Assembly (NCBI GenBank): GCA_007376145.1 | Contig: VMFP01000003.1 | Coordinates: 92,741 to 156,740, forward strand | Reading direction: 5' to 3' | Length of the DNA stretch: 64,000 bases | Origin: Parcubacteria group bacterium Gr01-1014_38 | GTDB taxonomy: Bacteria; Patescibacteriota; Andersenbacteria; UBA10190; CAIZMI01 | Shown here: one piece after another, positions 1 to 64,000 of the stretch | Layout of the letters: each line of letters opens with the position of its first letter | Numbering within the stretch: position 1 is the stretch's first letter | Made by a program: the position numbers and the translations under genes | Notes under the pieces: generated by a model | What the model saw: only the letters and a program-made list of their open reading frames with translations | Database searches by the model: none | Told to the model about the DNA's origin: nothing

Positions 1-146
1 TCACCCTCCAAAACGTCCCCGGAGTCACCATCTCCTGCATGCGGTTCCTCCTCAACGGAACCCCCCTCCCGTTCTCGCAGACGAGCACGCCCTTCCGGGT
101 ATCCCCCGGGTACCCGTATTCCCGCTGTCCATAACACTTACCCTCA

Positions 147-1103
147 ATGCGCTCCGCTCCCCCCTCTCCGATCCGCGACCTCCTCCGCGCCTCCCGGCTG
201 GAGGTTTCCGGGCCTGTGACCCATCGGACGGTCTCCCTCTTCGTCGTGTTCGTGGCGATGTTCGTCGTCTTCACGACCGTGGTGTTCGTCGAGTTCGCGA
301 CCGTCGCCCCCCGCTCGGAAGGTCAGGTCCCCCCCGACGTGAACCTCCAAGGGTCCTTTGATACCCAAGGAATCAGCGCAGGCACGTACACCTTCACGGC
401 CGAGGTCGAGACGAGTACGGGGCAGAGAGTCTCCCGCAATGTGCAGTTCACCGTCCAGGCCATTCCTCCCACTCCTCCTCCCAGTGGTGGTGGAGGAGAT
501 GGAGGAGGGACAGGTGGGGGAGGTGGCGGAGGAGGCGGAGGCGTGGGCGGTGAAGAGACCCATTCTCTCCCGCGCCGTCTCTTCCAGCGGCCGAGGGTCC
601 TCACCTTCCGCCCCAGCGGATCTCCCCTCACCCTCGACGCGACCAAGGACGTGGTTCTCCGGGGACGGGCCGCGTTCTCCTTTTCCTCCTTCCTCGATGG
701 GGGAACCCAAGTCGTCCTCCTCGCGCACGACCGGGTGGAGGCCCTCTATCGGAATACGATCGTCTGTCCCGCCGCCCAGTGCGTCCTGAAAGCGCGGGTG
801 AAGCACGACGCCCCCAAGCCCGTCCAGGCGCGCTTTGTCGTGGACGGGCGGACCCAAGGCATCGTGACCTGGGACCGAGGCGACAACACGTACGAGGAAA
901 AAATGGTGCCGGGAATCATCCCGCAGGGGCGGCACACGCTGGCCGTCCGCCTCGTCCGGGACATCTTCCGGTGCTCCCGCGCCCAGATCCGACGCGGGGA
1001 CACCGCCGCCTGTGACCGGAACCTGTACTTGAACCGGATCATCGTCGTTCCCACCCAGGGCGTGACGGTCCGACCGGCGGCGGAACCAAGGCGGACGCGG
1101 TAA
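147..1103 (+). CDS. Hypothetical membrane-anchored protein with Gly-rich linker
   Basis: N-terminal TM helix (VSLFVVFVAMFVVFTTVVFVEF), strong GC3 bias in this frame, poly-Gly/Pro linker (PPTPPPSGGGGDGGGTGGGGGGGGGG), Cys-containing C-terminal domain; overlapping antisense ORF 144..935 judged an artefact. Confidence 0.45.
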   Translation: MRSAPPSPIRDLLRASRLEVSGPVTHRTVSLFVVFVAMFVVFTTVVFVEFATVAPRSEGQVPPDVNLQGSFDTQGISAGTYTFTAEVETSTGQRVSRNVQFTVQAIPPTPPPSGGGGDGGGTGGGGGGGGGGVGGEETHSLPRRLFQRPRVLTFRPSGSPLTLDATKDVVLRGRAAFSFSSFLDGGTQVVLLAHDRVEALYRNTIVCPAAQCVLKARVKHDAPKPVQARFVVDGRTQGIVTWDRGDNTYEEKMVPGIIPQGRHTLAVRLVRDIFRCSRAQIRRGDTAACDRNLYLNRIIVVPTQGVTVRPAAEPRRTR

Positions 1104-1212
1104 AGGCGGCTCCCTTAAGTCAGGGGGGGAGAGTACAGCACTCTCTGGTGCCCCAAGTCGAAGCGCAGCGCGCGATCTCGACGCAGCCAGTCACAGCGTA
1201 TACTCTCATCCA

Positions 1213-1875
1213 ATGGTTGAACTACGCGCCCTCGTCGAACTCGTCGGGTACGCCGGAGTGGCCGTGATCGTCTTCGCTGAATCCGGTCTGCTCGTCGGCT
1301 TTTTTTTGCCCGGCGACAGCCTCCTCTTCACGGCGGGATTCCTCGCATCGCAGGAGATCTTTTCCCTCCCCACGCTTGCGTTCCTCTGCTTCATTGCTGC
1401 GGTCGCCGGGGATTCCGTCGGCTACGCCTTCGGTCACCGTATGGGTCGGAAGATCTTCACCAAGTCGGACTCGCTCTTCTTCCACCGTGAGAATCTCCTC
1501 CGCGCCGAGCGGTTCTACGCGAAGCATGGAGGGAAGACGATTGTCCTCGCGCGCTTCCTCCCCGTCGTCAGAACCTTCGCGCCTATCCTCGCCGGTGTTG
1601 GGTCGATGCGCTACTCGCGCTTCCTCACGTACAACGTCTTCGGGGGATTTCTCTGGGCGGTGGGACTCACGTTGCTTGGGTACTTCCTCGGCAGCGTCAT
1701 TCCCGATGTCGATCGCTACCTGCTTCCCATCGTCGTAAGCATCATCGTTCTCTCGGTCCTCCCCACCGCGTTCCACGTGCTGCGCCACCGGGAGGATCGC
1801 CGCCGCATTGCCCGCAGCGCGTGGCGATTTCTCCAGCGTGCATCTCCCCGCACGAGTCCCGACGGATCCCGGTGA
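1213..1875 (+). CDS. DedA/SNARE-associated (VTT domain) family membrane protein
   Basis: Motifs LLVGFFLPGDSLLFTAGFLAS, GKTIVLARFLPVVRTFAPILAGV typical of DedA family; multiple TM helices. Confidence 0.85.
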   Translation: MVELRALVELVGYAGVAVIVFAESGLLVGFFLPGDSLLFTAGFLASQEIFSLPTLAFLCFIAAVAGDSVGYAFGHRMGRKIFTKSDSLFFHRENLLRAERFYAKHGGKTIVLARFLPVVRTFAPILAGVGSMRYSRFLTYNVFGGFLWAVGLTLLGYFLGSVIPDVDRYLLPIVVSIIVLSVLPTAFHVLRHREDRRRIARSAWRFLQRASPRTSPDGSR

Positions 1876-1982
1876 CGCCGACGGCGCCAGCGCTTCCCCC
1901 ACTTGACAGTCCGGTTCTTTCTCCCCTCGCGTTCTGGTACCGTACGAACTGAAAGGAGGGCTTACTCTTCACCGGTTCTTAC

Positions 1983-2351
1983 ATGACGGCATACATCATC
2001 GTCGGAGCGATTGCGACCTGGGTTCTCGGGTGGCTCTGGTACCAGTACCTCTTCCCAAAAGTCCGGGAGGAATTTGGCGTCCCTCCCAGTACCAGAACGT
2101 TCGTGATTACTGCCGTGGCGCTCCTGGTGCTCTCTGCCGCGGTGGGCACGTTCATTAAGAACCGCTCTGTGGTCGACATGGCGGATACGCTCCGCCTCGG
2201 CTTTAAGATCTGGGTTGGTTTCTTGCTCCCCGTGCTCGTCACGTTCTGGGCCTCGACCCGACAATCCCTCAACATTCTGGTGGCCACCGCGGGGTACTGG
2301 CTCGTCGCGGCGCTCCTCCTCGCGATCCTCGCCGACTGGATGCTTCTCTAG
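1983..2351 (+). CDS. Small membrane protein (DUF1761-like)
   Basis: Four hydrophobic helices, AAGGAGG SD about 8 nt upstream of ATG, GC3 bias. Confidence 0.6.
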   Translation: MTAYIIVGAIATWVLGWLWYQYLFPKVREEFGVPPSTRTFVITAVALLVLSAAVGTFIKNRSVVDMADTLRLGFKIWVGFLLPVLVTFWASTRQSLNILVATAGYWLVAALLLAILADWMLL

Positions 2352-2354
2352 TCT

Positions 2355-2387
2355 GGAAGAGAAAATCCCGCGCGGGTTTCCTCTTCC
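2355..2387 (+). terminator. GC-rich hairpin immediately after stop of 1983..2351 (no U-tract)
   Basis: GGAAGAG-AAATCCCGCGCGGGTTT-CTCTTCC nested inverted repeat starting 4 nt after the TAG. Confidence 0.4.
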
Positions 2388-2519
2388 ATGCATCTCCTTC
2401 CTAAGTATGGTGTTCGCAAGTTTTTGGGCCTTATAACCCAAACTTGCTCACTGGGGACGGATCCTGTTCTCGCGACTGGATGACGGTTCTCTGCGGTTCT
2501 TAGCGTACACTGTCCTGGT

Positions 2520-3017
2520 ATGCGGAAGGAGCTCGTACTGGTGAGCGGCGTGGTTGTGGGTTCGCTCACCTTGATCGTCGGATTGGCGTTTGTCGGCACG
2601 CGCCCGAAGAAGCCGATCGCAGACGTCTTGTCTGCCTGCGTGCAGCACGCGGGCGTCGGGATGCATATCCATCCCCAGCTCCAGATCGTCATTGATGGCA
2701 CAGAGAGAACCATTCCTTCCGATATCGGGATCTCTCCCGGCTGCATGCGGCCGGTGCACACGCACGACGATACGGGCCGGATTCATCTGGAGTTTCCAAG
2801 TCCGCAGGACGTCCGCTTGGGGCAGTTCTTCGCCGTCTGGGAGCAGCCCTTTTCCAAGACCCAGATTCTCGATCGCGCCGTCGGATCAGACGATCTCCTC
2901 CGGGTGACGGTGAACGGAGAGGAAACGTCGGAATTGGAGAATCTGCTTCTCCATGACGGCGATAGCCTTGTCATTGATATTCGGAAGAAGACTGCGGATG
3001 GGGGGAGCGAGAACTAA
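2520..3017 (+). CDS. Conserved hypothetical membrane-anchored protein
   Basis: N-terminal TM anchor, His/Cys-containing motif MHIHPQLQIVIDG...CMRPVHTHDDTGRIHLEF, GC3 bias. Confidence 0.55.
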   Translation: MRKELVLVSGVVVGSLTLIVGLAFVGTRPKKPIADVLSACVQHAGVGMHIHPQLQIVIDGTERTIPSDIGISPGCMRPVHTHDDTGRIHLEFPSPQDVRLGQFFAVWEQPFSKTQILDRAVGSDDLLRVTVNGEETSELENLLLHDGDSLVIDIRKKTADGGSEN

Positions 3018-3030
3018 AAAGGGGCACGTC

Positions 3031-3366
3031 ATGCCCTCCGCCGTGTTCTGGGTTGTGGTCAGTTGCAACAGTGCGGAGGAGGCGACGACGATTGGCGATC
3101 AGGCGCTCCAGGCCCGCCACGCGGCGTGCTTCGATGTCTTTCCGAAGCAGCGCACTCGCTACTTCTGGCCGCCGACGAAGGGCACGATCGAGGAGGGGAA
3201 TGGGGCGCTTCTGGTTTTGGAAACCCTCGAGGATCACCTTGCTCCGCTCACGGCCATGATCCGGGCGCACCACAGCGATGCGCTGCCGTTTATCGGTGCT
3301 TTGCGTCTCGAGCACGTCGATGAGCGGGTCCGAAACTGGATCGCCGGTGAGCTGGAAGCCCCTTAA
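3031..3366 (+). CDS. cutA: Divalent-cation tolerance protein CutA
   Basis: Good match to CutA1 pattern (VVVSCNSAEEA...AACFDVFP...SRYFWPPTKGTIEEGNGALLVLET...HHSDALPFIGA); AAAGGGG SD 6 nt upstream; start chosen at Met of MPSAVFW rather than the long-ORF start at 2953. Confidence 0.8.
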   Translation: MPSAVFWVVVSCNSAEEATTIGDQALQARHAACFDVFPKQRTRYFWPPTKGTIEEGNGALLVLETLEDHLAPLTAMIRAHHSDALPFIGALRLEHVDERVRNWIAGELEAP

Positions 3367-3406
3367 GTTGAAGTCTTGGAGACCCGCGCCGTACGCTGCC
3401 CCTACC

Positions 3407-4315
3407 ATGAGAGTCAGGGGTCACCGCGGTACCGGCGCTTCTCCTTCCGGAGAACGGGGGAGGCAGCGCCGCGAGACGCACGAGACGGCGGCTTCGACGC
3501 TGTCGCTCTACCTTCGCGAAATCGGCGAACGAAAACTCCTCACGGCCGATGAGGAAAAAGAGCTGGCCGTCCGCCTGCGCCAGGGAGACGAGGAGGCCCG
3601 GCAGAAGCTCATTGAGGCCAACCTCCGCCTTGTTGTCCATGTCGCGAAACGGTATGCGCGTCGGGGTGATCCTGAACTTTTCCTCGATCTCATCCAGGAG
3701 GGGAATCTCGGACTCTTCCGGGCGGTGGAACGGTTTGATCCGACCATGGGGACGCGCTTCTCGACCTACGCGACCTACTGGATCCGCCAAGCGATCCAGC
3801 GTGCGCTCACCAAGAGCCGGACCATCCGCATCCCCGAACACGTCCTCGAAGATATCTCCCGGATGCGGAAGACGCGTCATCGTCTCACCCAAGAGCTCGG
3901 TCGGCAGCCCACGTTCGCAGAGCTCGCAGCCGAACTCGAACTCTCCGAAGGCGAACTCCTTAAACTCGAGGAAGCCGCCTTGGAAACCATCTCCCTCGAG
4001 AAGCCGATCCGGAGCGGCGAGGAAGGGGAGGAAGCGGAACTTGGCGCGGTGCTTGCCGACCTCGATTCGCCGCAGCCGGAATTCATCGCGAACCAGCGGA
4101 TTCTCCGACGCCAGGTACGGGAAATCGTGGACGAACTCCCGCCGCGGGATCGGACCATCGTGACCCTGCGCTTTGGGCTCACCACGGGTGTTCCCAAGAC
4201 GCTGGCGGAAGTCGCTAAGGATTTCGGGATCAGCCGCGAGCGCGTCCGACAGATTCAAGAGCGGGCGCTCGAGCGCATCCGCGCCAAAGAAACCTCGACG
4301 TCCCGCCTCCGGTAG
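3407..4315 (+). CDS. RNA polymerase sigma-70 family factor (regions 2-4)
   Basis: Region 2 (DLIQEGNLGLFRAVERFDPTMGTRFSTYATYWIRQAI), region 3 and region 4 HTH (TLAEVAKDFGISRERVRQIQERAL); internal ATG 3407 chosen to avoid overlap with cutA. Confidence 0.88.
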   Translation: MRVRGHRGTGASPSGERGRQRRETHETAASTLSLYLREIGERKLLTADEEKELAVRLRQGDEEARQKLIEANLRLVVHVAKRYARRGDPELFLDLIQEGNLGLFRAVERFDPTMGTRFSTYATYWIRQAIQRALTKSRTIRIPEHVLEDISRMRKTRHRLTQELGRQPTFAELAAELELSEGELLKLEEAALETISLEKPIRSGEEGEEAELGAVLADLDSPQPEFIANQRILRRQVREIVDELPPRDRTIVTLRFGLTTGVPKTLAEVAKDFGISRERVRQIQERALERIRAKETSTSRLR

Positions 4316-4320
4316 GCGGC

Positions 4321-6933
4321 TTACGGCTGCTCTTGGAACCGCGGCGGCGGCACCCCAGGGAACGGCGGGGGGGTCGGTGACGTCACCGTAAAGTTGATTG
4401 CTCCGCAGTTATTGTCCTCCCGCGATTCCGCGACGCGATTTTCTGCGTCTGCACAGAAGGCGAAGCGATGCGAGCCTGGGGTCGCAATCCAGGGCAGCGT
4501 GAGTCCCACCGTCCCCCCCGCGGGGAGGGGCGGAGTGAGGCGCAGCCCCACGCGCTGCTCACCGATGAGGAATGCTGCGTCGGAGGCTCCAGCGGGGGCC
4601 AGGCTGCTGCGAACCGCCGCGGAGAGCGTGAGGGTTTGCCCGGAGACGAGGACTCCCGACACATTCAGGTTCTCGACCGTGAGGTCGGGTAGCACGGGGG
4701 CCGGTGGCGTCACCGTGATGGTTCTGCGGCAGATGTCCCCGAACCAGCGGATGCCCTCTTGCAGCATGGCCCAGTCAAACGGATACGAGCCTGCTACGAA
4801 GGGAGCCTGCAACGGTAAGGAGAACGAGACCGATTCTCCCGGATTCACGGGGGACCGGGGGAGCCCAGCCCGGCTGTGGACCCAACGGGTGTTGTCCCGC
4901 GGGTTTTCCGAACCGAGGCGGAAGGGGTTTGCACCGTCGGACGTCCAGGGAACGCCCCCAGTGTTCCGCATGGTTACTTGTGCCTGAAACTGCTCTCCAA
5001 CCGCGACACGTGTTGGAGAAGTCGAACCGACACAGGAAGCGTTACTCCGAGGCTCAAAACGAATCCAGAGGTTCCAGACATCTGTTCCCGATGGGGGACG
5101 ACGCGTTCTTCTTGCCTCCGTACTCTCCCAGACGTGTCCGACAAATTGGAGCGTGGTCTGCAAATGCGGGAATGATCCAAACGATACGGGCCCGGTGATG
5201 TTATTGATGGTGAAATAGCAGTGGTGACGTCCCGGAGGGCAACCGGGAGGAGCGTCATAATGCGCACTACTGATGAGGGTAGAATGTGGGAGAGGGAAGA
5301 GGCCGCTTAGGACCCCGTTTGATTCGTACAGAAGGTTCACCTCGGCAGCCGTGGGAGCGTTCTCGCAGGCAATAAAGGTCAGATCAAAGGTCACGGTAAG
5401 AGCGGTGCCATAGGTTCCGTTATGCCGCGGTTCGTTAATGAACAGGGCAATCAAGGCTGGCTGCGGGTGTTGAAGGACGTGAATGCCGTTCGCTGCTGCC
5501 GTTCGAGAACGGAGAATCAGTCCAGACGCCAGAAGGAGAAGTACGATGCAGAGCATCCGGGTTCTGGAAGGTGCGCGTCCGCGCATGATGCCCCACAGGA
5601 TGAAGGCGGCCAGTACGGCAACCAGCGCCAGCAGAATTCCCAGAATCACCGGTGAGTCAATGCCCGGAATGCGCTTGGGAGGGTGCGCAACGCTCTGGAG
5701 TTCCTCCGAAGAAAGATTGACGTTGTGTTCGTACTGATCAAGAACGTCTCCACGATCACTTAAGAGACGCACGCGAAAGCCGGGAGCAGCGATGTCCTTC
5801 GAGAGGGTGAAGGTCGTGTTGATGACGGTCGCGGCCGCGCCCAAGGGAAGCATCCGAGCTTCCTCGGCCACGACGCGCGATCCATCAAGAAGTTCCACAC
5901 GCGCGGTCACGTTCGCTTCGGTTTCTCGATCGGCCGGCCCCACGAGCGTTGTCGAGATAACGGCTTGTGACCCTCGTGCGGTAGCGATCCGGTCAAAGCT
6001 TGCGGTGACGACCTTGGCGGAAATGCCCTTCACCACAAAACGAAAGGCCGCCTGACCCGAGATACGTCTCTCCTCCTGATCCCGCAACGTCAAAACGGCG
6101 TGATAGGCATCGGGTACGGTGCCCGCGGTCACCGGTACTTCAACAACCACGGTCTCTTTTGACCTCACGGTGACGGGATCGAATGTCTGTTCGTCAACCT
6201 TTTGGCCGCTGATGTCCCAGCGGTACACTTCGCGATGCGGCCGCACGGATATGGCGGCACTCCCCACGTTCTCCGCCAACGCCTGGAGGGTGAAAGTACT
6301 GCCCCCTTCGACATTGGGACCTTCTTGAGGACCCGCGGTCTTCTTGTCCGGAAGAAGGATCGCGTTCGAGCGCAAGACGATGAAAGAGGCATTCGGAACG
6401 CCGAGATGCACTGTCGCATCGTGCCACCCGAGTTTTCGCCCCTGTGAGGTGACGACGCGGATACGGAGGCGATAGTCTCCCTTCGGCAGCAGGGGAGCCT
6501 GGTAGCGAAATGGGACCGTTTTCGTGCTTCCAGGAAGGAGCGTAAGGTTGAGTGGATCGATCACGCGGTCATACTGCGGAGCGGTATCCGCCTCGAGCTT
6601 CCCCGTCTCCACCTCGGGAGCGGGACCTAACACCTCAACCTGGTACTGGAGACCGCCCTGGACGTTCTGGTCGCGGTTCTCCACAGTGAACGTTCCTTGT
6701 ACCGCACCGTCCGTAGAGATCGACTCAACGTTGATCGCGGTTACAAACACGCTGGGGAGGCGGAGAAACCGACTCGCATCCGCTCCCGACGTCAACTGCT
6801 GAAGAACGGCAGGATCCAGTGTCGGTTGCGGAGGAGCGGGAGACGGAGCCTGCGCCTGCGCCGAGATCGACATGCCGAGGAGGATTCCCACGCCAAGGAC
6901 AGGCACCATGGCAAACCTCCGCATATCCCGCAT
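4321..6933 (-). CDS. Giant secreted surface protein (CARDB-like and NBR1-FW-like domains, internal 2-TM segment)
   Basis: Signal peptide MRDMRRFAMVPVLGVGILLGMSISAQAQA with GAGAGGAG SD before Met8; C-terminal CARDB-like fold (LPDLTVENLNVSG...EDNNCGAINFTV); NBR1-FW-like segment (NTGGVPWTSDGANPFRLGSENPRDNTRWV...GSYPFDWAML) shared with 8337..9812; two central TM helices. Confidence 0.75.
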   Translation of the reverse strand: MRDMRRFAMVPVLGVGILLGMSISAQAQAPSPAPPQPTLDPAVLQQLTSGADASRFLRLPSVFVTAINVESISTDGAVQGTFTVENRDQNVQGGLQYQVEVLGPAPEVETGKLEADTAPQYDRVIDPLNLTLLPGSTKTVPFRYQAPLLPKGDYRLRIRVVTSQGRKLGWHDATVHLGVPNASFIVLRSNAILLPDKKTAGPQEGPNVEGGSTFTLQALAENVGSAAISVRPHREVYRWDISGQKVDEQTFDPVTVRSKETVVVEVPVTAGTVPDAYHAVLTLRDQEERRISGQAAFRFVVKGISAKVVTASFDRIATARGSQAVISTTLVGPADRETEANVTARVELLDGSRVVAEEARMLPLGAAATVINTTFTLSKDIAAPGFRVRLLSDRGDVLDQYEHNVNLSSEELQSVAHPPKRIPGIDSPVILGILLALVAVLAAFILWGIMRGRAPSRTRMLCIVLLLLASGLILRSRTAAANGIHVLQHPQPALIALFINEPRHNGTYGTALTVTFDLTFIACENAPTAAEVNLLYESNGVLSGLFPLPHSTLISSAHYDAPPGCPPGRHHCYFTINNITGPVSFGSFPHLQTTLQFVGHVWESTEARRTRRPPSGTDVWNLWIRFEPRSNASCVGSTSPTRVAVGEQFQAQVTMRNTGGVPWTSDGANPFRLGSENPRDNTRWVHSRAGLPRSPVNPGESVSFSLPLQAPFVAGSYPFDWAMLQEGIRWFGDICRRTITVTPPAPVLPDLTVENLNVSGVLVSGQTLTLSAAVRSSLAPAGASDAAFLIGEQRVGLRLTPPLPAGGTVGLTLPWIATPGSHRFAFCADAENRVAESREDNNCGAINFTVTSPTPPPFPGVPPPRFQEQP

Positions 6934-7199
6934 GGTTGTGCTCCTCTCAAGCATCTTTTTGTATTTCTATCATTCTTCCTTATGAGCATACCATGGGGCA
7001 GCGTTTCAGTGAGAATCAGCCCTGTGGGAAAGTCCTCCCCAGCATGCGAGGCTGACTCCTGGCTCCAGAACTTCCGGAGGCTCCTCGTGCGGCACCTGGG
7101 ACTTCTCGCTGTCTCTGATGGCTTCTTTTACGTACGGCTCGGCTGCGTGCTCCTGTGCGTGAGTACAATGCTGAAATAGGGCCTCTCGGAATTACAACG

Positions 7200-7224
7200 C
7201 TACGCCGCGCATGGCGCGGCGTAG
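7200..7224 (-). terminator. Stop-adjacent GC hairpin (11-bp stem, ATG loop) downstream of 7249..7677
   Basis: CTACGCCGCGC-ATG-GCGCGGCGTAG perfect inverted repeat about 25 nt after stop; no U-tract. Confidence 0.4.
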
Positions 7225-7248
7225 GCTCTCTCGTGGAGAGAGTCAGGT

Positions 7249-7677
7249 TTACATCCAGCCAAGGAGCGTCTGAACGGTGACGCCGACGTTCACCGCGACG
7301 TTTTGGGCGCTTGGCCACCAGACCCACGGATTCCAGGTCGGCTGGGGCCGGGAGAACTGGAGCGACGCGTTCAGCTGTTGGTTCTGACCGAAATCCCCCG
7401 CTCCCATTCCTCGGAGCTGCTGTTCACCACTGACCCATGCCCGGAGATTGTCCGGTCCCGCGATGTCAATCATCCCCGACTGCTTCATGTCGACCTGGTG
7501 AGTCCAGGCCATCTGACTTTGGTTGACTGATGCGCTGACCGAACCACTGACTGCTGGCGTGACAAAGCACCAGCCGCCACATCCGGACGCGAATGCCGGG
7601 ACAGCCGGTAACGCTGCGATCGCAATGGCCGCAAGCGCTCTCGCCACGTTTTTGAGTGCGGTACGCATGAGAAGCAT
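7249..7677 (-). CDS. Small secreted Trp-rich protein
   Basis: AGGAGGTG SD 6 nt before ATG; signal peptide MLLMRTALKNVARALAAIAIAALPAVPAFA; Cys pair SGCGGWC; C-terminal PTWNPWVWWPS; the 234-aa track ORF is a 5' over-extension. Confidence 0.6.
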   Translation of the reverse strand: MLLMRTALKNVARALAAIAIAALPAVPAFASGCGGWCFVTPAVSGSVSASVNQSQMAWTHQVDMKQSGMIDIAGPDNLRAWVSGEQQLRGMGAGDFGQNQQLNASLQFSRPQPTWNPWVWWPSAQNVAVNVGVTVQTLLGWM

Positions 7678-8336
7678 TTCACCTCCTTTCGCATGAACAT
7701 CGCGAGTTTCGCAGGCAACATTTTTGACGTACGTAACAATGAAGGTCTTAAAAAGCCCTCCACGTATCCACGACTCTCTGCCGCGTTCCCCCTTCCCGCA
7801 TCGTCTACAGTGTATGGTTCGCGTCGCAGGGCGACAAGAGGTTTTGGCGCTCTTCCCATTGGTTGCTGAAGTCTCGAGCGAGCACCGCGCTTCTGTACGG
7901 TGCCGGCTTCTTGCAGAAACCGGGCCAGGGAGATAGGCTGGCTTTAGTAACATCTTGGGGGATCTTCATGCAGATACCAGTTCGCATGGCGGCGGGAGGG
8001 CTGCTCCTCGCAGGCGTAGCGTTGTTTTCCGGCTTTGCTCTTGGAACTCGCACGAGAAGGGAAGTGACCGCTGGTCCGTCGGCGACGTCATCGGCGTTGA
8101 TGACGCCATCAGTTCGATTCGTACGCACTGTTACACGAGCCAGCAGGCGTTTGGAGGCGTTCCAGCTCCCCACTCTTTTCCGCCACCTTGAGCGTTGGAG
8201 GGAACTCTCCCTTCATCTTCCTCTCCGTGACAGCGGTCATTGACGGGTCAGCCCCGTTTGTTGGTCCCGTCTCGCTTCCGCTCGTGCCGTGAAGACGCCC
8301 CACGGTCCGTGGGGAAGGCGCGGGCGCGCGGGCGCG

Positions 8337-9812
8337 TTAGGCGGATTTCTTGAAGAGGTATGCGCCGATTCCCGAGAGCATTCCTCCGAACGTCAGGAGG
8401 AGCGTCTTTGCATCCATGCCGGTCTCCACGCCGAGAGGAACCGCCCGAGGCGCCGAGACTGTTATCGCGCCTTTCACCCGGGGAGCACTGACCGTGGTCG
8501 TATCTGCCGCGCTTGCGGAAAAGCCGGGCGCAACCGCCTCTACGGCGTTGCGGATGATGAACCCATGTGGAGCTGCCGGATCCACCTGCGCGGAGAAGGT
8601 GAATCGCTTGATCGTGTGCGGCGGGATCGTCTTGGCGTCCCACACGATCGTCCGCGTCGCGGCGTCATCCGCTCCAGCCGGTGTGATGGAGTTTGGATCC
8701 GGCCGCAGGTGTTGAGGGACGCGGTCTACTATCCGAAGATTGGTTGCCGGTGCATCGCCATCATTTTTAAGAGTGATCCGGTAGGTGAGAAATTCTCCTG
8801 GGGCAACGGTGTCCCGCTGATCTGTTTTCACGATGGCGGTGAGGCGCGGCATGGATGTCGGTTCAACGGGTGCCGGGGTCGGGACGTTTACCACGGTGGT
8901 CTGTCCCTGAATGACCTGGACGAGGGTCAGGACGCCCGGAGTCGGAGATGGTGTCGCAGTGGACGTCGGTAAAGGCGTCGGCGTGAGCGAGGAGGTGGAA
9001 GTTGCCGCCACCACGGTGATTGCACTCTCACAGGGAGCACCAAAATGCTCGAGGAGTTCTTCCAGCATGCCCCACGCGAAGGAGTACGTCCCTGCCGTGC
9101 TCGGGGCGCGGGCCGTAAAGATAAACGAGGCAAGACCACCGGGCGCTACCTGGAAGACCGGAAGCTCAATACGCCTGACGCCCCACGTGAGGTTATCAGT
9201 CGGATTGCGGGATCCCAGTCGGTGCGGGCTGATGATGGGCGACGCGTGCCATGGCCGCGTTCCCGTGTTCTGAAGCGTCACGCGCGCCTGGAACTCTTGT
9301 CCGAGTTGTACCGTTCGGGGGACGTCCACCGACACGCACGATGCATTGTTCACGAGCGGTGGGCAGAACCCGCCGCGCGTCACGATGCGGCCAGCGAGGT
9401 GCGGTCCCGCAAATGGCCCATACGCGGCGTCAATCTGGTACGCGCAGGGGGGGATGTTTCCGGTAATAGTCTTCGTCTCTCCCGGTTGAATAAGGGTAGG
9501 TTCCTGGATGTCCACCGGAACCTGGGTGAGATAGAGAAGCGGCGGGTCGGGACGGAATACACGGTAGATCTCGAGTCGAATCGGCACAGCACATCCGGCC
9601 GAGTTCGTTACCGTCACTGCGGCGTCGGTCAGATTCAGGGTGATGGATCCATTCGCGATATCGCTCTGGACCTCCTCCAGAGAGCACGTCTCCGCGCCAT
9701 GGGCAACGGTTACGGAGAACATAGCCCAGGCGATTCCTCCGACCAGCAGCATCCCCAGCACGGCGGAGATAGATGTTCGTGCGGTGTTCGTGGTCTGCCA
9801 GCGTGAGAACAT
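8337..9812 (-). CDS. Secreted surface protein, paralog of 4321..6933 (NBR1-FW-like and DUF11-like repeat, C-terminal membrane anchor or sorting signal)
   Basis: Signal peptide MFSRWQTTNTARTSISAVLGMLLVGGIAWAMFSVTVAHGAE; NBR1-FW-like segment (QNTGTRPWHASPIISPHRLGSRNPTDNLTWG...GTYSFAWGML); DUF11-like repeat (TYRITLKNDGDAPATNLRIVDRVP); C-terminus PLGVETG-MDAKTLLLTFGGMLSGIGAYLF-KKSA; the 5' extension in the track ORF overlaps the sortase gene. Confidence 0.7.
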   Translation of the reverse strand: MFSRWQTTNTARTSISAVLGMLLVGGIAWAMFSVTVAHGAETCSLEEVQSDIANGSITLNLTDAAVTVTNSAGCAVPIRLEIYRVFRPDPPLLYLTQVPVDIQEPTLIQPGETKTITGNIPPCAYQIDAAYGPFAGPHLAGRIVTRGGFCPPLVNNASCVSVDVPRTVQLGQEFQARVTLQNTGTRPWHASPIISPHRLGSRNPTDNLTWGVRRIELPVFQVAPGGLASFIFTARAPSTAGTYSFAWGMLEELLEHFGAPCESAITVVAATSTSSLTPTPLPTSTATPSPTPGVLTLVQVIQGQTTVVNVPTPAPVEPTSMPRLTAIVKTDQRDTVAPGEFLTYRITLKNDGDAPATNLRIVDRVPQHLRPDPNSITPAGADDAATRTIVWDAKTIPPHTIKRFTFSAQVDPAAPHGFIIRNAVEAVAPGFSASAADTTTVSAPRVKGAITVSAPRAVPLGVETGMDAKTLLLTFGGMLSGIGAYLFKKSA

Positions 9813-10024
9813 GGGATTCGAGTTCCGAGGTTTAACGATGAAGGAAAGTTGACTTTCTCTCCTTTTTATGACGTTCCCTGTACCGGAAGTCAGAGGGTTG
9901 GAGAATGCGGTTTCATACCACCCCCCGCTGGAGGCTGTCAAGGTGAAGAGGGGTTCTTGCGGCCGGTCAGTCTGCTCCGGCCTTACTTGGAAGGGCGTGC
10001 TCTTTGGGCCAGCCCGAGAGGCGC

Positions 10025-10768
10025 TTATGAGGCGTTCCGCGGTTGTACCGCGAGGGTAGCGGTGTCCACGAGTTCCGCATCCACCACAAGGCGCTGCTGC
10101 GTGGTCCAGAGCGGCCAGCAAGTGATGATGGACAGACGAGGCTGGTCAGCAGCCGAGTCTAAGAACGGCGTCTGGCGGGGGTTGACGAGCCGCTGATCGG
10201 TGACGCGGTACGTGTATCGGGACCCGTTGTGGTCCACGGAGATGGTGTCGCCCGGACGCAACTTCCCGGCGTGGAGGAAGGCGAAGCGGTACGGGCCTTT
10301 CCAGGGCTCGCCGGTGGAGTGCCCTGCGATGACGACCACGCCGCGCTGGCCGGGAGCAACGCCATTCGGGTACCGGACAACACCGACCTGCAGTGTTCGC
10401 AGGACATCAGCATTGTTGAGCGTTGGGGCCAGTGCGAGCGGGAGGTTCAGCGAGAGGGCCGGAATGCGAATCCAATTTCCCCGCTCATGGGTTTCCACCA
10501 CTATCTGGACAAGTGGTACTTCTGCCGGCGACGTGCGCGCGGGAGAGGATCCTCGGGCTGGCGCGAGGCGGGCCCGATAGAGCGCAGGAGAGACCGTAGC
10601 GGCAACGGGAAATGTGGGGCGGTAGCGCGGCTGCGTGAGCAGTTCTTCAACTCCCCGTCCAGCGAAGAACGTCAGGAGACCCGCGGCCGCCGCCGCGAGG
10701 AGGAATCCGAGAAGTAGGCCCTGGTCAGTGGGGGAGAGAGCGCGGACTCTCTCGGTGAGATGCCTCAT
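10025..10768 (-). CDS. Sortase family transpeptidase
   Basis: N-terminal TM anchor; catalytic His (VVVIAGHSTG), TLxTC-type Cys motif (LSIITCWP) and downstream Arg (QQRLVVD). Confidence 0.85.
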   Translation of the reverse strand: MRHLTERVRALSPTDQGLLLGFLLAAAAAGLLTFFAGRGVEELLTQPRYRPTFPVAATVSPALYRARLAPARGSSPARTSPAEVPLVQIVVETHERGNWIRIPALSLNLPLALAPTLNNADVLRTLQVGVVRYPNGVAPGQRGVVVIAGHSTGEPWKGPYRFAFLHAGKLRPGDTISVDHNGSRYTYRVTDQRLVNPRQTPFLDSAADQPRLSIITCWPLWTTQQRLVVDAELVDTATLAVQPRNAS

Positions 10769-10887
10769 GGGGGGGTCCTATCATGAGCGTCCCCCTTCGT
10801 CAATACTTCTCGACCCTTAAGCATCACCAGGTTGACGCATCCATGGTTCCCCCAAGAGACGGTATGATGGAGTCACGGAGGATGAGG

Positions 10888-11874
10888 ATGCCAGCAAAGG
10901 AGCAGTCCCAGGTTCGGGGACGTTCGCGTTCCCAAGGGGTGCGCACGACGCTCTTAACGCGCGTCGGCGACGGTCCACTCTTGCGACCCACGGACCGCTG
11001 GTGGGAGAACCAAGCGGTGTTCAACCCTGGTGCCGCCGAAGGGCCGGACGGCGTCATTCATCTGCTCTACCGCGCGCAGGGCCAAGATCACGTTTCCCGT
11101 TTCGGGCATGCAACCACTCGGGATGGCGTCACGATCGAGGAGCGCTGGCCGGAGCCGGTGTTCGAGCCTGACCTTCAGGACGAATTCGAGCGTCTCGGGA
11201 CGGAAGACCCGCGCCTGGTCCGCATGGACCATACTTATTATGTGACGTATACGGCTGCTTCCCTCTATCGGGCGAGCGATCCGCATCCGGAGTGGCTTCC
11301 GCCCGGCAGTCCGCCCTGGCGTGTGCGCGTCTCGCTCGCGCTGACGGAAGATTTCCGCACGTTCACGAGGCTCGGCGTCGTCCTCCCCGAGATGGACAAT
11401 AAGGACACCGTCCTCTTCCCGGAGAAAATCCGAGGGAAGTACGTCCTCCTGCACCGGCTGCCTCCCGATATGTGGATCGCCATGAGTGCAGATTTAAAAA
11501 CCTGGGAGGATCACCGCGTGGTGCTTCGGACGCGGCCGGCGCTGTGGGACGAGTATAAACTGGGGGCGGGCCCTCCCCCTGTTCGCACCCCGTCCGGCTG
11601 GCTCGTCTGCTACCACGGGATCGATCACCACCACGTCTACCGCGCTGGCTTTGCCCTTCTCGACTTAGAGGACCCCAGTCAGGTCTTGGGTCGGTCGAGT
11701 GATCCGGCGCTCGAGCCCCGAGAGTCCTGGGAACTTCGTGGTCAGACGCCGCGGGTGGTGTTTCCCTCAGGAATGATCCTGCGGGGGGATGAGCTGCTCG
11801 TGTATTACGGTGCTGCGGATGCCGTCGTGGGAGTCGCCCAAGCATCGTTGCGGGCCGTTCTCGCCTCTCTCTGA
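10888..11874 (+). CDS. Glycoside hydrolase family 130 protein (beta-mannoside phosphorylase/glycosidase-like, DUF377)
   Basis: GH130 hallmarks (FNPGAAEGPDGVIHLLYRAQG, EDPRLVRMDHTYYVTYTA, VLFPEKIRGKYVLLHR, GWLVCYHG); GGAGG SD 6 nt before ATG 10888; track start 10783 would overlap the sortase promoter. Confidence 0.8.
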   Translation: MPAKEQSQVRGRSRSQGVRTTLLTRVGDGPLLRPTDRWWENQAVFNPGAAEGPDGVIHLLYRAQGQDHVSRFGHATTRDGVTIEERWPEPVFEPDLQDEFERLGTEDPRLVRMDHTYYVTYTAASLYRASDPHPEWLPPGSPPWRVRVSLALTEDFRTFTRLGVVLPEMDNKDTVLFPEKIRGKYVLLHRLPPDMWIAMSADLKTWEDHRVVLRTRPALWDEYKLGAGPPPVRTPSGWLVCYHGIDHHHVYRAGFALLDLEDPSQVLGRSSDPALEPRESWELRGQTPRVVFPSGMILRGDELLVYYGAADAVVGVAQASLRAVLASL

Positions 11875-11915
11875 ATGGTCGCGACGCCCGGTCCTTGGTA
11901 TGGTTTACCTAGACG

Positions 11916-12599
11916 GTGGAGCAGCAAGTCTTGTGCGTTCGGCGCACCACGTTCGAAGAGCGGCTCGGAGGAATTCCGCTGGGTCTGACCGTGGACGCGG
12001 ACACTCTTACCGCGTTTCAGGAGGTGGTTCGATCGGCAGGCGAATTCCGGCCAAGGCCCGCGCTCGAGAAAGATCCTACGTACCTCCAGGTCATCGTGCA
12101 GGGTCTCGTGACCGATGGGACATCCGTCCTCGCCCTCTTCCGGAAATCCCGGAAGCCGCAGACGGGCCGCTTCGTGGAGACGCGTCACAATGCGCAGATC
12201 GCGCTCTCGTCGGGCGGGCACGTGGAACCGGTCGAGGCCCGCAGCGGGGATGTCCTCCGCGCTGCGTTGGAGCGCGAGTTGAGCGAAGAGTTGATCTTCA
12301 CCCCCGTCCCGCCGCGGTCGGCACTGCTGCCGTTGGGACTGGTCTGCAACGCCGCACCCGACGCTTCGCTCTTTCACCGCGTGCACATTGGGGTGGTCTT
12401 CTTGGTGTCGGTTCCTGGAGCGGTTCGCCTCCCGGAGGGAAGCGATGAGTTCGAGCATATCGAGCTCGCCGGGCGCGATCGACTTCAAAAACTTCTGCCA
12501 CGGATGGAGGGATGGGGACGGATTCTCGCCGACGCGATTCTTGGCGGGAGGCTCTCTCTCGACATTCCTGAGACCGTCGTCGCCCGGAAGCGGACGTAA
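11916..12599 (+). CDS. Nudix-like phosphohydrolase (tentative)
   Basis: Degenerate Nudix box GGHVEPVEARSGDVLRAALERELSEELIF preceded by beta-rich segment; GC3 bias favours this strand over antisense ORF 11805..12488; GTG start. Confidence 0.5.
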   Translation: MEQQVLCVRRTTFEERLGGIPLGLTVDADTLTAFQEVVRSAGEFRPRPALEKDPTYLQVIVQGLVTDGTSVLALFRKSRKPQTGRFVETRHNAQIALSSGGHVEPVEARSGDVLRAALERELSEELIFTPVPPRSALLPLGLVCNAAPDASLFHRVHIGVVFLVSVPGAVRLPEGSDEFEHIELAGRDRLQKLLPRMEGWGRILADAILGGRLSLDIPETVVARKRT

Positions 12600-12678
12600 A
12601 CCAGACCTCCCAAGTGGCGCGTCTGCAGGCGGGGCCAGTCTTGGCTCTTAAGCATTCCTTCCTGTACCGTGGGGCTTC

Positions 12679-14022
12679 ATGAACGCAGCAGGGAAGAAGC
12701 ACGTTGCCGTCCGTGAGCCGAGCACCCGCGTCGCGGCGGAGACCGTCGCGATTGTGGGGCTCGGGTATGTCGGCATCCCGGTGGCTGCCGCGGCGCGCGA
12801 GAAAGGGTTTACAGTCCTCGGCTATGACGTGGACCAGGGAAAAGTGGCGCGCATCGCCACCGGAGTATTTCCGTTCCGTGATGCCGAGGTCGAGACCGCG
12901 TTTCGCGCTTTTCCCTTGGAGGCGACGAGCGATGCTCGTCGGCTGGCCGACGCCGACACCGTGATCGTGGCCGTGCCGACGCCCGTCGATCACGACTCAC
13001 GGCCAGACTTCAGTCCGCTCCGGACTGCCGTCGAAACAGTCGCACTCCATGCCAAGCCCGGCGTGCTGCTCTCCATTGAATCCACCGTGAACCCCGGCGT
13101 GTGTGAGGAAATGCTCGTCCCGCTGCTCCGGTCGCGCGGGCGCGATCCTGACGGCGGCAACGTGTTGCTCGTGCACTGCCCGGAGCGCGTGAACCCCGGC
13201 GATACCCGCTGGACGATTCGTACCATTCCCCGCGTGCTCGGCGGATACACGGACGAGGCCGCGGAGCGGGGACTCTCCTTCTACACCCGACTCCTCGACG
13301 CGTCGGTCAAGCGGATGTCGTCTCTCCGCGCGGCAGAAGCAGTGAAAATGGTCGAGAACGCCTTCCGCGACGTGAACATCGCCTTCGTGAACGAACTGGC
13401 GCAGAGCTTTGATCGGCTCAAGATCGACGTGGCGGAGGTTCTCGATGGTGCGTCCACGAAGCCATTTGCCTTCCTTGCGCATTTTCCAGGGTGCGGGGTG
13501 GGCGGACACTGCATTCCCGTCGATCCGCACTACCTCATCGAGCACGCTTTAGCCCGCGGGTTCGAACACCGGTTCCTGAAATTGGCCCGGGAGATCAATC
13601 AGGCCATGCCGCGGTACACGGTTGAGAAGTTGCAGGCGGTCCTCGCCGCCTCAGGCGTGCAGAAGAACGGGGAAGGCGTGCACGGTGTGCGGGTAGCCTT
13701 GCTCGGCCTCGCGTACAAGCGCGATGTCAATGACCTCCGTGAAAGTCCGGCACTGGAGGTAGAGAAGATTCTCCGCGCCGAGGGTGCGGTCGTCACCGCC
13801 TTCGATCCGTACGTTCCCGAGCGGTCGTCCGTCGCGACACTCGACGAAGCCCTGCAGCAGGCAGAAGCCATCGTGCTCGCGACGGACCATACGGTCTTTC
13901 GGCAACTCATGCCGGATGATCTGGCTGGGACACCCGTCCGAGTCATTGTCGACGGCCGGAACTGTCTCGACCACGAGGCGTTTCGCAAGGCCAGGTACGC
14001 GATTACGGGCATTGGACGGTGA
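12679..14022 (+). CDS. UDP-glucose/GDP-mannose dehydrogenase family nucleotide-sugar 6-dehydrogenase (WecC/WbpA-like)
   Basis: N-terminal Rossmann VAIVGLGYVGIPVA; catalytic region GFLAHFPGCGVGGHCIPVDP; C-terminal UDP-binding domain ALLGLAYKRDVNDLRESPA. Confidence 0.85.
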   Translation: MNAAGKKHVAVREPSTRVAAETVAIVGLGYVGIPVAAAAREKGFTVLGYDVDQGKVARIATGVFPFRDAEVETAFRAFPLEATSDARRLADADTVIVAVPTPVDHDSRPDFSPLRTAVETVALHAKPGVLLSIESTVNPGVCEEMLVPLLRSRGRDPDGGNVLLVHCPERVNPGDTRWTIRTIPRVLGGYTDEAAERGLSFYTRLLDASVKRMSSLRAAEAVKMVENAFRDVNIAFVNELAQSFDRLKIDVAEVLDGASTKPFAFLAHFPGCGVGGHCIPVDPHYLIEHALARGFEHRFLKLAREINQAMPRYTVEKLQAVLAASGVQKNGEGVHGVRVALLGLAYKRDVNDLRESPALEVEKILRAEGAVVTAFDPYVPERSSVATLDEALQQAEAIVLATDHTVFRQLMPDDLAGTPVRVIVDGRNCLDHEAFRKARYAITGIGR

Positions 14023-14116
14023 AATCTCCCCGCCGCAAGCGGCGGGGCAGAAAGGGGGCTTCGCTGTGCGGAGGAGAAGCTCTCGGTCTCTCGGGACTCC
14101 GTGATACGATACGGCC

Positions 14117-14563
14117 ATGCCCGCCACGGTTGATGCGCTCGTCGTTACCTGTGTGGATTCCCCGCTCCACCGGGCGGACAAGCCTGCCCTCGCGGAGTAT
14201 CTCCGCGGGAAGCACGTGGGCATCAACACCTGGGACCTTCTGACGGCTTCCGGCGGGATCCGCGATCTCGTGGCTGCAGACGCGGGGGGTCGGAAAGAGG
14301 CGCTCCTGCATGCCATCCGGGTGGTCCACGATGCGCACGGAGTGTCGAAGATCCTGTTCGTGAATCACTCCGCGTGTACGGCGTACGGGGGCAGCGCGCG
14401 CTTCCGTACCCTGACCGAGGAGTACCGGGAGCACGCCGACGACCTCCAGGCCGCCCGTGCGGCAGTGCGCCAACTGCTCCCGAACCTCGACATCCGACTC
14501 TTTTTTGCGACCGTGGAAGAGCGCGCGGACGGTCATTTTGTCACGATTGACGAAGTGCGATAA
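14117..14563 (+). CDS. Hypothetical protein, possibly beta-carbonic-anhydrase-like metal-binding fold
   Basis: CVDSP ... HSAC spacing loosely resembles the beta-CA Cys-Asp...His-x-x-Cys zinc ligands; weak. Confidence 0.4.
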   Translation: MPATVDALVVTCVDSPLHRADKPALAEYLRGKHVGINTWDLLTASGGIRDLVAADAGGRKEALLHAIRVVHDAHGVSKILFVNHSACTAYGGSARFRTLTEEYREHADDLQAARAAVRQLLPNLDIRLFFATVEERADGHFVTIDEVR

Positions 14564-14568
14564 ACTCA

Positions 14569-15966
14569 TTGCGAGAGCGCGTGACCGGTCAACACCAACC
14601 CGCACGTTCGCCTCGGTCTCGCCGACCGGTCTTCGCCGTCTCCCTACTGCTTGTGATCGCTCTCGTGGCGGGGATCTGCGTTCACTCTTCCTCGGCGCAG
14701 GTTCTCGTCCCTTCACCGGCGGCGAGTCCGCTCCCGACGGTGACTCCTTCTCCGGTGAGTCCGCAGCTCCTCCCGACGCCATCCGTTTCACCCTCGCCGC
14801 TCCCCGTCCGTCCTCCGCAGATCATTGCGGAAGCGGGGATTCTTCCCACGAGCGTGTTCTCCGCCTTCGATCGACTCAGTGAGTTGTTTGACCGGAGCCT
14901 CTTCAGTTTCGGCATCCCCACGCTGCGCGCGCGTATCGCTCTCACCCAGGCGGCGGAGCGCATCGCGGAATTACAAGCGCTCGAGCGGGCCGGACGGCTG
15001 ACGCCCGCATCTGCCCGCGGCCTCTTACAAGCACATGAGCGACTCCTGACGATCGCAGACCGAATCGTGGCGCGTCAACTTGCGGCCGGCGCGGTGCCTC
15101 CCGATCTTCTCTTCCTCCTCATCCGCACGCGGCTCGCCGCCGCCGGGGTGCTCGAAGAGCTCGAGGAAGAAGCGGCGGCGGAACGTGAGCTCGACAAGGA
15201 GGAATTTTCGTCTCCTGCTCCCACCGGCGCGTTTCCCGAAGCGGCCACCCTCGATCCCGTCGACGATGAGGTCAAAGATCTCGCGGAACTCCTCGACGAG
15301 GAAATCGAGGAGCTCGTGGAGTTCGAAGATGGCATGATTCCTCCCGGGGCTTCGGCGATTCCCCCGAACGTTCTCCGCTTCCTTGCCGAGCAGAAGGTCG
15401 CCAAGGCCGAGCGGGATCTTCTCCGGGCGGTTCGAAAGGTCGAGGAGCGCCTCGCGCAGGGGAAGGTCCTCATTGCCGATACCGAATTGCGTGCAAGCGC
15501 GGATGCCGCCCTCGTGACCGCTCGCCAGTTGTTCGCTGCGGAGAACTTTGCAGAGGCGCTGCGGATTGCTCGGGACGTGCGACGCATTGCCGACCGTTTG
15601 AAGAGTGGACAGATTGCTCTCGAATCGAACGCGCTCCGGTCGGGAGACGCGGAGCGCCGGGTTGAGCGGATTCTCCAGCAGCTCGTCGAGCACGGGTTCC
15701 TCGGGGTCGATGCGCAGAGCGCGGCGCTCCTTCGTGCGCGGCAGGCCATTGAGCAGGTGCGGAGGAATTCCGGGACTGCATTCCCGACTCCGCGCCCCGG
15801 AGAGAACGGTGCGGATCGCGACGAGGATGACGATAAGGATAAAAAAGAGAAGAAAGAAGAGGATAAGGATGGGTCGCGGGGCTCTGACTCGGGATCTTCC
15901 GGCTCTGAAGGCGGTTCATCTAGGAGCGGGTCCTCGGGGAGTGGATCTTCCGGCAGCGGACGGTAG
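14569..15966 (+). CDS. Secreted/anchored alpha-helical protein (DUF5667-like) with acidic-Lys and Ser/Gly-rich tail
   Basis: N-terminal signal anchor, Pro/Ser-rich linker, long helical region, low-complexity C-terminus DEDDDKDKKEKKEEDKDGSRGSDSGSSGSEGGSS; TTG/GTG start. Confidence 0.6.
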   Translation: MRERVTGQHQPARSPRSRRPVFAVSLLLVIALVAGICVHSSSAQVLVPSPAASPLPTVTPSPVSPQLLPTPSVSPSPLPVRPPQIIAEAGILPTSVFSAFDRLSELFDRSLFSFGIPTLRARIALTQAAERIAELQALERAGRLTPASARGLLQAHERLLTIADRIVARQLAAGAVPPDLLFLLIRTRLAAAGVLEELEEEAAAERELDKEEFSSPAPTGAFPEAATLDPVDDEVKDLAELLDEEIEELVEFEDGMIPPGASAIPPNVLRFLAEQKVAKAERDLLRAVRKVEERLAQGKVLIADTELRASADAALVTARQLFAAENFAEALRIARDVRRIADRLKSGQIALESNALRSGDAERRVERILQQLVEHGFLGVDAQSAALLRARQAIEQVRRNSGTAFPTPRPGENGADRDEDDDKDKKEKKEEDKDGSRGSDSGSSGSEGGSSRSGSSGSGSSGSGR

Positions 15967-16060
15967 GTCTCTGCTTTTCGTTCTCGTCGGTCCCCGTGGT
16001 CTTACGGGGTTGATGTTCCAAAAGGCTCGGGCGTGACGGTTCGACCGATGCTGTGATAGC

Positions 16061-17398
16061 ATGGAGCGCAGGTTTTCTCCGATGAATTTCCGCGATCCCG
16101 AGCGGCCGCGTGTTTCCCGTCGAGTCTCGAGCGTGACGCTTCCACTGCCGCCGCGGGGGAAGCGGATTGCCTACCTCTCGACCTATCTCCCCAGGGAGTG
16201 CGGATTGTCGACGTTCACCCGCGACCTCTCCTCTGCCGTTGACACACTCGGAGTCTTCTCGCACCCCACGATCATCGCCGTCCACGATCCGGACATTTAC
16301 AGCGGTCCCTATGCCCACGAGGTCCGCTTCCTGCTTCTCCAGCACGATCGGAACAGCTACGCGCAGGCGGCGACGTTTGTGAACCAGAGCGATGTCGCCC
16401 TCGTGAACGTCCAGCACGAATTCGGCATTTTCGGAACCGACAGTCCGCGCGGGACGTGGGACGGCACATACGTTCTCGATTTCCTCCGGGCTCTGCGGAA
16501 GCCGGCCGTCGTCACCCTCCACACCGTGCTCGAGCATCCGAATCCGCGGCAGGCGGCGGCATTCCGAGAGTTGGGAAAGTTGAGTGCCCGCTTGGTCGTC
16601 ATGGCCGGGAACGTTTCTGAGATTCTCGAGCGGGTCTACCGGATCCCGGCGGAGAAGATCTTCTTCATCCACCACGGCGCACCCGATGTTCCCTTCCACG
16701 GGAGCGACTACTTCAAGCGCGTGTTCAGTCTTTCCGGAAGAGAAGTACTCATGACCTTTGGACTTCTCTCACCGAATAAGGGGGTCGAGTACGTCTTGGA
16801 CGCTCTCCCCGAGGTGGTTGCCAAACACCCCGAGGTGATCTACCTCATTGTCGGCGCCACGCACCCCGTTGTTCGGAAAGAGGCGGGAGAGGTCTACCGC
16901 AAGATGCTCCGTCGCCGCGTGCGGGAACACAAGCTCAACGAGCATGTCCGCTTCGTGAACCAGTACCTCACCCTCAACCAACTCATCCTTTTTCTGCGCG
17001 CGACGAACATCTACCTTGCTCCCCAGCTCGATCTCTCTCAATATGTCTCGGGTACCCTGGCGTACGCGGCGGCTTTCGGGAAAGCGATCATCGCCACGGG
17101 ATCTCGCTACGCGCAGTACCTTCTGGCCGATGATCGCGGGCTGCTCGTTCCCGCCCGCGATGCGCGCGCGCTCGCCGTCGCTCTCGAGGCGCTCTTGGGC
17201 AACCCGCAGCGGAAGCGGGACGTCGAGGAGGCGATCTATATCTATTCTCGGGCAATGACCTGGCCCTCGGTGGCCAGCCAGTACGCGGATTTGTTCCGGA
17301 AGGTGATCGCGGAGCACAACGGTCTGTTCAACAGCGCCGGTGCGGTCAAACCCGTACCGCGCAGAGTTCAGAAGAGCGAGGAAGTCGGCGTGGCGTAA
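16061..17398 (+). CDS. GT4 family glycosyltransferase
   Basis: GT-B C-terminal domain motifs (VRFVNQYLTLNQLILFLRATNIYLAPQ..., AIIATGSRYAQYLLADDRGLLVPARDARALAVALEALL). Confidence 0.85.
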   Translation: MERRFSPMNFRDPERPRVSRRVSSVTLPLPPRGKRIAYLSTYLPRECGLSTFTRDLSSAVDTLGVFSHPTIIAVHDPDIYSGPYAHEVRFLLLQHDRNSYAQAATFVNQSDVALVNVQHEFGIFGTDSPRGTWDGTYVLDFLRALRKPAVVTLHTVLEHPNPRQAAAFRELGKLSARLVVMAGNVSEILERVYRIPAEKIFFIHHGAPDVPFHGSDYFKRVFSLSGREVLMTFGLLSPNKGVEYVLDALPEVVAKHPEVIYLIVGATHPVVRKEAGEVYRKMLRRRVREHKLNEHVRFVNQYLTLNQLILFLRATNIYLAPQLDLSQYVSGTLAYAAAFGKAIIATGSRYAQYLLADDRGLLVPARDARALAVALEALLGNPQRKRDVEEAIYIYSRAMTWPSVASQYADLFRKVIAEHNGLFNSAGAVKPVPRRVQKSEEVGVA

Positions 17399-17416
17399 AG
17401 GGAACATCGTTATCTC

Positions 17417-18532
17417 GTGTGGCCTCGTATGGTGAGCGGGCTTCAGTCTCTGGACTCTTGCCAGCCGCCGGACCTTCGGCACCTCCGGAGGCTCACCGAC
17501 GAGTTCGGCGTTCTTCAGCACACGCGGCGCGAACATCCTCTCCCGGAATTCGGGTATGCCATCGATGACGTCGCCCGCGCCTTGATCGTGGTCGTGGAAA
17601 CCGGGCGCCTGTTCCCCACGCTGGACGAGCGCGAACAGCGATCCGTGAAGCAACTTGCAGATCTCTACCTCCGCTTCATTGCCTACTGTCAACTTCCGGA
17701 CGGGAGATTTCACAACGGCGTGGCCACCGACCGCACGTTTCAGGATGGCGCTGGGTCGCAGGACTCGTACGGGAGGGCCGTGTGGGCGCTCGGCATTACC
17801 TCCGCACGCGGCGGAGACGCGGCAATGCGAGCGGCTGCCAGCACCCTGCTCACGAAGGCGCTCCCGCATGCCGGGGATCTCTCCTATCTGCGCTCACGGG
17901 CATTCGCACTCCTGGGGCTTCTCGCCGTGCTCACGCCCGAGGATCCGCTCTCGGTTCGCGCGGGGGTGGAGCAGCTCCTCTCCCACCTGTTGCACGCCTT
18001 CGACGATACGGCAACCGAGACCTGGGCCTGGTTTGAAGAGACGCTCTGGTACTCGAACGGGGCGATCCCGTACGCGGTGCTCTCCGCGGCCCGTCACGCC
18101 GTCCTAGTGCAGCAACGTTCCTCGCTGGCGGAGCGGGCACGCACGGTGGGGCTGAACAGCCTTCATTTCCTCCTGCGCGCGCTTACGCAGGATGGCGTTC
18201 CCTGTCCCGTTGGGAACCGCGGCTGGTACACGCGCGGCGGAGAGCGACCTCTCTATGATCAGCAGGGCGTGGACGCTGCGGCCATGGTCGTCGCGTGCGC
18301 CGAAGCCTTCCGACTGACGGCCGAGGTTCGCTATCGGGAAGCTGCAGAAACCTGGTGGGGATGGTTCTTCGGTCAGAATATTCAACGCGGCGCGCTCTAC
18401 CGCCCGGAAGACGGTGCCGTGTACGACGGGATCAACCCCGAAGGTCTCAACGAAAACCGCGGCGCCGAGAGCATCGTCGCATTCCTCATTGCGCACCTGG
18501 CACTCGCGGACGCGTTCTGTCCGCACGCGTGA
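17417..18532 (+). CDS. Hypothetical protein, (alpha/alpha)6-barrel glycosidase-like
   Basis: Trp/Gly-rich helical repeats (WWGWFFGQN, GAIPYAVLSAA), gene follows the GT4 gene by 18 nt; function inferred only weakly. Confidence 0.55.
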   Translation: MWPRMVSGLQSLDSCQPPDLRHLRRLTDEFGVLQHTRREHPLPEFGYAIDDVARALIVVVETGRLFPTLDEREQRSVKQLADLYLRFIAYCQLPDGRFHNGVATDRTFQDGAGSQDSYGRAVWALGITSARGGDAAMRAAASTLLTKALPHAGDLSYLRSRAFALLGLLAVLTPEDPLSVRAGVEQLLSHLLHAFDDTATETWAWFEETLWYSNGAIPYAVLSAARHAVLVQQRSSLAERARTVGLNSLHFLLRALTQDGVPCPVGNRGWYTRGGERPLYDQQGVDAAAMVVACAEAFRLTAEVRYREAAETWWGWFFGQNIQRGALYRPEDGAVYDGINPEGLNENRGAESIVAFLIAHLALADAFCPHA

Positions 18533-18606
18533 GCGCATCCCAAGGACATCGGTGATCGTGGTCTTGAACGCTTCCGCACTCCGCGCTCTACTCTTTGAGG
18601 ATCGGT

Positions 18607-19170
18607 ATGCTCACCATGAACGACCTTCGTTCCGGCGTGACCATCATTGAGGATGGTGACCCCTGGATCATCCTGGAGACCGATTTCATGAGGAAGGCAC
18701 AGCGGCGGCCGGTCATGCGCACCAAGATTCGCAATCTCCGGAGCGGTCAAGTGCGGGAGCGAACCTTCAAGCAAGGGGACAGTATCCCCGAGGCCGACGT
18801 GGGGAAGGCGAAGGCCCGGTTCCTCTACGCGGCCGATCGTCGCTACACCTTTATGGATGAGACCACCTACGAGCAGTACACTCTCTCAGAAGATGCACTC
18901 GGCACCGCGGCGGCGTTTCTCCGGGAAGGAATGCTGGTTGACCTCCTCACCTTTGAAGGGAATCCGGTCGTGGTGCAGCTCCCGATCAAGGTCGGGGCGA
19001 AGGTCATCTCCGCTCCCCCCGGCCTCCGCGGAGACTCGGCGACGAACATCATGAAAGAGGTCGTGGTCGAGGGAAATGTAAAGGTGAAGGTCCCGCTCTT
19101 CGTTAAAGAAGGGGACACGATCATTGTTGATACGCGGACAGGGGAATACGTGAGCAGAGCGGGGGAGTAA
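18607..19170 (+). CDS. efp: Elongation factor P
   Basis: Full-length EF-P (MLTMNDLRSGVTIIEDGDPW..., KAQRRPVMRTKIRNLRSGQVRERTFK, C-terminal OB domains); GAGGA SD 5 nt before ATG 18607. Confidence 0.9.
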   Translation: MLTMNDLRSGVTIIEDGDPWIILETDFMRKAQRRPVMRTKIRNLRSGQVRERTFKQGDSIPEADVGKAKARFLYAADRRYTFMDETTYEQYTLSEDALGTAAAFLREGMLVDLLTFEGNPVVVQLPIKVGAKVISAPPGLRGDSATNIMKEVVVEGNVKVKVPLFVKEGDTIIVDTRTGEYVSRAGE

Positions 19171-19312
19171 AGGGGGCATCCCTCGCGCTGCCCTATGAGG
19201 AGGAAGGAATACGCATGGCATTGCTTGTGGACAACCACGCGTTGCTCTTGCTCTTCGACCTGGTGTACTCTGGAGTGCAGCATATGGCCATGAAAGGAGG
19301 CGAGGTGAAGGC

Positions 19313-19501
19313 GTGAAGGGACTCCAGTTGTCAGGAGCTGTACTCCTCCTGGTGAGCGGTGTCATTCTTCTCATTCCCGCGCTCTACCAGGGCTTAAGTG
19401 CCGTGACCGCGGGGAGGCCGTGGATTCAGATCATCGTGGGGATTGTGGGGATCATCGTGTCGCTGGCGTTGTTTGCCGGCAAACCGGAGAGCGCATCATA
19501 A
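19313..19501 (+). CDS. Small two-helix membrane protein
   Basis: 62-aa ORF with two hydrophobic helices, purine-rich SD upstream; GTG start; low confidence. Confidence 0.35.
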   Translation: MKGLQLSGAVLLLVSGVILLIPALYQGLSAVTAGRPWIQIIVGIVGIIVSLALFAGKPESAS

Positions 19502-19689
19502 CGGCGCAGAGGAGAGAGTGGTCCTTGAGCACATCATTTCCCTTCCGACTTTTCCGTTTTTCCCATGATCGACGCCCGCCTTCGCTCTTCGTTCATGCCG
19601 AGAACTGGCTCGTGCGTCGCACATTCTGCCCCGCTTCCTCGGCGGCGCTGTCGGGGACCGGGTACGAAGCAGGAGAGGAGGTGACGCAC

Positions 19690-20079
19690 ATGGCCAAGAC
19701 ACTGACCTGGGTGCTCGGCGTGGTGCTGACGATCCTTGGTATCTGGGGCTATCTCACCGGTGGCGCACCGGTCCTGGGAATCTTCGCCGTTGATGGAACC
19801 CATAACTTCGTCCATCTCGTGTCCGGCATTGTGGGGATCCTCGCCGCTCTCGGTGGTGAGAAGTACTCGAAGACGTATCTTCAGGTCTTCGGGGTAATTT
19901 ACGCCATTGTCTTTCTTCTCGGCATCTTCACTCCAGGCGAGGGCCTGATTCTCGGTTTGTTCACCTCGAACCTCGCGGATGACATTCTCCACCTCGTGAT
20001 TGCCGCAGTCGCCCTGTACGGTGGGTTTGGGAAAGGCAAAGGTATGAGCATGCCCGCGATGTCTTCCCCCACGACCTGA
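19690..20079 (+). CDS. Small membrane protein (DUF4383-like)
   Basis: GGAGAGGAGG SD before ATG 19690 (MAKTLTWVLGVVLTILGIWGYLTGG...); 4 TM helices; track ORF 19420 is a 5' over-extension. Confidence 0.55.
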   Translation: MAKTLTWVLGVVLTILGIWGYLTGGAPVLGIFAVDGTHNFVHLVSGIVGILAALGGEKYSKTYLQVFGVIYAIVFLLGIFTPGEGLILGLFTSNLADDILHLVIAAVALYGGFGKGKGMSMPAMSSPTT

Positions 20080-20207
20080 CAAGCGTCGCCCATAGAACAC
20101 GTGTGAGTAGCGGCACGGACCGCGGTGCAGCGTCCGTGCCGCTACCGGTGGGGCTTGACGACGAGAGACGCGCGAGGTAAAACTCCTTGTACCTTACTAG
20201 GAGTTTT

Positions 20208-20663
20208 GTGTTTGGATTCTCGCGGAAAACGGATTACGCTCTGCTGCTCGTCACGGCGCTCGCCCGGCGTCCGCAGGAATTCGTGTCTGTGCGCGCGCTC
20301 GCTCGTACCTACCACCTCCCGTACCGATTCTCCTCCCAGATCGTGAGCGACTTAGCTCGCGCCAACGTCCTCGAAGCGCGTGAGGGTGTGAAGGGTGGCT
20401 ACCGGTTAGCGCGGGAGCCCAAAGCGGTGACCGTCGCAGACATTCTCCACGCCACAGAGAGGGGGACAGCGCTCGTTTCCTGTGTGGACCAAAGCAAGCA
20501 CTACGCCTGTCCGCAGAAGGCGTGGTGTGGGGCGAAGGCTGGCGTCCGCCTCCTCCAGCGCGATCTCCTCAGCGTTCTTGGACGGACGACCATCGCGGAC
20601 TTTCTCCGCGCGCAGTCTGGGACGTCTTTGTCTCTCTCGCCTTGGTATGCCGCGCGTCCCTAG
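20208..20663 (+). CDS. Rrf2 family transcriptional regulator (IscR/NsrR-like) preceding the suf operon
   Basis: N-terminal Rrf2 HTH (MFGFSRKTDYALLLVTALAR...VSVRALARTYHLPYRFSSQIVSDLARANVLEAREGVKGGYRLAR) and three-Cys cluster CVDQSKHYACPQKAWC; AGGAG SD 4 nt before GTG 20208. Confidence 0.8.
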   Translation: MFGFSRKTDYALLLVTALARRPQEFVSVRALARTYHLPYRFSSQIVSDLARANVLEAREGVKGGYRLAREPKAVTVADILHATERGTALVSCVDQSKHYACPQKAWCGAKAGVRLLQRDLLSVLGRTTIADFLRAQSGTSLSLSPWYAARP

Positions 20664-22059
20664 TGCGACCGTCGCCGAGGTTGACCGCACCCGCTACGAT
20701 CAGCGAGACGCAGTTCCTCTGCGGTATACCACTCCCCCAGGCATCAGCCGGCGGGTCGTCGAGGAGATTTCGCACCGGAAGAATGAACCCCCGTGGGTTC
20801 TGGAGAAGCGCCTGCAGGCACTCACGTATTTCGAGGCGCGTCCCGTGCCTACCTGGGGGCCAGACCTCTCCGGCCTGCGCTTGGAAGAGATTCGGTACTA
20901 TGCGGAACCCGATATGGAGGAGCAGCGATCGTGGGATGCGGTGCCTCAGGAAATTCGCAATGCCTTCGACCGCCTGGGCATCCCGGAGGCCGAGCGGAAG
21001 TATCTCGCCGGTTCCGGAGCGCAGATGGAATCGGCGATGGCGTACCACCATCTCAAGGAGGAGTGGGAGAAGAAAGGTGTCATCTTTGAGAACTTCGACG
21101 TGGCCATTCAGAAGTACCCGGATCTCGTCCGCGAGTACTTTATGACCCGCTGTGTGCCGTTGAACGACCATAAGTTCGCTGCGCTCCACGGCGCCGTCTT
21201 TTCGGGCGGCACGTTCATCTACGTCCCGCCCGGCGTGCACGTCACGATGCCACTGCAGGCGTACTTTCGCATGAACGAAGCGGGCATGGGGCAATTCGAA
21301 CACACTCTCATCGTCGTCGATGAAGGTGCCCAGGTGCACTATCTCGAAGCGTGCTCTGCTCCGCGGTATAACCGTGCCAACCTGCACGCGGGGTGCGTTG
21401 AGGTGTACGTGAAGAAAGGCGCCCGGGCGCGGTACACAAGCATCGAGAACTGGTCGAAAAACACGTACAATCTCAACACGAAGCGCGCCATCGTGGAGCA
21501 GGATGGCGTGATGGAGTGGATCAATGGAAACCTCGGCAGCGGCGTCACCATGCTGTACCCCTCGAGCATGTTGAAAGGGAAGGGAGCCAAGACCGATTTT
21601 ATCGGTATCGCGGTGGCCGCCGAAGGTCAGAACCAGGACACCGGCAGCAAAGCCTACCACCTCGCGCCGTACACGAAGTCCACAATCACGGCGAAGAGCA
21701 TCTCGAAGGACGGGGGAATCACGACGTACCGTGGATTGCTGAAAGTGAATCCCGGCGCAAATGGGTGTTCCTCAAAGGTGCAATGCGACGCGCTCCTCCT
21801 TGATGAACAGTCGGTCTCCAATACGATCCCATGTATGGAAATCAAGGGGAACGACGTCGAGGTGGCGCATGAAGCAACCGTCGGCCGCATCGGGGAAGAA
21901 CAGCTCTTCTACCTCCAGTCCCGCGGGCTTTCTGCCGCGCAGGCCACCCAAATGATTGTGGCGGGGTTCATCGAACCAGTGACGAAGCAGCTCCCGCTCG
22001 AGTACGCGGTCGAGCTCAACCGGTTGGTCGAACTAGAAATGGAGGGATCTGTGGGATGA
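20647..22059 (+). CDS. sufB: Fe-S cluster assembly protein SufB
   Basis: SufB conserved blocks (FENFDVAIQKYPDLVREYF, HTLIVVDEGAQVHYLEACSAP, GCVEVYVKKGARARYTSIENW, EQLFYLQSRGL); ATG 20647 overlaps the Rrf2 stop by 17 nt. Confidence 0.9.
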   Translation: MPRVPSATVAEVDRTRYDQRDAVPLRYTTPPGISRRVVEEISHRKNEPPWVLEKRLQALTYFEARPVPTWGPDLSGLRLEEIRYYAEPDMEEQRSWDAVPQEIRNAFDRLGIPEAERKYLAGSGAQMESAMAYHHLKEEWEKKGVIFENFDVAIQKYPDLVREYFMTRCVPLNDHKFAALHGAVFSGGTFIYVPPGVHVTMPLQAYFRMNEAGMGQFEHTLIVVDEGAQVHYLEACSAPRYNRANLHAGCVEVYVKKGARARYTSIENWSKNTYNLNTKRAIVEQDGVMEWINGNLGSGVTMLYPSSMLKGKGAKTDFIGIAVAAEGQNQDTGSKAYHLAPYTKSTITAKSISKDGGITTYRGLLKVNPGANGCSSKVQCDALLLDEQSVSNTIPCMEIKGNDVEVAHEATVGRIGEEQLFYLQSRGLSAAQATQMIVAGFIEPVTKQLPLEYAVELNRLVELEMEGSVG

Positions 22060-22198
22060 GAAAAGCCCTGCATGTCATTGCGAGGAACGAAGTGACGAAG
22101 CAATCTCGGGTATTGCTTCGCTTCGCCTGCCTGCCGGCAGGCAGGGCTCGCAATGACAATAAGAAACGCCCCGCACCGGAATGGTGGGGGCGAGAGTG

Positions 22199-22510
22199 CT
22201 ACGGTGGGGAAGAGTCGGGGGGAAGTATTTTTCTCACGACGCGCTCGGCGGCACGTTCCATCGCTCTGTTGAGCCCAATGATAAAACTACCAAACATCAC
22301 GACGGCGAATACGGAAACCCCAAGTGCCACCAAGAACCACCATCCCCATGGGTGGAACATGTCCAGGATGGTTATCACAACCATTCCAAGCGCGCTGAAA
22401 ACAGCGAGCACCGCAAAGGAAAGGAGGCAATGGGCGAAGATGTTCGTAACCTTTGGGTGCCGAGCCCAGGTTATCTTCTTAAACCATCGGTCGAAAAGGT
22501 TCTCAAGCAT
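22199..22510 (-). CDS. Small membrane protein, antisense-oriented within the suf cluster
   Basis: AAGGGAG SD before ATG (MLENLFDRWFKK...); two TM helices; flanked by palindromic hairpins at 22126-22150. Confidence 0.45.
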   Translation of the reverse strand: MLENLFDRWFKKITWARHPKVTNIFAHCLLSFAVLAVFSALGMVVITILDMFHPWGWWFLVALGVSVFAVVMFGSFIIGLNRAMERAAERVVRKILPPDSSPP

Positions 22511-22564
22511 GAGATTCTCCCTTCGTGAGCCCCTTTTTTGAAAGACCAAACCAGGAAGTAACTC

Positions 22565-23656
22565 TTGTGTATGAACCCCGATTTGTCAACTACTGCCCGG
22601 GCCCGTCTCGCCGCCGCATCTATTCCCCCGCAGCGCTACGGGTTGAGTGTGTTTTTGCGGAAGGCGTATCCTGCCGTGGGCAATGGACAACAAAGCACAG
22701 GCGACAGGGAGCCCGAACTCCGCCTGCGAGGCGCGCCGGTTGAGCTGGTGACGTGGGATGACATCCCTGCCGACGTTGGGGAGCTCGTGCGGCGGAAGGT
22801 GTCGGATGATACCTTCGCTGCGTTCCACGTGCTGCAGTCGGCGGCGGTGCACCGAGTAAATGTCGAGGGCGCTCGCACGCTTGGTCTGTCTGTGGTTCCC
22901 GACGCGACCATTCTGGTAGATGTGTCTCCAGGCTCGCAGCTCGTCGTCACCGAGCGCGAGGGCGCGGCGGAGCGCGATCGGGACCTTCGCTCTTCTCTCG
23001 TTGCGCTTCGCGTTGGCGAGGGTGCGCGCGTCCAATGGTTCGGGCACTCCGTGCGCGCGCCGGGATTCGCTGTGGTTGAACGGCTCGCAATCCTCGCGCG
23101 GGACGCCGTGCTCGAACACCATTCCGTTCTCCTTGCAGCGAATGCGATGCGGGAAAACGTCCATGTGGTCCTCGGCGCTCCCGGCGCGACGGCGCGGGTC
23201 AACACGCTCTTTGTCGGTAACCACGAGCACCAGTTCGATCTCGGTATCACCGCAGAGCACCAAGCGCCACACACTGTCTCAAACCTCGCGGCGAAAGGCG
23301 TGCTTTCCGGAAAGGCGCAGGCAGTGGTTCGGGGTCTCGTTCGCGTCGAGCGCGAGGCGCCGGGCTCGGACGGCTACCAGCGTTGCGACACCTTGCTGCT
23401 TTCGCCGACGGCTGAGGTAGACCCCGTGCCGAACCTTGAGATTCGCACCAATGACGTTCGGTGTACGCACGGCGTCGCTACCGGCCATCTGAACCCCGAG
23501 CAGCTTTTCTACCTTCAGTCTCGGGGATTCTCGGATGCGGCTGCCTGCGATCTCTTGGTTACGGGGTTTGTCGGCGGAATGCTGCGCGCGTGGCCTGAAG
23601 TACAGCGCGAGGACTTGGGCGCCGCTGTCAGCGAGATCCTGCGGGGATCACCATGA
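22565..23656 (+). CDS. sufD: Fe-S cluster assembly protein SufD
   Basis: SufD C-terminal signature (CTHGVATGHLNPEQLFYLQSRGFSDAAACDLLVTGF); stop overlaps sufS start (ATGA). Confidence 0.85.
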   Translation: MCMNPDLSTTARARLAAASIPPQRYGLSVFLRKAYPAVGNGQQSTGDREPELRLRGAPVELVTWDDIPADVGELVRRKVSDDTFAAFHVLQSAAVHRVNVEGARTLGLSVVPDATILVDVSPGSQLVVTEREGAAERDRDLRSSLVALRVGEGARVQWFGHSVRAPGFAVVERLAILARDAVLEHHSVLLAANAMRENVHVVLGAPGATARVNTLFVGNHEHQFDLGITAEHQAPHTVSNLAAKGVLSGKAQAVVRGLVRVEREAPGSDGYQRCDTLLLSPTAEVDPVPNLEIRTNDVRCTHGVATGHLNPEQLFYLQSRGFSDAAACDLLVTGFVGGMLRAWPEVQREDLGAAVSEILRGSP

Positions 23657-24957
23657 ATCGCGACGCCCTATCGAGCAGCGCAAAGGGACTCGCGCGGGTC
23701 GCGGCGAGAGACACTTCGGCTTCGCCTCCGCATGACAAACGGGCAGCGGATGTCGCAGGACTGCGTGCGCAGTTCCCCATCCTGTCCCGGAACATGCGCG
23801 GGCAGCCGCTCGTGTATCTTGACAATGCATCCACGACGCAGAAGCCCCAGCGCGTCATTGACGCCGAGGCGCAGCTCTACGAAACGCTGAACGCGAACGT
23901 CCACCGCGGCGTCTATGAGCTCTCCGAACAGGCGACGGAAGCATATGTGGCCGCACACGAGGCCGTCGCGCGGTTCATCAATGCGCGGAGTGCCGAGGAA
24001 ATCGTCTTTGTCAGGAACGCGACCGAGGCCATCAACCTCGTTGCCTCGTCCTGGGGAGTGGAGCACCTCAAACGCGGCGATCAGATTCTTCTCACGGCCA
24101 TGGAACACCACAGCAACATCGTGCCGTGGCAAGAAGTTGCGCGGCGGACAGGCGCGGAACTTCGGTGGGTGGAGTGCACCGCGGACGGCCGTCTCGACCT
24201 CGACGATCTTCATTCGAAGCTCACTGACCGTGTGCGGCTCGTCGCCGTCACGCACGTCTCGAACGTCCTGGGCACAGTGAATCCGATTGCGGAGATCATC
24301 CGAGAGGCTCATCAGGTCGGCGCGCGTGTCCTTGTGGACGCCGCACAAAGTATCTCGAGACTGCCGATTGACGTGCAGGCCTTCGACGCCGACTTTCTGG
24401 TGTTCTCCGGGCACAAGATGTACGGGCCCACCGGTATCGGCGTGCTCTTTGGGAGGCGGGAGCTTCTCGAGGCAATGCCGCCGTACATCCGGGGCGGTGA
24501 TATGGTGAAAACTGTCACGCGCGAGCAGGCGACGTGGAACGACCTCCCGTGGAAGTTTGAAGCGGGCACGCCGAACATCGCGGGTGGCGTGGCGCTCGAG
24601 GAAACCATCCGGTTTCTTTCCGAGATCGGGATGGAGCGCCTCTGGGCACACGAGCAGGCGCTGGTTGCACACGCTCTCCCCCGGCTGCGGAACGTTCCCG
24701 GGCTTACGGTGCTTGGTCCGCAAGCGCGCGTGGGGATTTTCTCCTTCACCATGAACAGCATTCACTCCCACGATCTCGCCTCTTTCCTCGATGAGCGTGG
24801 AATCGCAGTTCGCGGGGGACACCACTGTGCCCAGCCGCTCCTTACGAGCCTTGGTCTTACCGAGTGTGCCCGCGCAAGTGTGGGGCTCTACAACACGGCG
24901 GAAGATCTCAACCGACTCGTCAGCGCTCTGGAGGAGGCGCATCGTCTCCTCCGATGA
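23653..24957 (+). CDS. sufS: Cysteine desulfurase SufS (class V aminotransferase)
   Basis: PLP-lysine motif FLVFSGHKMYGPTGIGVLFG, active-site loop RGGHHCAQP, HSNIVPWQ. Confidence 0.9.
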   Translation: MNRDALSSSAKGLARVAARDTSASPPHDKRAADVAGLRAQFPILSRNMRGQPLVYLDNASTTQKPQRVIDAEAQLYETLNANVHRGVYELSEQATEAYVAAHEAVARFINARSAEEIVFVRNATEAINLVASSWGVEHLKRGDQILLTAMEHHSNIVPWQEVARRTGAELRWVECTADGRLDLDDLHSKLTDRVRLVAVTHVSNVLGTVNPIAEIIREAHQVGARVLVDAAQSISRLPIDVQAFDADFLVFSGHKMYGPTGIGVLFGRRELLEAMPPYIRGGDMVKTVTREQATWNDLPWKFEAGTPNIAGGVALEETIRFLSEIGMERLWAHEQALVAHALPRLRNVPGLTVLGPQARVGIFSFTMNSIHSHDLASFLDERGIAVRGGHHCAQPLLTSLGLTECARASVGLYNTAEDLNRLVSALEEAHRLLR

Positions 24958-25394
24958 TGAACGAGAAACCATCATCCACTGCCGGATTTCAGCCGGTAGG
25001 TCTGTTGGCGCGGGCAGAGCTCCTCGAGCACGCGAAGCACCCGCGGAATCGGGGCGCGCTTGAAACAGCGGATATGGTGTCGGAGGAAGCCAACCCGCTG
25101 TGCGGGGATGTGGTGACCGTGTACGCCGCGCTTGATTCTGGCGCGGATCACCGATCGCGGATTACGCGTCTATCGTTCACCGGACACGGGTGCCTCATTT
25201 CTCAGGCGGCTGCCTCGATGCTCACCGAATATGTGGTCGGTAAATCCGTGGAGGAGTTCCTCCGGATGGGACGCGGCGACATGGAGCGACTCCTCGGTGG
25301 TGTCCTCTCGCCATCGCGGGTGAAGTGCGCGATGCTGCCGCTCCTTGCGGTGCGCAATGGTCTTGCACGGTTCTCGCATGCTGTCCATCCGTAA
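24954..25394 (+). CDS. sufU: SufU/IscU-family sulfur-transfer scaffold
   Basis: Three conserved Cys (NPLCGD, GHGCLIS, VKCAML) in SufU spacing; ATGATGA overlap with sufS. Confidence 0.8.
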   Translation: MMNEKPSSTAGFQPVGLLARAELLEHAKHPRNRGALETADMVSEEANPLCGDVVTVYAALDSGADHRSRITRLSFTGHGCLISQAAASMLTEYVVGKSVEEFLRMGRGDMERLLGGVLSPSRVKCAMLPLLAVRNGLARFSHAVHP

Positions 25395-26106
25395 CCTTCA
25401 CGCCTCTGTTGAGGGGAAGGAAATCCTCCGCGGCGTCTCGCTCGACGTTCGCCCAGGCGAAGTGGTTGCCCTGATGGGCCCGAACGGCTCTGGGAAGAGC
25501 ACGCTCGCCTTCGCCCTCATGGGGCACCCAAACGTTCACGTCACCGGCGGAACCGCGACGTACCAAGGCCGAGATCTCCTTGCGCTCAAACCCGAGGAAC
25601 GAGCAAAACTTGGCCTGTTTCTCTCCTTTCAGTATCCCCACGAGATTCCGGGGGTGCCGTTGAGCCAGATGCTCCGGACGGCTGTTGGACAGCGGAGCGG
25701 CACGCTCCCGCCGGTGCGCGAATTCCTCCAGACGCTCGACGGAAAACTTGCCCTCCTGAAGATGGATCCGTCCTTCGCGGAGCGGAATGTGAACGAAGGG
25801 TTCTCCGGCGGAGAGAAAAAGCGGGCGGAAATTCTCCAGCTTGCGGTGCTCGAACCAACCTTGGCCATGCTCGATGAGACCGACTCCGGGCTGGACGTGG
25901 ACGCCCTCCGGACGGTCGCAGAAGGCATCCAGACCATCAAGCGGGAGCGCCCGGAGATGGCCGTTCTGCTCATCACTCACTACGAGCGATTCCTCGACTT
26001 CCTCACGCCGAACCGCGTACTCGTCATGAAGGAGGGGAAGATCGTGGCGGAAGGTGGGAAAGATCTTGCGGATCGCATCCAGCAGGAGGGGTACGAACCA
26101 CTCTAA
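25378..26106 (+). CDS. sufC: Fe-S cluster assembly ATPase SufC
   Basis: Walker A GPNGSGKST, ABC signature FSGGEKKRAEILQ, Walker B LAMLDETDSGLD; typical SufC start MLSIRNLHASV. Confidence 0.9.
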   Translation: MLSIRNLHASVEGKEILRGVSLDVRPGEVVALMGPNGSGKSTLAFALMGHPNVHVTGGTATYQGRDLLALKPEERAKLGLFLSFQYPHEIPGVPLSQMLRTAVGQRSGTLPPVREFLQTLDGKLALLKMDPSFAERNVNEGFSGGEKKRAEILQLAVLEPTLAMLDETDSGLDVDALRTVAEGIQTIKRERPEMAVLLITHYERFLDFLTPNRVLVMKEGKIVAEGGKDLADRIQQEGYEPL

Positions 26107-26179
26107 AGCGCATCGTTTCTTCCTTCCGAAAACCAAGTACAATAGTCTTGCTTCGAACCTAAAGTCTCAAACACACACC

Positions 26180-27196
26180 GTGACCCTGGCCTTTTTTGAG
26201 GAGGAAGCTGTTGATCGCGAGAAGCTCCGCACGCTCTTTCCCCGTGAAGAACTTCTCTTCATTCCCGAGCTGCTGGGAGTGGAAACGGCTCCCGCGGCGC
26301 AGAGTGCCGAGGTGGTCTCGACGTTTGTCCGCTCGGCGGTGAACACCGAGGTCTTGCGCGAGCTTCCGAAACTGAAATTTCTCACCTCGCGTTCCATGGG
26401 GACCGACCATATTGACCTGAAGACCTGTGCCGAGCGCGGGATTATCGTCTCGCGCGTGCCAGCCTACGGCGAGAACACCGTGGCCGAGCACACCTTCGCG
26501 CTCATCCTGGCCCTCTCCCGCAAGATCTTCCAGTCGTACGAGCGGACGGAGCGCATGAAGTTCAATCGTGAGGGCTTGCGCGGCTTTGATCTGGCAGGGA
26601 AGACTCTCGGGGTCATCGGGGTGGGGAAGATCGGGCGGAACGTCTGCCGGATTGCACGGCAGGGATTTCAGATGCAGATCCTGGCGTACGACGTGCAGCA
26701 AGATCCGGCCCTCGCAGCCGAGCTCGGCTTTACGTACGTCGCGAATCTCGATGAGCTGCTGTCCCAGAGCGATGTCATCACACTCCACGCGCCGTACCTC
26801 CCCTCCACGCATCACCTTATCTCCTTGGAGAACATCGCAAAGGTGAAAAAGGGCGCGGTCCTCGTAAACACGGCGCGGGGCGCGCTCGTGGATACGCAGG
26901 CGCTCCTCTGGGCACTCAACGAGGGCATCCTCCAGGGGGCTGGCCTCGATGTCCTGGAGGAGGAGAACTTCGTCTACGAGGAGGCTGAACTTCTTATCAA
27001 TGACGTTCCGGCGGGGGAGGATCTTGCCACTGTCTTGCGGAATCACATCCTCGTCGAGCGGGACGACGTGATCGTCACTCCCCATAACGCGTTCAACAGC
27101 CACGAAGCGGTCGCGCGCATTTTCGACACTACCGTGGAGAACATCCAAGCGTTCCTCGCGGGGAAACCGGTGAATGTGGTGAAGGCGAAGGACTAG
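26180..27196 (+). CDS. D-isomer-specific 2-hydroxyacid dehydrogenase (PGDH/LdhA-like), NAD-binding
   Basis: GKTLGVIGVGKIGRNV Rossmann motif, catalytic VLVNTARGALVD ... HxAF region; GTG start chosen after sufC stop, start uncertain. Confidence 0.75.
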   Translation: MTLAFFEEEAVDREKLRTLFPREELLFIPELLGVETAPAAQSAEVVSTFVRSAVNTEVLRELPKLKFLTSRSMGTDHIDLKTCAERGIIVSRVPAYGENTVAEHTFALILALSRKIFQSYERTERMKFNREGLRGFDLAGKTLGVIGVGKIGRNVCRIARQGFQMQILAYDVQQDPALAAELGFTYVANLDELLSQSDVITLHAPYLPSTHHLISLENIAKVKKGAVLVNTARGALVDTQALLWALNEGILQGAGLDVLEEENFVYEEAELLINDVPAGEDLATVLRNHILVERDDVIVTPHNAFNSHEAVARIFDTTVENIQAFLAGKPVNVVKAKD

Positions 27197-27240
27197 CGGA
27201 AGGGTCGCTTGGATATTCCAAGCAGGGTAGGCTCACGTGT

Positions 27241-28263
27241 GTGCCCTTAAGCTTGAAGGACGTATCGCAGGTCCAGCGTGCGCTCGTACGCTGGTTCCGG
27301 CAGTACCAGCGGGATCTCCCCTGGCGTCGCACCAAGGATCCGTACCGCATCCTCGTGTCCGAAATCATGCTCCAGCAGACGCAGGTGGACCGAGTGATTC
27401 CGAAGTACCGCGCGTTCCTCCGCCGTTTCCCCATCGTCCAGGCGCTTGCACGCGCCACGCCGCGTGACATCCTCCTGGCGTGGGCCGGCATGGGCTACAA
27501 CCGGCGCGCACTGTACTTGCGCAGGGCGGCACAGGAAATTGTCGCGCAGTATGGAGGCACCGTCCCGACGGACCCGGCGCTCCTGCAGACCCTCCCCGGC
27601 GTCGGCGCCTACACCGCTGCGGCGGTTGCGACCTTCGCCACCGGCATTCCCCGTGCGCTGGCCGATACGAATGTGCGTCGGGTGATCGGGCGAATCTTCC
27701 TCGGGGCGCCGCACGGGAAGTGGCGTGAGTCCCGCCTCCGTCAGATGGTGGAGCGCGCCACGCCGCGCCAGCCGGTGTCTGGCGTGCACCCGTCCCTCTG
27801 GGGACATGCCCTCATGGACTTTGGTGCGCTCGTCTGCAAGGCCACGCCCCGCTGCGCGGTCTGTCCCGTCCGACAGTGGTGCAAAGCGTATCCGCAGATT
27901 CAACGTGACAACGCACAAAAACGTCTTCGGCGAGCGAATCGCGGGTCTCGCGGGTTCCTGCGATTCGCGAGCACCATGAGCGGGAGGGGGGAGCATGGGA
28001 GGGGGAACCGAAGCGGTTCCCACCCCAGAATTCCCGACCGCATCTACCGGGGGCGGATTCTCCAAGCGCTCCGCGAACGGGATCCTGCGCCCGTGTCCCT
28101 TTTGGAGCTCGCGGTGCTTCTGTGCGAGGTTTCTCGGCCGCGCCTCCATCGTCTGGTTCGCGGACTTGCCGCCGAGGGCCTGTTGACGCTTTCCAGCGGC
28201 CAGCACGCCCAGTTGCCGCGCGGGGAAACGGTTCAGGGTTCTGCCCGACGGGAGGGGGCTTGA
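27241..28263 (+). CDS. mutY: HhH-GPD DNA glycosylase with 4Fe-4S cluster (MutY-like adenine glycosylase)
   Basis: N-terminal MutY-like (WFRQYQRDLPWRRTKDPYRILVSEIMLQQTQVDRVIPKYRAFL), HhH (LLQTLPGVGAYTAAAVATFA), FeS loop CKATPRCAVCPVRQWC; non-canonical C-terminal domain. Confidence 0.7.
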   Translation: MPLSLKDVSQVQRALVRWFRQYQRDLPWRRTKDPYRILVSEIMLQQTQVDRVIPKYRAFLRRFPIVQALARATPRDILLAWAGMGYNRRALYLRRAAQEIVAQYGGTVPTDPALLQTLPGVGAYTAAAVATFATGIPRALADTNVRRVIGRIFLGAPHGKWRESRLRQMVERATPRQPVSGVHPSLWGHALMDFGALVCKATPRCAVCPVRQWCKAYPQIQRDNAQKRLRRANRGSRGFLRFASTMSGRGEHGRGNRSGSHPRIPDRIYRGRILQALRERDPAPVSLLELAVLLCEVSRPRLHRLVRGLAAEGLLTLSSGQHAQLPRGETVQGSARREGA

Positions 28264-28308
28264 CAGGTCCGTTTCTTCCGTCTCCTTGGTTCCGTACACT
28301 GTTGGTAT

Positions 28309-28983
28309 ATGCGTATGTGGCATTGGACCTCCGCGCTCGTTGTTGTGGCGGCACTCGCTGTCCCGCTGCCCGGGTTGGCGCTCTACCACCAAGTAACCGC
28401 GCCGGGACGTTCGGAGCTTGCGCCTGGGCAGGCGCGGCGTGCGCAGGTCACCCAGGAAAGCCCAAGTCCCAGTCCCACAGCGACCTTGGAAGTCCGCCCA
28501 CGTGGGCTGCTCCGGCAGGCCAAACACGCCGAGCGCCTCGACCGGGTGCTCGGTCATATCCGCGGCATGACGAACAAGCTCACGAACCTCTCGAGCCGTC
28601 TCGACAAGCACCTGGCGAACGTCGAGCGCCGCATTGCCGCACTCCGCGCCGCCGGGCACGACATTACCGTGGAGGAAGAACTCAACGCGGCGCGCACGGC
28701 GGTTCGCGCACTTCAGGACAAGATCGCTTCCGCGGTGCGTGAACTCGATGCGCTGGCCGATAGCGATCGGCCGCGCACGGCCATGCCCACGGTCCGACGT
28801 CTGGTTCGTGAAATTCGTGCCGACCTCCGCACGGTGCAGGCCGCCTTCCAGAAGTTGCGGCTGGCGATCCGCGCCGATGTTCGGGCGAATCCGTCGCCGT
28901 CGCCCACTGCGGGCGCACCGTCTCCAAGTCCCTCACCCGTCGACACTCCCGTGACGAGTCCTTCACCTACACCTACGCCATGA
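28309..28983 (+). CDS. Secreted coiled-coil protein with Pro/Ser-rich tail
   Basis: Signal peptide (WTSALVVVAALAVPLPGLALY), helical heptad region, SPSPSPT tail; hypothetical. Confidence 0.5.
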   Translation: MRMWHWTSALVVVAALAVPLPGLALYHQVTAPGRSELAPGQARRAQVTQESPSPSPTATLEVRPRGLLRQAKHAERLDRVLGHIRGMTNKLTNLSSRLDKHLANVERRIAALRAAGHDITVEEELNAARTAVRALQDKIASAVRELDALADSDRPRTAMPTVRRLVREIRADLRTVQAAFQKLRLAIRADVRANPSPSPTAGAPSPSPSPVDTPVTSPSPTPTP

Positions 28984-29273
28984 GCAAAGCCCTCACCTGG
29001 ATCCTCATCGCACTCCTCGTCATCATCGTGCTGATTATCTTCGCCGCCCTTCCGGTGCGGAGGTCCGCGGAGGGGACGCCGAGCCCCACCGTTCCTGGGT
29101 TCGCGACGCCCTTCCCGACGGTGATCCCGACACCTGCGCCTACGCCCGAAGTGCTGACTTCCCAGCAGGAACGACTGGCTGATCTCGAAGCAGCGGAATC
29201 CACCGAGCTGGCGCTCGAGCAGGACGTCGACAGCGACTTCAATAAACTCGACAGCGAACTGCGCGGCCTGTAA
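28980..29273 (+). CDS. Small membrane-anchored protein with Pro-rich linker and acidic helical tail
   Basis: ATGA overlap with upstream gene; TM helix WILIALLVIIVLIIFAAL; hypothetical. Confidence 0.45.
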   Translation: MSKALTWILIALLVIIVLIIFAALPVRRSAEGTPSPTVPGFATPFPTVIPTPAPTPEVLTSQQERLADLEAAESTELALEQDVDSDFNKLDSELRGL

Positions 29274-29306
29274 GCAACTGGGCTGGGCAGAGCGAGTAAC
29301 ACTCCG

Positions 29307-29343
29307 TATACCCCGTTAGAAGCATGGCTTCTAACGGGGTATA
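29307..29343. repeat. Palindromic element copy 1 (17-bp stem, loop ATG; core CCCCGTTAGAAGC/GCTTCTAACGGGG), intergenic
   Basis: Perfect inverted repeat TATACCCCGTTAGAAGC-ATG-GCTTCTAACGGGGTATA about 34 nt after the stop of 28980..29273; same 13-bp core recurs at 30921..30949. Confidence 0.8.
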
Positions 29344-29375
29344 GTCGGAAGGAATCTTCTGCTCGTACAGTGGCC

Positions 29376-30011
29376 ATGCCTCCCGCTGATAATCTCCTGT
29401 CGCGCCTGACGTGGCTGAAGCACGCGAGTTTTCTCTATGACGGAAGTGTTCGGATTGCCTTTGATCCCTGGCAGGTACTCCTCGATCGCCCCGTCGACCT
29501 CGTGCTTGTCACGCACGGACATTATGATCACTGTGATCCCGAAACTGTCAGCCGCATCACCGCGGAGAGCAGCGTGGTGGTCGCCGCGGGCGCCTGCGCC
29601 GATCAGCTCGTTGGCGACGTGCGTCCGATCCGCCCTGGGGAAGTCGTGAAGGTTGGCGATGTCGTGATTACGGCGACTGACGCCTACAACCTCCAGAAGA
29701 AATTCCACCCCCGCGGGGAAGGGGCAGGGTTCCTCGTGGCAGTGGACGGCGGCACGATCTTCCACGCGGGTGATACGGATGACATCCCCGAAACCCACGG
29801 ATTGAAACCGGACCTGGCACTGCTTCCGGTGGGCGGAACGTACACCATGGATGTTCCCGAAGCGGTGCGCGCGGCTGCGGCCATCGGCGCGGGCATCACC
29901 GTCCCGATGCACTATGGTTTCATCGTCGGCTCAAAGGGAGACGGGGAGCGTTTCGCGAAGGAAGCCAGCGGATCGACGAAAGTCCTCACGCCGGTCGAGC
30001 CGTTCCCGTGA
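29376..30011 (+). CDS. MBL-fold metallo-hydrolase
   Basis: HxHxDH motif (LVTHGHYDHCD), downstream His/Asp ligands (FHAGDTDD, PMHYG). Confidence 0.75.
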   Translation: MPPADNLLSRLTWLKHASFLYDGSVRIAFDPWQVLLDRPVDLVLVTHGHYDHCDPETVSRITAESSVVVAAGACADQLVGDVRPIRPGEVVKVGDVVITATDAYNLQKKFHPRGEGAGFLVAVDGGTIFHAGDTDDIPETHGLKPDLALLPVGGTYTMDVPEAVRAAAAIGAGITVPMHYGFIVGSKGDGERFAKEASGSTKVLTPVEPFP

Positions 30012-30120
30012 ACGGAAAACGCATCCGTCCGAGGCGAGCGCGAGAAGCCGTCTGCGTTCGCTCGCGCATCAGGGAGGCATCGGGAAAATCACCCGAAGCC
30101 CTGGGCTTCGGGTGATACCG

Positions 30121-30582
30121 TCATGACGAAGCAGGCTGCAGATGCTGGATTTTCCCCAACAGCGCCATCAGTGTCTCACGTTCCGCTGGTGCGAGATCGC
30201 TCAAGAGACGATGACAGGCTTTTCGCAGAGAGCGATCCACGCGTTCCATGAGCTCTCTCCCCTGCGGGGTCAGTCTCACTCCGATCCGGCGACGATCCAC
30301 TCGTGTGAGCGCTCGCTCGATGAGCAATCGTGTTTCCAGATACGCGAGGATCCGGCTCGCTGCTGGGGGTTTGATCCTGAGCTGTGTTTTGATCGTTTGC
30401 ACGCTCACCAGCTCCGGGTCGGTTTCCTGAGCCGCACGTAACACGTAGTGGTGATGAGGACGGAGCTTATACTCCGTGAGTACCTCGGCATGGATGCTCG
30501 TCAAGATCCGCTGCTGGGCGCCCCACGCCCGCCAGAAGATGCGGACGGACAGTTCCTCTGCCGCAACACGCCCCGATTCCAT
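30121..30582 (-). CDS. MarR family transcriptional regulator
   Basis: Winged-helix MarR core (LTEYKLRPHHHYVLRAAQETDPELVSVQTIKTQLRIKPPAASRILAYLETRLLIERALTRVDRRRIGVRLTPQG). Confidence 0.85.
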   Translation of the reverse strand: MESGRVAAEELSVRIFWRAWGAQQRILTSIHAEVLTEYKLRPHHHYVLRAAQETDPELVSVQTIKTQLRIKPPAASRILAYLETRLLIERALTRVDRRRIGVRLTPQGRELMERVDRSLRKACHRLLSDLAPAERETLMALLGKIQHLQPASS

Positions 30583-30810
30583 AGCAGGTCCTCCTCATAG
30601 AAAGGATCAGTCCTGTTGTTTTAGTTCCGGAAGCCCACCGTAGTGCAACCATACTCCACACTCCGCAGTTCAACCAGGGACCAAGAGACCTTGGGGGGGG
30701 GCCGTCTCCGGATTTTCACAGAGTCAGGCGCGCTCCGTGCGCCGTGCTGTCGCTCTGGACCGCGAGGTGTTGCGCACTGAGCGGCAGGGACGTAGGCTAA
30801 AAGGTTACCG

Positions 30811-32328
30811 ATGTCTGTGCCCCTCTCTGTGCGTCCAGTACGTCGCGGTCTTCCAGCAGCCGAAGTCATTACCGTATTTTCCGACGGGAAGACGTTCTCG
30901 CTTCCGGAAGCGGCGGCCCGCCCCGTTAGAAGCCGGGCTTCTAACGGGGCCCGCGTCGCCCGCGAACACCTCCAGCGGGCGGCGTTCAAGGGCGAGGCGC
31001 ACGAAACGCACGCGCTCCCGCTGCCCGGACGGACGGCCCGAACGCTCTTTATTGTTGGAACCGGCAAGGCCCTGACGCTCGACGTGATCCGCCGGGGCGT
31101 TGCCGCTGCCGTCCAGCACGCAAAGGCGGAAGGGCTGCGAACGGTCTCCATCATTGCGCCATTCGCGGCTGTGTTTGGCTCCGAGCTCGGTCGAGCATTT
31201 GCCGAAGGCGCCTTGCTCGCCAACTACCGCTTTACTGCGTACTCCGCCGAGACTGCGAAGCGGGAAAAGCGCCTGGCATTGCAGCGCGTCGAACTGCTAG
31301 TGCCGCCGCAAGAACGGAAGGCCGTCGAAGAAGGCGTGCAGCGCGGGACGATTGACGCCAGCGCGACAATGCTCGCGCGCGATCTCGTGAACGAGCCGGC
31401 TTCGCGCATGACGCCGCAGTCTCTCGTTGAAGAGGCGCAGAAGATCGCGAAAGCCTCACGAGGCGCGATCGAGCTGACCATCTTGGACCGCGCGCAGTGC
31501 GCCGAGCGCGGCATGGGCGCGTTCCTTGCAGTGGCACAAGGCTCAACCGCCGAACCGGCATTTCTCCACGTGGTCTATCGGCCGGCGCCAAAGCTTCCCA
31601 TCGTCGCGCTCGTCGGGAAGGGCATCACCTTCGATTCCGGCGGCTTGAGCTTAAAGCCCGCGGACGGCATGGAAACCATGAAGATCGACATGGCGGGGGC
31701 GGCCTCGGTTCTCGGCGTGTTCTCCGCGCTGCCGAAGCTGAAGTTTCCGATCGAAGTCCACGGCTTCATTGCCGCGTGCGAAAATATGCCGTCGGGATCT
31801 GCCGTAAAGCCGGGGGATATTGTCCGCACCGCATCCGGCAAAACCGTGGAGATTCTGAATACGGACGCGGAGGGACGCCTCACGCTCGCCGACGCCATAG
31901 CCGAAGCGCGCAAGGTTCGCCCGCAGGTCATTCTGGACCTGGCGACACTCACCGGCGCTTGCGTCGTTGCGCTTGGTGAAGAAGTCACCGGTCTCTTTAG
32001 CAATGACGAAGCGACCGCCGGAAAAGTGTTGCGGGCGGCGGAATCCGCGGGCGAGTACGTTTGGCGTCTTCCCTTGATTCCGGAATACCGCTCCAATCTC
32101 AAAAGCTCGGTCGCCGACATGAAAAACATCACGGGCAAGCGGTGGGGTGGAGCCATTACCGCCGCGCTCTTCCTCAAGGAATTTATCGGCAACACGCCGT
32201 GGGCGCACCTCGACATCGCGGGGCCCAGTTACGCCGAGAAGCAAACGCACCCCGCTATCCCCGTCGGCGGCACCGGCGTCGGCGTCCGCACCGTCCTCCG
32301 CTACCTCGAATCGCTGCCCACAAGATAG
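30811..32328 (+). CDS. pepA: Leucyl aminopeptidase (M17, PepA)
   Basis: M17 catalytic domain motifs (NLVNEPASRMTP, VGKGITFDSGGLSLKP, NTDAEGRLTLADAI, MKIDMAGAASV) with N-terminal domain; contains an in-frame palindromic insert at 30920..30950. Confidence 0.85.
   Translation: MSVPLSVRPVRRGLPAAEVITVFSDGKTFSLPEAAARPVRSRASNGARVAREHLQRAAFKGEAHETHALPLPGRTARTLFIVGTGKALTLDVIRRGVAAAVQHAKAEGLRTVSIIAPFAAVFGSELGRAFAEGALLANYRFTAYSAETAKREKRLALQRVELLVPPQERKAVEEGVQRGTIDASATMLARDLVNEPASRMTPQSLVEEAQKIAKASRGAIELTILDRAQCAERGMGAFLAVAQGSTAEPAFLHVVYRPAPKLPIVALVGKGITFDSGGLSLKPADGMETMKIDMAGAASVLGVFSALPKLKFPIEVHGFIAACENMPSGSAVKPGDIVRTASGKTVEILNTDAEGRLTLADAIAEARKVRPQVILDLATLTGACVVALGEEVTGLFSNDEATAGKVLRAAESAGEYVWRLPLIPEYRSNLKSSVADMKNITGKRWGGAITAALFLKEFIGNTPWAHLDIAGPSYAEKQTHPAIPVGGTGVGVRTVLRYLESLPTR
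30920..30950. repeat. Palindromic element copy 2 (14-bp stem, loop CGG; same 13-bp core), in frame within pepA N-terminal domain
   Basis: GCCCCGTTAGAAGC-CGG-GCTTCTAACGGGGC; translated in frame as RPVRSRASNGA within the PepA N-domain. Confidence 0.8.
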
Positions 32329-32376
32329 TTTTGAGTCCGATACGGGGACGATCTGCAGTTGATTCGGTACACTCCT

Positions 32377-33699
32377 ATGAACCAAGAAGGGAACGAGCAA
32401 GGAAACAAAGCTCAGCAATCTGGTACTGACGAGCTTCGCCGACAAATAACAGAAGCGGAATCGTCTTTGAGTGACATCAAAAACAAAATAGAGGAAATTC
32501 AGAAGTATTATCAGCAATTTCAGGAGCTCAAAAGCAAAATTGACGATGGGACCGTTGGCCTGAATGCCGTTTTTAAGTTTTCTCAAGACAAGAAAACCGA
32601 GCTTGAGCAGCTTTCGGCAACTGCCAACGAGAAGTTAGCAGCTATTACCCAAGCACTTGAGCGCGTTCAACAACATACTGACGAAATCAATAGAGCATAC
32701 GAAGCGTTTCAAGCAAGCCGAGACAAAGTGAATGATCCAGGAAGTGGGTTACAAGCGGTTTTGGGACAAGCTCAAAACCTTCGTGATAATGTTGCAGAAT
32801 TTAAAGCAAAGGCGGAGCAAGTATTTGAGCAAATCCAAACACAATTAAACCAAGTTCGAGACAGCACTTCCAGGATGGAAGAAGCGTATAGACAGTTTGA
32901 AGTTACTAAACAACAAATTGATGATCCAAATAGCGGTTTAGGGGCGTTACTGCAGACAGCTTCTGATTTAAGAGCCAAGATTCAGGAGGCGCAGAAATCC
33001 GCTAGTAATACGCTCGTGGAGATACAAACACTTCATGAGAACGCGAAACAAGTACTTGGCTCTACCACGGATATTAGGAATAGGATGGATGTGCTGGAAA
33101 AAGAGAGCGTGAGCTTGAAAGAAAGCATCGCCCAGATATTATCTTTGGTAACCGATAGCAGTTTAGACGATGCCTTTAAAAGGCGTAGTCAAGCGGTTCG
33201 CGATGAAACAAAGGAGTGGCGCAGGCGCCTTGAGTGGAGCATTGGACTTTTAGTTTTTGCGATAATTTTAATATACATTCTGCAATCACTGGCACCGAAC
33301 GGTTGGCAGAATTGGAAACATTGGTATCGCTATTTGTTTACCTCGCCACTTATTTTTGCTGTCATTTTCTACACAAGGCAATATACGCTTACTCGTTCTT
33401 ACGCCGAGAAATACGCTTTTAAGTCAGTTGTGGCCACAACATTGACTTCTTATGTGAAGCTTTTAAACGATAGGTTCCCGGAGCGAAAGGATGAGTTACT
33501 GGACTTTACACTAAAGACAACAGATTTGATTTACGAGCGTCCGTTTGTCGAGAAAGACACACGGCGCAAAGCACATCTATCGCTCTTCAATATTTTCCGG
33601 GGCAAGTTGGAGCTTGACGAGAAGACGACAGCAAAGATTGCCAGCAGGATAGGCCATAAGAAACCAGAGTTGGAAGCGAGCGGAGACACTCAGGAATAA
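32377..33699 (+). CDS. Repeat-containing coiled-coil protein with C-terminal 2-TM module (AT-rich island)
   Basis: Three about 55-aa helical repeats sharing [YF]xxF...D[DP]xSGLxA[LV]; two TM helices (IGLLVFAIILIYILQSLAP, YLFTSPLIFAVIFYTRQY) then about 110-aa tail; GC much lower than flanks; ATG 32377 preferred over TTG 32359. Confidence 0.6.
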   Translation: MNQEGNEQGNKAQQSGTDELRRQITEAESSLSDIKNKIEEIQKYYQQFQELKSKIDDGTVGLNAVFKFSQDKKTELEQLSATANEKLAAITQALERVQQHTDEINRAYEAFQASRDKVNDPGSGLQAVLGQAQNLRDNVAEFKAKAEQVFEQIQTQLNQVRDSTSRMEEAYRQFEVTKQQIDDPNSGLGALLQTASDLRAKIQEAQKSASNTLVEIQTLHENAKQVLGSTTDIRNRMDVLEKESVSLKESIAQILSLVTDSSLDDAFKRRSQAVRDETKEWRRRLEWSIGLLVFAIILIYILQSLAPNGWQNWKHWYRYLFTSPLIFAVIFYTRQYTLTRSYAEKYAFKSVVATTLTSYVKLLNDRFPERKDELLDFTLKTTDLIYERPFVEKDTRRKAHLSLFNIFRGKLELDEKTTAKIASRIGHKKPELEASGDTQE

Positions 33700-33843
33700 T
33701 CCCCTTAGGTAGTTTCCCATACTACGTTCGGCGATGGCGATGCTTCTCTTCGGAAAGTTCGTACGGAGCTCAATTGGGGGTTGTTTTAGACGGTCACAGC
33801 GGCTATCCTAAACTTGTTCTGTGAATGAAAAATAGACTGCCAA

Positions 33844-34647
33844 ATGGTTATAGCAGTTAAGCAAAGAATAAAGTCCAGAATCGCAAACGAAGCGGAAACG
33901 CGTAGGTTTCCGGGGGACTTTGTTAATAAAATTGTCTGTGGTGACGTCCTCGAGATTATGAAAAAAATCCCGAATGGAGCTGTAGATTTGATTGTGACTT
34001 CTCCCCCATACAACATTAAGAACTCAACAGGTAATGGTCTAAAGGACGGGCGTGGCGGAAAATGGGCGAACGCAAGTTTGCAAAAGGGATATGCGAACTA
34101 TGACGACTGTATGCCGCACGAAGAATATGTGAAGTGGCAAAGAGAATGCATAACCGAAATGTTACGTATTATCCCGGAAGACGGTGCAATTTTCTACAAC
34201 CACAAATGGCGTGTACAAGGCGGCTTATTGCAGGATCGTGAAGATATTGTTGGTGGCTTTCCTATTCGCCAGATTATTATCTGGAAGCGTAAAGGTGGAT
34301 TCAATTTCAATCCCGGCTATTTCTTGCCGACGTACGAGGTTATCTATCTGATTGCGAAACCGAAGTTCAAGCTTACGCCAAAAGCGAATGCTCACGGTGA
34401 TGTGTGGGAATTTACACAGGAGATGAACAATGATCATCCGGCTGCATTTCCATTGAATCTGATAGATCGAATCATTTCTTCAACAAGCGCAAAGATCGTT
34501 CTTGATCCATTCATGGGTTCTGGCACAACAGCAATTTCTGCTCTTAATTTTGACAGAGATTACATCGGAATTGATATTTCGCCTGAATATTGCGAGATAG
34601 CACGAAAAAGAATTGAGAACTACCGGTCCCAAAGTAGGTTCCTCTAA
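33844..34647 (+). CDS. Type II DNA methyltransferase, beta-class, likely N4-cytosine (SPPY motif IV, DPFMGSGTT motif I)
   Basis: Motif IV IVTSPPYNI precedes motif I VLDPFMGSGTTAISA (beta-class order); SPPY favours m4C specificity; directly upstream of the REase gene. Confidence 0.85.
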   Translation: MVIAVKQRIKSRIANEAETRRFPGDFVNKIVCGDVLEIMKKIPNGAVDLIVTSPPYNIKNSTGNGLKDGRGGKWANASLQKGYANYDDCMPHEEYVKWQRECITEMLRIIPEDGAIFYNHKWRVQGGLLQDREDIVGGFPIRQIIIWKRKGGFNFNPGYFLPTYEVIYLIAKPKFKLTPKANAHGDVWEFTQEMNNDHPAAFPLNLIDRIISSTSAKIVLDPFMGSGTTAISALNFDRDYIGIDISPEYCEIARKRIENYRSQSRFL

Positions 34648-34650
34648 CCA

Positions 34651-35448
34651 ATGCCAAAACAGCCAATTGTTTATACCAAGCAGGCATTGGTAGAAAAACT
34701 TAAGGAAATTGCTGCTGCAGACTGGATTCCAAATGCGCGGCGAGGGAATCAAGGAGGCGTTGGAAATACGCTTGAGGATTTGCTTGGACTTGAAGAGAAC
34801 AATTTACCATTGCCGAATGCTGGAGAATGGGAATTGAAAGTACAAAGGCTAAATTCAACTGCTCTTTGTACGCTCTTTCATATTGAACCTTCGCCTCGCG
34901 CTATTCGTTTTGTGCCACAAGTTCTTTTACCGAAATATGGCTGGGCGCACGGGGAGGACGGTAAGAGGTATGCAAAGGGCGAGATGAGCTTCAGACAAAC
35001 TATCCACGGTCTTGCTCGAAGCGATCGAGGGTTCATGGTGAAAATTGACCGCGAGGAAAGGAAAGTCTTGATTTCATTTGATGCCAAAAGCGTGGATGTA
35101 CGGCATAAAGACTGGCTTGGGTCTGTACAAAAGCGCGCTGGTCTTGGGGAACTCAACCCGCAACCATATTGGGGCTTTGATGATTTAGAACATAAAGCCG
35201 GAACAAAATTATCCAATGCTTTTTATGTTCAAGCTGAGGTTAAAACTGTACGAGGAAAGGAACACTACAAATACAGCAAAGTTATGATGCTTCAGAAGTT
35301 TAGTTTTAGGGGATTTTTAGAGGCGATTGAGGAAGCCAAAATTCTTGTGGATTTTGATGCACGCACAGGGCATAACCATGGAACAAAATTCAGAATGCGG
35401 CAGGACTGCTTGCCGATGTTATACGAAAGAAAAACTGTAGTTCTCTAA
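34651..35448 (+). CDS. Type II restriction endonuclease, MvaI/BcnI family (CCWGG/CCSGG-type monomeric REase)
   Basis: Recalled resemblance to BcnI/MvaI (GNTLEDLLGLEENNLPLPNAGEWELKV...TLFHIEP; C-terminal LVDFDARTGHNHGTKFRM); 3 nt downstream of the MTase gene; AT-rich. Confidence 0.65.
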   Translation: MPKQPIVYTKQALVEKLKEIAAADWIPNARRGNQGGVGNTLEDLLGLEENNLPLPNAGEWELKVQRLNSTALCTLFHIEPSPRAIRFVPQVLLPKYGWAHGEDGKRYAKGEMSFRQTIHGLARSDRGFMVKIDREERKVLISFDAKSVDVRHKDWLGSVQKRAGLGELNPQPYWGFDDLEHKAGTKLSNAFYVQAEVKTVRGKEHYKYSKVMMLQKFSFRGFLEAIEEAKILVDFDARTGHNHGTKFRMRQDCLPMLYERKTVVL

Positions 35449-35528
35449 TCTTTGACCAAGGCGGAGAGCAAAGTCGAAGAAAAAAATAGGAAGCCCGGGA
35501 CGGATGGTTTTGGACGAGGTCTTTTGTT

Positions 35529-36515
35529 TTAGCTCTTCTGGATCTCCACGACGACTTTTCCGCGGGGGTGGCCGGCTTGGAGATAGGTGAGCGCTGCTCC
35601 GGCCTGCTCTAACGGGAACGTCTTGTCCAGGCGTACCTTGATGACTCCTTGCTCCACCAATTCCGCGAGTTTCGAAAGGCGCTCGGTGGTGACCTGGGTG
35701 AATTGCGAGATCGCGGTCACGCCGTATTGCTGCATGAGTTCTGCGTTTGGTTGCTCCACCATCGAGACGATGACGCCGCCTTTCCGCAAGACCTTGAAGG
35801 ATCGCGCGTAGGTTTCACCGCCGACCGTGTCAAATACGGCGTCGTAGTCATGGAGGAGATCTTCGAACTTTTGTGTTTTGTAGTCAATGACCTGATCTGC
35901 GCCCAGGTCTTTGACATACTGTGCATCATCCGCGCTGGCCGTGGCCGCCACGGTGGCGCCCAGGTGCTTCGCGAGTTGGATTGCGAAGGAGCCGATGCCG
36001 CCCGCGCCGCCATGGATGAGAATGGTTTGCTTGCCCGTCGAAGCTGTAGCGGAGGCGGGGCCCTTCCCGAGCTGTATGTGTTCCGTGAGTGCCTGCAGAG
36101 CGCTGACGCCTGCGAGTGGCAGGGCAGCGGCCTCCGTGTGGCTGACGTTCTTCGACTTCCGGGCAACGGCTGTTGGGTTAGCGGAGAGGAACTCCGCGAA
36201 GGATCCCGACCCGCCGCCCAGAACGCTTGCTTGCCCGTAGACTTCGTCGCCCTTCGTGAAGCCAGACACGCCGTCGCCCACGTCCATGACGATACCCGAA
36301 AAGTCACCTCCCAGCGTTACAGGGAACTGCAACGGGGCCATCTGCTGCATATAGCCTTCGCGGATTTTCCAGTCGATGGGATTCACACCGGCCGCGTGAA
36401 CCTCGATGAGAAGATGTCCTTGAGACACCGTTGGCGTAGGCGCGTTTTCGTTGATCTCGACAACCTCACCGCCTCCGTAGCGGTTGATTTGTGCTGCTTT
36501 CATTGTGTTCTTCAT
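35529..36515 (-). CDS. Zinc-type alcohol dehydrogenase / NADPH:quinone oxidoreductase (MDR superfamily)
   Basis: GroES-like N-domain and Rossmann ILIHGGAGGIGSFAIQLAKHLGATV. Confidence 0.85.
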   Translation of the reverse strand: MKNTMKAAQINRYGGGEVVEINENAPTPTVSQGHLLIEVHAAGVNPIDWKIREGYMQQMAPLQFPVTLGGDFSGIVMDVGDGVSGFTKGDEVYGQASVLGGGSGSFAEFLSANPTAVARKSKNVSHTEAAALPLAGVSALQALTEHIQLGKGPASATASTGKQTILIHGGAGGIGSFAIQLAKHLGATVAATASADDAQYVKDLGADQVIDYKTQKFEDLLHDYDAVFDTVGGETYARSFKVLRKGGVIVSMVEQPNAELMQQYGVTAISQFTQVTTERLSKLAELVEQGVIKVRLDKTFPLEQAGAALTYLQAGHPRGKVVVEIQKS

Positions 36516-36536
36516 GGTTTCGTGATGGTTAAAGGT

Positions 36537-37157
36537 TTAAAAACCGAGTTTTTCTCCAACGAGGACCATGGTGATTCTCCCGGGTTGAACTTCGCGGTTG
36601 ACAATGAGGATCTTGTTCACCGAACTGCCGGGGACGCCATACGCTTTCTTCGCACGCTCGCTTTCCAGTGGCAGAGCGTACGCGTAAATTCTCCGCATTC
36701 CCTCATCGAGATTTTTTACGAGTTTCTGAGCGCCAACGACCCAGATGATGTTGCCAGCACCAAAGGCATAGGCGGGAAGCTGACTACCCGTGTTGGACGC
36801 GATCAGGACTTCTCCTCGTTCAGTTACCGCATGGACACTTCCCAGCACATAGTCGGGAGCAGCACCGAGTTTTCGCATTTCGCGCCCTTCTTTGGTCCGG
36901 TCCATACTCATGAGCTTTCGGCGAACAGAGTCATATTTTCCCGATTCATTGACTTCTTTGGGTATGCCGATCGTCTCCAGCGTAACTGAAGTCATCGTCA
37001 TCACTTCAGCACCCTCCGGCAAAAGCTCGAACACTTTCTTTTTCGCTTCCGCGCCGCTTGCCACAAAGTGTGCTTCGATACCGTTCTGCTTGAGAGCAGC
37101 CAGCGCACGTTCCATGGTCTCCTTTGAAGCCAACATTGAAAAGTTCGTTGCAGTCAT
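36537..37157 (-). CDS. LUD domain protein (LutC/YkgG-like)
   Basis: LUD-domain pattern (GAEVMTMTSVTLETIGI, VLIASNTGSQLP, NIIWVVGAQKLV, LIVNRE); 21 nt downstream of qor-like gene. Confidence 0.7.
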   Translation of the reverse strand: MTATNFSMLASKETMERALAALKQNGIEAHFVASGAEAKKKVFELLPEGAEVMTMTSVTLETIGIPKEVNESGKYDSVRRKLMSMDRTKEGREMRKLGAAPDYVLGSVHAVTERGEVLIASNTGSQLPAYAFGAGNIIWVVGAQKLVKNLDEGMRRIYAYALPLESERAKKAYGVPGSSVNKILIVNREVQPGRITMVLVGEKLGF

Positions 37158-37173
37158 CGTTAGAGTGCTCTGG

Positions 37174-37434
37174 TTATTGTCGTTTTGTTCTGTCCAGAAT
37201 GTCCCGGATCGCGTCCAACCGTCGTGAGAGGTGCGTCGCGAAACGCTCGACGTTCGAGAGTTTGGTAAAGACGAGCATGTCGCATTCTTTCCCCAACCCT
37301 TTTCCGAAGACGAGGAGCTTCTCGCCCTTCTCCACGCTCATGGCTTCCCGAGCCTCCGCGGGAATCACCACTTGCCCTTTCTCCCCGACCGTGGTCGTGC
37401 CAAAGAAGCTCTGGTCCTTGTGTCCCTTTGTCAT
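37174..37434 (-). CDS. AbrB/MazE/SpoVT family DNA-binding protein
   Basis: Swapped-hairpin motif GEKGQVVIPAEAREAMSVEKGEKLLVF. Confidence 0.7.
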   Translation of the reverse strand: MTKGHKDQSFFGTTTVGEKGQVVIPAEAREAMSVEKGEKLLVFGKGLGKECDMLVFTKLSNVERFATHLSRRLDAIRDILDRTKRQ

Positions 37435-37543
37435 GTGGTGCGGAAAATCTTACAAGTTGCAAAGGTATGAATCCAATATACCACTCGTTCCGCGTCTGTC
37501 AAGGGGAAGGAGATTCCCACGCGGGAGCGTTTCCTGATACCCT

Positions 37544-38290
37544 ATGAGCATGACGGCACTCGACGTGCACCACCTCACGGTGAAGCTTGGCGGGCGCACG
37601 ATTGTCGATGATATTTCCCTGTCGGTGGAAGAAGGGGAGACGGTTGCGCTCATTGGGCCGAACGGCGCGGGAAAGAGCGTGCTCGTGAAAACTATCCTTC
37701 GGCTCTTGCCGAAAACCTCAGGCGAGGTGCGCATTTTTGGTACGCCGCACGAGAACTACGCGAAGGTCGCGCCGATGGTTTCTTACGTGCCGCAATTTAT
37801 TTCCGTGGAGCGGACGTTCCCGCTCACTGTGGAGGAACTCTTTGCCTTAAAGAGCGGGAGCGATCCGAAGCGGCGGGTGCATTGCCTGGAGATCGTCGGC
37901 GCGCAGGGCCTCGAGCGACAGCGCTTGGGGACGCTCTCGGGCGGACAGCTTCAGCGAATTTTCCTTGCCTTTGCGCTCGTGGATCGCCCCCGCATTCTGT
38001 TTCTCGACGAGCCGAGTTCCGGCATCGACATCGGCGGGGAAGAAACCATCTACAACCTCATCCGCCGCGTGAGCGCCGAGGAGAAGATGACCGTCGTGCT
38101 CATCTCGCACGACATCGACATCGTCGCGGGGTTTGCGCAGCACGTGTTCTGCGTTAACCGCCAGCTGCTCTGCTCCGGGCCGCCGGCGGCGGTGCTCACC
38201 GAAGAAACGCTCCGTCGCGCCTACGGCCCGCACGTCGGCATTTACCCGCACCACCCCGAGCCGCATCATCCCGCGCACCCCGATGTCTGA
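37544..38290 (+). CDS. Metal (Zn/Mn) ABC transporter ATP-binding protein with His-rich C-terminal tail
   Basis: Walker A GPNGAGKS, signature LSGGQLQRIFLA, Walker B ILFLDEPSSGID; tail HVGIYPHHPEPHHPAHPDV. Confidence 0.85.
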   Translation: MSMTALDVHHLTVKLGGRTIVDDISLSVEEGETVALIGPNGAGKSVLVKTILRLLPKTSGEVRIFGTPHENYAKVAPMVSYVPQFISVERTFPLTVEELFALKSGSDPKRRVHCLEIVGAQGLERQRLGTLSGGQLQRIFLAFALVDRPRILFLDEPSSGIDIGGEETIYNLIRRVSAEEKMTVVLISHDIDIVAGFAQHVFCVNRQLLCSGPPAAVLTEETLRRAYGPHVGIYPHHPEPHHPAHPDV

Positions 38291-39092
38291 ATTTCTCGAG
38301 CTCCTCAGTTTGCCCTTTGCGCAACGCGCCATCGCTGCGGGGATTGCGATTGCCGTGGTCAGCGGCGTGCTCGGCGTCTTCATTGTCCTTCGCGGGATGG
38401 CCTTTTTCTCCGATGCCATCGCGCATGCCTCGCTGCTCGGCGTAGGGCTTGCACTCTTGTTTACCGCTCCGCCACTCGTGGGCGCGCTCCTGCTGGCGGT
38501 CGTGGCCGCGGTGGTCATTGCCACTCTCCGCGGTCGAACAGTGTTGTCGCTCGATACCCTCATCGGCGTCTTTTTCTCCGCGGCGGTGGCGCTCGGCGTT
38601 ATCACCATCGGATTCTTGAAAGGCTACCGGGCCGACTTGCTGGCCTTCTTGTTCGGCGATGTTCTGGCGCTTGGTCCGCTCGACGTGGTGCTCGCATGGG
38701 TGCTTTCTGTGGTCGTCCTCATCGCGCTGTTTTTCTCCTGGCGGGCCGTCGTCTTGAGCACGTTACACCGTGACCTCGCGGCAGTGGAGGGGGTCCCGGT
38801 CGTGCGCACGGATCTGCTGTTCTTGGTTCTCGTCGCGCTCGTCGTGGCGGTTGCCATCCGCATCGTGGGTGTCATTTTGGTGACGGCGCTCCTCATTGTG
38901 CCCGCGGCGACTGCCCAGAACCTTGCCCGGAACTTCCAGGCGATGGTGGCGTGGTCCGTTGGGGTGAGCGTGGTGTCCTTGTTCGGCGGCCTGGCGCTCT
39001 CCTTTGCGACGAATTTGCCCAGCGGACCCACGATTGTCGTGGTCGCGTCCGCGCTGTTTCTTCTTTCTCTCGTCGCACGGCCAACGCGGTAA
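38283..39092 (+). CDS. Metal ABC transporter permease (ZnuB/MntB-like)
   Basis: 8-nt overlap with the ATPase gene; 8 TM helices; ABC-3 family pattern (FFSDAIAHASLLGVG). Confidence 0.85.
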   Translation: MSEFLELLSLPFAQRAIAAGIAIAVVSGVLGVFIVLRGMAFFSDAIAHASLLGVGLALLFTAPPLVGALLLAVVAAVVIATLRGRTVLSLDTLIGVFFSAAVALGVITIGFLKGYRADLLAFLFGDVLALGPLDVVLAWVLSVVVLIALFFSWRAVVLSTLHRDLAAVEGVPVVRTDLLFLVLVALVVAVAIRIVGVILVTALLIVPAATAQNLARNFQAMVAWSVGVSVVSLFGGLALSFATNLPSGPTIVVVASALFLLSLVARPTR

Positions 39093-39185
39093 CACTAGGT
39101 TTTTCACAGAGTTGACAGAGAGGACTTGGAACAGCCATGATGCGGCGGCGTTTTGGTGTTCCTTACACTTTGTGGAGGCTCTATC

Positions 39186-40010
39186 ATGGATACGGGCAGC
39201 AGCGTGCTCGATGGAACCGCCCTGGGGCAGCACGTCCTAAAACTCACGCGTGAGTTTGACACGAATGAGCCGGATCGGCGTCGGATCCTCCGCTTCGTAC
39301 TCTCGAACTGCTACTGGGCACTGTGCGACGAGAACCTTTCGCCAGAGCAGGCAAGCCAGAAGCTTAACGAGTGGGTCGGTACCGTGTACTGGCGCGAGGT
39401 CACGTTGGGCTACCTCGCGTATCTCCTCTATCTTCAGGAGCGCCTGTGGTCCGCAGGTGGCATCGTCACGCCGGCGACCGTCGGCATGACCGTGGGGCTC
39501 GATGCGCTTCGAAGCGAGTGGTACGGCTCCTCCGCTCTCCAACAGGCCGTTACAGGTCTTGTGGCGGCACTCCACGACAAGGCGGCATTCTGGTTCAACG
39601 TCCAATTCGTCGCATCGCTTGTGCAGCGGGTGGTCGGACGCGTGGACAAAGAAGCGCACACATACTACTGGCCGCCGGATGCGTTGCAGTCAGATACCGA
39701 GAAGGTTTCCGGAAGCGCCCGTACGACGCTTGTGGCAATCGACGACGAGGCATACACGCGAGGAATGCGAGAACTCCAAGAATCAGTGAGCGCCGCGCAT
39801 GACCGCGTCCGGCAGTGTGGCGAGCATTCCTGGATGTTTCTCTTCGATCGTGAGCAGCTCCATCAGTTCTTCGTGAGCCGCACCGGGCGGTCAGCCCCGC
39901 GCCTCGACCTGTTCGGAAATTCAAAACAGGATGCCGCACTTCGGGAACAGGTCGCCAAACCGGCATGGACACGCACGAAAGGCGGGATTCTCATCCCACG
40001 TCACGGCTAG
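39186..40010 (+). CDS. Hypothetical protein
   Basis: GGAGG SD 7 nt before ATG 39186; GC3 bias; no recognised domain. Confidence 0.5.
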   Translation: MDTGSSVLDGTALGQHVLKLTREFDTNEPDRRRILRFVLSNCYWALCDENLSPEQASQKLNEWVGTVYWREVTLGYLAYLLYLQERLWSAGGIVTPATVGMTVGLDALRSEWYGSSALQQAVTGLVAALHDKAAFWFNVQFVASLVQRVVGRVDKEAHTYYWPPDALQSDTEKVSGSARTTLVAIDDEAYTRGMRELQESVSAAHDRVRQCGEHSWMFLFDREQLHQFFVSRTGRSAPRLDLFGNSKQDAALREQVAKPAWTRTKGGILIPRHG

Positions 40011-40073
40011 CCGTTCTTCCCCGGAATCAATACCGGGGAAGCTTTTCTCTGCGCCTCCAAGGAGACCGCTCCC

Positions 40074-40319
40074 TTGACGCTCGAGGAAGTCTCTGCTATG
40101 GTGTGGATAAGTACGAGAACACACAGCATGGTATTGGCACTTGCCCTGATATTCGTCGGCGCGTTGTTTCTGTTGCGGAACACGGGCATTCTTCCGTTGG
40201 CAGCCTGGGACTTTACCTGGCCGCTGGTCCTTATCGTTCTCGGCGTGGCAATTCTCGTTGGTCGCGAGTCAGGGCTCGACCTGTTGCGTTTCGGGTCTTC
40301 GCGCAAAGCGCGCTCGTAA
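40074..40319 (+). CDS. Small membrane protein
   Basis: Two hydrophobic helices; start uncertain. Confidence 0.35.
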   Translation: MTLEEVSAMVWISTRTHSMVLALALIFVGALFLLRNTGILPLAAWDFTWPLVLIVLGVAILVGRESGLDLLRFGSSRKARS

Positions 40320-40581
40320 CGTACGTCAGCGAGGGGCGCAATGGCGTTTGACGTTGAAGAAAAAATTGTTGGGGCGTTCCTCAAGAAGACGCTTTGGCTG
40401 TGGCTGTTTCCGTACATCTTCTGGTTCTTCGGGCGACGGATGTACCGCTTTCTCTACGACTGGGTGACCGAGCCAGAGCCCGTGCCCGTCGAGCAAGGCG
40501 AGCAGCTGCCACAAACCTGACACGGTACGCGGTGGAGGCCGCTCTTGGTTTCGAGCGGCGTTCGGCGTATGCTGCGTCAAT

Positions 40582-41286
40582 ATGCCGTCCGAACGAACGG
40601 CGGTTGTCGTTGAAAAGCGCCCGCTGACGCCGGAGGTCCGGCATGTGGTGCTCCGCTTGGACGAGCCGGAGACGTTTTCCTTTCAGTCCGGCCAGATTGT
40701 CCAGTTCGTGTTGGATCCGAAAACGCTTCGGCTGTTTTCGCTGGCCTCCGCGCCGGCGGCGCTGCCGCTCATCGAACTCTGCGTGGATATTACGCCCGGC
40801 GGACGCGGATCGCAATTTATCGAGAGACTTCGTCTTGGTGACCGCGTCCAGTTTCGCGGGCCCTTCGGGGTGTTTACGGTCCCGCCTGCGGAAACGCGTC
40901 CCCTCGAATTCGTGGCGACGGGCGCGGGCATTGCGCCGATCCGGGGGATGCTCCGCGGACTGTTCGAGGCGGGGAACCGTTTCGAACGGCCGGTGGCACT
41001 CACGTTCGGGAATCGCAGAGCGTCCGACATCCTCTATCACGACGAATGGCTCGCGCTGAACGCGCGCGAGCCGGCGTTTCGCTATCACGCGACCCTGTCG
41101 CAGCCGGACGCCGGGTGGACGGGGTTGCACGGGCGCGTGACCGATGCGCTCCCCTCCCGGAAAGACGAGTTCCAGAACCGGGTATTCTTTCTCTGTGGCA
41201 GTCCCCAGATGGTCGACGATACCCGGAAGGTGCTCGAAGAGATCGGCATTCCCGAGCGCGATATTCACTTCGAGAAATTCTTCTGA
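40582..41286 (+). CDS. Ferredoxin-NADP reductase-like FAD/NAD(P)-binding oxidoreductase
   Basis: FAD-binding RxFS (RLFSLAS), GRGSQFI, NAD-binding FVATGAGIAPIRGML, C-terminal CGSPQMV. Confidence 0.8.
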   Translation: MPSERTAVVVEKRPLTPEVRHVVLRLDEPETFSFQSGQIVQFVLDPKTLRLFSLASAPAALPLIELCVDITPGGRGSQFIERLRLGDRVQFRGPFGVFTVPPAETRPLEFVATGAGIAPIRGMLRGLFEAGNRFERPVALTFGNRRASDILYHDEWLALNAREPAFRYHATLSQPDAGWTGLHGRVTDALPSRKDEFQNRVFFLCGSPQMVDDTRKVLEEIGIPERDIHFEKFF

Positions 41287-41516
41287 TGCGGATTGAAGTC
41301 AAGCGCGACCTCTGTATTGGCGCTTCGTCATGCGTGATCGTGGCGCCCGGCGTCTTCGAACTCGACAGCGAGTTGAAAGCCATCGTGAAGGATCCCAACG
41401 GCGCCGATGCGCACACGATTCTCGAAGCAGCCCGGGCGTGCCCGACGCTCGCCATCTACCTGTACGATGACGACGGAAAACAGATCTTTCCGCTCCCACC
41501 GGCGCCCACGTCTTGA
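41286..41516 (+). CDS. Small ferredoxin-like protein (3 Cys)
   Basis: ATGA overlap with the reductase gene; CIGASSCV ... ACP ferredoxin-like Cys pattern. Confidence 0.6.
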   Translation: MRIEVKRDLCIGASSCVIVAPGVFELDSELKAIVKDPNGADAHTILEAARACPTLAIYLYDDDGKQIFPLPPAPTS

Positions 41517-42186
41517 CACGCGGGGTTCCGTTCGGCGCAGCCGGGCGATTGTCCGCGCTCTCGAGCGGGAGATCCCAACGTACGCGGAGCCCGTCGTCGG
41601 GAAGCGGCGCGTGACCGGGCGTGACCCGTTCAAAATTCTCATTGCCGCAGTGCTCAGCGCACGGACTCGAGACGCAGCGACCGAACGCGCGGCGCGGCAG
41701 TTGTTTCGCCGCGCGGCAACGCCGGAGGCGCTGTTGCGGCTCTCCGAGCGCGAGATCGCTCGCCTCATCGCGCCGGTCGGCATGTACCCAACGAAGGCGC
41801 GGTGGCTGCGGGAGATCGCCCATCTCCTCCGCGAGCGACACGGCGGCCGCGTCCCGCGCACCATGACCGCGCTTCTGGGACTCCCGGGGGTCGGGCGGAA
41901 GGTTGCCAACCTCGTTCTTGGGCTCGCGTTCGGAATCCCGTCGATCTGCGTGGATACGCACGTCCATCGCATCAGCAATCGGTTGGGACTCGCGCGCACG
42001 CGAACCCGCGAAGACACCGAGCGGGCATTGGCGCGCGTCCTCCCACGCGATCTCTGGATCCGCTGGAACAACCTCCTCGTGACGTGGGGACAGAACGTGT
42101 GCGTTCCCGTCTCGCCATGGTGCTCACGCTGTGTGTTGAATCACCGGAAACTCTGCCCGCGCGTTGGAGTTCGGAAATCGCGCTGA
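41464..42186 (+). CDS. nth: Endonuclease III (Nth), HhH-GPD with 4Fe-4S cluster
   Basis: ILIAAVLSARTRD, HhH LLGLPGVGRKVANLVL, catalytic CVDTHVHRISNRLGL, FeS loop CVPVSPWCSRCVLNHRKLC; start uncertain. Confidence 0.8.
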   Translation, partial: TMTTENRSFRSHRRPRLDTRGSVRRSRAIVRALEREIPTYAEPVVGKRRVTGRDPFKILIAAVLSARTRDAATERAARQLFRRAATPEALLRLSEREIARLIAPVGMYPTKARWLREIAHLLRERHGGRVPRTMTALLGLPGVGRKVANLVLGLAFGIPSICVDTHVHRISNRLGLARTRTREDTERALARVLPRDLWIRWNNLLVTWGQNVCVPVSPWCSRCVLNHRKLCPRVGVRKSR

Positions 42187-42201
42187 CACCGGTACACTAG
42201 G

Positions 42202-43467
42202 GTGGTGATACAGACGCCACGGGTGGTCATTCTCGGTGGGGGCTTGGCGGGCGTGCGCATCGCGCTCTGGTTGTCACGGCACCAAGCACCGGAGGAGTGC
42301 ATTGTGACGCTCGTGGACCGTGCGTCGGAGCACGTGTACCCTCCCGTGCTCTATGAAGTGGCGACGGCGTTCAACCCGTTCGAGCGCGAAGCGGTGGGGA
42401 AGGTGCTCCATGAGACGGCGGCCGTTCCGTTCTCACGGATCTTCGACGGGAGCCGCGTGGTGTTCCTCCAGCGCTCTGTGGAGCGGATTGTGTCCGCAAC
42501 CAGAACGGTCCACTTCACGAACGGTGAAACGCTCCCAGCCGAGATCTTGGTGTTCGCCCTCGGGTCTCAGCTGGCGATCTTTGGCGTTCCCGGCGTGGAC
42601 ACGAACGCCTTCTCGATCAAGACTCTTCCGGAAGCCGCTGAGCTTCGTCACCACCTCGTCCGCCAGTTCCTGCGGTATCGTTCGGCGAGCAGAAATCGTC
42701 AGGAGCGCGCCTTCTGCGTGGCGGTCGTCGGTGGCGGCTCGGCGGGTGTGGAACTCGCCGCGGAATTCGCCGTGTTCCTGCGCCGGTTGGCATGGCTCCA
42801 TCGCGTCGATCCCGACGTCTGCCGCGTGTTTCTCTTCGAAGCGGGCGACACCATCCTCCGCGAATGTCCTCCACAGCTCCGCGAACGCGGACTCGCGCGA
42901 CTCCGCACTCTCGGGGTTCAGCTGCTCCCTCGAGAGAGTGTCTGTGCGGTCGGGCCGGATCACCTCTCGTGTTCCGGAGGTATGTTTCTCCAGACGGACA
43001 CAATCGTTTGGCTCGCCGGGATCCGGACCCACGATGTGCTGCTCCGCTCTGGTCTTCCCGTCCATGCGCGCGGGGGGCTGTACGCTGACCACACGCTGGC
43101 GGTCCGGGGATTTCCCGACATCTTTGCTGCCGGCGACTGCGTGTACGCCGCGGATCCACAGACCGGGCGCATCGTCCCCGACGTCGCCTACGCCGCGGTT
43201 CAGCAGGGGGCGGTCGTCGCGCAGAACATTCTCCGGAAGCTCCGGGGACAACCGCTCATCTCCTACATTGATCATCCGCGTCCCACGTATACGACCGTGG
43301 GTGGGAAATTTGCTCTCGTGCACCTGCCGCCCTGGCAGTTCGCCGGACGTGTTGGCTGGACCGTGAAGCAGCTGGCGGATCTCCGTTATCTGTTCTCCGT
43401 GCTCCCGAATGACGTGGCGTTCCGGGCGTGGGGGAAGAGCGTGCGCGTCCGGGTGGCCAATGATTAG
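42202..43467 (+). CDS. ndh: Type II NADH dehydrogenase (NDH-2) / FAD-dependent pyridine nucleotide-disulfide oxidoreductase
   Basis: Two GxGxxG dinucleotide motifs (VVILGGGLAGV, VAVVGGGSAGVELAAEF), NDH-2 C-terminal region. Confidence 0.8.
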   Translation: MVIQTPRVVILGGGLAGVRIALWLSRHQAPEECIVTLVDRASEHVYPPVLYEVATAFNPFEREAVGKVLHETAAVPFSRIFDGSRVVFLQRSVERIVSATRTVHFTNGETLPAEILVFALGSQLAIFGVPGVDTNAFSIKTLPEAAELRHHLVRQFLRYRSASRNRQERAFCVAVVGGGSAGVELAAEFAVFLRRLAWLHRVDPDVCRVFLFEAGDTILRECPPQLRERGLARLRTLGVQLLPRESVCAVGPDHLSCSGGMFLQTDTIVWLAGIRTHDVLLRSGLPVHARGGLYADHTLAVRGFPDIFAAGDCVYAADPQTGRIVPDVAYAAVQQGAVVAQNILRKLRGQPLISYIDHPRPTYTTVGGKFALVHLPPWQFAGRVGWTVKQLADLRYLFSVLPNDVAFRAWGKSVRVRVAND

Positions 43468-43706
43468 CGGAAACCTTTGGTCCCGAGCAGAACGCCGACA
43501 GCGGTGAGCGCTGCGCCCGCGAGGAAGGCGATCCACCCAAAGCGGACTCTCCCCGTCTTCGGGTCACGCCAGAACGGGAACACGATGAGCAGCGGGAATA
43601 AGAAGAATCCTGCGGGGAGCCGGATGGATGCCAGCAGCGGCGGGAGCAGCAAGCCGAGAACGATCCCGACGAGAATTCCCACGAGAAACCCCACGAACGG
43701 TTGCAT
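43464..43706 (-). CDS. Small membrane protein
   Basis: Three hydrophobic helices; overlaps ndh stop by 4 nt; weak. Confidence 0.35.
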   Translation of the reverse strand: MQPFVGFLVGILVGIVLGLLLPPLLASIRLPAGFFLFPLLIVFPFWRDPKTGRVRFGWIAFLAGAALTAVGVLLGTKGFR

Positions 43707-43738
43707 GCTGCTTGCAGCATACGGTACCGTGCAGTGGT

Positions 43739-43924
43739 ATGGCAGAAGCCCGTTTCTCCTGTCCGCACTGTGGGAGAGAACAGAGCGTGGAGGTTCCCAC
43801 GGATCGGTGCTTGGCGCTCCACCAGTGCACCGCGTGCGGTGCCTTCGTTACCCCGAAAGCCGGTGACTGCTGCATCGTCTGCTCCTACTCCAAGGCGCGC
43901 TGTCCCGTCTCGGTCCGCGCCTAA
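43739..43924 (+). CDS. Small zinc-ribbon protein
   Basis: CPHCG ... CTACG ... CCIVC Cys pairs; competes with antisense ORF 43564..43875. Confidence 0.35.
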   Translation: MAEARFSCPHCGREQSVEVPTDRCLALHQCTACGAFVTPKAGDCCIVCSYSKARCPVSVRA

Positions 43925-43993
43925 GGATATACCAATCTTCCGCACCACGTGTTCTTGACGTAGCACGCAGTCCGCTCAACCCTGTTTGGGAGT

Positions 43994-44962
43994 ATGGCAC
44001 GAATCTTCACGGGCGGCGGGTGGTGGGGCGCGCTGATCCCCTTCGCCATTCTGGGCGCGGTCCTCATTGCCGTCCTCCGCTCAACATCCGGACCCGAGCC
44101 TTCGCCGACGCCGGTCGCCGCCACCGTCTTCGTCCCCGTCTTTGAGCGGTTACCGCCGGTGAGCGGCGGGCACTACGAACTCTGGTTTGAACATCCCGAC
44201 GGTGGCGCTGGGCGCGTCGCCGCATTCACCGTTCTTCCCCGCGGGGCACTCTTTACCCTGACGGGAGAGCCGGTGCAGGACTTCTTGGTCACGGAGCTGC
44301 CCCCACTCGGCTCAACGCTTCTCCTCACGGTAGAGCCGGGAGAGACGCCAGTGGAGAAACGGAGCGCTCGTGTGCTGCTCCGTGGGGCGCTCCAAGGCCT
44401 TGAGGTGACGTTTGAGCCTGTACTTCCCGACGTTGGCGGAAAGCACGTTGCCATGCTTGTCGCGCCGACCGACGCAAAGGCTCCCGATACGACTGGGGTG
44501 TGGTTTGTTCGACCTGCTGGTGGTACAGACAGAACGAGCGCGGGTCTTCAACTGAAGGCGCTCGGGGAGGGATGGGCCTACGGCGGATTTCTCACCACGT
44601 CCGCCGGCACCGTGTTGTACATGGGACTGTTTCCTGACCCCAAGAAAGCAGACGGGAGCGTATCTTTCAGCGGATCGAAAAAAGGACTGCCGTTTCCCGG
44701 AGAAGATTTTGTCCGGAATCCTCCCGAGGGCGTGAAGTTTCCTCTGAACCTGGCCGACGGCCGGACAACGGTCACCGTCAGTTTGGAGCCCGATTTTTCC
44801 AAAGCTATTGTCGCTGCCGAAGGTTCTTTCGAGCCGTTCCTCCCCCTCCTCACTCTCCGCATTCCCTACCAACAGAAGCCCGGCGAGGCGTTTACCCTCT
44901 CCCCGGTTTCTCCCGATACGTTTCCGGGCGGCACAGGGAAGTTCGAGCAACGGACACTCTAG
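43994..44962 (+). CDS. Membrane-anchored hypothetical protein
   Basis: N-terminal TM anchor (WWGALIPFAILGAVLIAVL), beta-rich periplasmic region; GC3 bias. Confidence 0.55.
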   Translation: MARIFTGGGWWGALIPFAILGAVLIAVLRSTSGPEPSPTPVAATVFVPVFERLPPVSGGHYELWFEHPDGGAGRVAAFTVLPRGALFTLTGEPVQDFLVTELPPLGSTLLLTVEPGETPVEKRSARVLLRGALQGLEVTFEPVLPDVGGKHVAMLVAPTDAKAPDTTGVWFVRPAGGTDRTSAGLQLKALGEGWAYGGFLTTSAGTVLYMGLFPDPKKADGSVSFSGSKKGLPFPGEDFVRNPPEGVKFPLNLADGRTTVTVSLEPDFSKAIVAAEGSFEPFLPLLTLRIPYQQKPGEAFTLSPVSPDTFPGGTGKFEQRTL

Positions 44963-44968
44963 CAGCAG

Positions 44969-53017: not shown

Positions 53018-54094
53018 ATGTCGCGCATCATTGGCCACCTCGATATGGACGCGTTCTTCGCGGCGATTGAAGAGCGGGATACGCCGCGGTTTCAGGGGCT
53101 TCCCATCGTCGTGGGCGCGGACCCGCGTGGCGGCGCGGGGCGCGGCGTCGTCTCGACTGCCAATTATCGAGCGCGTGCGTATGGGATTCATTCGGCAATG
53201 CCGATCACGATTGCCTGGCGGCTCTCTCAAGCCGCAGTTCGAAGAGGGGACCCGGCAGCGATCTTCTTACCCGGCAATTACCATCGGTACGAAGACATCT
53301 CGCGCCGCATCATGGCTCTCCTCCGCGCCGCTGTCCCGCTCGTACAGCAGCGGAGCGTGGACGAAGCGTATTTCGATCTTAGTCACACCGGTTCTGTGCA
53401 GCGCGCCGTCGCTCTCTGCCGACGCCTCAAAGAGGAAATTCGCCAGCAGGAGCGACTGACGGCGTCAGTTGGGGTTGGCCCCAACAAGCTCATTGCGAAA
53501 ATCGCCTCCGACCTGCAGAAGCCGGATGGGTTCACGGTCGTGGAGGAGAAGGACGCCGAGGCGTTCCTTGCACCGCTCCCGATTCGGAAGGTTCCCGGCG
53601 TCGGGCCGAAAACCGAAGCCTTCTTTCATGCGAACGGCGTTCACCTCGTGCGTGACGCGCGAGCGTACTCGCGGAGTGATCTGGAAACCCTCCTCGGAAA
53701 ATGGGGCCTCGACCTGTACGAGAAACTCTGGGGACGGGACACCTCTCCCGTCCACGAAGCGTACACCGCGAAGTCTGTCGGCACGCAGGAAACGTTTAAC
53801 GTCGATACGCTCGACTCCCGCATCATTGGCGAGCATCTCTCCACTCTCTGTGCGCGCGTCCTGCGCCGACTGGAAGCCGAGGGCTTTCACCGGTTTCGTA
53901 CCGTCGTGCTCACCGTTCGGTTTGCGAATTTCCGAACGGTCTCTCGCGCTTCAACATCCACACCATCACTCCACACGCTTCAAGAGTTGCACCAGCAGGC
54001 ATTGCGACTCCTCCTGCCGTTCTTTGATGCGCGCGAAAATCCCCGTCGCGAACCTCTCCGGCTCATCGGGGTCCGCGTCGAAAAGCTGGAGTGA
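53018..54094 (+). CDS. dinB: DNA polymerase IV (Y-family)
   Basis: MSRIIGHLDMDAFFAAIEERD, SVDEAYFDL, GVGPNKLIAKIASD, HhH/little-finger region. Confidence 0.9.
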   Translation: MSRIIGHLDMDAFFAAIEERDTPRFQGLPIVVGADPRGGAGRGVVSTANYRARAYGIHSAMPITIAWRLSQAAVRRGDPAAIFLPGNYHRYEDISRRIMALLRAAVPLVQQRSVDEAYFDLSHTGSVQRAVALCRRLKEEIRQQERLTASVGVGPNKLIAKIASDLQKPDGFTVVEEKDAEAFLAPLPIRKVPGVGPKTEAFFHANGVHLVRDARAYSRSDLETLLGKWGLDLYEKLWGRDTSPVHEAYTAKSVGTQETFNVDTLDSRIIGEHLSTLCARVLRRLEAEGFHRFRTVVLTVRFANFRTVSRASTSTPSLHTLQELHQQALRLLLPFFDARENPRREPLRLIGVRVEKLE

Positions 54095-54131
54095 AAGAAC
54101 GAACGTGGTGGATTCGCAGCCTCTCTACGGA

Positions 54132-54773
54132 TCAGGATCGGTTCTGTCCACGGACATTCCGACGTTGCCAAGAAATCTTTTGAGCTCGGACGGTTGTCGT
54201 TCGAGCTTTTTTCTGTAACCACTGTTCAGCAAGAAGGAGGGCTGTCAGGGACGTCAAATCTGATGTCCGATTTTTCGCGGTTGGAATGTCCATCTTCTTC
54301 ACGTTGGCTGCCTCTTGAATGTCTCTTGCCTGTGACCGGACACCTTTTGTACAATACGTAAGATATATGTGCGCTTTTGTGGTAAGAAAACTCGGTGCAC
54401 GCCAGTAGGATCCGAGTTCGATCCATGTTTCTGCGGTATATCCAATTTCTTCTTCAAACTCTCGTTGCGCTGCTGCAAGGGGAGACGAATCCGTTGGCTC
54501 AACGAAACCCATTGGAAGGTTATAAATGGGGGACTGAGGGATTGGGCGCCATTGGTGCAACATCAGCACCTCTTTCGTTTTGAGGAGCGGTACAATTATT
54601 ACGAAGTCGGGCTTCTGGACAAAATAATATTCAGGAATAAATGTGCCATTTGGAAGGTAAAAAGATTCCTTCCACACGGTGATCCATTTATTAGAGAGAA
54701 GTATCTTCTTGTTCTCTCCTTTTCTCTCTCCCAGTACCATGCGGAGCAGTATGAGAGAGATGTGGTATTTCAT
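54132..54773 (-). CDS. NUDIX hydrolase (ADP-ribose pyrophosphatase-like), lower-GC gene
   Basis: Nudix box GFVEPTDSSPLAAAQREFEEEIGY; N-terminal substrate domain (FYLPNGTFIPEYYFV); markedly AT-richer than surroundings. Confidence 0.7.
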   Translation of the reverse strand: MKYHISLILLRMVLGERKGENKKILLSNKWITVWKESFYLPNGTFIPEYYFVQKPDFVIIVPLLKTKEVLMLHQWRPIPQSPIYNLPMGFVEPTDSSPLAAAQREFEEEIGYTAETWIELGSYWRAPSFLTTKAHIYLTYCTKGVRSQARDIQEAANVKKMDIPTAKNRTSDLTSLTALLLAEQWLQKKARTTTVRAQKISWQRRNVRGQNRS

Positions 54774-55200
54774 CAAGGAGTTTGCGTCGCCCTGGACGAC
54801 GAAAGCACCCATTCAACTGTGGAGCAAGTACACCTAATGTGGAACCCGCTGATGCTGGAAATCCACGTGTTTTCGCGCCTGTCGGAGAACACGAGACTAC
54901 CAGCACAACTTACGCGGTGAGGGGTTTGGAACCGCACTGGCTGTGGAAGTTTCCTGCCTTGCGTGGTAGGGTTTTTGCATGGCAAGCCTTCCTGTAACAT
55001 TCGCGCCGGCTCGCGGACGCGCCGTCGCATCCTCCGCATTGAGGTTGATGCCGGGAAGTTCGAGCGTCTCGCGGCCGACTTCGGCTTCTTCGGGCCGGAG
55101 TTTCTCGCAAGTCTCGAACGCGCGGAAGCGGATGTACGCGCGGGACGCGCACGGAAGATTTCCTCTCTTCGCGCACTGAAGCTTCCTTAAGACCGCGGAA

Positions 55201-55527
55201 ATGCAGGAAAGGGAAGTCCAACAACATCTGAAGACCATCACGGACACGATCGTCCGGGAATTTCAACCCGAAAAGATCATCCTGTTCGGTTCGTGGGCAT
55301 GGGGGACACCGGGGCCGGACAGCGACGTAGACTTGTTTGTCATAAAAGAGACGACACAATCAACTCGCGGCGTCGCGCGGGATATTGATGGCGCACTCTG
55401 GGGTAGGCGTGTGCCGCTGGACATCCTCGTGTATACGCCCACGGGCGTCAAGCGTCGCCTGGATCGCGGAGATTTCTTTGTTCGTGATGTGATCCAAAAA
55501 GGCAAAGTTCTCTATGAACGTTCCTGA
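55201..55527 (+). CDS. Minimal nucleotidyltransferase (MNT) antitoxin-like protein of a HEPN/MNT module
   Basis: GS-x9-DxD motif (FGSWAWGTPGPDSDVDLFV). Confidence 0.8.
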   Translation: MQEREVQQHLKTITDTIVREFQPEKIILFGSWAWGTPGPDSDVDLFVIKETTQSTRGVARDIDGALWGRRVPLDILVYTPTGVKRRLDRGDFFVRDVIQKGKVLYERS

Positions 55528-55903
55528 ACGTGTAGAAGACGAATGGATCCGCAAAGCCGAAGAAGACGAACTTTCCGCGAAAGCAGTTCTCAAGGAAGGC
55601 GCGCCGAGTACAGGATGTTTTCTTGCGCAGCAAATAGCCGAGAAGTACCTGAAGGCGCTCCTCATTCGGCATCGTCTGGAGTTTCCAAAGACGCACGATC
55701 TCATTGCGCTTGCCAGTCTTGTTGAACCGCGCGTGCAAGGCGTGCGGGTCCTGCAGGACGATCTAAAAACACTCGGTCGCTACTACGTGGAGACGAGGTA
55801 CCCAGGAGACTACTCGCCGTTCACCCGCGAGGAGTGCCAGCATGCCCTCGAAGCGGCACTCCGTGTGAAAGACTTTGTGATGAAGAGATTATCAAGCGGC
55901 TGA
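55514..55903 (+). CDS. HEPN-domain toxin-like protein
   Basis: 14-nt overlap with the MNT gene; all-helical; HEPN-like motif in C-terminal helix (RYPGDYSP...EECQHALE). Confidence 0.75.
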   Translation: MNVPERVEDEWIRKAEEDELSAKAVLKEGAPSTGCFLAQQIAEKYLKALLIRHRLEFPKTHDLIALASLVEPRVQGVRVLQDDLKTLGRYYVETRYPGDYSPFTREECQHALEAALRVKDFVMKRLSSG

Positions 55904-56081
55904 TCAAATCTGCGTCGCGCAGCTCCTCACAAATGTGGGAAGTGAATCGGAGTAGGTCGGGAAAATCTGGAACCCGCTGGTGGAGAAATACATACGTTTT
56001 CGCGCTTGTCGGATCGTGTGAGGTGCTGGTGCATCTTTCGAGCTGAGGGATTTGGAGCTGTTCCTTACCGGGCGGGAATAA

Positions 56082-56113
56082 GAAAAAAGAGGCCGGTCAT
56101 CCATCCCGGCCTC
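56082..56113 (-). terminator. Rho-independent terminator downstream of the HD-domain gene
   Basis: GAGGCCGG-9 nt-CCGGCCTC followed on minus strand by TTTTTTCTT. Confidence 0.7.
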
Positions 56114-56118
56114 AAACG

Positions 56119-57281
56119 TCACGAAAGACATCCAATGACTTCCTTCACGCGAGCGCTCACCGCTTCGTTCAAGGATGCGTGCTCCGGGTACAAGTAGGCT
56201 TGCACCATCCAGGCTGGCTTCAGTGGCGTCACTGGCGCGGGAATATCTGCATCCGGAGAGAGAAGCGGGAGGTCTATGCTCTTCCACGCGCGGCTTTTCC
56301 CGCAGTACACGCAGATGTCTTCCTGAGGAATCCTGAATGCTGTTGACAGGTCGTCCGGCAGGGAGCTGCGGGTCTCGAGGTTCTCAACGAACTCCCGAAG
56401 TTTTTCGCTGGGCGCGTGTGTCCGAAAGTTGAAAACCAGGGCGTAAAACTGCCATCGCATCGCCCGCTGGGCAAGCACCTGCGTACGGGGGTTGCACTGT
56501 TCCAAAAGGTACCGATACGCCTCTCCATCCGTCATCGTGAAGTAGCTCTTCGGGACTTCCCCCGCCCGCGCCGCGAAATCCAGTGCGCGATAGAGCATCA
56601 TCCCTCCCACAATATTCGGCGGCGAGTGAACGTATCGGTAGACCTTCTTTCGGCACACTGCCCACTGGTAGACTTCCGTGGAGACGGACCCATCGAGATA
56701 GAGGCGCCCGTTGTGAAGAAGATACTTGCGCGCAATGCTCTCAGGCGAGTAGGACAGTGACGTTTCACGAAGAATCCCCATGCTGTGTCCGTAGCGCAGC
56801 GTGTTGTCGAGGTTATCGATATCGATCGAGCCGTTGAGAAGGTCGCTAACGGGGATTCTTTCCCCGTGACGAAACGAAGGATGCGATCAACAGAACCGCC
56901 TTGCCTCAAGACCTCCTCCGCAAACTCTGACCCATCGATGACTTCCTCGGCAAACTCTTCATGATTTCGCTTGAGGAGACGTTTCAAGAAGTGCTCGCTG
57001 ATGTGCGAGAACGGCGGTGTTCCGAGATCGTGCGCGAGCGCCGCGAAATAGAGGTCGCGCGCAATTGCTCGAAACTCGGGGACTGTCCCCGCGATGCGTG
57101 CGAGGTGTCCGACGGCGACCGTGTGCTCGAACTTGTTCGCGCAGACACCTGTCGGTGTCAGCCAGGTCGGGACAGCGGAGAGCGAGACGCGGCGAAGCCG
57201 CGTCAGCTCTGGTGTCTGGAAAAGCCGTTCATCGTCGTGCGAACAGGAGAGTTTCCCGTACAGTCGGTCGTAGATGCGCAT
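56119..57281 (-). pseudogene. HD-domain dNTP triphosphohydrolase-like gene split by a frameshift (two overlapping ORFs 57281..56598 and 56781..56119)
   Basis: N-terminal ORF carries HD motifs (FEHTVAVGHLARIAG, LAHDLGTPPFSH); coding signal continues in a different frame around 56740-56780 into the second ORF. Confidence 0.55.
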
Positions 57282-57567
57282 ATAAAACTCCCAGTGAACT
57301 CTTCGGGCATTGATCCGTGGTAAAAGAACGCGTCGCTTCCTTAAGGAAGCCTCGTCAGTCTAGCAGCAGTGGTCTTTCTGCACAAACGACTTTCTTTGCT
57401 CAGCCTGGATCCAGTAAGCTTGCTGCGAGGCTATTTTTTGTTCTGTTGCTGGTGGAGCAAGTCGGTCTACTTTGGAATCCTCTTGTGCTCGACATACACA
57501 CGTTTTCACAGCTAGCGGAGAGTGCGAAACTTCCCGAGCAATTCGTGCGCTGAGAGATTTGGAACCA

Positions 57568-57600
57568 AGAAAAAACCGCCGCGGCCGAAGCGTTGGCGGT
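57568..57600 (-). terminator. Rho-independent terminator downstream of purA
   Basis: ACCGCC...GGCGGT GC-rich hairpin followed on minus strand by TTTTTTCTT. Confidence 0.6.
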
Positions 57601-57621
57601 TACTGTCTTTTCGTGAACAAC

Positions 57622-59124
57622 TTATCGGTAGACTGTTTGTTCTCGATCAGGGCCTACGGAAATGAGTCTGACCCGAGCTTCACATTCCCTTTCTACGCAT
57701 GTGATGAGCTCTTCCAACGCAGGCGGCAACTCGGTTGACGAGATAAGCTCACTCGTTTGTGCCCGCCAACCGGTAAACCGCCGATACACTGGCTCGCAGT
57801 ACCTTAGGATGTCTGGGTCCACGATGGCACAGGTGATGTGGTCACTCGGCTGAAGGTGCGCTCCCGCCCAATAGCGCGGCGGTCCTCGATAGATATACGC
57901 CATGCAGACCTGAATCGTGTCGCATTCATCAAGCACATCGACTTTAGTCAGCGCCAGTTGTGGTCCATGGTGACGCACTGCATACCGTAGCAGTGGTAAG
58001 TCCAGCCAGCCTATACGTCGCGGTCTGCCGGTGGTGGCGCCATACTCATCACCAATGCGGCGAATAGCGACACCTTGCTGGAATGGATCATCGCTGTTGA
58101 GAGACGCGGTAGCATACAGAAGCGCTTCAGTGGTACGGTCGGCCCTTGGCTGTCCGCACCACGTAGCGGACGAAACGCCGCCCAATTCTGTGGGCAAGGG
58201 CCCTTCACCGACACGCGTCATGTAGAAGGCCTTCGTCACTCCCAGCGTGAAGTCCACTGCACCTTCCGGCAACCCGACACCTCGGGTAAGACCTCGGATG
58301 GAACAGTCAGAAGCAGTCACGTATGGATACGTTCCGTAGTCGATAGACAACAGGAGTCCCTGGGCGCCTTCAAGCAAAATCCGTTTACCTTGAGCTAGCG
58401 AAGTTCGGACCAGGTGATCGGTATCGCCGATAAAGGGTTGCAGGCGTTTCCCCCAATCTCGGTAACACTCGACAATGGCCGCGACATCCAACACAGTGTC
58501 CGGTCGATAGAAGCGACCCTGTTCGAGCAACTCATGCATCATCACCTCCTTCACCACGGCAGGATCAGAGTGACGCAGAAAAGGGAGAAGGGAGGCGACA
58601 TTCCGTTGAACCTTGGGGGCCAGTATGTCGGGGTTGAAAAGGTCGTTCACAATCAATCCATTCCGATCATAGTGGTCGCGATACGCCGGGCCGATACCAC
58701 GTTTGGTCGTGCCGATCCGATCCAGCACCCCTGGTTGGTTTTTGAGATGATCCACCAAGACATGCTGGGGGAGAACGAGTTTGGCGTTGTACGCGATGCG
58801 CAAACTGTCACAGGAGACGCCAGCCTGTGTCAGACCATCGATCTCCTGACAGGCCGTGCGCGGGTTAAGCGCTACGCCACTCCCAATCACATTCAGCTTA
58901 CCGTCTGCACGTAGAATGCCGGATGGTAGTACATGGAGTGTGTAGCGTCGGGCATTGTGATACACCGTGTGACCAGCATTGTCTCCGCCGGTGCCACGGG
59001 CGATGATGTCGGCCCACTCCGTCATCAGGTCGACCATCTTGCCTTTCCCAGTATCGCCGAACTGATTGTCGACGATCGCTACCACCCGATGATTGGAGAG
59101 GAGCGAAGCAAGCGAGTGTTTCAT
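57622..59124 (-). CDS. purA: Adenylosuccinate synthetase
   Basis: QFGDTGKGK, GGDNAGHTV, GTTKRGIGPAY, KVDVLD motifs. Confidence 0.9.
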   Translation of the reverse strand: MKHSLASLLSNHRVVAIVDNQFGDTGKGKMVDLMTEWADIIARGTGGDNAGHTVYHNARRYTLHVLPSGILRADGKLNVIGSGVALNPRTACQEIDGLTQAGVSCDSLRIAYNAKLVLPQHVLVDHLKNQPGVLDRIGTTKRGIGPAYRDHYDRNGLIVNDLFNPDILAPKVQRNVASLLPFLRHSDPAVVKEVMMHELLEQGRFYRPDTVLDVAAIVECYRDWGKRLQPFIGDTDHLVRTSLAQGKRILLEGAQGLLLSIDYGTYPYVTASDCSIRGLTRGVGLPEGAVDFTLGVTKAFYMTRVGEGPLPTELGGVSSATWCGQPRADRTTEALLYATASLNSDDPFQQGVAIRRIGDEYGATTGRPRRIGWLDLPLLRYAVRHHGPQLALTKVDVLDECDTIQVCMAYIYRGPPRYWAGAHLQPSDHITCAIVDPDILRYCEPVYRRFTGWRAQTSELISSTELPPALEELITCVERECEARVRLISVGPDREQTVYR

Positions 59125-60626
59125 GTGTCACCTCGTTGGTAGTTGGGAGCTTCTTTGGTAATCACTACGTCATGAGGATGTGACTCATCTTCACCGGCTA
59201 CAGTAATCCGAATGAAGTCAGCCTTAGCCTGCAATTCAGCTACACTGGCGGCACCGACATATCCCATGCCGTTCCGTAAGCCACCAATGTACTGCGGGAG
59301 AATCTCCGCAAGCTCACCCTTGTAGGGCACCAAGCCTTCAATTCCTTCCGGAACGAAGTGCTTGCCAGTCTGCCGGTATCGTTCGCGGGAAGCGGCGTTC
59401 GCCTCCAGCGCTCCGAGCGATCCCATGCCTCGGTATCCTTTCCACTGTCGTCCTTGGTAGAACGTCACTGGTCCAGGCGCTTCCTTGGTGCCAGCCAGGA
59501 GATTACCGAGCATCACAGAATCAGCTCCGGCTGCCAGAGCAATCGGAATGTCGCCGGAATACCGGATGCCTCCATCGGCACAGACCGGTACATCATACTC
59601 GGCGGCTACCCGGGCGCAGTTGTAGACGGCTGTGACTTGAGGGCAACCAACACCAGCAATCTTGCGCGTGGTGCAAATGGACCCCGGTCCTTGACCGACT
59701 TTGATGCCATCGGCTCCGGCCTCAAGTAAACGGGCTGCACTGTCGGGTTCGGAGATGTTTCCAGCCACGACATCCAAGTGGGGAAACGCTGCTTTGATGT
59801 TTCGTAAAGTAACGAGAACCGGCTCGCTATCGCCATGTGCTGAATCAATGACGATCACGTCGACGTTCTCTTGGTGCAGCATTTCTACCCGTTGCAAGGC
59901 TTCTTCGCCCGTACCGACGGCTGCACCGACGCGTAACTGCCCGCGCGCATCCACATTATTGGTCTTGTCGAGGCCGGACAGAATCCGTTTGACGTCGGAC
60001 AGGGTGTACAAGCCAACGACGCGTCCTTCGCCGTCGACAATGGGTAACACCTTGCAGCGATGTTTCTTCATGTGCTGGTGGGCTTGCTCCAGGGTCGTTC
60101 CTTCTGGAGCATAAATCACCTGCTGCGTCATCACTTTTTCCGCGGGCAGGGAGTCATCATCACAGAGATCAAAGTCGTTACCCGTCAGCACGCCGACGAG
60201 CTTGTCATTTCCGTCGGTGACTGGAAAGCTGTGAAAGGTCCAGCCCTTTTTCTCGCGTCGAGCGAGAATCGAATGAACGGTATCCTCTGGTTTGACACAG
60301 ATCGGTCGTACGATCATGCCATTCAGGTGGTATTTCACCCGGGCCACTTCCGCAGCTTGATCCTCCGCAGAAAGACCGCGGTGGAGAATGCCGAGACCGC
60401 CCTGTTTGGCCATTGCAATAGCCAACGCATGTTCCGTCACGGTATCCATTGCTGCGCTGACCAGTGGTACCGGCAGCGGAACGGAGCGCGAAAAACGGCT
60501 CTCGACCGACACTTGATTGGGCATCACTTGGGCGTGACCCGTTCTCAAACGGACATCATCAAACGTCACAGCCAGTCCTAATGCCTCCATTCTGGCAAAG
60601 AAGGCGTCTTTTTTGGTGCTATGCAT
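59121..60626 (-). CDS. guaB: Inosine-5'-monophosphate dehydrogenase with CBS pair
   Basis: GSICTTR catalytic loop, GGLGILH, CBS pair; AAGGAG SD 6 nt before ATG ([10 protein letters not shown]); 4-nt overlap with purA. Confidence 0.9.
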
Positions 60627-60793
60627 AGCACGCTCCTTGCTTTGAAGACCCGTTGGATTGTGAAAAAACACGCCGATCTTCTTTTTCAAGAAGAAAGGTC
60701 CTCCTCCACTACGTAAAACGCATGCGGAGCGCAAATGGATCTCCGAGAGCCCAGAAACGACGAGAGTTTGGTCTGGCTAAGAGCTTTGAAACG

Positions 60794-60850
60794 AAAAAAA
60801 GACCGCCGCGGCGGCCCGCGTTAAAAAAGTGGCCTATGTAGGCCACTTTT
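60794..60850. terminator. Back-to-back intrinsic terminators (minus-strand 60794..60820, plus-strand 60823..60850) in the guaB upstream region
   Basis: A7-GACCGCCGCGGCGGC hairpin (T-tract on minus strand) then A6-GTGGCCTA-tg-TAGGCCAC-TTTT; neither has an annotated gene to terminate. Confidence 0.55.
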
Positions 60851-61131
60851 ACTGGTGGAGATGGTGTCTCAGGTTTAGAACCGTTTCAAGCCATTCTGGA
60901 GGCGTTCCGGGTGCTCTCTGGAAATCTTGCGGCTCGTTAGTCACGCGGAAGTATAGTGGGAAGTCTTGGTGTGGAGCCTAGGGGTACCCCCCGCGAGGAA
61001 AATGGGGGAAGAACTATACTGGCCCTAATGTAATTCGTCCTTTCTTTTACTACCACCCCTTTATTCGGGCAGCATGGGTCCCATCCTCGGGAGCTTAGGG
61101 GGAGAAAATGCGCGAACCTTCGTGCTAGAGT

Positions 61132-62037
61132 GTGCCAGCCATGAGCGAAACAGAGGTTCTAGAGAACGTTAGGAAAATTCTTGATGTCATTCTCGAACTC
61201 GGCGTGCGACAGCAGGCGGCGTACAAGTCCCTGCATTTGAAAGGCAGTGGGCTTTATGTTCCGAAAGTAATCCATGAAGGATGGGTGTTGAAGAAGCCGA
61301 AAGTACATCAGCACCTCCTTCTTGAGGCATTCTGGGACGCCTATGCAGAAGTGGCGGCTAGCATCGAGCGCCCGATTGTGAGCTTTGCCATTCGCCCGCT
61401 TCTTGAACTTTCGTTTGGCAAAGCAATTTTCTTTGGAGAACTGAAGAATGAGAAGGAGCGGGAGGAAAAGGCGCTCAAATACCATTTGCTCGGCCTGGCT
61501 TTCTCTATACCCCACAGTGACGATTCTTCGTTGCGTGCACAATATAAAGCTTTGCTTCCATTTCTTTCACCACAGGATCGTCATGTCTATGAACAAATAC
61601 GGGAAAAGGGGTTCCCACCGGATGAAGTGTCGGATCGCCTTTACCGTTTGTATCCTTCAGTGAGAAGCGAAAGGGTTATAAGCATGGTGAAGAAATACTG
61701 GCTCAATATCTACGGAAGGCCGATAGATGAGGAAGCCATCGCCGGAGTCTTCCGCATATACTCCGGGTTTGTGCATCCGTATGTTTACCATCTCACCAGT
61801 CTGGAGGAACAAGCGAAGCACAAAATGCATCTCTTCCGGTCCGCCTCACTCTTATTTCTCCTCGGCATATCAACCGTCATCTTCGCGAATACCCTCACGC
61901 ACAACGCTGTCACGGCAGAGGAGATCGCGAATATTCGTGCGGAGGTCCAATCCCTATTTCCTTCCTTACTTCAATATACTGCGCGTGGTCATAGGCAAAG
62001 AGCCGCAAAATCAGCATCATCGGAACACGCCGAATAA
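61132..62037 (+). CDS. Hypothetical protein (lower GC)
   Basis: 301-aa ORF, about 50% GC, no recognisable motif; 3' end overlaps the convergent XRE gene by 21 nt. Confidence 0.5.
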   Translation: MPAMSETEVLENVRKILDVILELGVRQQAAYKSLHLKGSGLYVPKVIHEGWVLKKPKVHQHLLLEAFWDAYAEVAASIERPIVSFAIRPLLELSFGKAIFFGELKNEKEREEKALKYHLLGLAFSIPHSDDSSLRAQYKALLPFLSPQDRHVYEQIREKGFPPDEVSDRLYRLYPSVRSERVISMVKKYWLNIYGRPIDEEAIAGVFRIYSGFVHPYVYHLTSLEEQAKHKMHLFRSASLLFLLGISTVIFANTLTHNAVTAEEIANIRAEVQSLFPSLLQYTARGHRQRAAKSASSEHAE

Positions 62038-62256
62038 CTCCCCAAGCGATACGTTGAGTGCTTTCGCAATGCGCTCGATGTTCAGGATGGAGATGTTCTG
62101 CTCGCCACGTTCTACCGCACCGATGTACGTACGGTGAATCTCCGCACGGTAGCCGAGTGTCTCTTGAGACAGCCCGCGTTGCTCTCGCAGTGTGCGGATA
62201 CGTTGCCCCAGCCGCGCTCGAACATCCCTGCTTGCCATGCGCCAAACGTGAGGCAC
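62017..62256 (-). CDS. XRE-family (Cro/C1-type) HTH transcriptional regulator
   Basis: HTH_XRE core (LGQRIRTLREQRGLSQETLGYRAEIHRTYIGAVERGEQNISILNIERIAKAL). Confidence 0.75.
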   Translation of the reverse strand: MPHVWRMASRDVRARLGQRIRTLREQRGLSQETLGYRAEIHRTYIGAVERGEQNISILNIERIAKALNVSLGELFGVFR

Positions 62257-62308
62257 ATGCAGACAATGGTTCTACAGTCAATAACTAGCGTTTTCTCTCC
62301 CTTGATGT

Positions 62309-63043
62309 ATGCTCTTCTCTGAAGAGACCATGTTTCGCGCCCCGCTTCCCGTGGTGATCGTCTTAGGCGGCGTCCTCGTCGCGACAGGAGTACTGTTCGC
62401 GGGACGCCAGAATCAGCTTCTCCCCAAACCATCGCCGGTTCAGGAACAAGGGATTCCGTTTGTCGCTCCGAGCTCCGCTTTGTACGACGGTCCTCTTCTG
62501 CAACCGACGCCGGAGCCAGCGGTGCGAGCAGCTAGCGGAGAGAAGGACCCCATCGTGGATTGTCAATTCCCACACAGCGGTCCAATCCCGATGCGCGAAA
62601 GCAAGTGCGCGAAAATGACCGATTGTGAAGTAGAGTCGGGGAAGTGGCAGGCGGTGTGGGTGACGGATTGCGAGAGGCTGTACGGGAAGCTGGCCGCGCC
62701 TTCCGCCACGCCGGAGCGGAAAAGGGTGTTGTTTCATGTGACAGAAGCGCACACAAGCGGAATTCACTCCTGCTACGAGGATCGGGTAAATGAACTGACG
62801 AGATTCGAGAGCCGTCTCAAAACGCAGCAGCCGATTATTGGTACGTGCATGTTTGATGCGGACATGGAAGCGAAACGGTGTACTGAATCGAACAGGTGTG
62901 CCTTCTCCCCGACGGTGGACGACGTGGCTTCCTGTATCAAGCAATGTTATGAGAAGGCTCAAGCCGGATGCTTGGCAAAGGCCTCCGAATTCGGTAAAGA
63001 GAGGGAGAAATATACCAAGCTAGTTTACGAGGTTTGCCCGTAG
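62309..63043 (+). CDS. Cys-rich (12 Cys) secreted/anchored hypothetical protein
   Basis: N-terminal signal anchor (APLPVVIVLGGVLVATGVLFAG), many paired cysteines. Confidence 0.5.
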   Translation: MLFSEETMFRAPLPVVIVLGGVLVATGVLFAGRQNQLLPKPSPVQEQGIPFVAPSSALYDGPLLQPTPEPAVRAASGEKDPIVDCQFPHSGPIPMRESKCAKMTDCEVESGKWQAVWVTDCERLYGKLAAPSATPERKRVLFHVTEAHTSGIHSCYEDRVNELTRFESRLKTQQPIIGTCMFDADMEAKRCTESNRCAFSPTVDDVASCIKQCYEKAQAGCLAKASEFGKEREKYTKLVYEVCP

Positions 63044-63049
63044 GGAGGA

Positions 63050-64000: not shown

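Follow-up and report, generated by a model that had tools for sequence, protein, structure and literature searches.

Why does the leucyl aminopeptidase gene pepA carry within its reading frame a perfect palindrome that also occurs between two genes nearby? The initial annotation of the 64-kb stretch of DNA analysed here (the window) had pointed out two palindromes with identical 13-nt arms and the loops ATG and CGG, and both were recovered at the positions given. Copy 1 is the 29-bp element CCCCGTTAGAAGC-ATG-GCTTCTAACGGGG (29311..29339, no strand assigned), which is intergenic and located 38 nt past the stop of the ORF at 28980-29273 and 37 nt ahead of the ATG (29376) of an MBL-fold gene. Copy 2, CCCCGTTAGAAGC-CGG-GCTTCTAACGGGG (30921..30949, likewise without strand), lies within pepA. 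The two palindromes take the second and fourth places in the ranking of short-range inverted repeats over the 64-kb window, where no third copy was found at ≤2 mismatches, save one chance-level half-site at 28040. The count of two for the source genome covers this 64-kb part of a 172-kb contig.

Both copies are bordered by short repeats, TATA on the left (29307..29310) and right (29340..29343) of copy 1 and CCCG on the left (30917..30920) and right (30950..30953) of copy 2, none of them assigned to a strand. The stem of copy 1 can be extended to 17 bp by TATA/TATA and that of copy 2 to 15 bp by G/C, and these flanking bases had at first been taken as stem extensions. This part of the annotation has to be revised, as TATA and CCCG are both target-site duplications (TSDs), with CCCG...CCCG forming a direct and not an inverted repeat. 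The two TATA copies conform to the TSD register of the family and to its YNNR consensus, both described below.

Insertion of the palindrome into pepA

The host gene pepA (30811..32328, plus strand) encodes an intact M17 leucyl aminopeptidase of 505 aa in which the invariant columns of the catalytic domain are all kept. Protein alignment placed an 11-column gap opposite the insert in 26 of 26 PepA orthologs, among them one with an identity of 78% (BLASTP) or 84% (alignment). Nucleotide alignment displayed a gap of 33 nt in both of the closest pepA orthologs, and the empty site of the closest one, AGCCCGCAC, contains a single CCCG that is doubled around the element in pepA. The proposed in-frame palindromic insertion was therefore upheld by the ortholog alignment, with a correction in size, since the 13 residues originally assigned to the insert are 11 residues (33 nt) in the protein and nucleotide alignments alike. 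Judged from these sequence comparisons, the 29-bp palindrome within pepA has genuinely been inserted and represents an ultra-small mobile element.

The insertion footprint (30921..30953, plus strand) consists of the element plus one TSD copy and adds 11 residues (~37/38-47/48) to the N-terminal domain. Reading starts at element position 2 to give P-V-R-S-R-A-S-N-G, and the predicted peptide across the insert is ...AARPVRSRASNGARVA.... Copy 2 lies upstream of the Pfam Peptidase_M17_N match (PepA residues 51-145), and no alternative in-frame pepA start downstream of copy 2 could be read from the sequence. In the AF2 model of PepA, pLDDT falls below 50 at residues 34-44, between the strand at 19-24 and the helix at 44-56. 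For copy 1, the intergenic alignment was too diverged for a clean empty site to be visible.

Distribution, target duplication and architecture of the family

An exact search with the 27-nt core found the palindrome in 71 loci from ~55 metagenome-assembled genomes (MAGs), mostly Patescibacteria but also MAGs labelled as other phyla; the hosts comprise Patescibacteria and other groundwater MAGs. Assemblies made independently in many studies contain the element, and its exact arm conservation is partly imposed by the search pattern used. Copies per genome look low, with 2 in 64 kb here and a maximum of ~7 loci for a single MAG; JAUYJM01 and CAYHST01 are among the MAGs richest in copies. The genes around the copies are unrelated housekeeping genes, as expected of dispersed non-autonomous elements.

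A perfect 4-bp flanking duplication accompanies 51 of the 80 non-redundant copies, whereas 2000 permutations gave 4.3 on average and never more than 13; a further 14 copies match at 3 of 4 positions and 15 at fewer. The suggestion of a dispersed repeat family rather than chance is substantiated by these duplications and by the 71 further loci. All 51 perfect TSDs fit YNNR and they represent 19 different tetramers, just 3 of which are self-complementary. In the TSD register the flanking 4-mers are 83% identical, and at seven other shifts the value is 16-32%. A 5-bp duplication is suggested in a few cases. The model of a 6-bp TSD around a 27-bp core was discarded, as its outer columns match in 47-48% of copies versus 81-85% for the central four.

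The terminal inverted repeat (TIR) is 13 bp long with the consensus Y-CCCGTTAGA-RRY, and the opposite end reads TCTAACGGG-R. The same ends of ~13 bp are found on longer elements as well (61-262 bp), all of which have a TSD of their own, and in no size class does the inverted repeat extend beyond ~13 bp. Left and right arms co-vary (GAAGC/GCTTC, GAAAT/ATTTC, GAAAC/GTTTC and GAGGC/GCCTC). The elements also nest in one another: locus L054 is empty (...GGAAGCTTGCGCTTCC...), and its counterparts L002, L027, L055 and L013 hold a mini-element inside with CTTG duplicated, which makes a second pair of empty and filled sites.

Copies inside genes and the reading frame

By a restored-ORF test, 32 of 83 mini-elements (~40%) are intragenic. 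Since 29 + 4 = 33 nt, insertion into a gene preserves its reading frame. The stop triplets of the element, TAG and TAA, are confined to one frame, and this holds in either orientation because the element is palindromic; consequently, two of the three insertion phases merely add an 11-residue loop. The intragenic copies are filtered accordingly by frame and phase, with 29 of 32 being 33- or 36-nt inserts whose phase is one of the two open ones. Elements with a loop of 4, 5 or 7 nt were confined to the ends of long ORFs or to places outside them, and the only 33-nt copy assigned to the stop phase owes this to a spurious antisense ORF. The translated loops read PVRSxASNG or PLEAxLLTG, and other in-frame copies likewise face gaps in homologs.

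Proposed mechanism and search for the mobilising enzyme

Both palindromes are very probably copies of a minimal, MITE-like non-autonomous DNA transposon that generates a 4-bp TSD and is moved in trans. The element would be composed of two 13-bp TIRs joined by a dispensable spacer of ~3 nt, the spacer itself presumably being functionally irrelevant. A transposase supplied from elsewhere would bind both ends, the target would be cut with a 4-bp stagger at YNNR and the element joined in, and repair of the gaps would duplicate the 4 bp. The pepA copy would have entered at codon 37/38, where the N-terminal domain has a connecting segment, leaving the gene intact, and the other copy of the window would have landed between two genes.

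No transposase or autonomous element bounded by these termini was detected in 1.38 Mb of element-containing DNA, no transposase was encoded by the ten ORFs of the window tested, which lie in regions that are low in GC or unannotated, and no protein-sized interior was present in the 61-262-bp relatives. The palindrome had zero matches in viral contigs (two probes), plasmids and phages. Several candidates for an autonomous copy were examined and rejected. A lone arm followed by an RBS and ATG in L026 precedes a membrane-protease-like gene, the lone arm of L061 lies inside a 622-aa surface protein, and the gene enclosed by a 1.87-kb pairing of arms in L055 encodes SMC. The arms of all 0.5-6-kb pairs with matching TSDs already belong to short elements, and 41 of 41 unpaired long-family ends were resolved into ordinary 120- or 228-bp elements or contig ends. 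Clustering of ORFs for a recurrent neighbour protein returned housekeeping genes only, plus Y1_Tnp/RAYT-like genes with their own unrelated hairpins.

As no autonomous element or transposase with these termini was found, the mobilising enzyme is named purely by inference, and we infer a DDE-type transposase acting in trans. IS1380, and also IS701, IS5 and ISH3, produce 4-5-bp duplications and have C-rich ends in the ISfinder tables. They resemble the present element in the 4-bp (occasionally 5-bp) duplication and in termini beginning with CC, and differ in that no transposase gene was found between such ends here; they offer a lead to the parent family.

A different enzyme would be implied if the palindrome were a REP-like sequence mobilised by a REP-associated tyrosine (HUH/Y1) transposase, as in REP/REPIN-RAYT systems. 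A perfect 13-bp stem with a 3-nt loop matches the hairpins that flank Y1_Tnp genes in similar genomes, for example TATATCGGGATTT-CGT-AAATCCCGATATA in L090, and Y1_Tnp/RAYT-like genes (PF01797) are present in ~7 of 190 loci. RAYTs are single-copy genes without bounding TIRs (PMC3116915), which would account for no TIR-bounded parent having been found. However, each of the 8 Y1_Tnp/RAYT-like genes in the loci has its own unrelated palindrome, and none is flanked by CCCGTTAGAAGC. The RAYT-flanking hairpins are also without flanking direct repeats, whereas the present family has a variable 4-bp duplication that is single at empty sites. Insertion of the IS200/IS605 type is not known to duplicate the target. 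Moreover, ~40% of the element copies are intragenic rather than extragenic, and mobilisation by a RAYT is altogether improbable.

RNA-level and regulatory readings

The palindromes could alternatively be mobile RNA devices, either terminator or attenuator hairpins or translational-bypass ('hop') elements. Their RNA hairpins are very stable, in the range of -33 to -39 kcal/mol (copy 1, dG -33.4 kcal/mol with z = -8; region of copy 2, dG -39.4 kcal/mol). Bypass elements, which are left untranslated and typically contain in-frame stops between matched take-off and landing codons, occur in T4 gene 60 and as mitochondrial byps, and the flanking direct repeats superficially resemble such codons. Against a terminator, neither hairpin is followed by a T-tract or flagged by the terminator scan; Rfam at its gathering threshold returned a single tRNA and nothing else over the whole window. 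Against bypass, the intragenic copies keep clear of the phase that contains the stops and are multiples of three in length (29/32), which is the signature of plain read-through translation. An RNA device is accordingly a very unlikely explanation.

Scarcely more credit, and in our estimate slightly less, is due to a regulatory or protein-binding palindrome that is not mobile DNA, for instance an operator for the adjacent MarR-family regulator. The MarR-family gene (30121-30582, minus strand) is divergent from pepA, and perfect palindromes are typical operators of dimeric regulators. Yet copy 2 sits 110 nt into the pepA coding region, outside the 228-nt intergenic region, and the closest relatives have neither a MarR gene at that position nor the palindrome. 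An operator would also have to be reconciled with the identical sequence in dozens of unrelated housekeeping genes of many lineages, with differing flanking duplications.

That the palindrome is a chance one, ancestral PepA sequence or an assembly artefact has a negligible probability, despite the occurrence of only two copies in the 64-kb window and the MAG origin of the source: the segment is absent from 26/26 orthologs and CCCG is single at the empty site, independent assemblies contain the sequence with target duplications far above permutation controls, and chance is excluded because the 27-nt core recurs in 71 loci and 51/80 duplications are perfect versus 4.3 in permuted data.

Comparison with known repeat families

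The minimal transposon proposed here belongs most naturally beside the prokaryotic MITEs, which are typically <500 bp, with a 39-bp QMITE1 copy as the shortest cited (PMC10969869); type II MITEs resemble their parent IS in the TIRs only (PMC10969869). Four features by which MITEs are recognised were found in the element, namely a length of <500 bp without a transposase gene, a TIR within ~4-30 bp, a TSD, and a multicopy, dispersed occurrence (PMC10969869). A further one is a cognate autonomous IS whose TIRs match and which provides the transposase (PMC10969869), and none came to light in the sequences searched here. It shares with MITEs, especially the type II families Correia, Chunjie and QMITE1/2, the non-coding nature, TIRs, flanking TSDs and dispersed multicopy state, and is further alike in its size variants with common TIRs, mutual nesting and stable transcript hairpins. 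It differs in being far smaller (29 bp, essentially TIR-spacer-TIR), in not being AT-rich, in having no known parent IS and in spanning many lineages of Patescibacteria. MITEs are normally intergenic, whereas ~40% of the copies of this element are intragenic and in frame.

The initial annotation had also likened the pepA insert to Rickettsia palindromic elements (RPEs), which are in-frame palindromic inserts in unrelated genes, translated and compatible with the protein fold (PMC10969869). The in-frame intragenic behaviour is indeed held in common. RPEs, however, are ~100-150 bp long, restricted to Rickettsia and unrelated in sequence, while the present element has a footprint of 33 nt/11 aa, a 4-bp TSD and a 13-bp TIR; with such differences in size, host range and sequence, the likeness is behavioural only.

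REP/REPIN sequences (PMC3116915) are similarly short, highly conserved, dispersed palindromes without coding capacity. In the genomes that bear the element, RAYT-like genes accompanied by hairpins of their own are also present. Unlike REPs, the element has TSDs, is frequently intragenic and was never seen beside a RAYT gene. To our knowledge, the only mobile repeats of similarly small size to have been published are the small dispersed repeats (SDRs) of cyanobacteria. Elhai et al. (2008, Genome Res 18:1484) reportedly found these repeats of <30 nt, partly palindromic, inside other repeats and genes, and the families SDR1-8 of Nostoc and its relatives are said to be 21-27 nt long. Their host phylum and sequences differ from those of the present element, which is explicitly transposon-like and tied to 61-262-bp elements with the same ends.

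The searchable literature contained no account of this element under MITE and palindromic-element, CPR, or leaderless and start-codon topics, nor in the paper on gene exchange in Hainich Patescibacteria; the arm sequences as literal text occurred in unrelated primers alone. The family is apparently undescribed and spread over bacteria of the candidate phyla radiation, often within genes without breaking them.

Significance and a sister family at start codons

If correct, this assignment would place the element among the smallest transposable elements with the classical architecture of TIRs plus TSD, and the minimal substrate of the putative transposase would be 2 x 13 bp. Mobile DNA of Patescibacteria would then persist via frame-neutral coding insertions despite gene-dense genomes, and housekeeping enzymes, PepA and a Mur-ligase-like protein among them, would gain short loops. 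Such inserts would make proteins vary in length and give rise to artefacts of annotation and alignment across a large uncultivated radiation, and the common 13-bp ends would provide a simple probe for the responsible transposase.

A sister family of ~120 bp inserts exactly at the start codons of leaderless genes. It may serve as a natural system for studies of leaderless translation and reinitiation and possibly as a genetic tool for the few cultivable Saccharibacteria. Taken together with the minis, it raises the tentative idea, which we consider possible though somewhat short of probable, of an undescribed family of micro-transposons that crosses lineages and has adapted to genomes of very compact build, in which the 29-bp members would be bare transposase-binding ends with a 33-nt footprint tuned for harmless translation, and the ~120-bp members would home to leaderless start codons. 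The element sequence would in that case have been shaped to neutralise its own insertions where intergenic space is almost nil. At the start codon, the ~120-bp members would regenerate ATG from their own last base and the TG of the duplicated target. Expression of the host gene may continue via termination-reinitiation or RNA processing at the TIR stem; the ~120-bp members appear to carry a 39-codon ORF, with a TAA stop predicted 4 nt ahead of the restored ATG.

Two copies of the element and the insertion in pepA

The palindromes with identical arms that the initial annotation placed at 29311 and 30921 were both located in the window sequence. Copy 1 (CCCCGTTAGAAGC-ATG-GCTTCTAACGGGG, 29311–29339) lies between an ORF at 28980–29273 and an MBL-fold hydrolase gene, and copy 2 (CCCCGTTAGAAGC-CGG-GCTTCTAACGGGG, 30921–30949) lies within pepA, the 505-codon M17 leucyl aminopeptidase gene at 30811–32328. 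With their flanks, the copies form perfect stems of 17 and 15 bp, respectively, and rank second and fourth among the short-range inverted repeats of the window; both RNA hairpins are very stable and neither is terminator-like. No third copy was found in the 64-kb window at up to two mismatches.

In an alignment of 27 PepA proteins, 11 residues of the window protein were absent from all 26 others, among them the closest relative, whose identity was 78% by BLASTP and 84% over the alignment. The contigs of both closest orthologs were syntenic with the window. Nucleotide alignment displayed a clean gap of 33 nt, exactly the sum of the 29-bp element and a 4-bp duplication, with the empty site of the ortholog reading ...GT-AGCCCGCAC... 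and the filled site of the window ...GGCCCG-CCCCGTTAGAAGCCGGGCTTCTAACGGGG-CCCGCGTC.... CCCG occurs once at the empty site and twice, as a direct repeat and not as an extension of the palindrome, at the edges of the element; TATA/TATA borders copy 1 in the same register. Copy 2 is thus, on the evidence of these alignments, an insertion, in frame as claimed but 11 residues (33 nt) long instead of 13. In the AlphaFold2 model, the insert falls in the one part of the N-terminal domain modelled with low confidence (residues 34–44, pLDDT <50), between the strand at 19–24 and the helix at 44–56, and the invariants of the catalytic domain are intact in the 27-sequence alignment.

A dispersed family with target-site duplications

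Scanning one genome per species with the pattern CCCGTTAGAAGC-N1-8-GCTTCTAACGGG yielded 71 loci in about 55 MAGs, in line with the dispersed repeat family suggested earlier, with part of the observed arm conservation imposed by exact-match searching. Patescibacteria was the label of 45 loci (Saccharibacteria; Kaiser-, Uhr-, Jorgensen-, Azam-, Nomura-, Taylor-, Sung-, Komeili- and Staskawiczbacteria; Minisyncoccia; Parcubacteria), 12 were labelled "bacterium" only, and 14 carried the MAG labels, as deposited, Nitrospirota, Omnitrophota, Nitrospinota, Planctomycetota, Akkermansiaceae or Gammaproteobacteria. Among 80 non-redundant copies, 68 had C..G as the outermost pair and 8 had T..A; 66 had a spacer of 3 nt, with 35 different spacer sequences after collapsing strands. 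The flanking 4-mers were identical in 51 of the 80 copies and matched at three of four positions in another 14, compared with a mean of 4.3 and a maximum of 13 perfect matches after partner permutation. These 51 perfect duplications represented 19 tetramers, every one YNNR and three self-complementary, and flank identity reached 83% in the duplication register versus 16–32% at the other shifts tested.

The variable target duplication of fixed length, the symmetric target consensus and the short conserved terminal inverted repeats (TIRs) point to a transposase that would make staggered cuts at the target and may be of the DDE type. No recurrent protein family was found beside the elements at the loci carrying them, no protein-sized interval between element ends in 1.38 Mb, no transposase among the window ORFs tested, and no match to the element on viral contigs, plasmids or phages. 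We take IS1380 (ends CC, 4–5-bp duplication), IS701, IS5 and ISH3 to be candidate parents.

Mobilisation by a REP/RAYT (IS200-like) mechanism was also considered, as IS200-like/RAYT genes (PF01797) are present at about seven loci and several are bordered on both sides by perfect hairpins sharing the 13-3-13 geometry of the element. However, these hairpins are unrelated in sequence, never include CCCGTTAGAAGC and lack a flanking duplication, and the element is often intragenic, which together make this mechanism unlikely. The RAYT-type genes of contigs L088 (5069–5863), L090 (11028–11841), L191 (492–1269) and L030 (4223–5008), with their own perfect hairpins on both sides (stems of 9–23 bp and loops of 3–7 nt in the first three, 9-bp stems and 7-nt loops in L030, none with a target duplication), are REP-RAYT-like units in CPR-type contigs.

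Two Nitrospirota-labelled loci, L038 (3410–3520) and L064 (675–740), harbor the short palindrome inside tandemly repeated heptanucleotides (AGTTCGG and CTGACTN; TTGACCC) with the target TTGA/CTGA. L032 (3222–3248) and L041 (3765–3791), labelled Nitrospinota and Thermodesulfovibrionales, share an insertion site with similar flanks and the identical spacer GAT, reflecting either an orthologous inherited insertion or inconsistent taxonomic labels.

Behaviour in coding sequence

The only stop triplets of the palindrome are TAG (positions 7–9) and TAA (22–24), which fall in one frame, on both strands by symmetry. When the element and one duplication copy were deleted in silico, with at least 50 codons required on each side, an ORF was restored in 32 of 83 copies, and in 29 of these intragenic copies the insert measured 33 or 36 nt and lay in one of the two open phases. 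The sole 33-nt case in the stop phase was copy 1 of the window, for which the scored ORF was a spurious antisense one, and spacers of 4, 5 or 7 nt appeared only at the ends of long ORFs or outside them. For a Mur-ligase-like protein and for several others, element-free homologs were gapped at the insert. In-frame insertion into genes is therefore characteristic of the family and results from a survival filter, and this argues against translational bypass of the insert. The data do not agree with the element acting as operator of the neighbouring MarR gene, since copy 2 sits 110 nt into pepA, relatives lack both the site and a MarR gene at that position, and the identical sequence is found in unrelated genes elsewhere.

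Longer elements and MITE architecture

The ends Y-CCCGTTAGA-RRY also delimit elements of 61, 63, 64, 78, 79, 119/120, 153, 227 and 258–262 bp, almost every one of which has a 4-bp duplication of its own (a 227-bp copy in L054 has none). Their interiors are heterogeneous and asymmetric, with an inverted-repeated part of only about 13 bp, and the arm variants of the left and right ends co-vary. Long elements contain nested copies of the short palindrome; at one nested site, L054 is empty (...GGAAGCTTGCGCTTCC...) and L002, L027, L055 and L013 are filled with CTTG doubled, which by sequence comparison is a second, independent empty/filled pair. Prokaryotic MITEs were defined in a 2024 review as shorter than 500 bp with TIRs of 4–30 bp and flanking direct repeats, type II MITEs having only TIRs in common with an IS (PMC10969869), and by these criteria the family is built like a MITE, at the lower extreme of the size range. 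Its nearest concepts are type II MITEs, Rickettsia palindromic elements, REP/REPINs and cyanobacterial SDRs; a description of the family was not found in the searchable literature. A hot spot at 3899–6888 of the Saccharibacteria contig L054, with a homologous region in L077, holds four to five family members in 3 kb, among them copies lying in frame within a 334-aa protein and an RsmA/KsgA-like methyltransferase gene.

A sister family of about 120 bp at start codons

Probing metagenomes with the subterminal sequence CCCGTTAGARGTYRCGGAAGT returned at least 120 matches (loci L074–L193). This sister family shares the 13-bp ends of the short palindrome. Among the matches listed, 75 of 85 elements paired by perfect duplications were 117–124 bp long (mode 120 bp), with the consensus TCCCGTTAGAAGTcgCGGAAGTT...AGTCGGAAGCGCAAGCTTCCTACTTCTAACGGGA and the duplication TGAA (53), TGGA (13) or else TGGG, TGAG or TGCG. 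ATG was the upstream flank in 80 of these 85 listed elements and was regenerated at the downstream junction in 82, of which 75 opened an ORF of 60 or more codons (median 178), versus 41% at control ATGRR sites. Fifty-six comparisons with homologous genes free of the element, among the listed matches, place it in the start codon itself, as exemplified by L102 (648–768). Upstream DNA was alignable in several of them, including L102 versus L083, L105 versus L162, and L089 versus L119, the last with TTGACA-N17-TAGTAT-N6-ATG.

A −10-like signal (G-14, T-12, A-11, A-8, T-7) lies at a fixed distance upstream of the target genes, TANNNT occurring at 56% of the listed sites versus 26% of controls. Few of the listed target genes have a Shine-Dalgarno motif, which together with the −10-like signal points to leaderless genes. 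Among the 85 listed copies, a 39-codon ORF (MNPVRSRGS...ESEAQASYF) starts at the upstream ATG in 49, and in 55 its stop, the TAA of the right TIR, ends 4 nt upstream of the restored ATG. The downstream ATG is retained where the upstream copy has decayed. Expression might proceed by termination-reinitiation or by processing at the TIR stem.

Other features of the window and its relatives

PepA orthologs of the clade (P0002 and others) carry further lineage-specific insertions of 9–25 residues at alignment columns 133–141 and 301–325. Between the MBL-fold gene and pepA, gene content differs among close relatives: the window has a MarR-family regulator (30121–30582), L072 a methyltransferase and a UbiA prenyltransferase (4299–5926), and L073 no gene (1620–1673). 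A perfect 14-bp hairpin at 30088–30116 (ATCACCCGAAGCCC-T-GGGCTTCGGGTGAT), where the MBL-fold and MarR genes converge, is not a family member and is likely a bidirectional terminator-type structure.

A low-GC island at about 32–37 kb (47% GC versus about 62%) includes an N4/N6 DNA methyltransferase adjoining an MvaI/BcnI-family restriction endonuclease (33844–35445), so this gene pair is probably a restriction-modification system, horizontally acquired. BcnI cleaves at CCSGG, and in pepA copy 2 the spacer gives rise to a CCGGG site (GAAGCCGGGCTTC). An imperfect 24-nt inverted repeat at 50007–50064 (AGGGTGCTAGGGACTAGGTGCTAG / CTAGACCCGAGTCCCTAGTCCCCT), between ORFs at 49648–49998 and 50333–50827, the latter IF3-like by eye, might be a regulatory leader structure.

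Follow-up and report, generated by a model that had tools for sequence, protein, structure and literature searches.

A low-GC cassette between two housekeeping genes

The window, i.e. the whole stretch of 64,000 nt that was analyzed, belongs to a high-GC Parcubacteria genome and contains three co-oriented ORFs (ORF list) between pepA and a convergent gene for a quinone oxidoreductase (Table 1). The first, here called gene A, encodes a coiled-coil protein with two transmembrane (TM) helices, and the two downstream genes encode a DNA methyltransferase and a restriction endonuclease. The GC content in 500-nt windows was 0.43-0.45 from about 32500 to 35500, as compared to 0.60-0.65 in the left and 0.57-0.62 in the right flank, and the cassette as a whole has a GC content of 0.439 vs. 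0.597 for the 64,000 nt. An empty site was found in a related metagenomic contig (L058), where pepA and the oxidoreductase gene, about 84% identical in DNA to those of the window, are convergent and separated by a spacer of 161 bp. BLASTN homology between the two breaks off at 32334 and is picked up again at 35529, and the 3194 bp in the window therefore represent an insertion. The cassette ends were free of terminal repeats, direct or inverted, with a length of at least 8 nt. The cassette is horizontally acquired DNA between two convergent housekeeping genes. An initial annotation of this DNA had described a sharp GC drop from pepA to the oxidoreductase gene and a horizontally acquired cassette of three co-oriented genes; the first was confirmed by the windowed GC values and the second by the GC break together with the empty site.

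Table 1. Features of the cassette and its flanks (positions in the window).
Feature	Position	Strand	Basis
pepA, left flank	30811..32328		Peptidase_M17 match, 7e-125
Low-GC inserted cassette, 3194 bp	32335..35528	n/a	GC profile; BLASTN synteny with L058
Gene A, coiled-coil + 2-TM protein, 440 aa + stop	32377..33699	+	ORF from ATG
N-terminal cytoplasmic coiled-coil region, residues 3-257	32383..33147	+	AlphaFold2 secondary structure; repeat alignment
Two-helix membrane hairpin	33232..33384	+	Kyte-Doolittle; AlphaFold2; homologue alignment
Post-membrane cytoplasmic segment, residues 337-390	33385..33546	+	invariant columns in alignments A1, A2 and A3
Spacer from gene A to methyltransferase gene, 144 bp	33700..33843	+	sequence
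Beta-class DNA methyltransferase, 267 aa	33844..34647	+	PF01555; PADLOC MTase_II; motifs
MvaI/BcnI(NciI)-family type II restriction endonuclease, 265 aa	34651..35448	+	PF15515; PADLOC REase_II
Zn-dependent quinone oxidoreductase, right flank	35529..36515	convergent	profile search

The restriction-modification pair

The methyltransferase matched PF01555 (N6_N4_Mtase) at 1.1e-41 with 143.7 bits (gathering cut-off 26.7) and the PADLOC model MTase_II (PDLC03305) at 1.9e-123. Motif IV, TSPPY (residues 52-56), lies N-terminal to motif I, DPFMGSGTT (near residue 220). The best relatives of solved structure are annotated as DNA cytosine-N4 methyltransferase (8s9n/8s9m; 2.6e-34, residues 22-262 of 267), and the match to adenine enzymes was limited to about the last 70 residues. 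The product is thus probably N4-methylcytosine. The endonuclease matched PF15515 (MvaI_BcnI) over profile positions 2-227 of 227 at 1.6e-61 with 208.6 bits (cut-off 25), and PADLOC REase_II at 6.7e-79. It could be aligned with R.MvaI over the full length (3e-16) and with R.BcnI in the N-terminal part only (8e-6). HMMER alignments placed its GEWELK opposite GEFELK in BcnI and DIEIK in MvaI; the acidic residues and E-x-K of this MutH-like segment are the catalytic ones in the family. The assignments of the initial annotation, a beta-class SPPY methyltransferase and an MvaI/BcnI-family endonuclease, hold at scores far above both curated Pfam cut-offs.

The endonuclease gene starts 3 nt after the methyltransferase stop codon. 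Systems of the MvaI/BcnI/NciI type IIP consist of a monomeric MutH-like endonuclease and an m4C methyltransferase, and the pair in the window resembles them in several respects: the endonuclease fits the whole MvaI_BcnI domain and R.MvaI from end to end, it has an E-x-E-x-K segment as BcnI does, and it is encoded next to, and in the same orientation as, a beta-class SPPY methyltransferase with N4-cytosine relatives. Taken together, the matches show that the two downstream genes form what is, by its sequence, a conventional type II R-M pair. More than 6600 endonuclease homologues were found, about 80% identical across phyla of the candidate phyla radiation (CPR), and the pair is an ordinary one whose lineage circulates at this level of identity among many of these phyla. 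One of the endonuclease homologues carries the name nciI in one source; NciI, like BcnI, cleaves CC^SGG, and MvaI cleaves CC^WGG. As similarity to the two enzymes of solved structure is limited (E-values of 3e-16 and 8e-6), the recognition site (W, S or another centre) cannot be read from them. Neither CCWGG nor CCSGG was depleted in the 64-kb window (observed/expected 0.99 and 0.92, respectively). Insertion and R-M pair, taken together, are highly probable.

The nearest copies of this pair, with an endonuclease 82-83% identical, are without gene A and have a Schlafen/AlbA_2 gene or an AAA_15/21 ATPase gene in its stead. Two such loci (L060 and L061) have an HTH gene upstream of the methyltransferase gene, whereas the window pair is without a controller: the 144-bp spacer contained no controller (HTH) gene, and no excess of sigma-70-like promoters or terminators was found in it. 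We rejected gene A as an obligate third subunit, since the closest copies of the pair do without it. These copies, and the presence of gene A beside many unrelated systems (see below), instead point to a swappable accessory gene and not to a fixed variant of this R-M system.

Gene A and its family

The gene A protein is helical almost throughout; an alternative TTG start is found at 32359. Four long helices make up the coiled-coil region, in which a unit of 63 residues is repeated three times; the turns that join the repeats have the motif [DN][DG]xxxG[LM]xA at residues 56, 119 and 182. In the homologues P0003 and P0004 repeats 1 and 2 align as near-identical stretches, and in P0004 both have the turn motif NNGESGLSA. 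A Kyte-Doolittle scan showed TM1 (residues 286-305) to be clearly hydrophobic, and TM2 (residues ~313-336), taken from sequence reading and the AlphaFold2 helices, is weaker in hydrophobicity. The two are connected by a short loop, APNGWQNWKH, and the AlphaFold2 helices 188-305 and 313-366 have a pLDDT of 86-97. Stretches rich in K/R flank the hairpin, which by the positive-inside rule suggests an N-in/C-in topology. W281 and P324, the latter in TM2, are invariant in 44-45 of 46 homologues, and Y346 and K349 are invariant in the family alignments. Conservation is highest in the post-membrane segment, with a mean pairwise identity of 0.54, and this segment has the signature R340, E-K-Y346-A-F348-K349, Y359-x-K-L-L and Y386..P389. 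The coiled coil is the least conserved part, with a mean pairwise identity of 0.32-0.38 vs. 0.48-0.54 for the membrane domain.

A profile of the C-terminal domain matched 1797 protein clusters, 733 of them at E<=1e-10. No Pfam, NCBIfam or PADLOC model covered this domain in any of 76 diverse members, and the post-membrane segment alone had no match in Pfam. Full-length gene A gave only coiled-coil noise in the three collections, below the curated cut-offs where such exist. The matches listed in PADLOC v2.0.0 (LmuB, JetC, ZorA, DruC and PbeC) all fall within residues 6-291, i.e. the coiled coil and the pre-membrane helix, and the same families recurred across the 76 members, with match positions listed for the first member. 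One of the 76 had a weak match to PDC-S37 (9.7e-5), and by these scans gene A could be assigned to none of the PADLOC v2.0.0 models. Foldseek returned nothing at E<=1e-3, and all that the fold searches gave were long helical bundles of a generic kind (BAR domains, designed bundles and EzrA). Taken together, gene A belongs to a large unnamed family with a variable coiled coil, a 2-TM hairpin and a tail of the form W...TSP...R...EKYAFK. The protein is identical (100%) to P0001, which has the NCBI name 'methyl-accepting chemotaxis sensory transducer'. A methyl-accepting chemotaxis protein was rejected, as no MCPsignal or HAMP was found in Pfam or NCBIfam and the outward loop has about 10 residues; judged by domain content, the name is an artefact of the coiled coil.

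Gene A showed no homology to effectors that have been characterised. Like the 2-TM suicide effectors (SLATT, CBASS, retron), gene A combines a conserved short hairpin with a larger cytoplasmic part. It differs from them in its matches, as neither SLATT nor another effector Pfam family was found for the isolated C-terminal domain of nine members, even at E<=5, or for 76 full-length members at E<=1e-3. In ZorA of Zorya a long helical tail is joined to a membrane part, a general design shared by gene A. However, the order in gene A is reversed, with the coiled coil first and the membrane hairpin last, and the matches to ZorA, LmuB and JetC (E 1e-4 to 1e-8) cover the coiled coil only. We also considered a PrrC-type ABC ATPase with anticodon nuclease and rejected it, as there was no NTPase or nuclease family match in Pfam, PADLOC or NCBIfam.

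Loci of the family were sampled via two conserved peptide patterns and came mostly from CPR metagenome bins; for the tally, lineages were clustered at 65% identity. In 19 of the 27 informative lineages gene A was found within or next to a locus for methylation-based defence, R-M or BREX (binomial P 3e-19, against an assumed background of 5%). The initial annotation had raised such co-occurrence and a third, possibly defensive or abortive, component travelling with the R-M pair; the tally is in favour of both, with the qualification that gene A is not an obligate subunit of this pair. The order hsdS-A-hsdR-YgjP was seen in L002-8, L011, L014, L019, L020, L024, L025, L029, L030, L032, L035 and L055-57, and hsdR-Fic-A-hsdMS in L037. 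Other homologues occur with HNH, Dcm and Vsr (L001), with PLD and DpnI_C (L018) or with GmrSD-HNH (L050), and three are divergent from a LexA-fused methyltransferase with a BglII-like, TaqI-like or HNH endonuclease (L015, L027 and L033). On GR13 Acinetobacter plasmids, e.g. p3ABAYE, gene A is part of the BREX operon brxC-pglX-A-pglZ-brxL, with 4-nt overlaps. The partners hence comprise type I, type IV, BREX and five unrelated type II enzymes, and at least eight mutually unrelated restriction enzyme families are represented among the neighbours. Gaps around the homologues in defence operons are often 3-18 nt, or replaced by 4-nt overlaps. Proteins more than 65% identical to one another were found some with type I and some with TaqI-type II partners, and gene A of the window and a relative 59% identical to it have type II partners that are unrelated to each other. 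In the remaining eight lineages (L009, L013, L036, L038, L042, L052, L053 and L022) no R-M neighbour was found.

One distant member, on a 1.2-Mb contig, is located among housekeeping genes between an MscS channel gene and panB, so that a link to defence may not hold for the entire superfamily.

Possible roles of gene A

As a member of a large unnamed family found recurrently beside or inside unrelated defence operons, gene A is a good candidate for a new accessory defence gene. We infer from its neighbourhoods that it is not a subunit of an R-M enzyme but a modular gene for a second line of defence; a defence role is, on these neighbourhoods, moderately probable. Embedded defence genes have been documented at both of these places, i.e. 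between hsdS and hsdR in type I operons and between pglX and pglZ in BREX (PMC12255303; bioRxiv 10.1101/2024.01.29.577857; PMC12707154). As a single same-strand gene at these sites, gene A is comparable to BrxU, PARIS, DarTG2 and the PADLOC 'phage defence candidates', which were recognised by such embedding (bioRxiv 10.1101/2024.01.29.577857; PMC12255303). In the window it is not embedded and lies upstream of the type II pair, across the 144-bp spacer.

The site of action is probably the membrane. In the mechanism we propose, the poorly conserved coiled coil would sense an infection-associated cue, which may be restriction failure, inhibition of restriction by the phage or a phage protein, and the conserved 2-TM domain would then oligomerise and compromise the membrane, so that the infection is aborted. 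The lower conservation of the coiled coil is in line with such a sensor/effector split. On the other hand, it is difficult to think of a single trigger that BREX would share with restriction systems of types I, II and IV, and this speaks against the proposed explanation. A membrane-disrupting abortive mechanism is accordingly put forward tentatively, as somewhat short of probable, and the explanation as a whole, i.e. insertion, R-M pair, defence role and abortive mechanism, is slightly favoured.

The logic would be like that of PrrC, PARIS or DarTG at the same operon positions, with an effector of the membrane type. PrrC and RloC are anticodon nucleases in type I loci that act as R-M 'guardians'; a guardian of the PrrC type is silenced by the R-M complex and switched on by phage anti-restriction factors. 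Homologues of gene A share with them the same-strand position between hsdS and hsdR with minimal spacing and, by analogy, may act as a back-up that fires once restriction is neutralised (PMC12707154). They differ from PrrC, a soluble ABC-ATPase/nuclease, in being coiled-coil membrane proteins without sequence or domain kinship to it, and from both in that the family also occurs with type II, type IV and BREX; moreover, gene A of the window precedes a type II pair and is not placed between hsdS and hsdR.

CPR bacteria (Patescibacteria) make up a large share of bacterial diversity, but the number of defence systems recognised in their genomes is very small (PMC12366544). Their R-M systems are abundant, and part of the missing immunity could be due to accessory genes that these systems carry. 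Possibly, the family with W...TSP...EKYAFK, two TM helices and a coiled coil is a widespread, unrecognised membrane-permeabilising fail-safe that can be plugged into BREX as well as restriction systems of types I, II and IV and that kills or arrests the cell when first-line systems are evaded or inhibited, a generalization that we consider unlikely to hold. If true, no R-M guardian acting at the membrane would precede it, and these defence-poor bacteria would have in it a major component of their defence. A methylation-coupled membrane effector would also widen the guardian concept beyond the nuclease/ATPase examples PrrC/RloC and PARIS, and about 1800 clusters that are now unannotated or misannotated as 'methyl-accepting chemotaxis protein' or 'nuclease with TOPRIM domain' would receive a name and a model. 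The family reaches cultivable and clinically relevant hosts, and as one homologue lies in the BREX operon of p3ABAYE and other GR13 plasmids the hypothesis is directly testable.

Gene A may instead be a non-abortive membrane barrier against entry or establishment of foreign DNA, similar to superinfection exclusion, with the R-M and BREX loci as mere recombination hot spots in which independent defence genes gather. The predicted N-in/C-in hairpin would place the protein in the membrane, the lineages without an R-M neighbour argue for autonomy, and many embedded systems, e.g. BrxU, are independent of the host operon (bioRxiv 10.1101/2024.01.29.577857; PMC12707154). However, with about 280 of 440 residues in a cytoplasmic coiled coil and about 10 facing outward, the protein would be an odd surface blocker. 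Known exclusion proteins are typically prophage-borne, whereas no phage or virus copy of gene A, which might have hinted at counter-defence, was found. The tight spacing to hsdS/hsdR and pglX/pglZ, as seen for co-translated genes, also suggests more than passive co-location, and we regard a barrier as unlikely.

A role as a membrane or envelope-stress scaffold (EzrA-, PspA- or BAR-like), carried as cargo on mobile islands with hitch-hiking R-M neighbours, is quite unlikely. The best structural matches are membrane-shaping BAR/F-BAR bundles and EzrA, but they do not reach significance and are of a kind to be expected for any protein with long helices. The member next to the MscS channel gene and the eight lineages without R-M neighbours would fit a scaffold. 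Hitch-hiking, however, leaves unexplained why, in type I loci of several phyla and in BREX, the gene is inserted within operons on the same strand, either 3-18 nt from its neighbours or overlapping them by 4 nt, and why it lies beside at least eight unrelated restriction enzyme families in the 19 lineages.

It is highly unlikely that gene A is a physical helper that tethers or regulates restriction enzymes at the membrane, e.g. to place restriction where DNA enters the cell or to moderate self-restriction once a system has been acquired: its place in the operons implies that it is co-expressed stoichiometrically with HsdS/HsdR or PglX/PglZ, and three loci have a divergent promoter region common to gene A and the LexA-fused methyltransferase, but its partners have no structural relationship to one another (type I, MvaI/BcnI, HNH, BglII, TaqI, PLD, GmrSD and BREX), the pairing of proteins more than 65% identical with different system types makes a specific protein-protein interface unlikely, and the same R-M core works without gene A in most genomes, with more than 6600 homologues of the endonuclease and 12 close homologues of gene A.

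A foreign cassette with an ordinary type II restriction-modification pair

The initial annotation had read a sharp drop in GC between pepA and the convergent quinone oxidoreductase gene as the mark of a horizontally acquired cassette of three co-oriented genes, and both the drop and the gene order are real, the latter by ORFs and Pfam (see table). In 500-nt windows the GC content is 0.60-0.65 up to ~32000, 0.43-0.45 over 32500-35500 and 0.57-0.62 beyond 35500, and the island (32335..35528) has a GC of 0.439 vs. 0.597 for the whole window. An oxidoreductase homologue, 86% identical, lies on a related 34.7-kb metagenomic contig (L058) with the order ABC transporter, oxidoreductase, convergent pepA, 137-aa gene and metallo-beta-lactamase-fold gene, which is the order of the window except that the pepA-oxidoreductase spacer is just 161 bp. 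BLASTN alignment of the window with L058 (~84% identity) stops at 32334, six bases beyond the pepA stop, and restarts at 35529, the oxidoreductase stop, so that in this genome, of 62% GC, the short spacer has given way to 3194 bp of 44%-GC DNA. The cassette is a foreign insertion. The island ends showed no target-site duplication, terminal repeats or terminal inverted repeats, and there was no integrase or recombinase; a promoter/terminator scan of the island gave a result not above that of shuffled sequence.

The two downstream genes had been proposed to encode a beta-class SPPY methyltransferase and an MvaI/BcnI-family endonuclease, and profile searches agreed on both counts. The methyltransferase matched PF01555 (1.1e-41) and the PADLOC type II methyltransferase model (1.9e-123), and its translation has the beta-class motif order, TSPPY ahead of DPFMGSGTT. 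Residues 22-262 of its 267 match two solved structures named DNA cytosine-N4 methyltransferase (2.6e-34), the only near-full-length solved relatives, while solved adenine methyltransferases align with its last ~70 residues only. The endonuclease matched PF15515 (MvaI_BcnI) over the entire profile (1.6e-61), aligned end to end with R.MvaI (3e-16), and could be aligned with R.BcnI over the N-terminal third, including the segment GEWELK/GEFELK. Three bases separate the methyltransferase stop from the endonuclease start. Endonuclease homologues number >6600 at E<=1e-20, the best 100 being 78-85% identical and from many CPR phyla, and one source calls a homologue nciI; CCSGG is the NciI cut site. 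In the 64-kb window neither CCWGG nor CCSGG is under-represented (observed/expected 0.99 and 0.92), so avoidance cannot separate the two, and this fits a recent arrival. The pair is thus a standard type II restriction-modification (R-M) system of a known class.

Features of the window and of related loci (A, gene A or its homologue; L numbers, collected loci)
Feature	Position or locus	Strand or orientation	Remarks
pepA	30811..32328		left flank of island; Pfam-confirmed
Gene A	32377..33699	co-oriented with the next two	ORF; 440 aa counted from ATG; TTG at 32359
Methyltransferase gene, 267 aa	33844..34647	co-oriented	ORF and profile matches
Endonuclease gene, 265 aa	34651..35448	co-oriented	ORF and profile matches
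Zn-dependent quinone oxidoreductase	35529..36515	(-), convergent	right flank of island; Pfam-confirmed
LUD-domain protein gene	36537..37157	(-)	in stretch 36508-37528
86-aa ORF	37174..37434	(-)	in stretch 36508-37528
Schlafen/AlbA_2 gene after R-M relative	L059:2475-3416		gap within 4-12 nt range
AAA_15/AAA_21 ATPase gene, 643 aa, after R-M relative	L061:5843-7774		gap within 4-12 nt range
hsdM-(x)-hsdS-A-hsdR-YgjP	L002-8, L011, L014, L019, L020, L024, L025, L029, L030, L032, L035, L039, L055-57
hsdR-Fic-A-fused hsdMS	L037
Type II endonuclease with LexA-fused N6_N4 methyltransferase	L015 (BglII-like), L027 (TaqI-like), L033 (HNH)	endonuclease convergent with methyltransferase; methyltransferase divergent from A
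HNH + Dcm + Vsr	L001	convergent with A	this A is the homologue nearest to the window protein (59% identity)
PLD-DpnI_C enzyme	L018	upstream of A
GmrSD-HNH enzyme	L050	directly downstream of A
brxC-pglX-A-pglZ-brxL	24 Acinetobacter plasmids		4-nt overlap each side of A; A annotated 'hypothetical protein'
LexA DNA-binding + S24 self-cleaving peptidase + N6_N4 methyltransferase, one ORF	L015:8318-9919	(-)	BglII-like partner
LexA DNA-binding + S24 self-cleaving peptidase + N6_N4 methyltransferase, one ORF	L027:8133-9653	(-)	TaqI-like partner
Homologous 453-aa ORF	L033:1036-2397	(-)	tblastn only; HNH partner
~230-240-aa gene between hsdM and hsdS	L002:2966-3685, L005:2940-3629, L011:5421-6134

Gene A and its unannotated family

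The protein of gene A, the upstream gene of the cassette, is nearly all helix and has no signal peptide; a record for 'Parcubacteria group bacterium Gr01-1014_38' holds the same protein, without a difference. AlphaFold2 (76-sequence alignment; pLDDT 78.8 overall, 86-97 over residues 200-390) placed helices at 3-54, 62-118 and 125-181 (440-aa form), followed by a fourth at 188-305, and the linking turns carry the motif [DN][DG]xxxG[LM]xA at residues 56, 119 and 182, a period of exactly 63 residues that is also seen in distant homologues. In the homologue P0004, repeats 1 and 2 have the same turn motif (NNGESGLSA) and nearby stretches of P0003 (a further homologue) and P0004 are near-identical in alignment, which we read from the sequences as a probable recent duplication. 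The fourth helix continues without a break into the protein's single strongly hydrophobic stretch (286-305); a 7-10-residue loop then leads to a less hydrophobic second helix (313-336) with an invariant TSP, extending into a conserved cytoplasmic segment. K/R-rich stretches flank this hairpin on each side and by the positive-inside rule both termini would therefore be cytoplasmic. Identity among homologues rises from 0.32-0.38 over the coiled coil to 0.48 across the hairpin and 0.54 immediately past it. Of the 46 collected homologues, 44-45 have W281, P324, Y346 and K349, and these residues are invariant over 76 diverse representatives.

The family is large and unannotated. A word-indexed search returned just 12 relatives. 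When an HMM of the C-terminal 200 residues from nine members was used for an exhaustive search, 1797 clusters came up at E<=1e-3, of which 733 also passed E<=1e-10; they are usually of 300-460 aa with the domain C-terminal. IMG/VR and GenBank phages yielded no relatives. The window protein and 76 diverse members were scanned against Pfam, NCBIfam and PADLOC v2.0.0 (the last for members other than the Acinetobacter BREX copy), and the isolated C-terminal domain against Pfam. Pfam gave no family outside the coiled coil for either the isolated domain or the 76 full-length members, NCBIfam nothing but SMC/Rad50/SpiroCoCo-type matches far under the curated cut-offs, and in PADLOC the family was undetectable apart from weak LmuB/JetC/ZorA-type coiled-coil matches and, for one of the 76, a weak match to the candidate PDC-S37. 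ATG17_like scored 43.7 bits with the 440-aa form (cut-off 43) and 39.9 with the 446-aa form and covers the coiled coil only; we regard this and the SMC/Rad50, LmuB/JetC and SpiroCoCo matches as coiled-coil noise. Two names given in databases, 'methyl-accepting chemotaxis sensory transducer' (NCBI, gene A) and 'nuclease with TOPRIM domain' (IMG), are artefacts. Structure searches returned BAR domains, designed bundles and EzrA only, with no Foldseek match at E<=1e-3.

Linkage to methylation-based immunity and candidate role

The loci came from look-ups of exact proteins, from scans of GTDB species and, with a 12-sequence gene A alignment, of metagenomes, and from plasmids; neighbours were annotated by precomputed Pfam, tblastn with known subunits and Pfam scans. 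Clustering of the homologues at 65% identity gave 34 lineages, 7 of them at contig edges. Among the 27 informative lineages, 19 had an R-M, BREX or DNA-methyltransferase neighbour and 8 did not (binomial P = 3e-19 with an assumed 5% background). Placement between hsdS and hsdR, with gaps of 3-18 nt or a 4-nt overlap, occurs in at least 10 lineages, and its hosts include Patescibacteria, Peribacteria, two 'Gammaproteobacteria' bins and the L039 metagenome locus. Homologues without R-M lie in a serine-recombinase island (L009), among NUDIX neighbours (L013) and by NYN/YchF (L036), and a distant member beside an MscS gene on a 1.2-Mb contig (L022) is also an exception. The nearer family members are strongly and repeatedly tied to methylation-based immunity of unrelated enzymology, often inside the operon.

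This linkage is modular both ways. One >65% cluster has a type I partner at two loci and a TaqI-type II partner at another, and the two nearest inspected copies of the window R-M pair lack gene A, having a small HTH gene upstream and, directly 3' of the endonuclease, a Schlafen/AlbA_2 protein or an AAA_15/21 ATPase, which are alternative accessories on the same R-M chassis. The initial annotation had suggested gene A as a third, possibly defensive component of this R-M system and looked to neighbours in other genomes. That reading is essentially right, with one correction: the association found there points to an accessory of methylation-based defence, and the nearest R-M copies do without gene A. 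Gene A is better described as a swappable accessory of methylation-based defence generally.

Embedded defence genes, among them PrrC, DarTG2, PARIS and BrxU, have recognised slots in the hsdS-hsdR and pglX-pglZ gaps, and 'guilt by embedding' has already been used to nominate defence candidates (PMC12707154; PMC12255303; bioRxiv 10.1101/2024.01.29.577857). Gene A is probably an accessory defence gene of this embedded kind, and in the libraries and papers covered here the family is an undescribed variant of the theme. By position its nearest functional analogue is PrrC/RloC, from which it differs in having neither ATPase nor nuclease. The 2-TM suicide effectors of SLATT, CBASS and retron systems are alike in design, and ZorA loosely so, with no profile match that places gene A among them. 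LdgA and DdgA, Patescibacteria-restricted defence genes of unknown fold, were recovered by functional selection (PMC12366544); that the gene A family corresponds to them is a lead, not a claim.

Since the only conserved module is the membrane hairpin with its short tail, and the cytoplasmic repeats are variable, we tentatively favour a mechanism in which the variable, duplicating coiled-coil repeats would act as a sensor controlling a membrane-disrupting effector (the hairpin and tail), possibly as an abortive-infection or fail-safe layer. The rivals are a barrier to entry that is not abortive, a non-defence envelope protein that hitch-hikes on islands and, hit hardest of the three by the diversity of partners, a protein that physically tethers or regulates restriction enzymes.

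Minor features of the loci and the window

The LexA-methyltransferase ORFs (L015, L027 and L033) are each divergent from the gene A homologue and suggest damage-responsive control of the R-M system. Their shared promoter regions with gene A have no conserved operator, only short AT-rich palindromes, and SOS control is therefore speculation. Several gene A type I operons have a conserved gene without a Pfam family on record between hsdM and hsdS, and RhuM, DUF3800, PemK or Fic genes fill other slots; accessory genes are carried in more than one slot of these operons. Read with genetic code 11, two metagenome contigs (L039 and L043) fall apart into very short ORFs, and their gene A homologue becomes a 440-442-aa ORF if TGA is sense (table 25), suggesting that the hosts recode TGA, for L039 possibly so. 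Such recoding is known in Gracilibacteria/Absconditabacteria.

In the window, a second stretch (36508-37528, GC ~0.51-0.53) is missing from L058, which has 74 bp there, so the pepA-to-ABC-transporter neighbourhood took up two separate insertions. By its sequence, the 86-aa ORF in this stretch looks AbrB/SpoVT-like. Among the named best homologues of the quinone oxidoreductase that fall under ~81% identity, many (65-70% identical) are from archaeal Candidatus Methanoperedens bins, which hints at inter-domain transfer of the gene. CTSAG occurs 32 times in the whole window vs. 76 expected (maximal-order Markov), a ratio of 0.42 that is the lowest among all N2-[W/S]-N2 palindromes and may be a trace left by an older, separate restriction system of this genome. 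Over ~750 nt at 38250-39000 the AT skew falls to ~-0.5, with T far exceeding A on the plus strand.

Follow-up and report, generated by a model that had tools for sequence, protein, structure and literature searches.

The window, as the whole stretch of DNA analysed here is called, comprises 64,000 nt of Parcubacteria group bacterium Gr01-1014_38 (contig VMFP01000003.1, positions 92,741-156,740; assembly GCA_007376145.1). It contains a low-GC island of exactly three genes (Table 1), at whose edges the GC content changes sharply, dropping at about 32300-32400 (0.62 before, 0.46 after) and climbing back at about 35450-35600. The first gene encodes a protein of 440 residues. A type II methyltransferase gene begins 144 nt downstream of it, and the start of an endonuclease gene lies 3 nt past the methyltransferase stop codon. 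Flanking direct repeats were not found at the island borders, and promoter or terminator signals around the 440-aa gene did not rise above shuffled sequences, either way. The placement originally claimed for the gene, immediately upstream of an R-M pair in a foreign island, is borne out by the GC steps and by the PF01555 and PF15515 matches. The best explanation is that the gene reached this genome within the three-gene island, beside the MvaI/BcnI-type R-M pair.

An identical 440-aa protein of the same bacterium is deposited at NCBI, in a record that carries a "methyl-accepting chemotaxis" name. An alternative TTG start at 32359 would give 446 aa, the residue numbering used in the original prediction. 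Scans of Pfam, NCBIfam and PADLOC with the 440-aa protein returned coiled-coil noise only; for the whole protein or its C-terminal region, this noise consists of ATG17-like, SMC/Rad50, LmuB, JetC and ZorA-tail matches.

Table 1. Features of the locus. Positions are those of the window; residues are those of the 440-aa protein.
Feature	Position (nt)	Strand	Residues	Basis or remarks
M17 aminopeptidase (left flank)	ends 32328			
Low-GC island	32330..35500 (3.2 kb)	.		~44% GC vs 60-65% in the genome (62%); exactly three genes
440-aa protein gene	32377..33699	+		ATG start; N-terminal helical-repeat rod and C-terminal conserved membrane-hairpin module
Repeat 1	32452..32640	+	26-88	z = 10.8-12.7 vs repeats 2 and 3; repeat-HMM match 27-87
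Repeat 1 turn, DDGTVGL	32542-32562	+	56-62	
Repeat 2	32641..32829	+	89-151	in-register 63-aa unit; repeat-HMM
Repeat 2 turn, NDPGSGL	32731-32751	+	119-125	
Repeat 3	32830..33018	+	152-214	in-register 63-aa unit; repeat-HMM
Repeat 3 turn, DDPNSGL	32920-32940	+	182-188	
Conserved C-terminal module	33094..33612	+	240-412	profile search, conservation, AlphaFold
TM helix 1, WSIGLLVFAIILIYILQSLAP	33235..33297	+	287-307	Kyte-Doolittle 2.38 over 19 residues
Second hydrophobic helix (probable TM2 or re-entrant helix)	33325..33384	+	317-336 (core 319-333)	Kyte-Doolittle 1.64 over 15 residues, 1.04 over 19
E-K-Y-A-F-K family signature, just after TM2	33406..33423	+	344-349	conservation
Type II DNA methyltransferase, N4/N6 class	33844..34647	+		PF01555, E = 1.1e-41; PADLOC MTase_II, E = 1.9e-123
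MvaI/BcnI-family type II endonuclease	34651..35448	+		PF15515, E = 1.6e-61; PADLOC REase_II, E = 6.7e-79
Zn-dependent dehydrogenase (right flank)	35529-36515	-		

The N-terminal part is built from three in-register repeats. Their pairwise local scores of 73-94 compare with 24 ± 5 in 500 shuffles, none of which reached the observed values (z = 10.8-13.2). The three helical repeats of the original prediction are therefore present, but their period is exactly 63 aa instead of about 55. The turn closing each repeat follows the consensus [DN]-D-[PG]-x-[SV]-G-L. The stricter motif D-[DP]-x-S-G-L, at first ascribed to all three repeats, holds for repeats 2 (DPGSGL at 120) and 3 (DPNSGL at 183) only, repeat 1 having DDGTVGL in its place. 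The turn motif is echoed in the DNA by a direct repeat, D4 (32732-32751 / 32921-32940). Between residues 17 and 285, every Gly or Pro lies at one of the three turns, save G130 and G228, and the helix breaks coincide with the turns in the AlphaFold model of the full-length protein, a model of low confidence (pLDDT 57.5). Across the family, the repeat reads Y-[YF]-x-x-F-x-x-L-[KR]-x-K-[ILV]-x-D-x-x-x-G-[LIM]-x-A-x-L. One to three such units, spaced by about 63 residues, occur in 64 of 162 sampled family proteins, so that the repeats are a feature of a subfamily, not of the whole family. Of the two parts of the protein, the N-terminal one is the faster-evolving, with a mean identity of 36% as against 52% in the C-terminal one. 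When a profile of the N-terminal repeat was searched for on other effector types, three fragments were found among the matches listed.

The C-terminal module opens with a pre-TM helix (L-V-T-x-S-S-L-x-x-x-F-x-x-R...W), followed by TM1, a short Trp-rich loop and TM2 with an invariant Pro. After TM2 come Y-x-x-x-R-x-x-x-E-x-Y-A-F-K and two more helices. Eight Lys or Arg residues fall within the 20 residues preceding TM1. The AlphaFold model of the module, computed with 43 sequences, has a pLDDT of 79.4 and a pTM of 0.65; the second helix is modelled at pLDDT >90 and is separated from TM1 by a 7-residue non-helical break. In the close family, E344, Y346, A347, F348 and K349 are invariant. Among 43 diverse members, W281, P324, Y346 and K349 are invariant and E344 is nearly so, P324 lying within the second helix. 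The layout predicted earlier, in which a membrane hairpin at the C-terminus follows a soluble helical N-terminal part, is supported. Of the two TM helices then proposed, TM1 is strongly hydrophobic, while the second segment is marginal yet conserved and is probably either TM2 or a re-entrant helix. The hairpin topology is not secure because TM2 is only marginally hydrophobic. Likewise, the tail, described earlier as basic and about 110 aa long, measures 101 aa and is weakly basic, with 20 K/R against 17 D/E. Conservation across the protein is highest in the first half of this tail (Y336, R340, E344 and Y346-A-F-K349).

With a profile of the module, 2,209 representatives of 50%-identity clusters are matched at E ≤ 1e-3; the stricter threshold of E ≤ 1e-10 leaves 932. 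The module is C-terminal in the proteins among the 150 best listed matches, and the window protein, itself part of the alignment behind the profile, obtains 251.8 bits. The module family is missing from Pfam, NCBIfam and PADLOC, and we found no paper describing it. No recurrent family emerged among its members, either from Pfam with 10 diverse members or from Pfam and PADLOC with 43 C-terminal domains; in the Pfam scan of the latter, no family was matched by more than 5 of the 43. The 440-aa protein is an uncharacterised member of this large, uncatalogued bacterial family of cytoplasmic-membrane proteins.

Structural comparison was similarly silent. Foldseek against the PDB returned nothing at E ≤ 1e-3 for the full-length model, and for the C-terminal model generic helical hairpins only (HlyD, SH3BP5, Vipp1; best E = 0.58). 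A PDB sequence search with the family profile gave nothing, and one with the full-length profile gave coiled coils only, one of them an MCP. No pore-former or defence model was matched in Pfam, NCBIfam, PADLOC 2.0, the PDB sequence search or Foldseek against the PDB. Two candidate identities were rejected. A PADLOC ZorA match (E = 8.4e-5) aligns residues 9-280 with positions 342-612 of the 636-position profile; because it covers the helical rod and not the TM region of the protein, the latter is not a member of the Zorya ZorA/MotA-like group. As for a ClyA/Hbl toxin, the Bacillus_HBL model gives E = 0.04 and 14.2 bits against a cut-off of 29.1 bits, and ClyA/Hbl structures appear neither at E ≤ 0.001 nor in the 50 best Foldseek PDB hits of the C-terminal model and of the full-length one, the latter being of low confidence.

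The genomic surroundings of relatives were gathered with sub-clade alignments. We define the close clade by at least 38% identity in the C-terminal module; it includes 13 loci with readable flanks, the window among them. R-M genes adjoin the family gene in all 13, although these loci are not fully independent, as several are related type I cassettes. They span at least five unrelated endonuclease types. The partners comprise HNH, a C5 MTase and Vsr (L001); a TaqI-like REase with an MTase (L081); HNH and/or an MTase (L084, L087); a C5 MTase with R.HinP1I and Vsr (L088); and type I R-M (L082, L083, L089, L090). In three further type I loci (L002, L005, L017), hsdS and hsdR enclose the gene, with gaps of 2-11 nt or a 4-nt overlap with hsdR. 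The operon order in L002 and L083 is hsdM-hsdS-X-hsdR-ygjP, X being the family gene. The same position is found in L083 and L090 and, among more distant members, in L049 and L077, which come from Methylotenera and a Crocinitomicaceae genome. Altogether, a type I R-M operon hosts the gene, between or beside hsdS and hsdR, in at least nine loci, and every type I example retains an intact hsdR (957-1071 aa). The type I partners are thus working R-M systems rather than decoys. Type I and type II contexts are interleaved in a rough NJ tree built from the module; R-M partners have therefore changed repeatedly while the association was kept.

Other distant members extend the range of partners. In a BREX-1 operon of Acinetobacter plasmids, p3ABAYE among them, the gene sits between pglX and pglZ and overlaps each by 4 nt; this slot can instead hold a DUF262 gene (PMC10117892). 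Placement inside an operon (hsdS-X-hsdR or pglX-X-pglZ) occurs in four phyla. Further contexts are an hsdR-Fic-X-hsdMS locus (L095), a locus where a GmrSD/HNH gene follows the family gene (L109), and an island where the gene lies beside a type III R-M system, together with CBASS and Abi_2 (L007). The link to defence originally drawn from the window is strengthened by the 13 close loci beside R-M genes and by the distant ones beside BREX, type III and type IV systems. The wider family is not uniformly defence-linked. In a clade with the signature LEEEYAFK, represented by 60 genomic loci and mostly by 520-650-aa Acidobacteriota forms, the neighbours are mainly housekeeping genes, including ribonucleotide reductase, gyrase and ParA, with R-M genes near about 6 of the 60 loci; this large Acidobacterial clade is not R-M-linked. 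One family member adjoins a HipA toxin-antitoxin pair, not R-M genes. Searches of 2.9 M viral contigs gave 0 and 1 family loci and none was found in 50,697 phage records; the gene is host-side and almost absent from phages. No convincing palindrome was shared, as a common operator, by LexA-methyltransferase fusions and the family gene.

We propose, with a probability of about 0.45, that the protein is linked to R-M and acts at the membrane as a second-line or guardian effector. It would resemble PrrC or Ronin by analogy, without homology to PrrC and probably without homology to RonA. The N-terminal 240 residues are probably cytoplasmic and form a rod of long helices with one to three 63-residue helix-turn repeats. 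The last rod helix continues straight into the hairpin, namely TM1, an outer Trp-rich loop of 8-12 residues and the weaker TM2, after which the chain may re-enter the cytoplasm as a helix bearing Y..R...E.YAFK. In the close clade, the gene would serve as an accessory component of R-M cassettes. The protein might stay latent in the membrane until a phage evades or inhibits the neighbouring methylation-based defence, or until the fast-evolving rod senses an infection-linked cue. The hairpin modules could then assemble into oligomers and damage the membrane, making it depolarise or leak, so that the infected cell would be halted by abortive-infection or "guardian" logic. The guardian reading is favoured by the sharp island in which the M and R genes are the sole companions, by R-M adjacency at all 13 close-clade loci and the defence contexts of distant members, by the repeated changes of partner, by the near absence from phages, and by the precedents of PrrC and RonA. 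In addition, the fast-evolving N-terminal part, with its variable repeat number, appears sensor-like and the C-terminal part effector-like. Against it stand the lack of a match to pore-former or defence models in the scans above, the housekeeping surroundings of the LEEEYAFK clade, the marginal TM2, the relatedness of several close-clade cassettes and the loose arrangement in the window, where 144 nt separate the gene from the methyltransferase. A PrrC-like physical guard of one enzyme is also hard to generalise, since no protein is common to the partner R-M systems. A broader version of the proposal is doubtful: the family would constitute a new, widespread class of guardian effectors that serve methylation-based immunity, namely R-M types I-III and BREX, and that also have type IV neighbours. 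In this class a single polypeptide would sense through its variable 63-residue-repeat rod that the defence next to it has failed or been inhibited, or else a general infection cue, and would collapse the membrane through its conserved hairpin, in many phyla including the reduced-genome Parcubacteria. To our knowledge, abortive-type defence is little documented in Parcubacteria with such reduced genomes.

The tight operon structure can also be explained by a non-lethal role, in which the protein is a structural or regulatory partner of methylation-based defence. It could hold R-M or BREX complexes to the inner membrane as an anchor or scaffold, for instance close to sites of DNA entry, temper restriction during establishment in a new host, or act as an exclusion protein that blocks DNA entry. 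The short gaps and overlaps in hsdS-X-hsdR suggest co-production with the enzyme subunits, the BREX copy overlaps both of its neighbours, hsdR is intact throughout, and a long rigid rod whose length steps by 63 residues resembles a spacer or ruler. We consider such a partner unlikely, however. Types I, II and III, BREX and type IV do not share a subunit that the protein could anchor, the gene is missing from most R-M systems of these types, and close copies are found beside non-homologous enzymes, as in the window and L001 (59% identity). We also know of no membrane partner needed by type II pairs such as MvaI/BcnI. The protein might alternatively be a passenger without any mechanistic tie to R-M, that is, a general membrane-stress, membrane-remodelling or addiction-type protein sharing mobile islands. 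The very large size of the family, the housekeeping surroundings of its biggest sampled clade, the member beside HipA and the weak, non-significant fold resemblance to Vipp1/ESCRT-III-type helical hairpins would all fit this picture. Yet chance hitch-hiking does not predict R-M adjacency at every informative close-clade locus across unrelated endonucleases, insertion within operons in four phyla, or an association retained through repeated switches of partner type on the tree, and we regard a passenger as quite unlikely.

Two further identities had been suggested earlier. The original prediction likened the C-terminal part to a SLATT-like 2-TM module, and on this view a nucleotide-signalling defence system would use the protein as its 2TM effector, a divergent one of the SLATT type. 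It does carry a two-helix membrane module on a defence-linked protein, and the distant member L007 shares its island with a CBASS operon. The comparison with SLATT did not survive the search: at E ≤ 10 the C-terminal region matches none of the models SLATT_1-5 and SLATT_fungal, but only Fijivirus_P9-2, Synaptobrevin and DUF7249, and SLATT models are absent from the listed matches of the 43 diverse members. The PADLOC "2TM effector" model is touched by 1 of these 43 (E = 0.014). Moreover, neither the island nor the R-M operons contain a cyclase, SLOG, SAVED, TIR or CARF partner, no other nucleotide-signalling partner gene was found in the island, and the CBASS of L007 brings its own SAVED effector. 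This identity is very improbable. The deposited name, in turn, implies a methyl-accepting chemotaxis protein, and the N-terminal profile does match the helical cytoplasmic domain of a Thermotoga MCP (PDB 2ch7; 26 bits, E = 2.8e-5). Nucleoporins, designed coiled coils, myosin and keratin score equally, however, and neither MCPsignal nor HAMP is among the best 25 of 53 Pfam matches at E ≤ 1, which reach down to E = 0.047. The topology is reversed relative to an MCP, with the soluble part first and the TM helices last, and the neighbours are R-M rather than che genes. The chemotaxis reading is effectively refuted. Confident homology to a chemoreceptor or cell-division protein, which would have told against the original prediction, was looked for, and the similarity found was at the level of coiled coils.

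The proposed accessory effector has its nearest parallels in two R-M-linked systems. The prrC gene lies specifically between hsdS and hsdR. PrrC resides inside the type Ic R-M locus ecoprrI and is unleashed by an anti-restriction peptide (PMC12707154). As with PrrC and RloC, family homologues are embedded in type I R-M loci, although the partner in the window is itself a type II pair, and the logic proposed here, an accessory killer that would back up an R-M system, is the same. Unlike them, the family protein is a membrane protein and has no sequence or domain similarity to them, with neither an ABC-ATPase nor an anticodon-nuclease domain found in Pfam or NCBIfam; its gene is also found with type II and type III R-M, BREX and type IV systems, a range of partners that PrrC lacks. 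In Ronin, hsdMS or BREX is linked to RonA, a small TM protein that kills upon the appearance of anti-restriction proteins, when it is proposed to damage the inner membrane; it has 61 aa and one predicted TM helix, and Ronin loci lack hsdR (bioRxiv 10.1101/2023.04.06.535777), so that the HsdMS pair acts as a decoy. Close linkage of a TM protein to type I hsd genes or BREX is thus common to Ronin and the present family. The family protein, in contrast, is 340-460 aa long (440 aa in the window), with a conserved two-helix module and a helical rod, and hsdR is intact. Judged by description and size, homology to RonA is unlikely because the sizes differ.

The family gene is a good candidate for a new back-up anti-phage effector. 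If this holds, a family with thousands of unannotated members would join the short list of R-M "guardians" (PrrC, PARIS, Ronin), as one back-up module that could be plugged into type I, II and III R-M and BREX operons. It would bear on the wiring of layered immunity and on the policing of phage anti-restriction, and it would bring two new parts, a membrane-effector fold and a repeat-based sensor that varies in length by steps of 63 residues. The window offers a minimal three-gene cassette in which the proposal is directly testable. Even if the mechanism is wrong, the chemoreceptor annotation needs correcting, and the family merits a Pfam profile and one in defence databases.

Small membrane modules are the killing arm of several abortive or guardian defences, among them the Retron Ec48-type 2TM effector (a RecBCD guard), RexB and the TM effectors of CBASS and Pycsar, and the concept proposed for the family protein is the same. 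In contrast to Retron Ec48, CBASS and Pycsar, the family has no reverse transcriptase, cyclase or partner sensor gene and leaves the PADLOC effector models unmatched. Where no such gene is present, sensing would fall to the protein's own N-terminal rod. SLATT proteins share a two-helix membrane module on defence-associated proteins, whereas the pattern F..R / W / P / Y..R...E.YAFK is specific to the present family. ClyA, Hbl and YaxAB resemble it in architecture only, with long antiparallel helices tipped at one end by a hydrophobic helical hairpin. They are secreted toxins, while the family protein resides in the cytoplasmic membrane.

The gene in question is the first in a sharply bounded low-GC stretch, where GC falls from ~0.62 to ~0.44 over 100–200 nt at ~32330 and climbs back at ~35450–35600. 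Only three genes lie within it (Table): the family ORF, a methyltransferase and an endonuclease. The restriction-modification (R-M) pair in a foreign island, as named in the original prediction, was borne out. Housekeeping genes border the island, an M17 aminopeptidase on one side and a Zn-dependent dehydrogenase on the other. No direct repeats were found flanking the island, and no promoter or terminator signal at it exceeded shuffles. The family gene has been co-transferred with the R-M pair in the window. Other GC dips at 47001–48000, 54001–55000 and 61001–62000 (0.50–0.54 vs 0.60–0.65) may be further acquired segments. A TTG lies six codons upstream of the family gene's first ATG, which explains the offset residue numbering of the original prediction.

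Table. Features of the window, its protein product and related loci (X, family gene; residue numbers refer to the window protein).
Feature	Location	Strand	Details
Family gene	32377–33699	+	ORF, 440 aa counted from first ATG
N4/N6-class DNA methyltransferase	33844–34647		PF01555, E = 1.1e-41
MvaI/BcnI-family endonuclease	34651–35448		PF15515, E = 1.6e-61
Repeat 1	residues 26–88		turn DDGTVGL at unit end
Repeat 2	residues 89–151		turn NDPGSGL at unit end
Repeat 3	residues 152–214		turn DDPNSGL at unit end
TM1	residues 287–307		
Second hydrophobic segment	residues 317–336		
WP_001030448.1, 'hypothetical protein'	L019 (NC_010404.1, Acinetobacter baumannii AYE plasmid p3ABAYE), 6116–7486		456 aa
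Integrase-bounded defence island	L007, 197–13236		contains family member P0012
RhuM-family gene	L088, 4371–5387		adjoins X
Fic-family gene	L095, 1999–3141		adjoins X
LexA-S24-methyltransferase ORF	L081, 5512–7029	-	crude ORF call
LexA-S24-methyltransferase ORF	L084, 1036–2394	-	crude ORF call
LexA-S24-methyltransferase ORF	L087, 450–2048	-	crude ORF call

In family proteins, a helical rod whose repeat number varies is joined to a conserved membrane module. The three helical repeats proposed originally are present, with a period of 63 rather than ~55 residues. They stand in register, with pairwise local scores of 73–94 against 24 ± 5 for shuffles (z = 10.8–13.2; observed score reached by 0 of 500). 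The strict motif D-[DP]-x-SGL holds in two of the three units but is degenerate in repeat 1. Gly and Pro in residues 17–285 are confined to the three turns, except G130 and G228, and the long helices of the full-length AlphaFold model (low confidence, pLDDT 57.5) are interrupted exactly there. Homologues carry the same units at 63–64-residue spacing, with the consensus Y-[YF]-x-x-F-x-x-L-[KR]-x-K-[ILV]-x-D-x-x-x-G-[LIM]-x-A-x-L, and of 162 family proteins sampled, 64 carry between one and three units by a repeat HMM. The N-terminal half diverges faster than the C-terminal half (mean identity 36% vs 52%). Lengths among the sampled proteins P0001–P0161 run from ~270 aa with one unit to 440–460 aa with three, as if the rod were tuned in discrete steps.

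Two TM helices had been predicted. TM1 is strongly hydrophobic (Kyte-Doolittle 2.38 over 19 residues), and 8 K/R occur within the 20 residues preceding it. The second segment is marginal (1.64 over 15 residues, 1.04 over 19) but nevertheless conserved, with an invariant proline. It is modeled at pLDDT >90 with only a 7-residue break from TM1 in the C-terminal model (overall pLDDT 79.4, pTM 0.65), and the intervening loop is short and Trp-rich. The charge distribution suggests an N-in/C-in hairpin as the predicted topology. The best-conserved residues follow TM2: Y336, R340, E344 and Y346-A-F-K349. The expected basic tail of ~110 aa exists, at 101 aa, but is hardly basic (net charge just +3). 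The original observation is confirmed with small corrections, and its interpretation is partly supported.

The module family is large and absent from catalogues. A word-indexed search with the window protein gave only 12 homologues; the family profile, covering the C-terminal 174 residues, matched 2,209 of 1.84 billion cluster representatives at E ≤ 1e-3, of which 932 remained at E ≤ 1e-10. Among the 150 best profile matches, the module forms the C-terminal end, preceded by 0–405 residues of helical sequence. For the window protein and its C-terminal region, hits in Pfam, NCBIfam and PADLOC amounted to coiled-coil noise, and no recurrent family emerged from ten diverse members (Pfam only) or 43 isolated modules (Pfam and PADLOC). 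The PDB held no sequence relative, and Foldseek against it gave no match at E ≤ 1e-3. Members occur in Acidobacteriota, Bacteroidota, Ignavibacteriota, Verrucomicrobiota, Armatimonadota, Nitrospirota, Planctomycetota, Proteobacteria and the candidate phyla radiation. Viruses are essentially without the family: IMG/VR yielded 0 and 1 loci, and 50,697 phage records yielded none.

The strongest evidence in the case comes from genomic context. Every locus of the window's clade (≥38% module identity) with readable flanks adjoins R-M genes, strongly supporting the predicted defence linkage; three further loci, with the family gene at a contig edge, were left out as uninformative. The window gene neighbors an N4/N6 methyltransferase and an MvaI/BcnI endonuclease, and L001 (protein 59% identical) has HNH, C5 methyltransferase and Vsr genes. 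L002, L005 and L017 share the order hsdM-hsdS-X-hsdR, with gaps of 2–11 nt or a 4-nt overlap and, in L002 and L005, ygjP next; L083, L090, L089 and L082 show the same type I arrangement. The neighbors are a TaqI-like endonuclease and a methyltransferase in L081, HNH and/or methyltransferase in L084 and L087, and C5 methyltransferase, R.HinP1I, Vsr and RhuM in L088. Type I and type II contexts are interleaved on a rough neighbor-joining tree of the module; therefore, the family gene switched partners repeatedly, yet stayed with R-M.

A YgjP-like metal-dependent hydrolase gene (184–232 aa) follows hsdR in L002, L005, L077, L083, L089 and L090, and thus in every X-carrying type I operon whose downstream flank is in view. 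L002 and L005 also have a serine recombinase upstream, suggesting that their type I operon is a mobile cassette. RhuM and Fic genes, which are frequent within R-M loci, directly adjoin the family gene in L088 and L095, respectively.

Insertion into methylation-based defence operons is recurrent, also among more distant members. The order hsdS-X-hsdR recurs in Methylotenera and one Crocinitomicaceae genome, L095 has the order hsdR-Fic-X-hsdMS, and GmrSD/HNH follows the family gene in L109. The dense island of L007 holds CBASS (SMODS and SAVED), P0012, an adjacent type III R-M system (Mod 662 aa, Res 970 aa) and Abi_2. An Acinetobacter plasmid has its family gene, which scores 105 bits against the module profile, placed between pglX and pglZ within a BREX-1 operon; it overlaps each by 4 nt, and 24 Acinetobacter plasmids show this arrangement. 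According to a published comparison, the slot is occupied by either a DUF262 gene or a 'hypothetical protein', such occupants being termed 'intruding genes' (PMC10117892).

By analogy with PrrC and RonA, the family protein may serve as a second-line, membrane-acting effector, a reading to which we assign a probability of about 0.45 for the window protein. PrrC, embedded in a type Ic R-M locus, is switched on once the enzyme is inhibited by a phage peptide (PMC12707154); X in hsdM-hsdS-X-hsdR is likewise an accessory gene within a type I locus. In Ronin, the TM protein RonA is linked to hsdMS or BREX, both contexts in which X is found, and kills in response to Ocr or ArdA (bioRxiv 10.1101/2023.04.06.535777). 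Since the partner systems share no subunit, the trigger would more likely be a general infection cue, or one to which the rod has adapted, than a fixed protein contact. An accessory gene embedded in R-M loci is a known kind; its carrier here is a previously uncatalogued protein family.

The same contexts would suit a membrane protein that serves R-M/BREX systems non-lethally, as scaffold, regulator or exclusion factor, which we consider unlikely. A passenger membrane protein unrelated to R-M is rather improbable; the LEEEYAFK clade bears on it. Its 60 loci from genomes, mostly 520–650-aa Acidobacteriota proteins (L020–L079), lie mostly among housekeeping genes, with R-M genes nearby in only ~6, and one family member adjoins HipA. 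Therefore, belonging to R-M systems is not inherent in the module; only particular clades, the window's included, show the R-M link. The commonest neighbor in this Acidobacteriota clade is class II ribonucleotide reductase (4 loci), a hint that the genes were inherited vertically and may have another role. SLATT membership, originally suggested from the 2-TM layout, is very doubtful, as no SLATT model matched the window protein's C-terminal region at E ≤ 10 or stood among the matches listed for 43 diverse modules. An entry already deposited for Parcubacteria group bacterium Gr01-1014_38 has the same sequence as the window protein and bears the name 'methyl-accepting chemotaxis sensory transducer'. 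That name reflects a 26-bit coiled-coil match ranked among nucleoporins and keratins, not confident homology, and a chemoreceptor has practically no likelihood. It almost certainly arose as an artefact of coiled-coil similarity, and the deposited name needs correction.

In L081, L084 and L087, single ORFs of 452–532 aa, each divergent from the family gene, match LexA DNA-binding, S24 self-cleaving peptidase and N4/N6 DNA methyltransferase domains. A quick look revealed no convincing operator palindrome shared by the three loci. Two of these loci also have a TaqI-like or HNH endonuclease next to the ORF. The fusion of a LexA-like repressor with an R-M methylase suggests that restriction is under SOS-responsive control.
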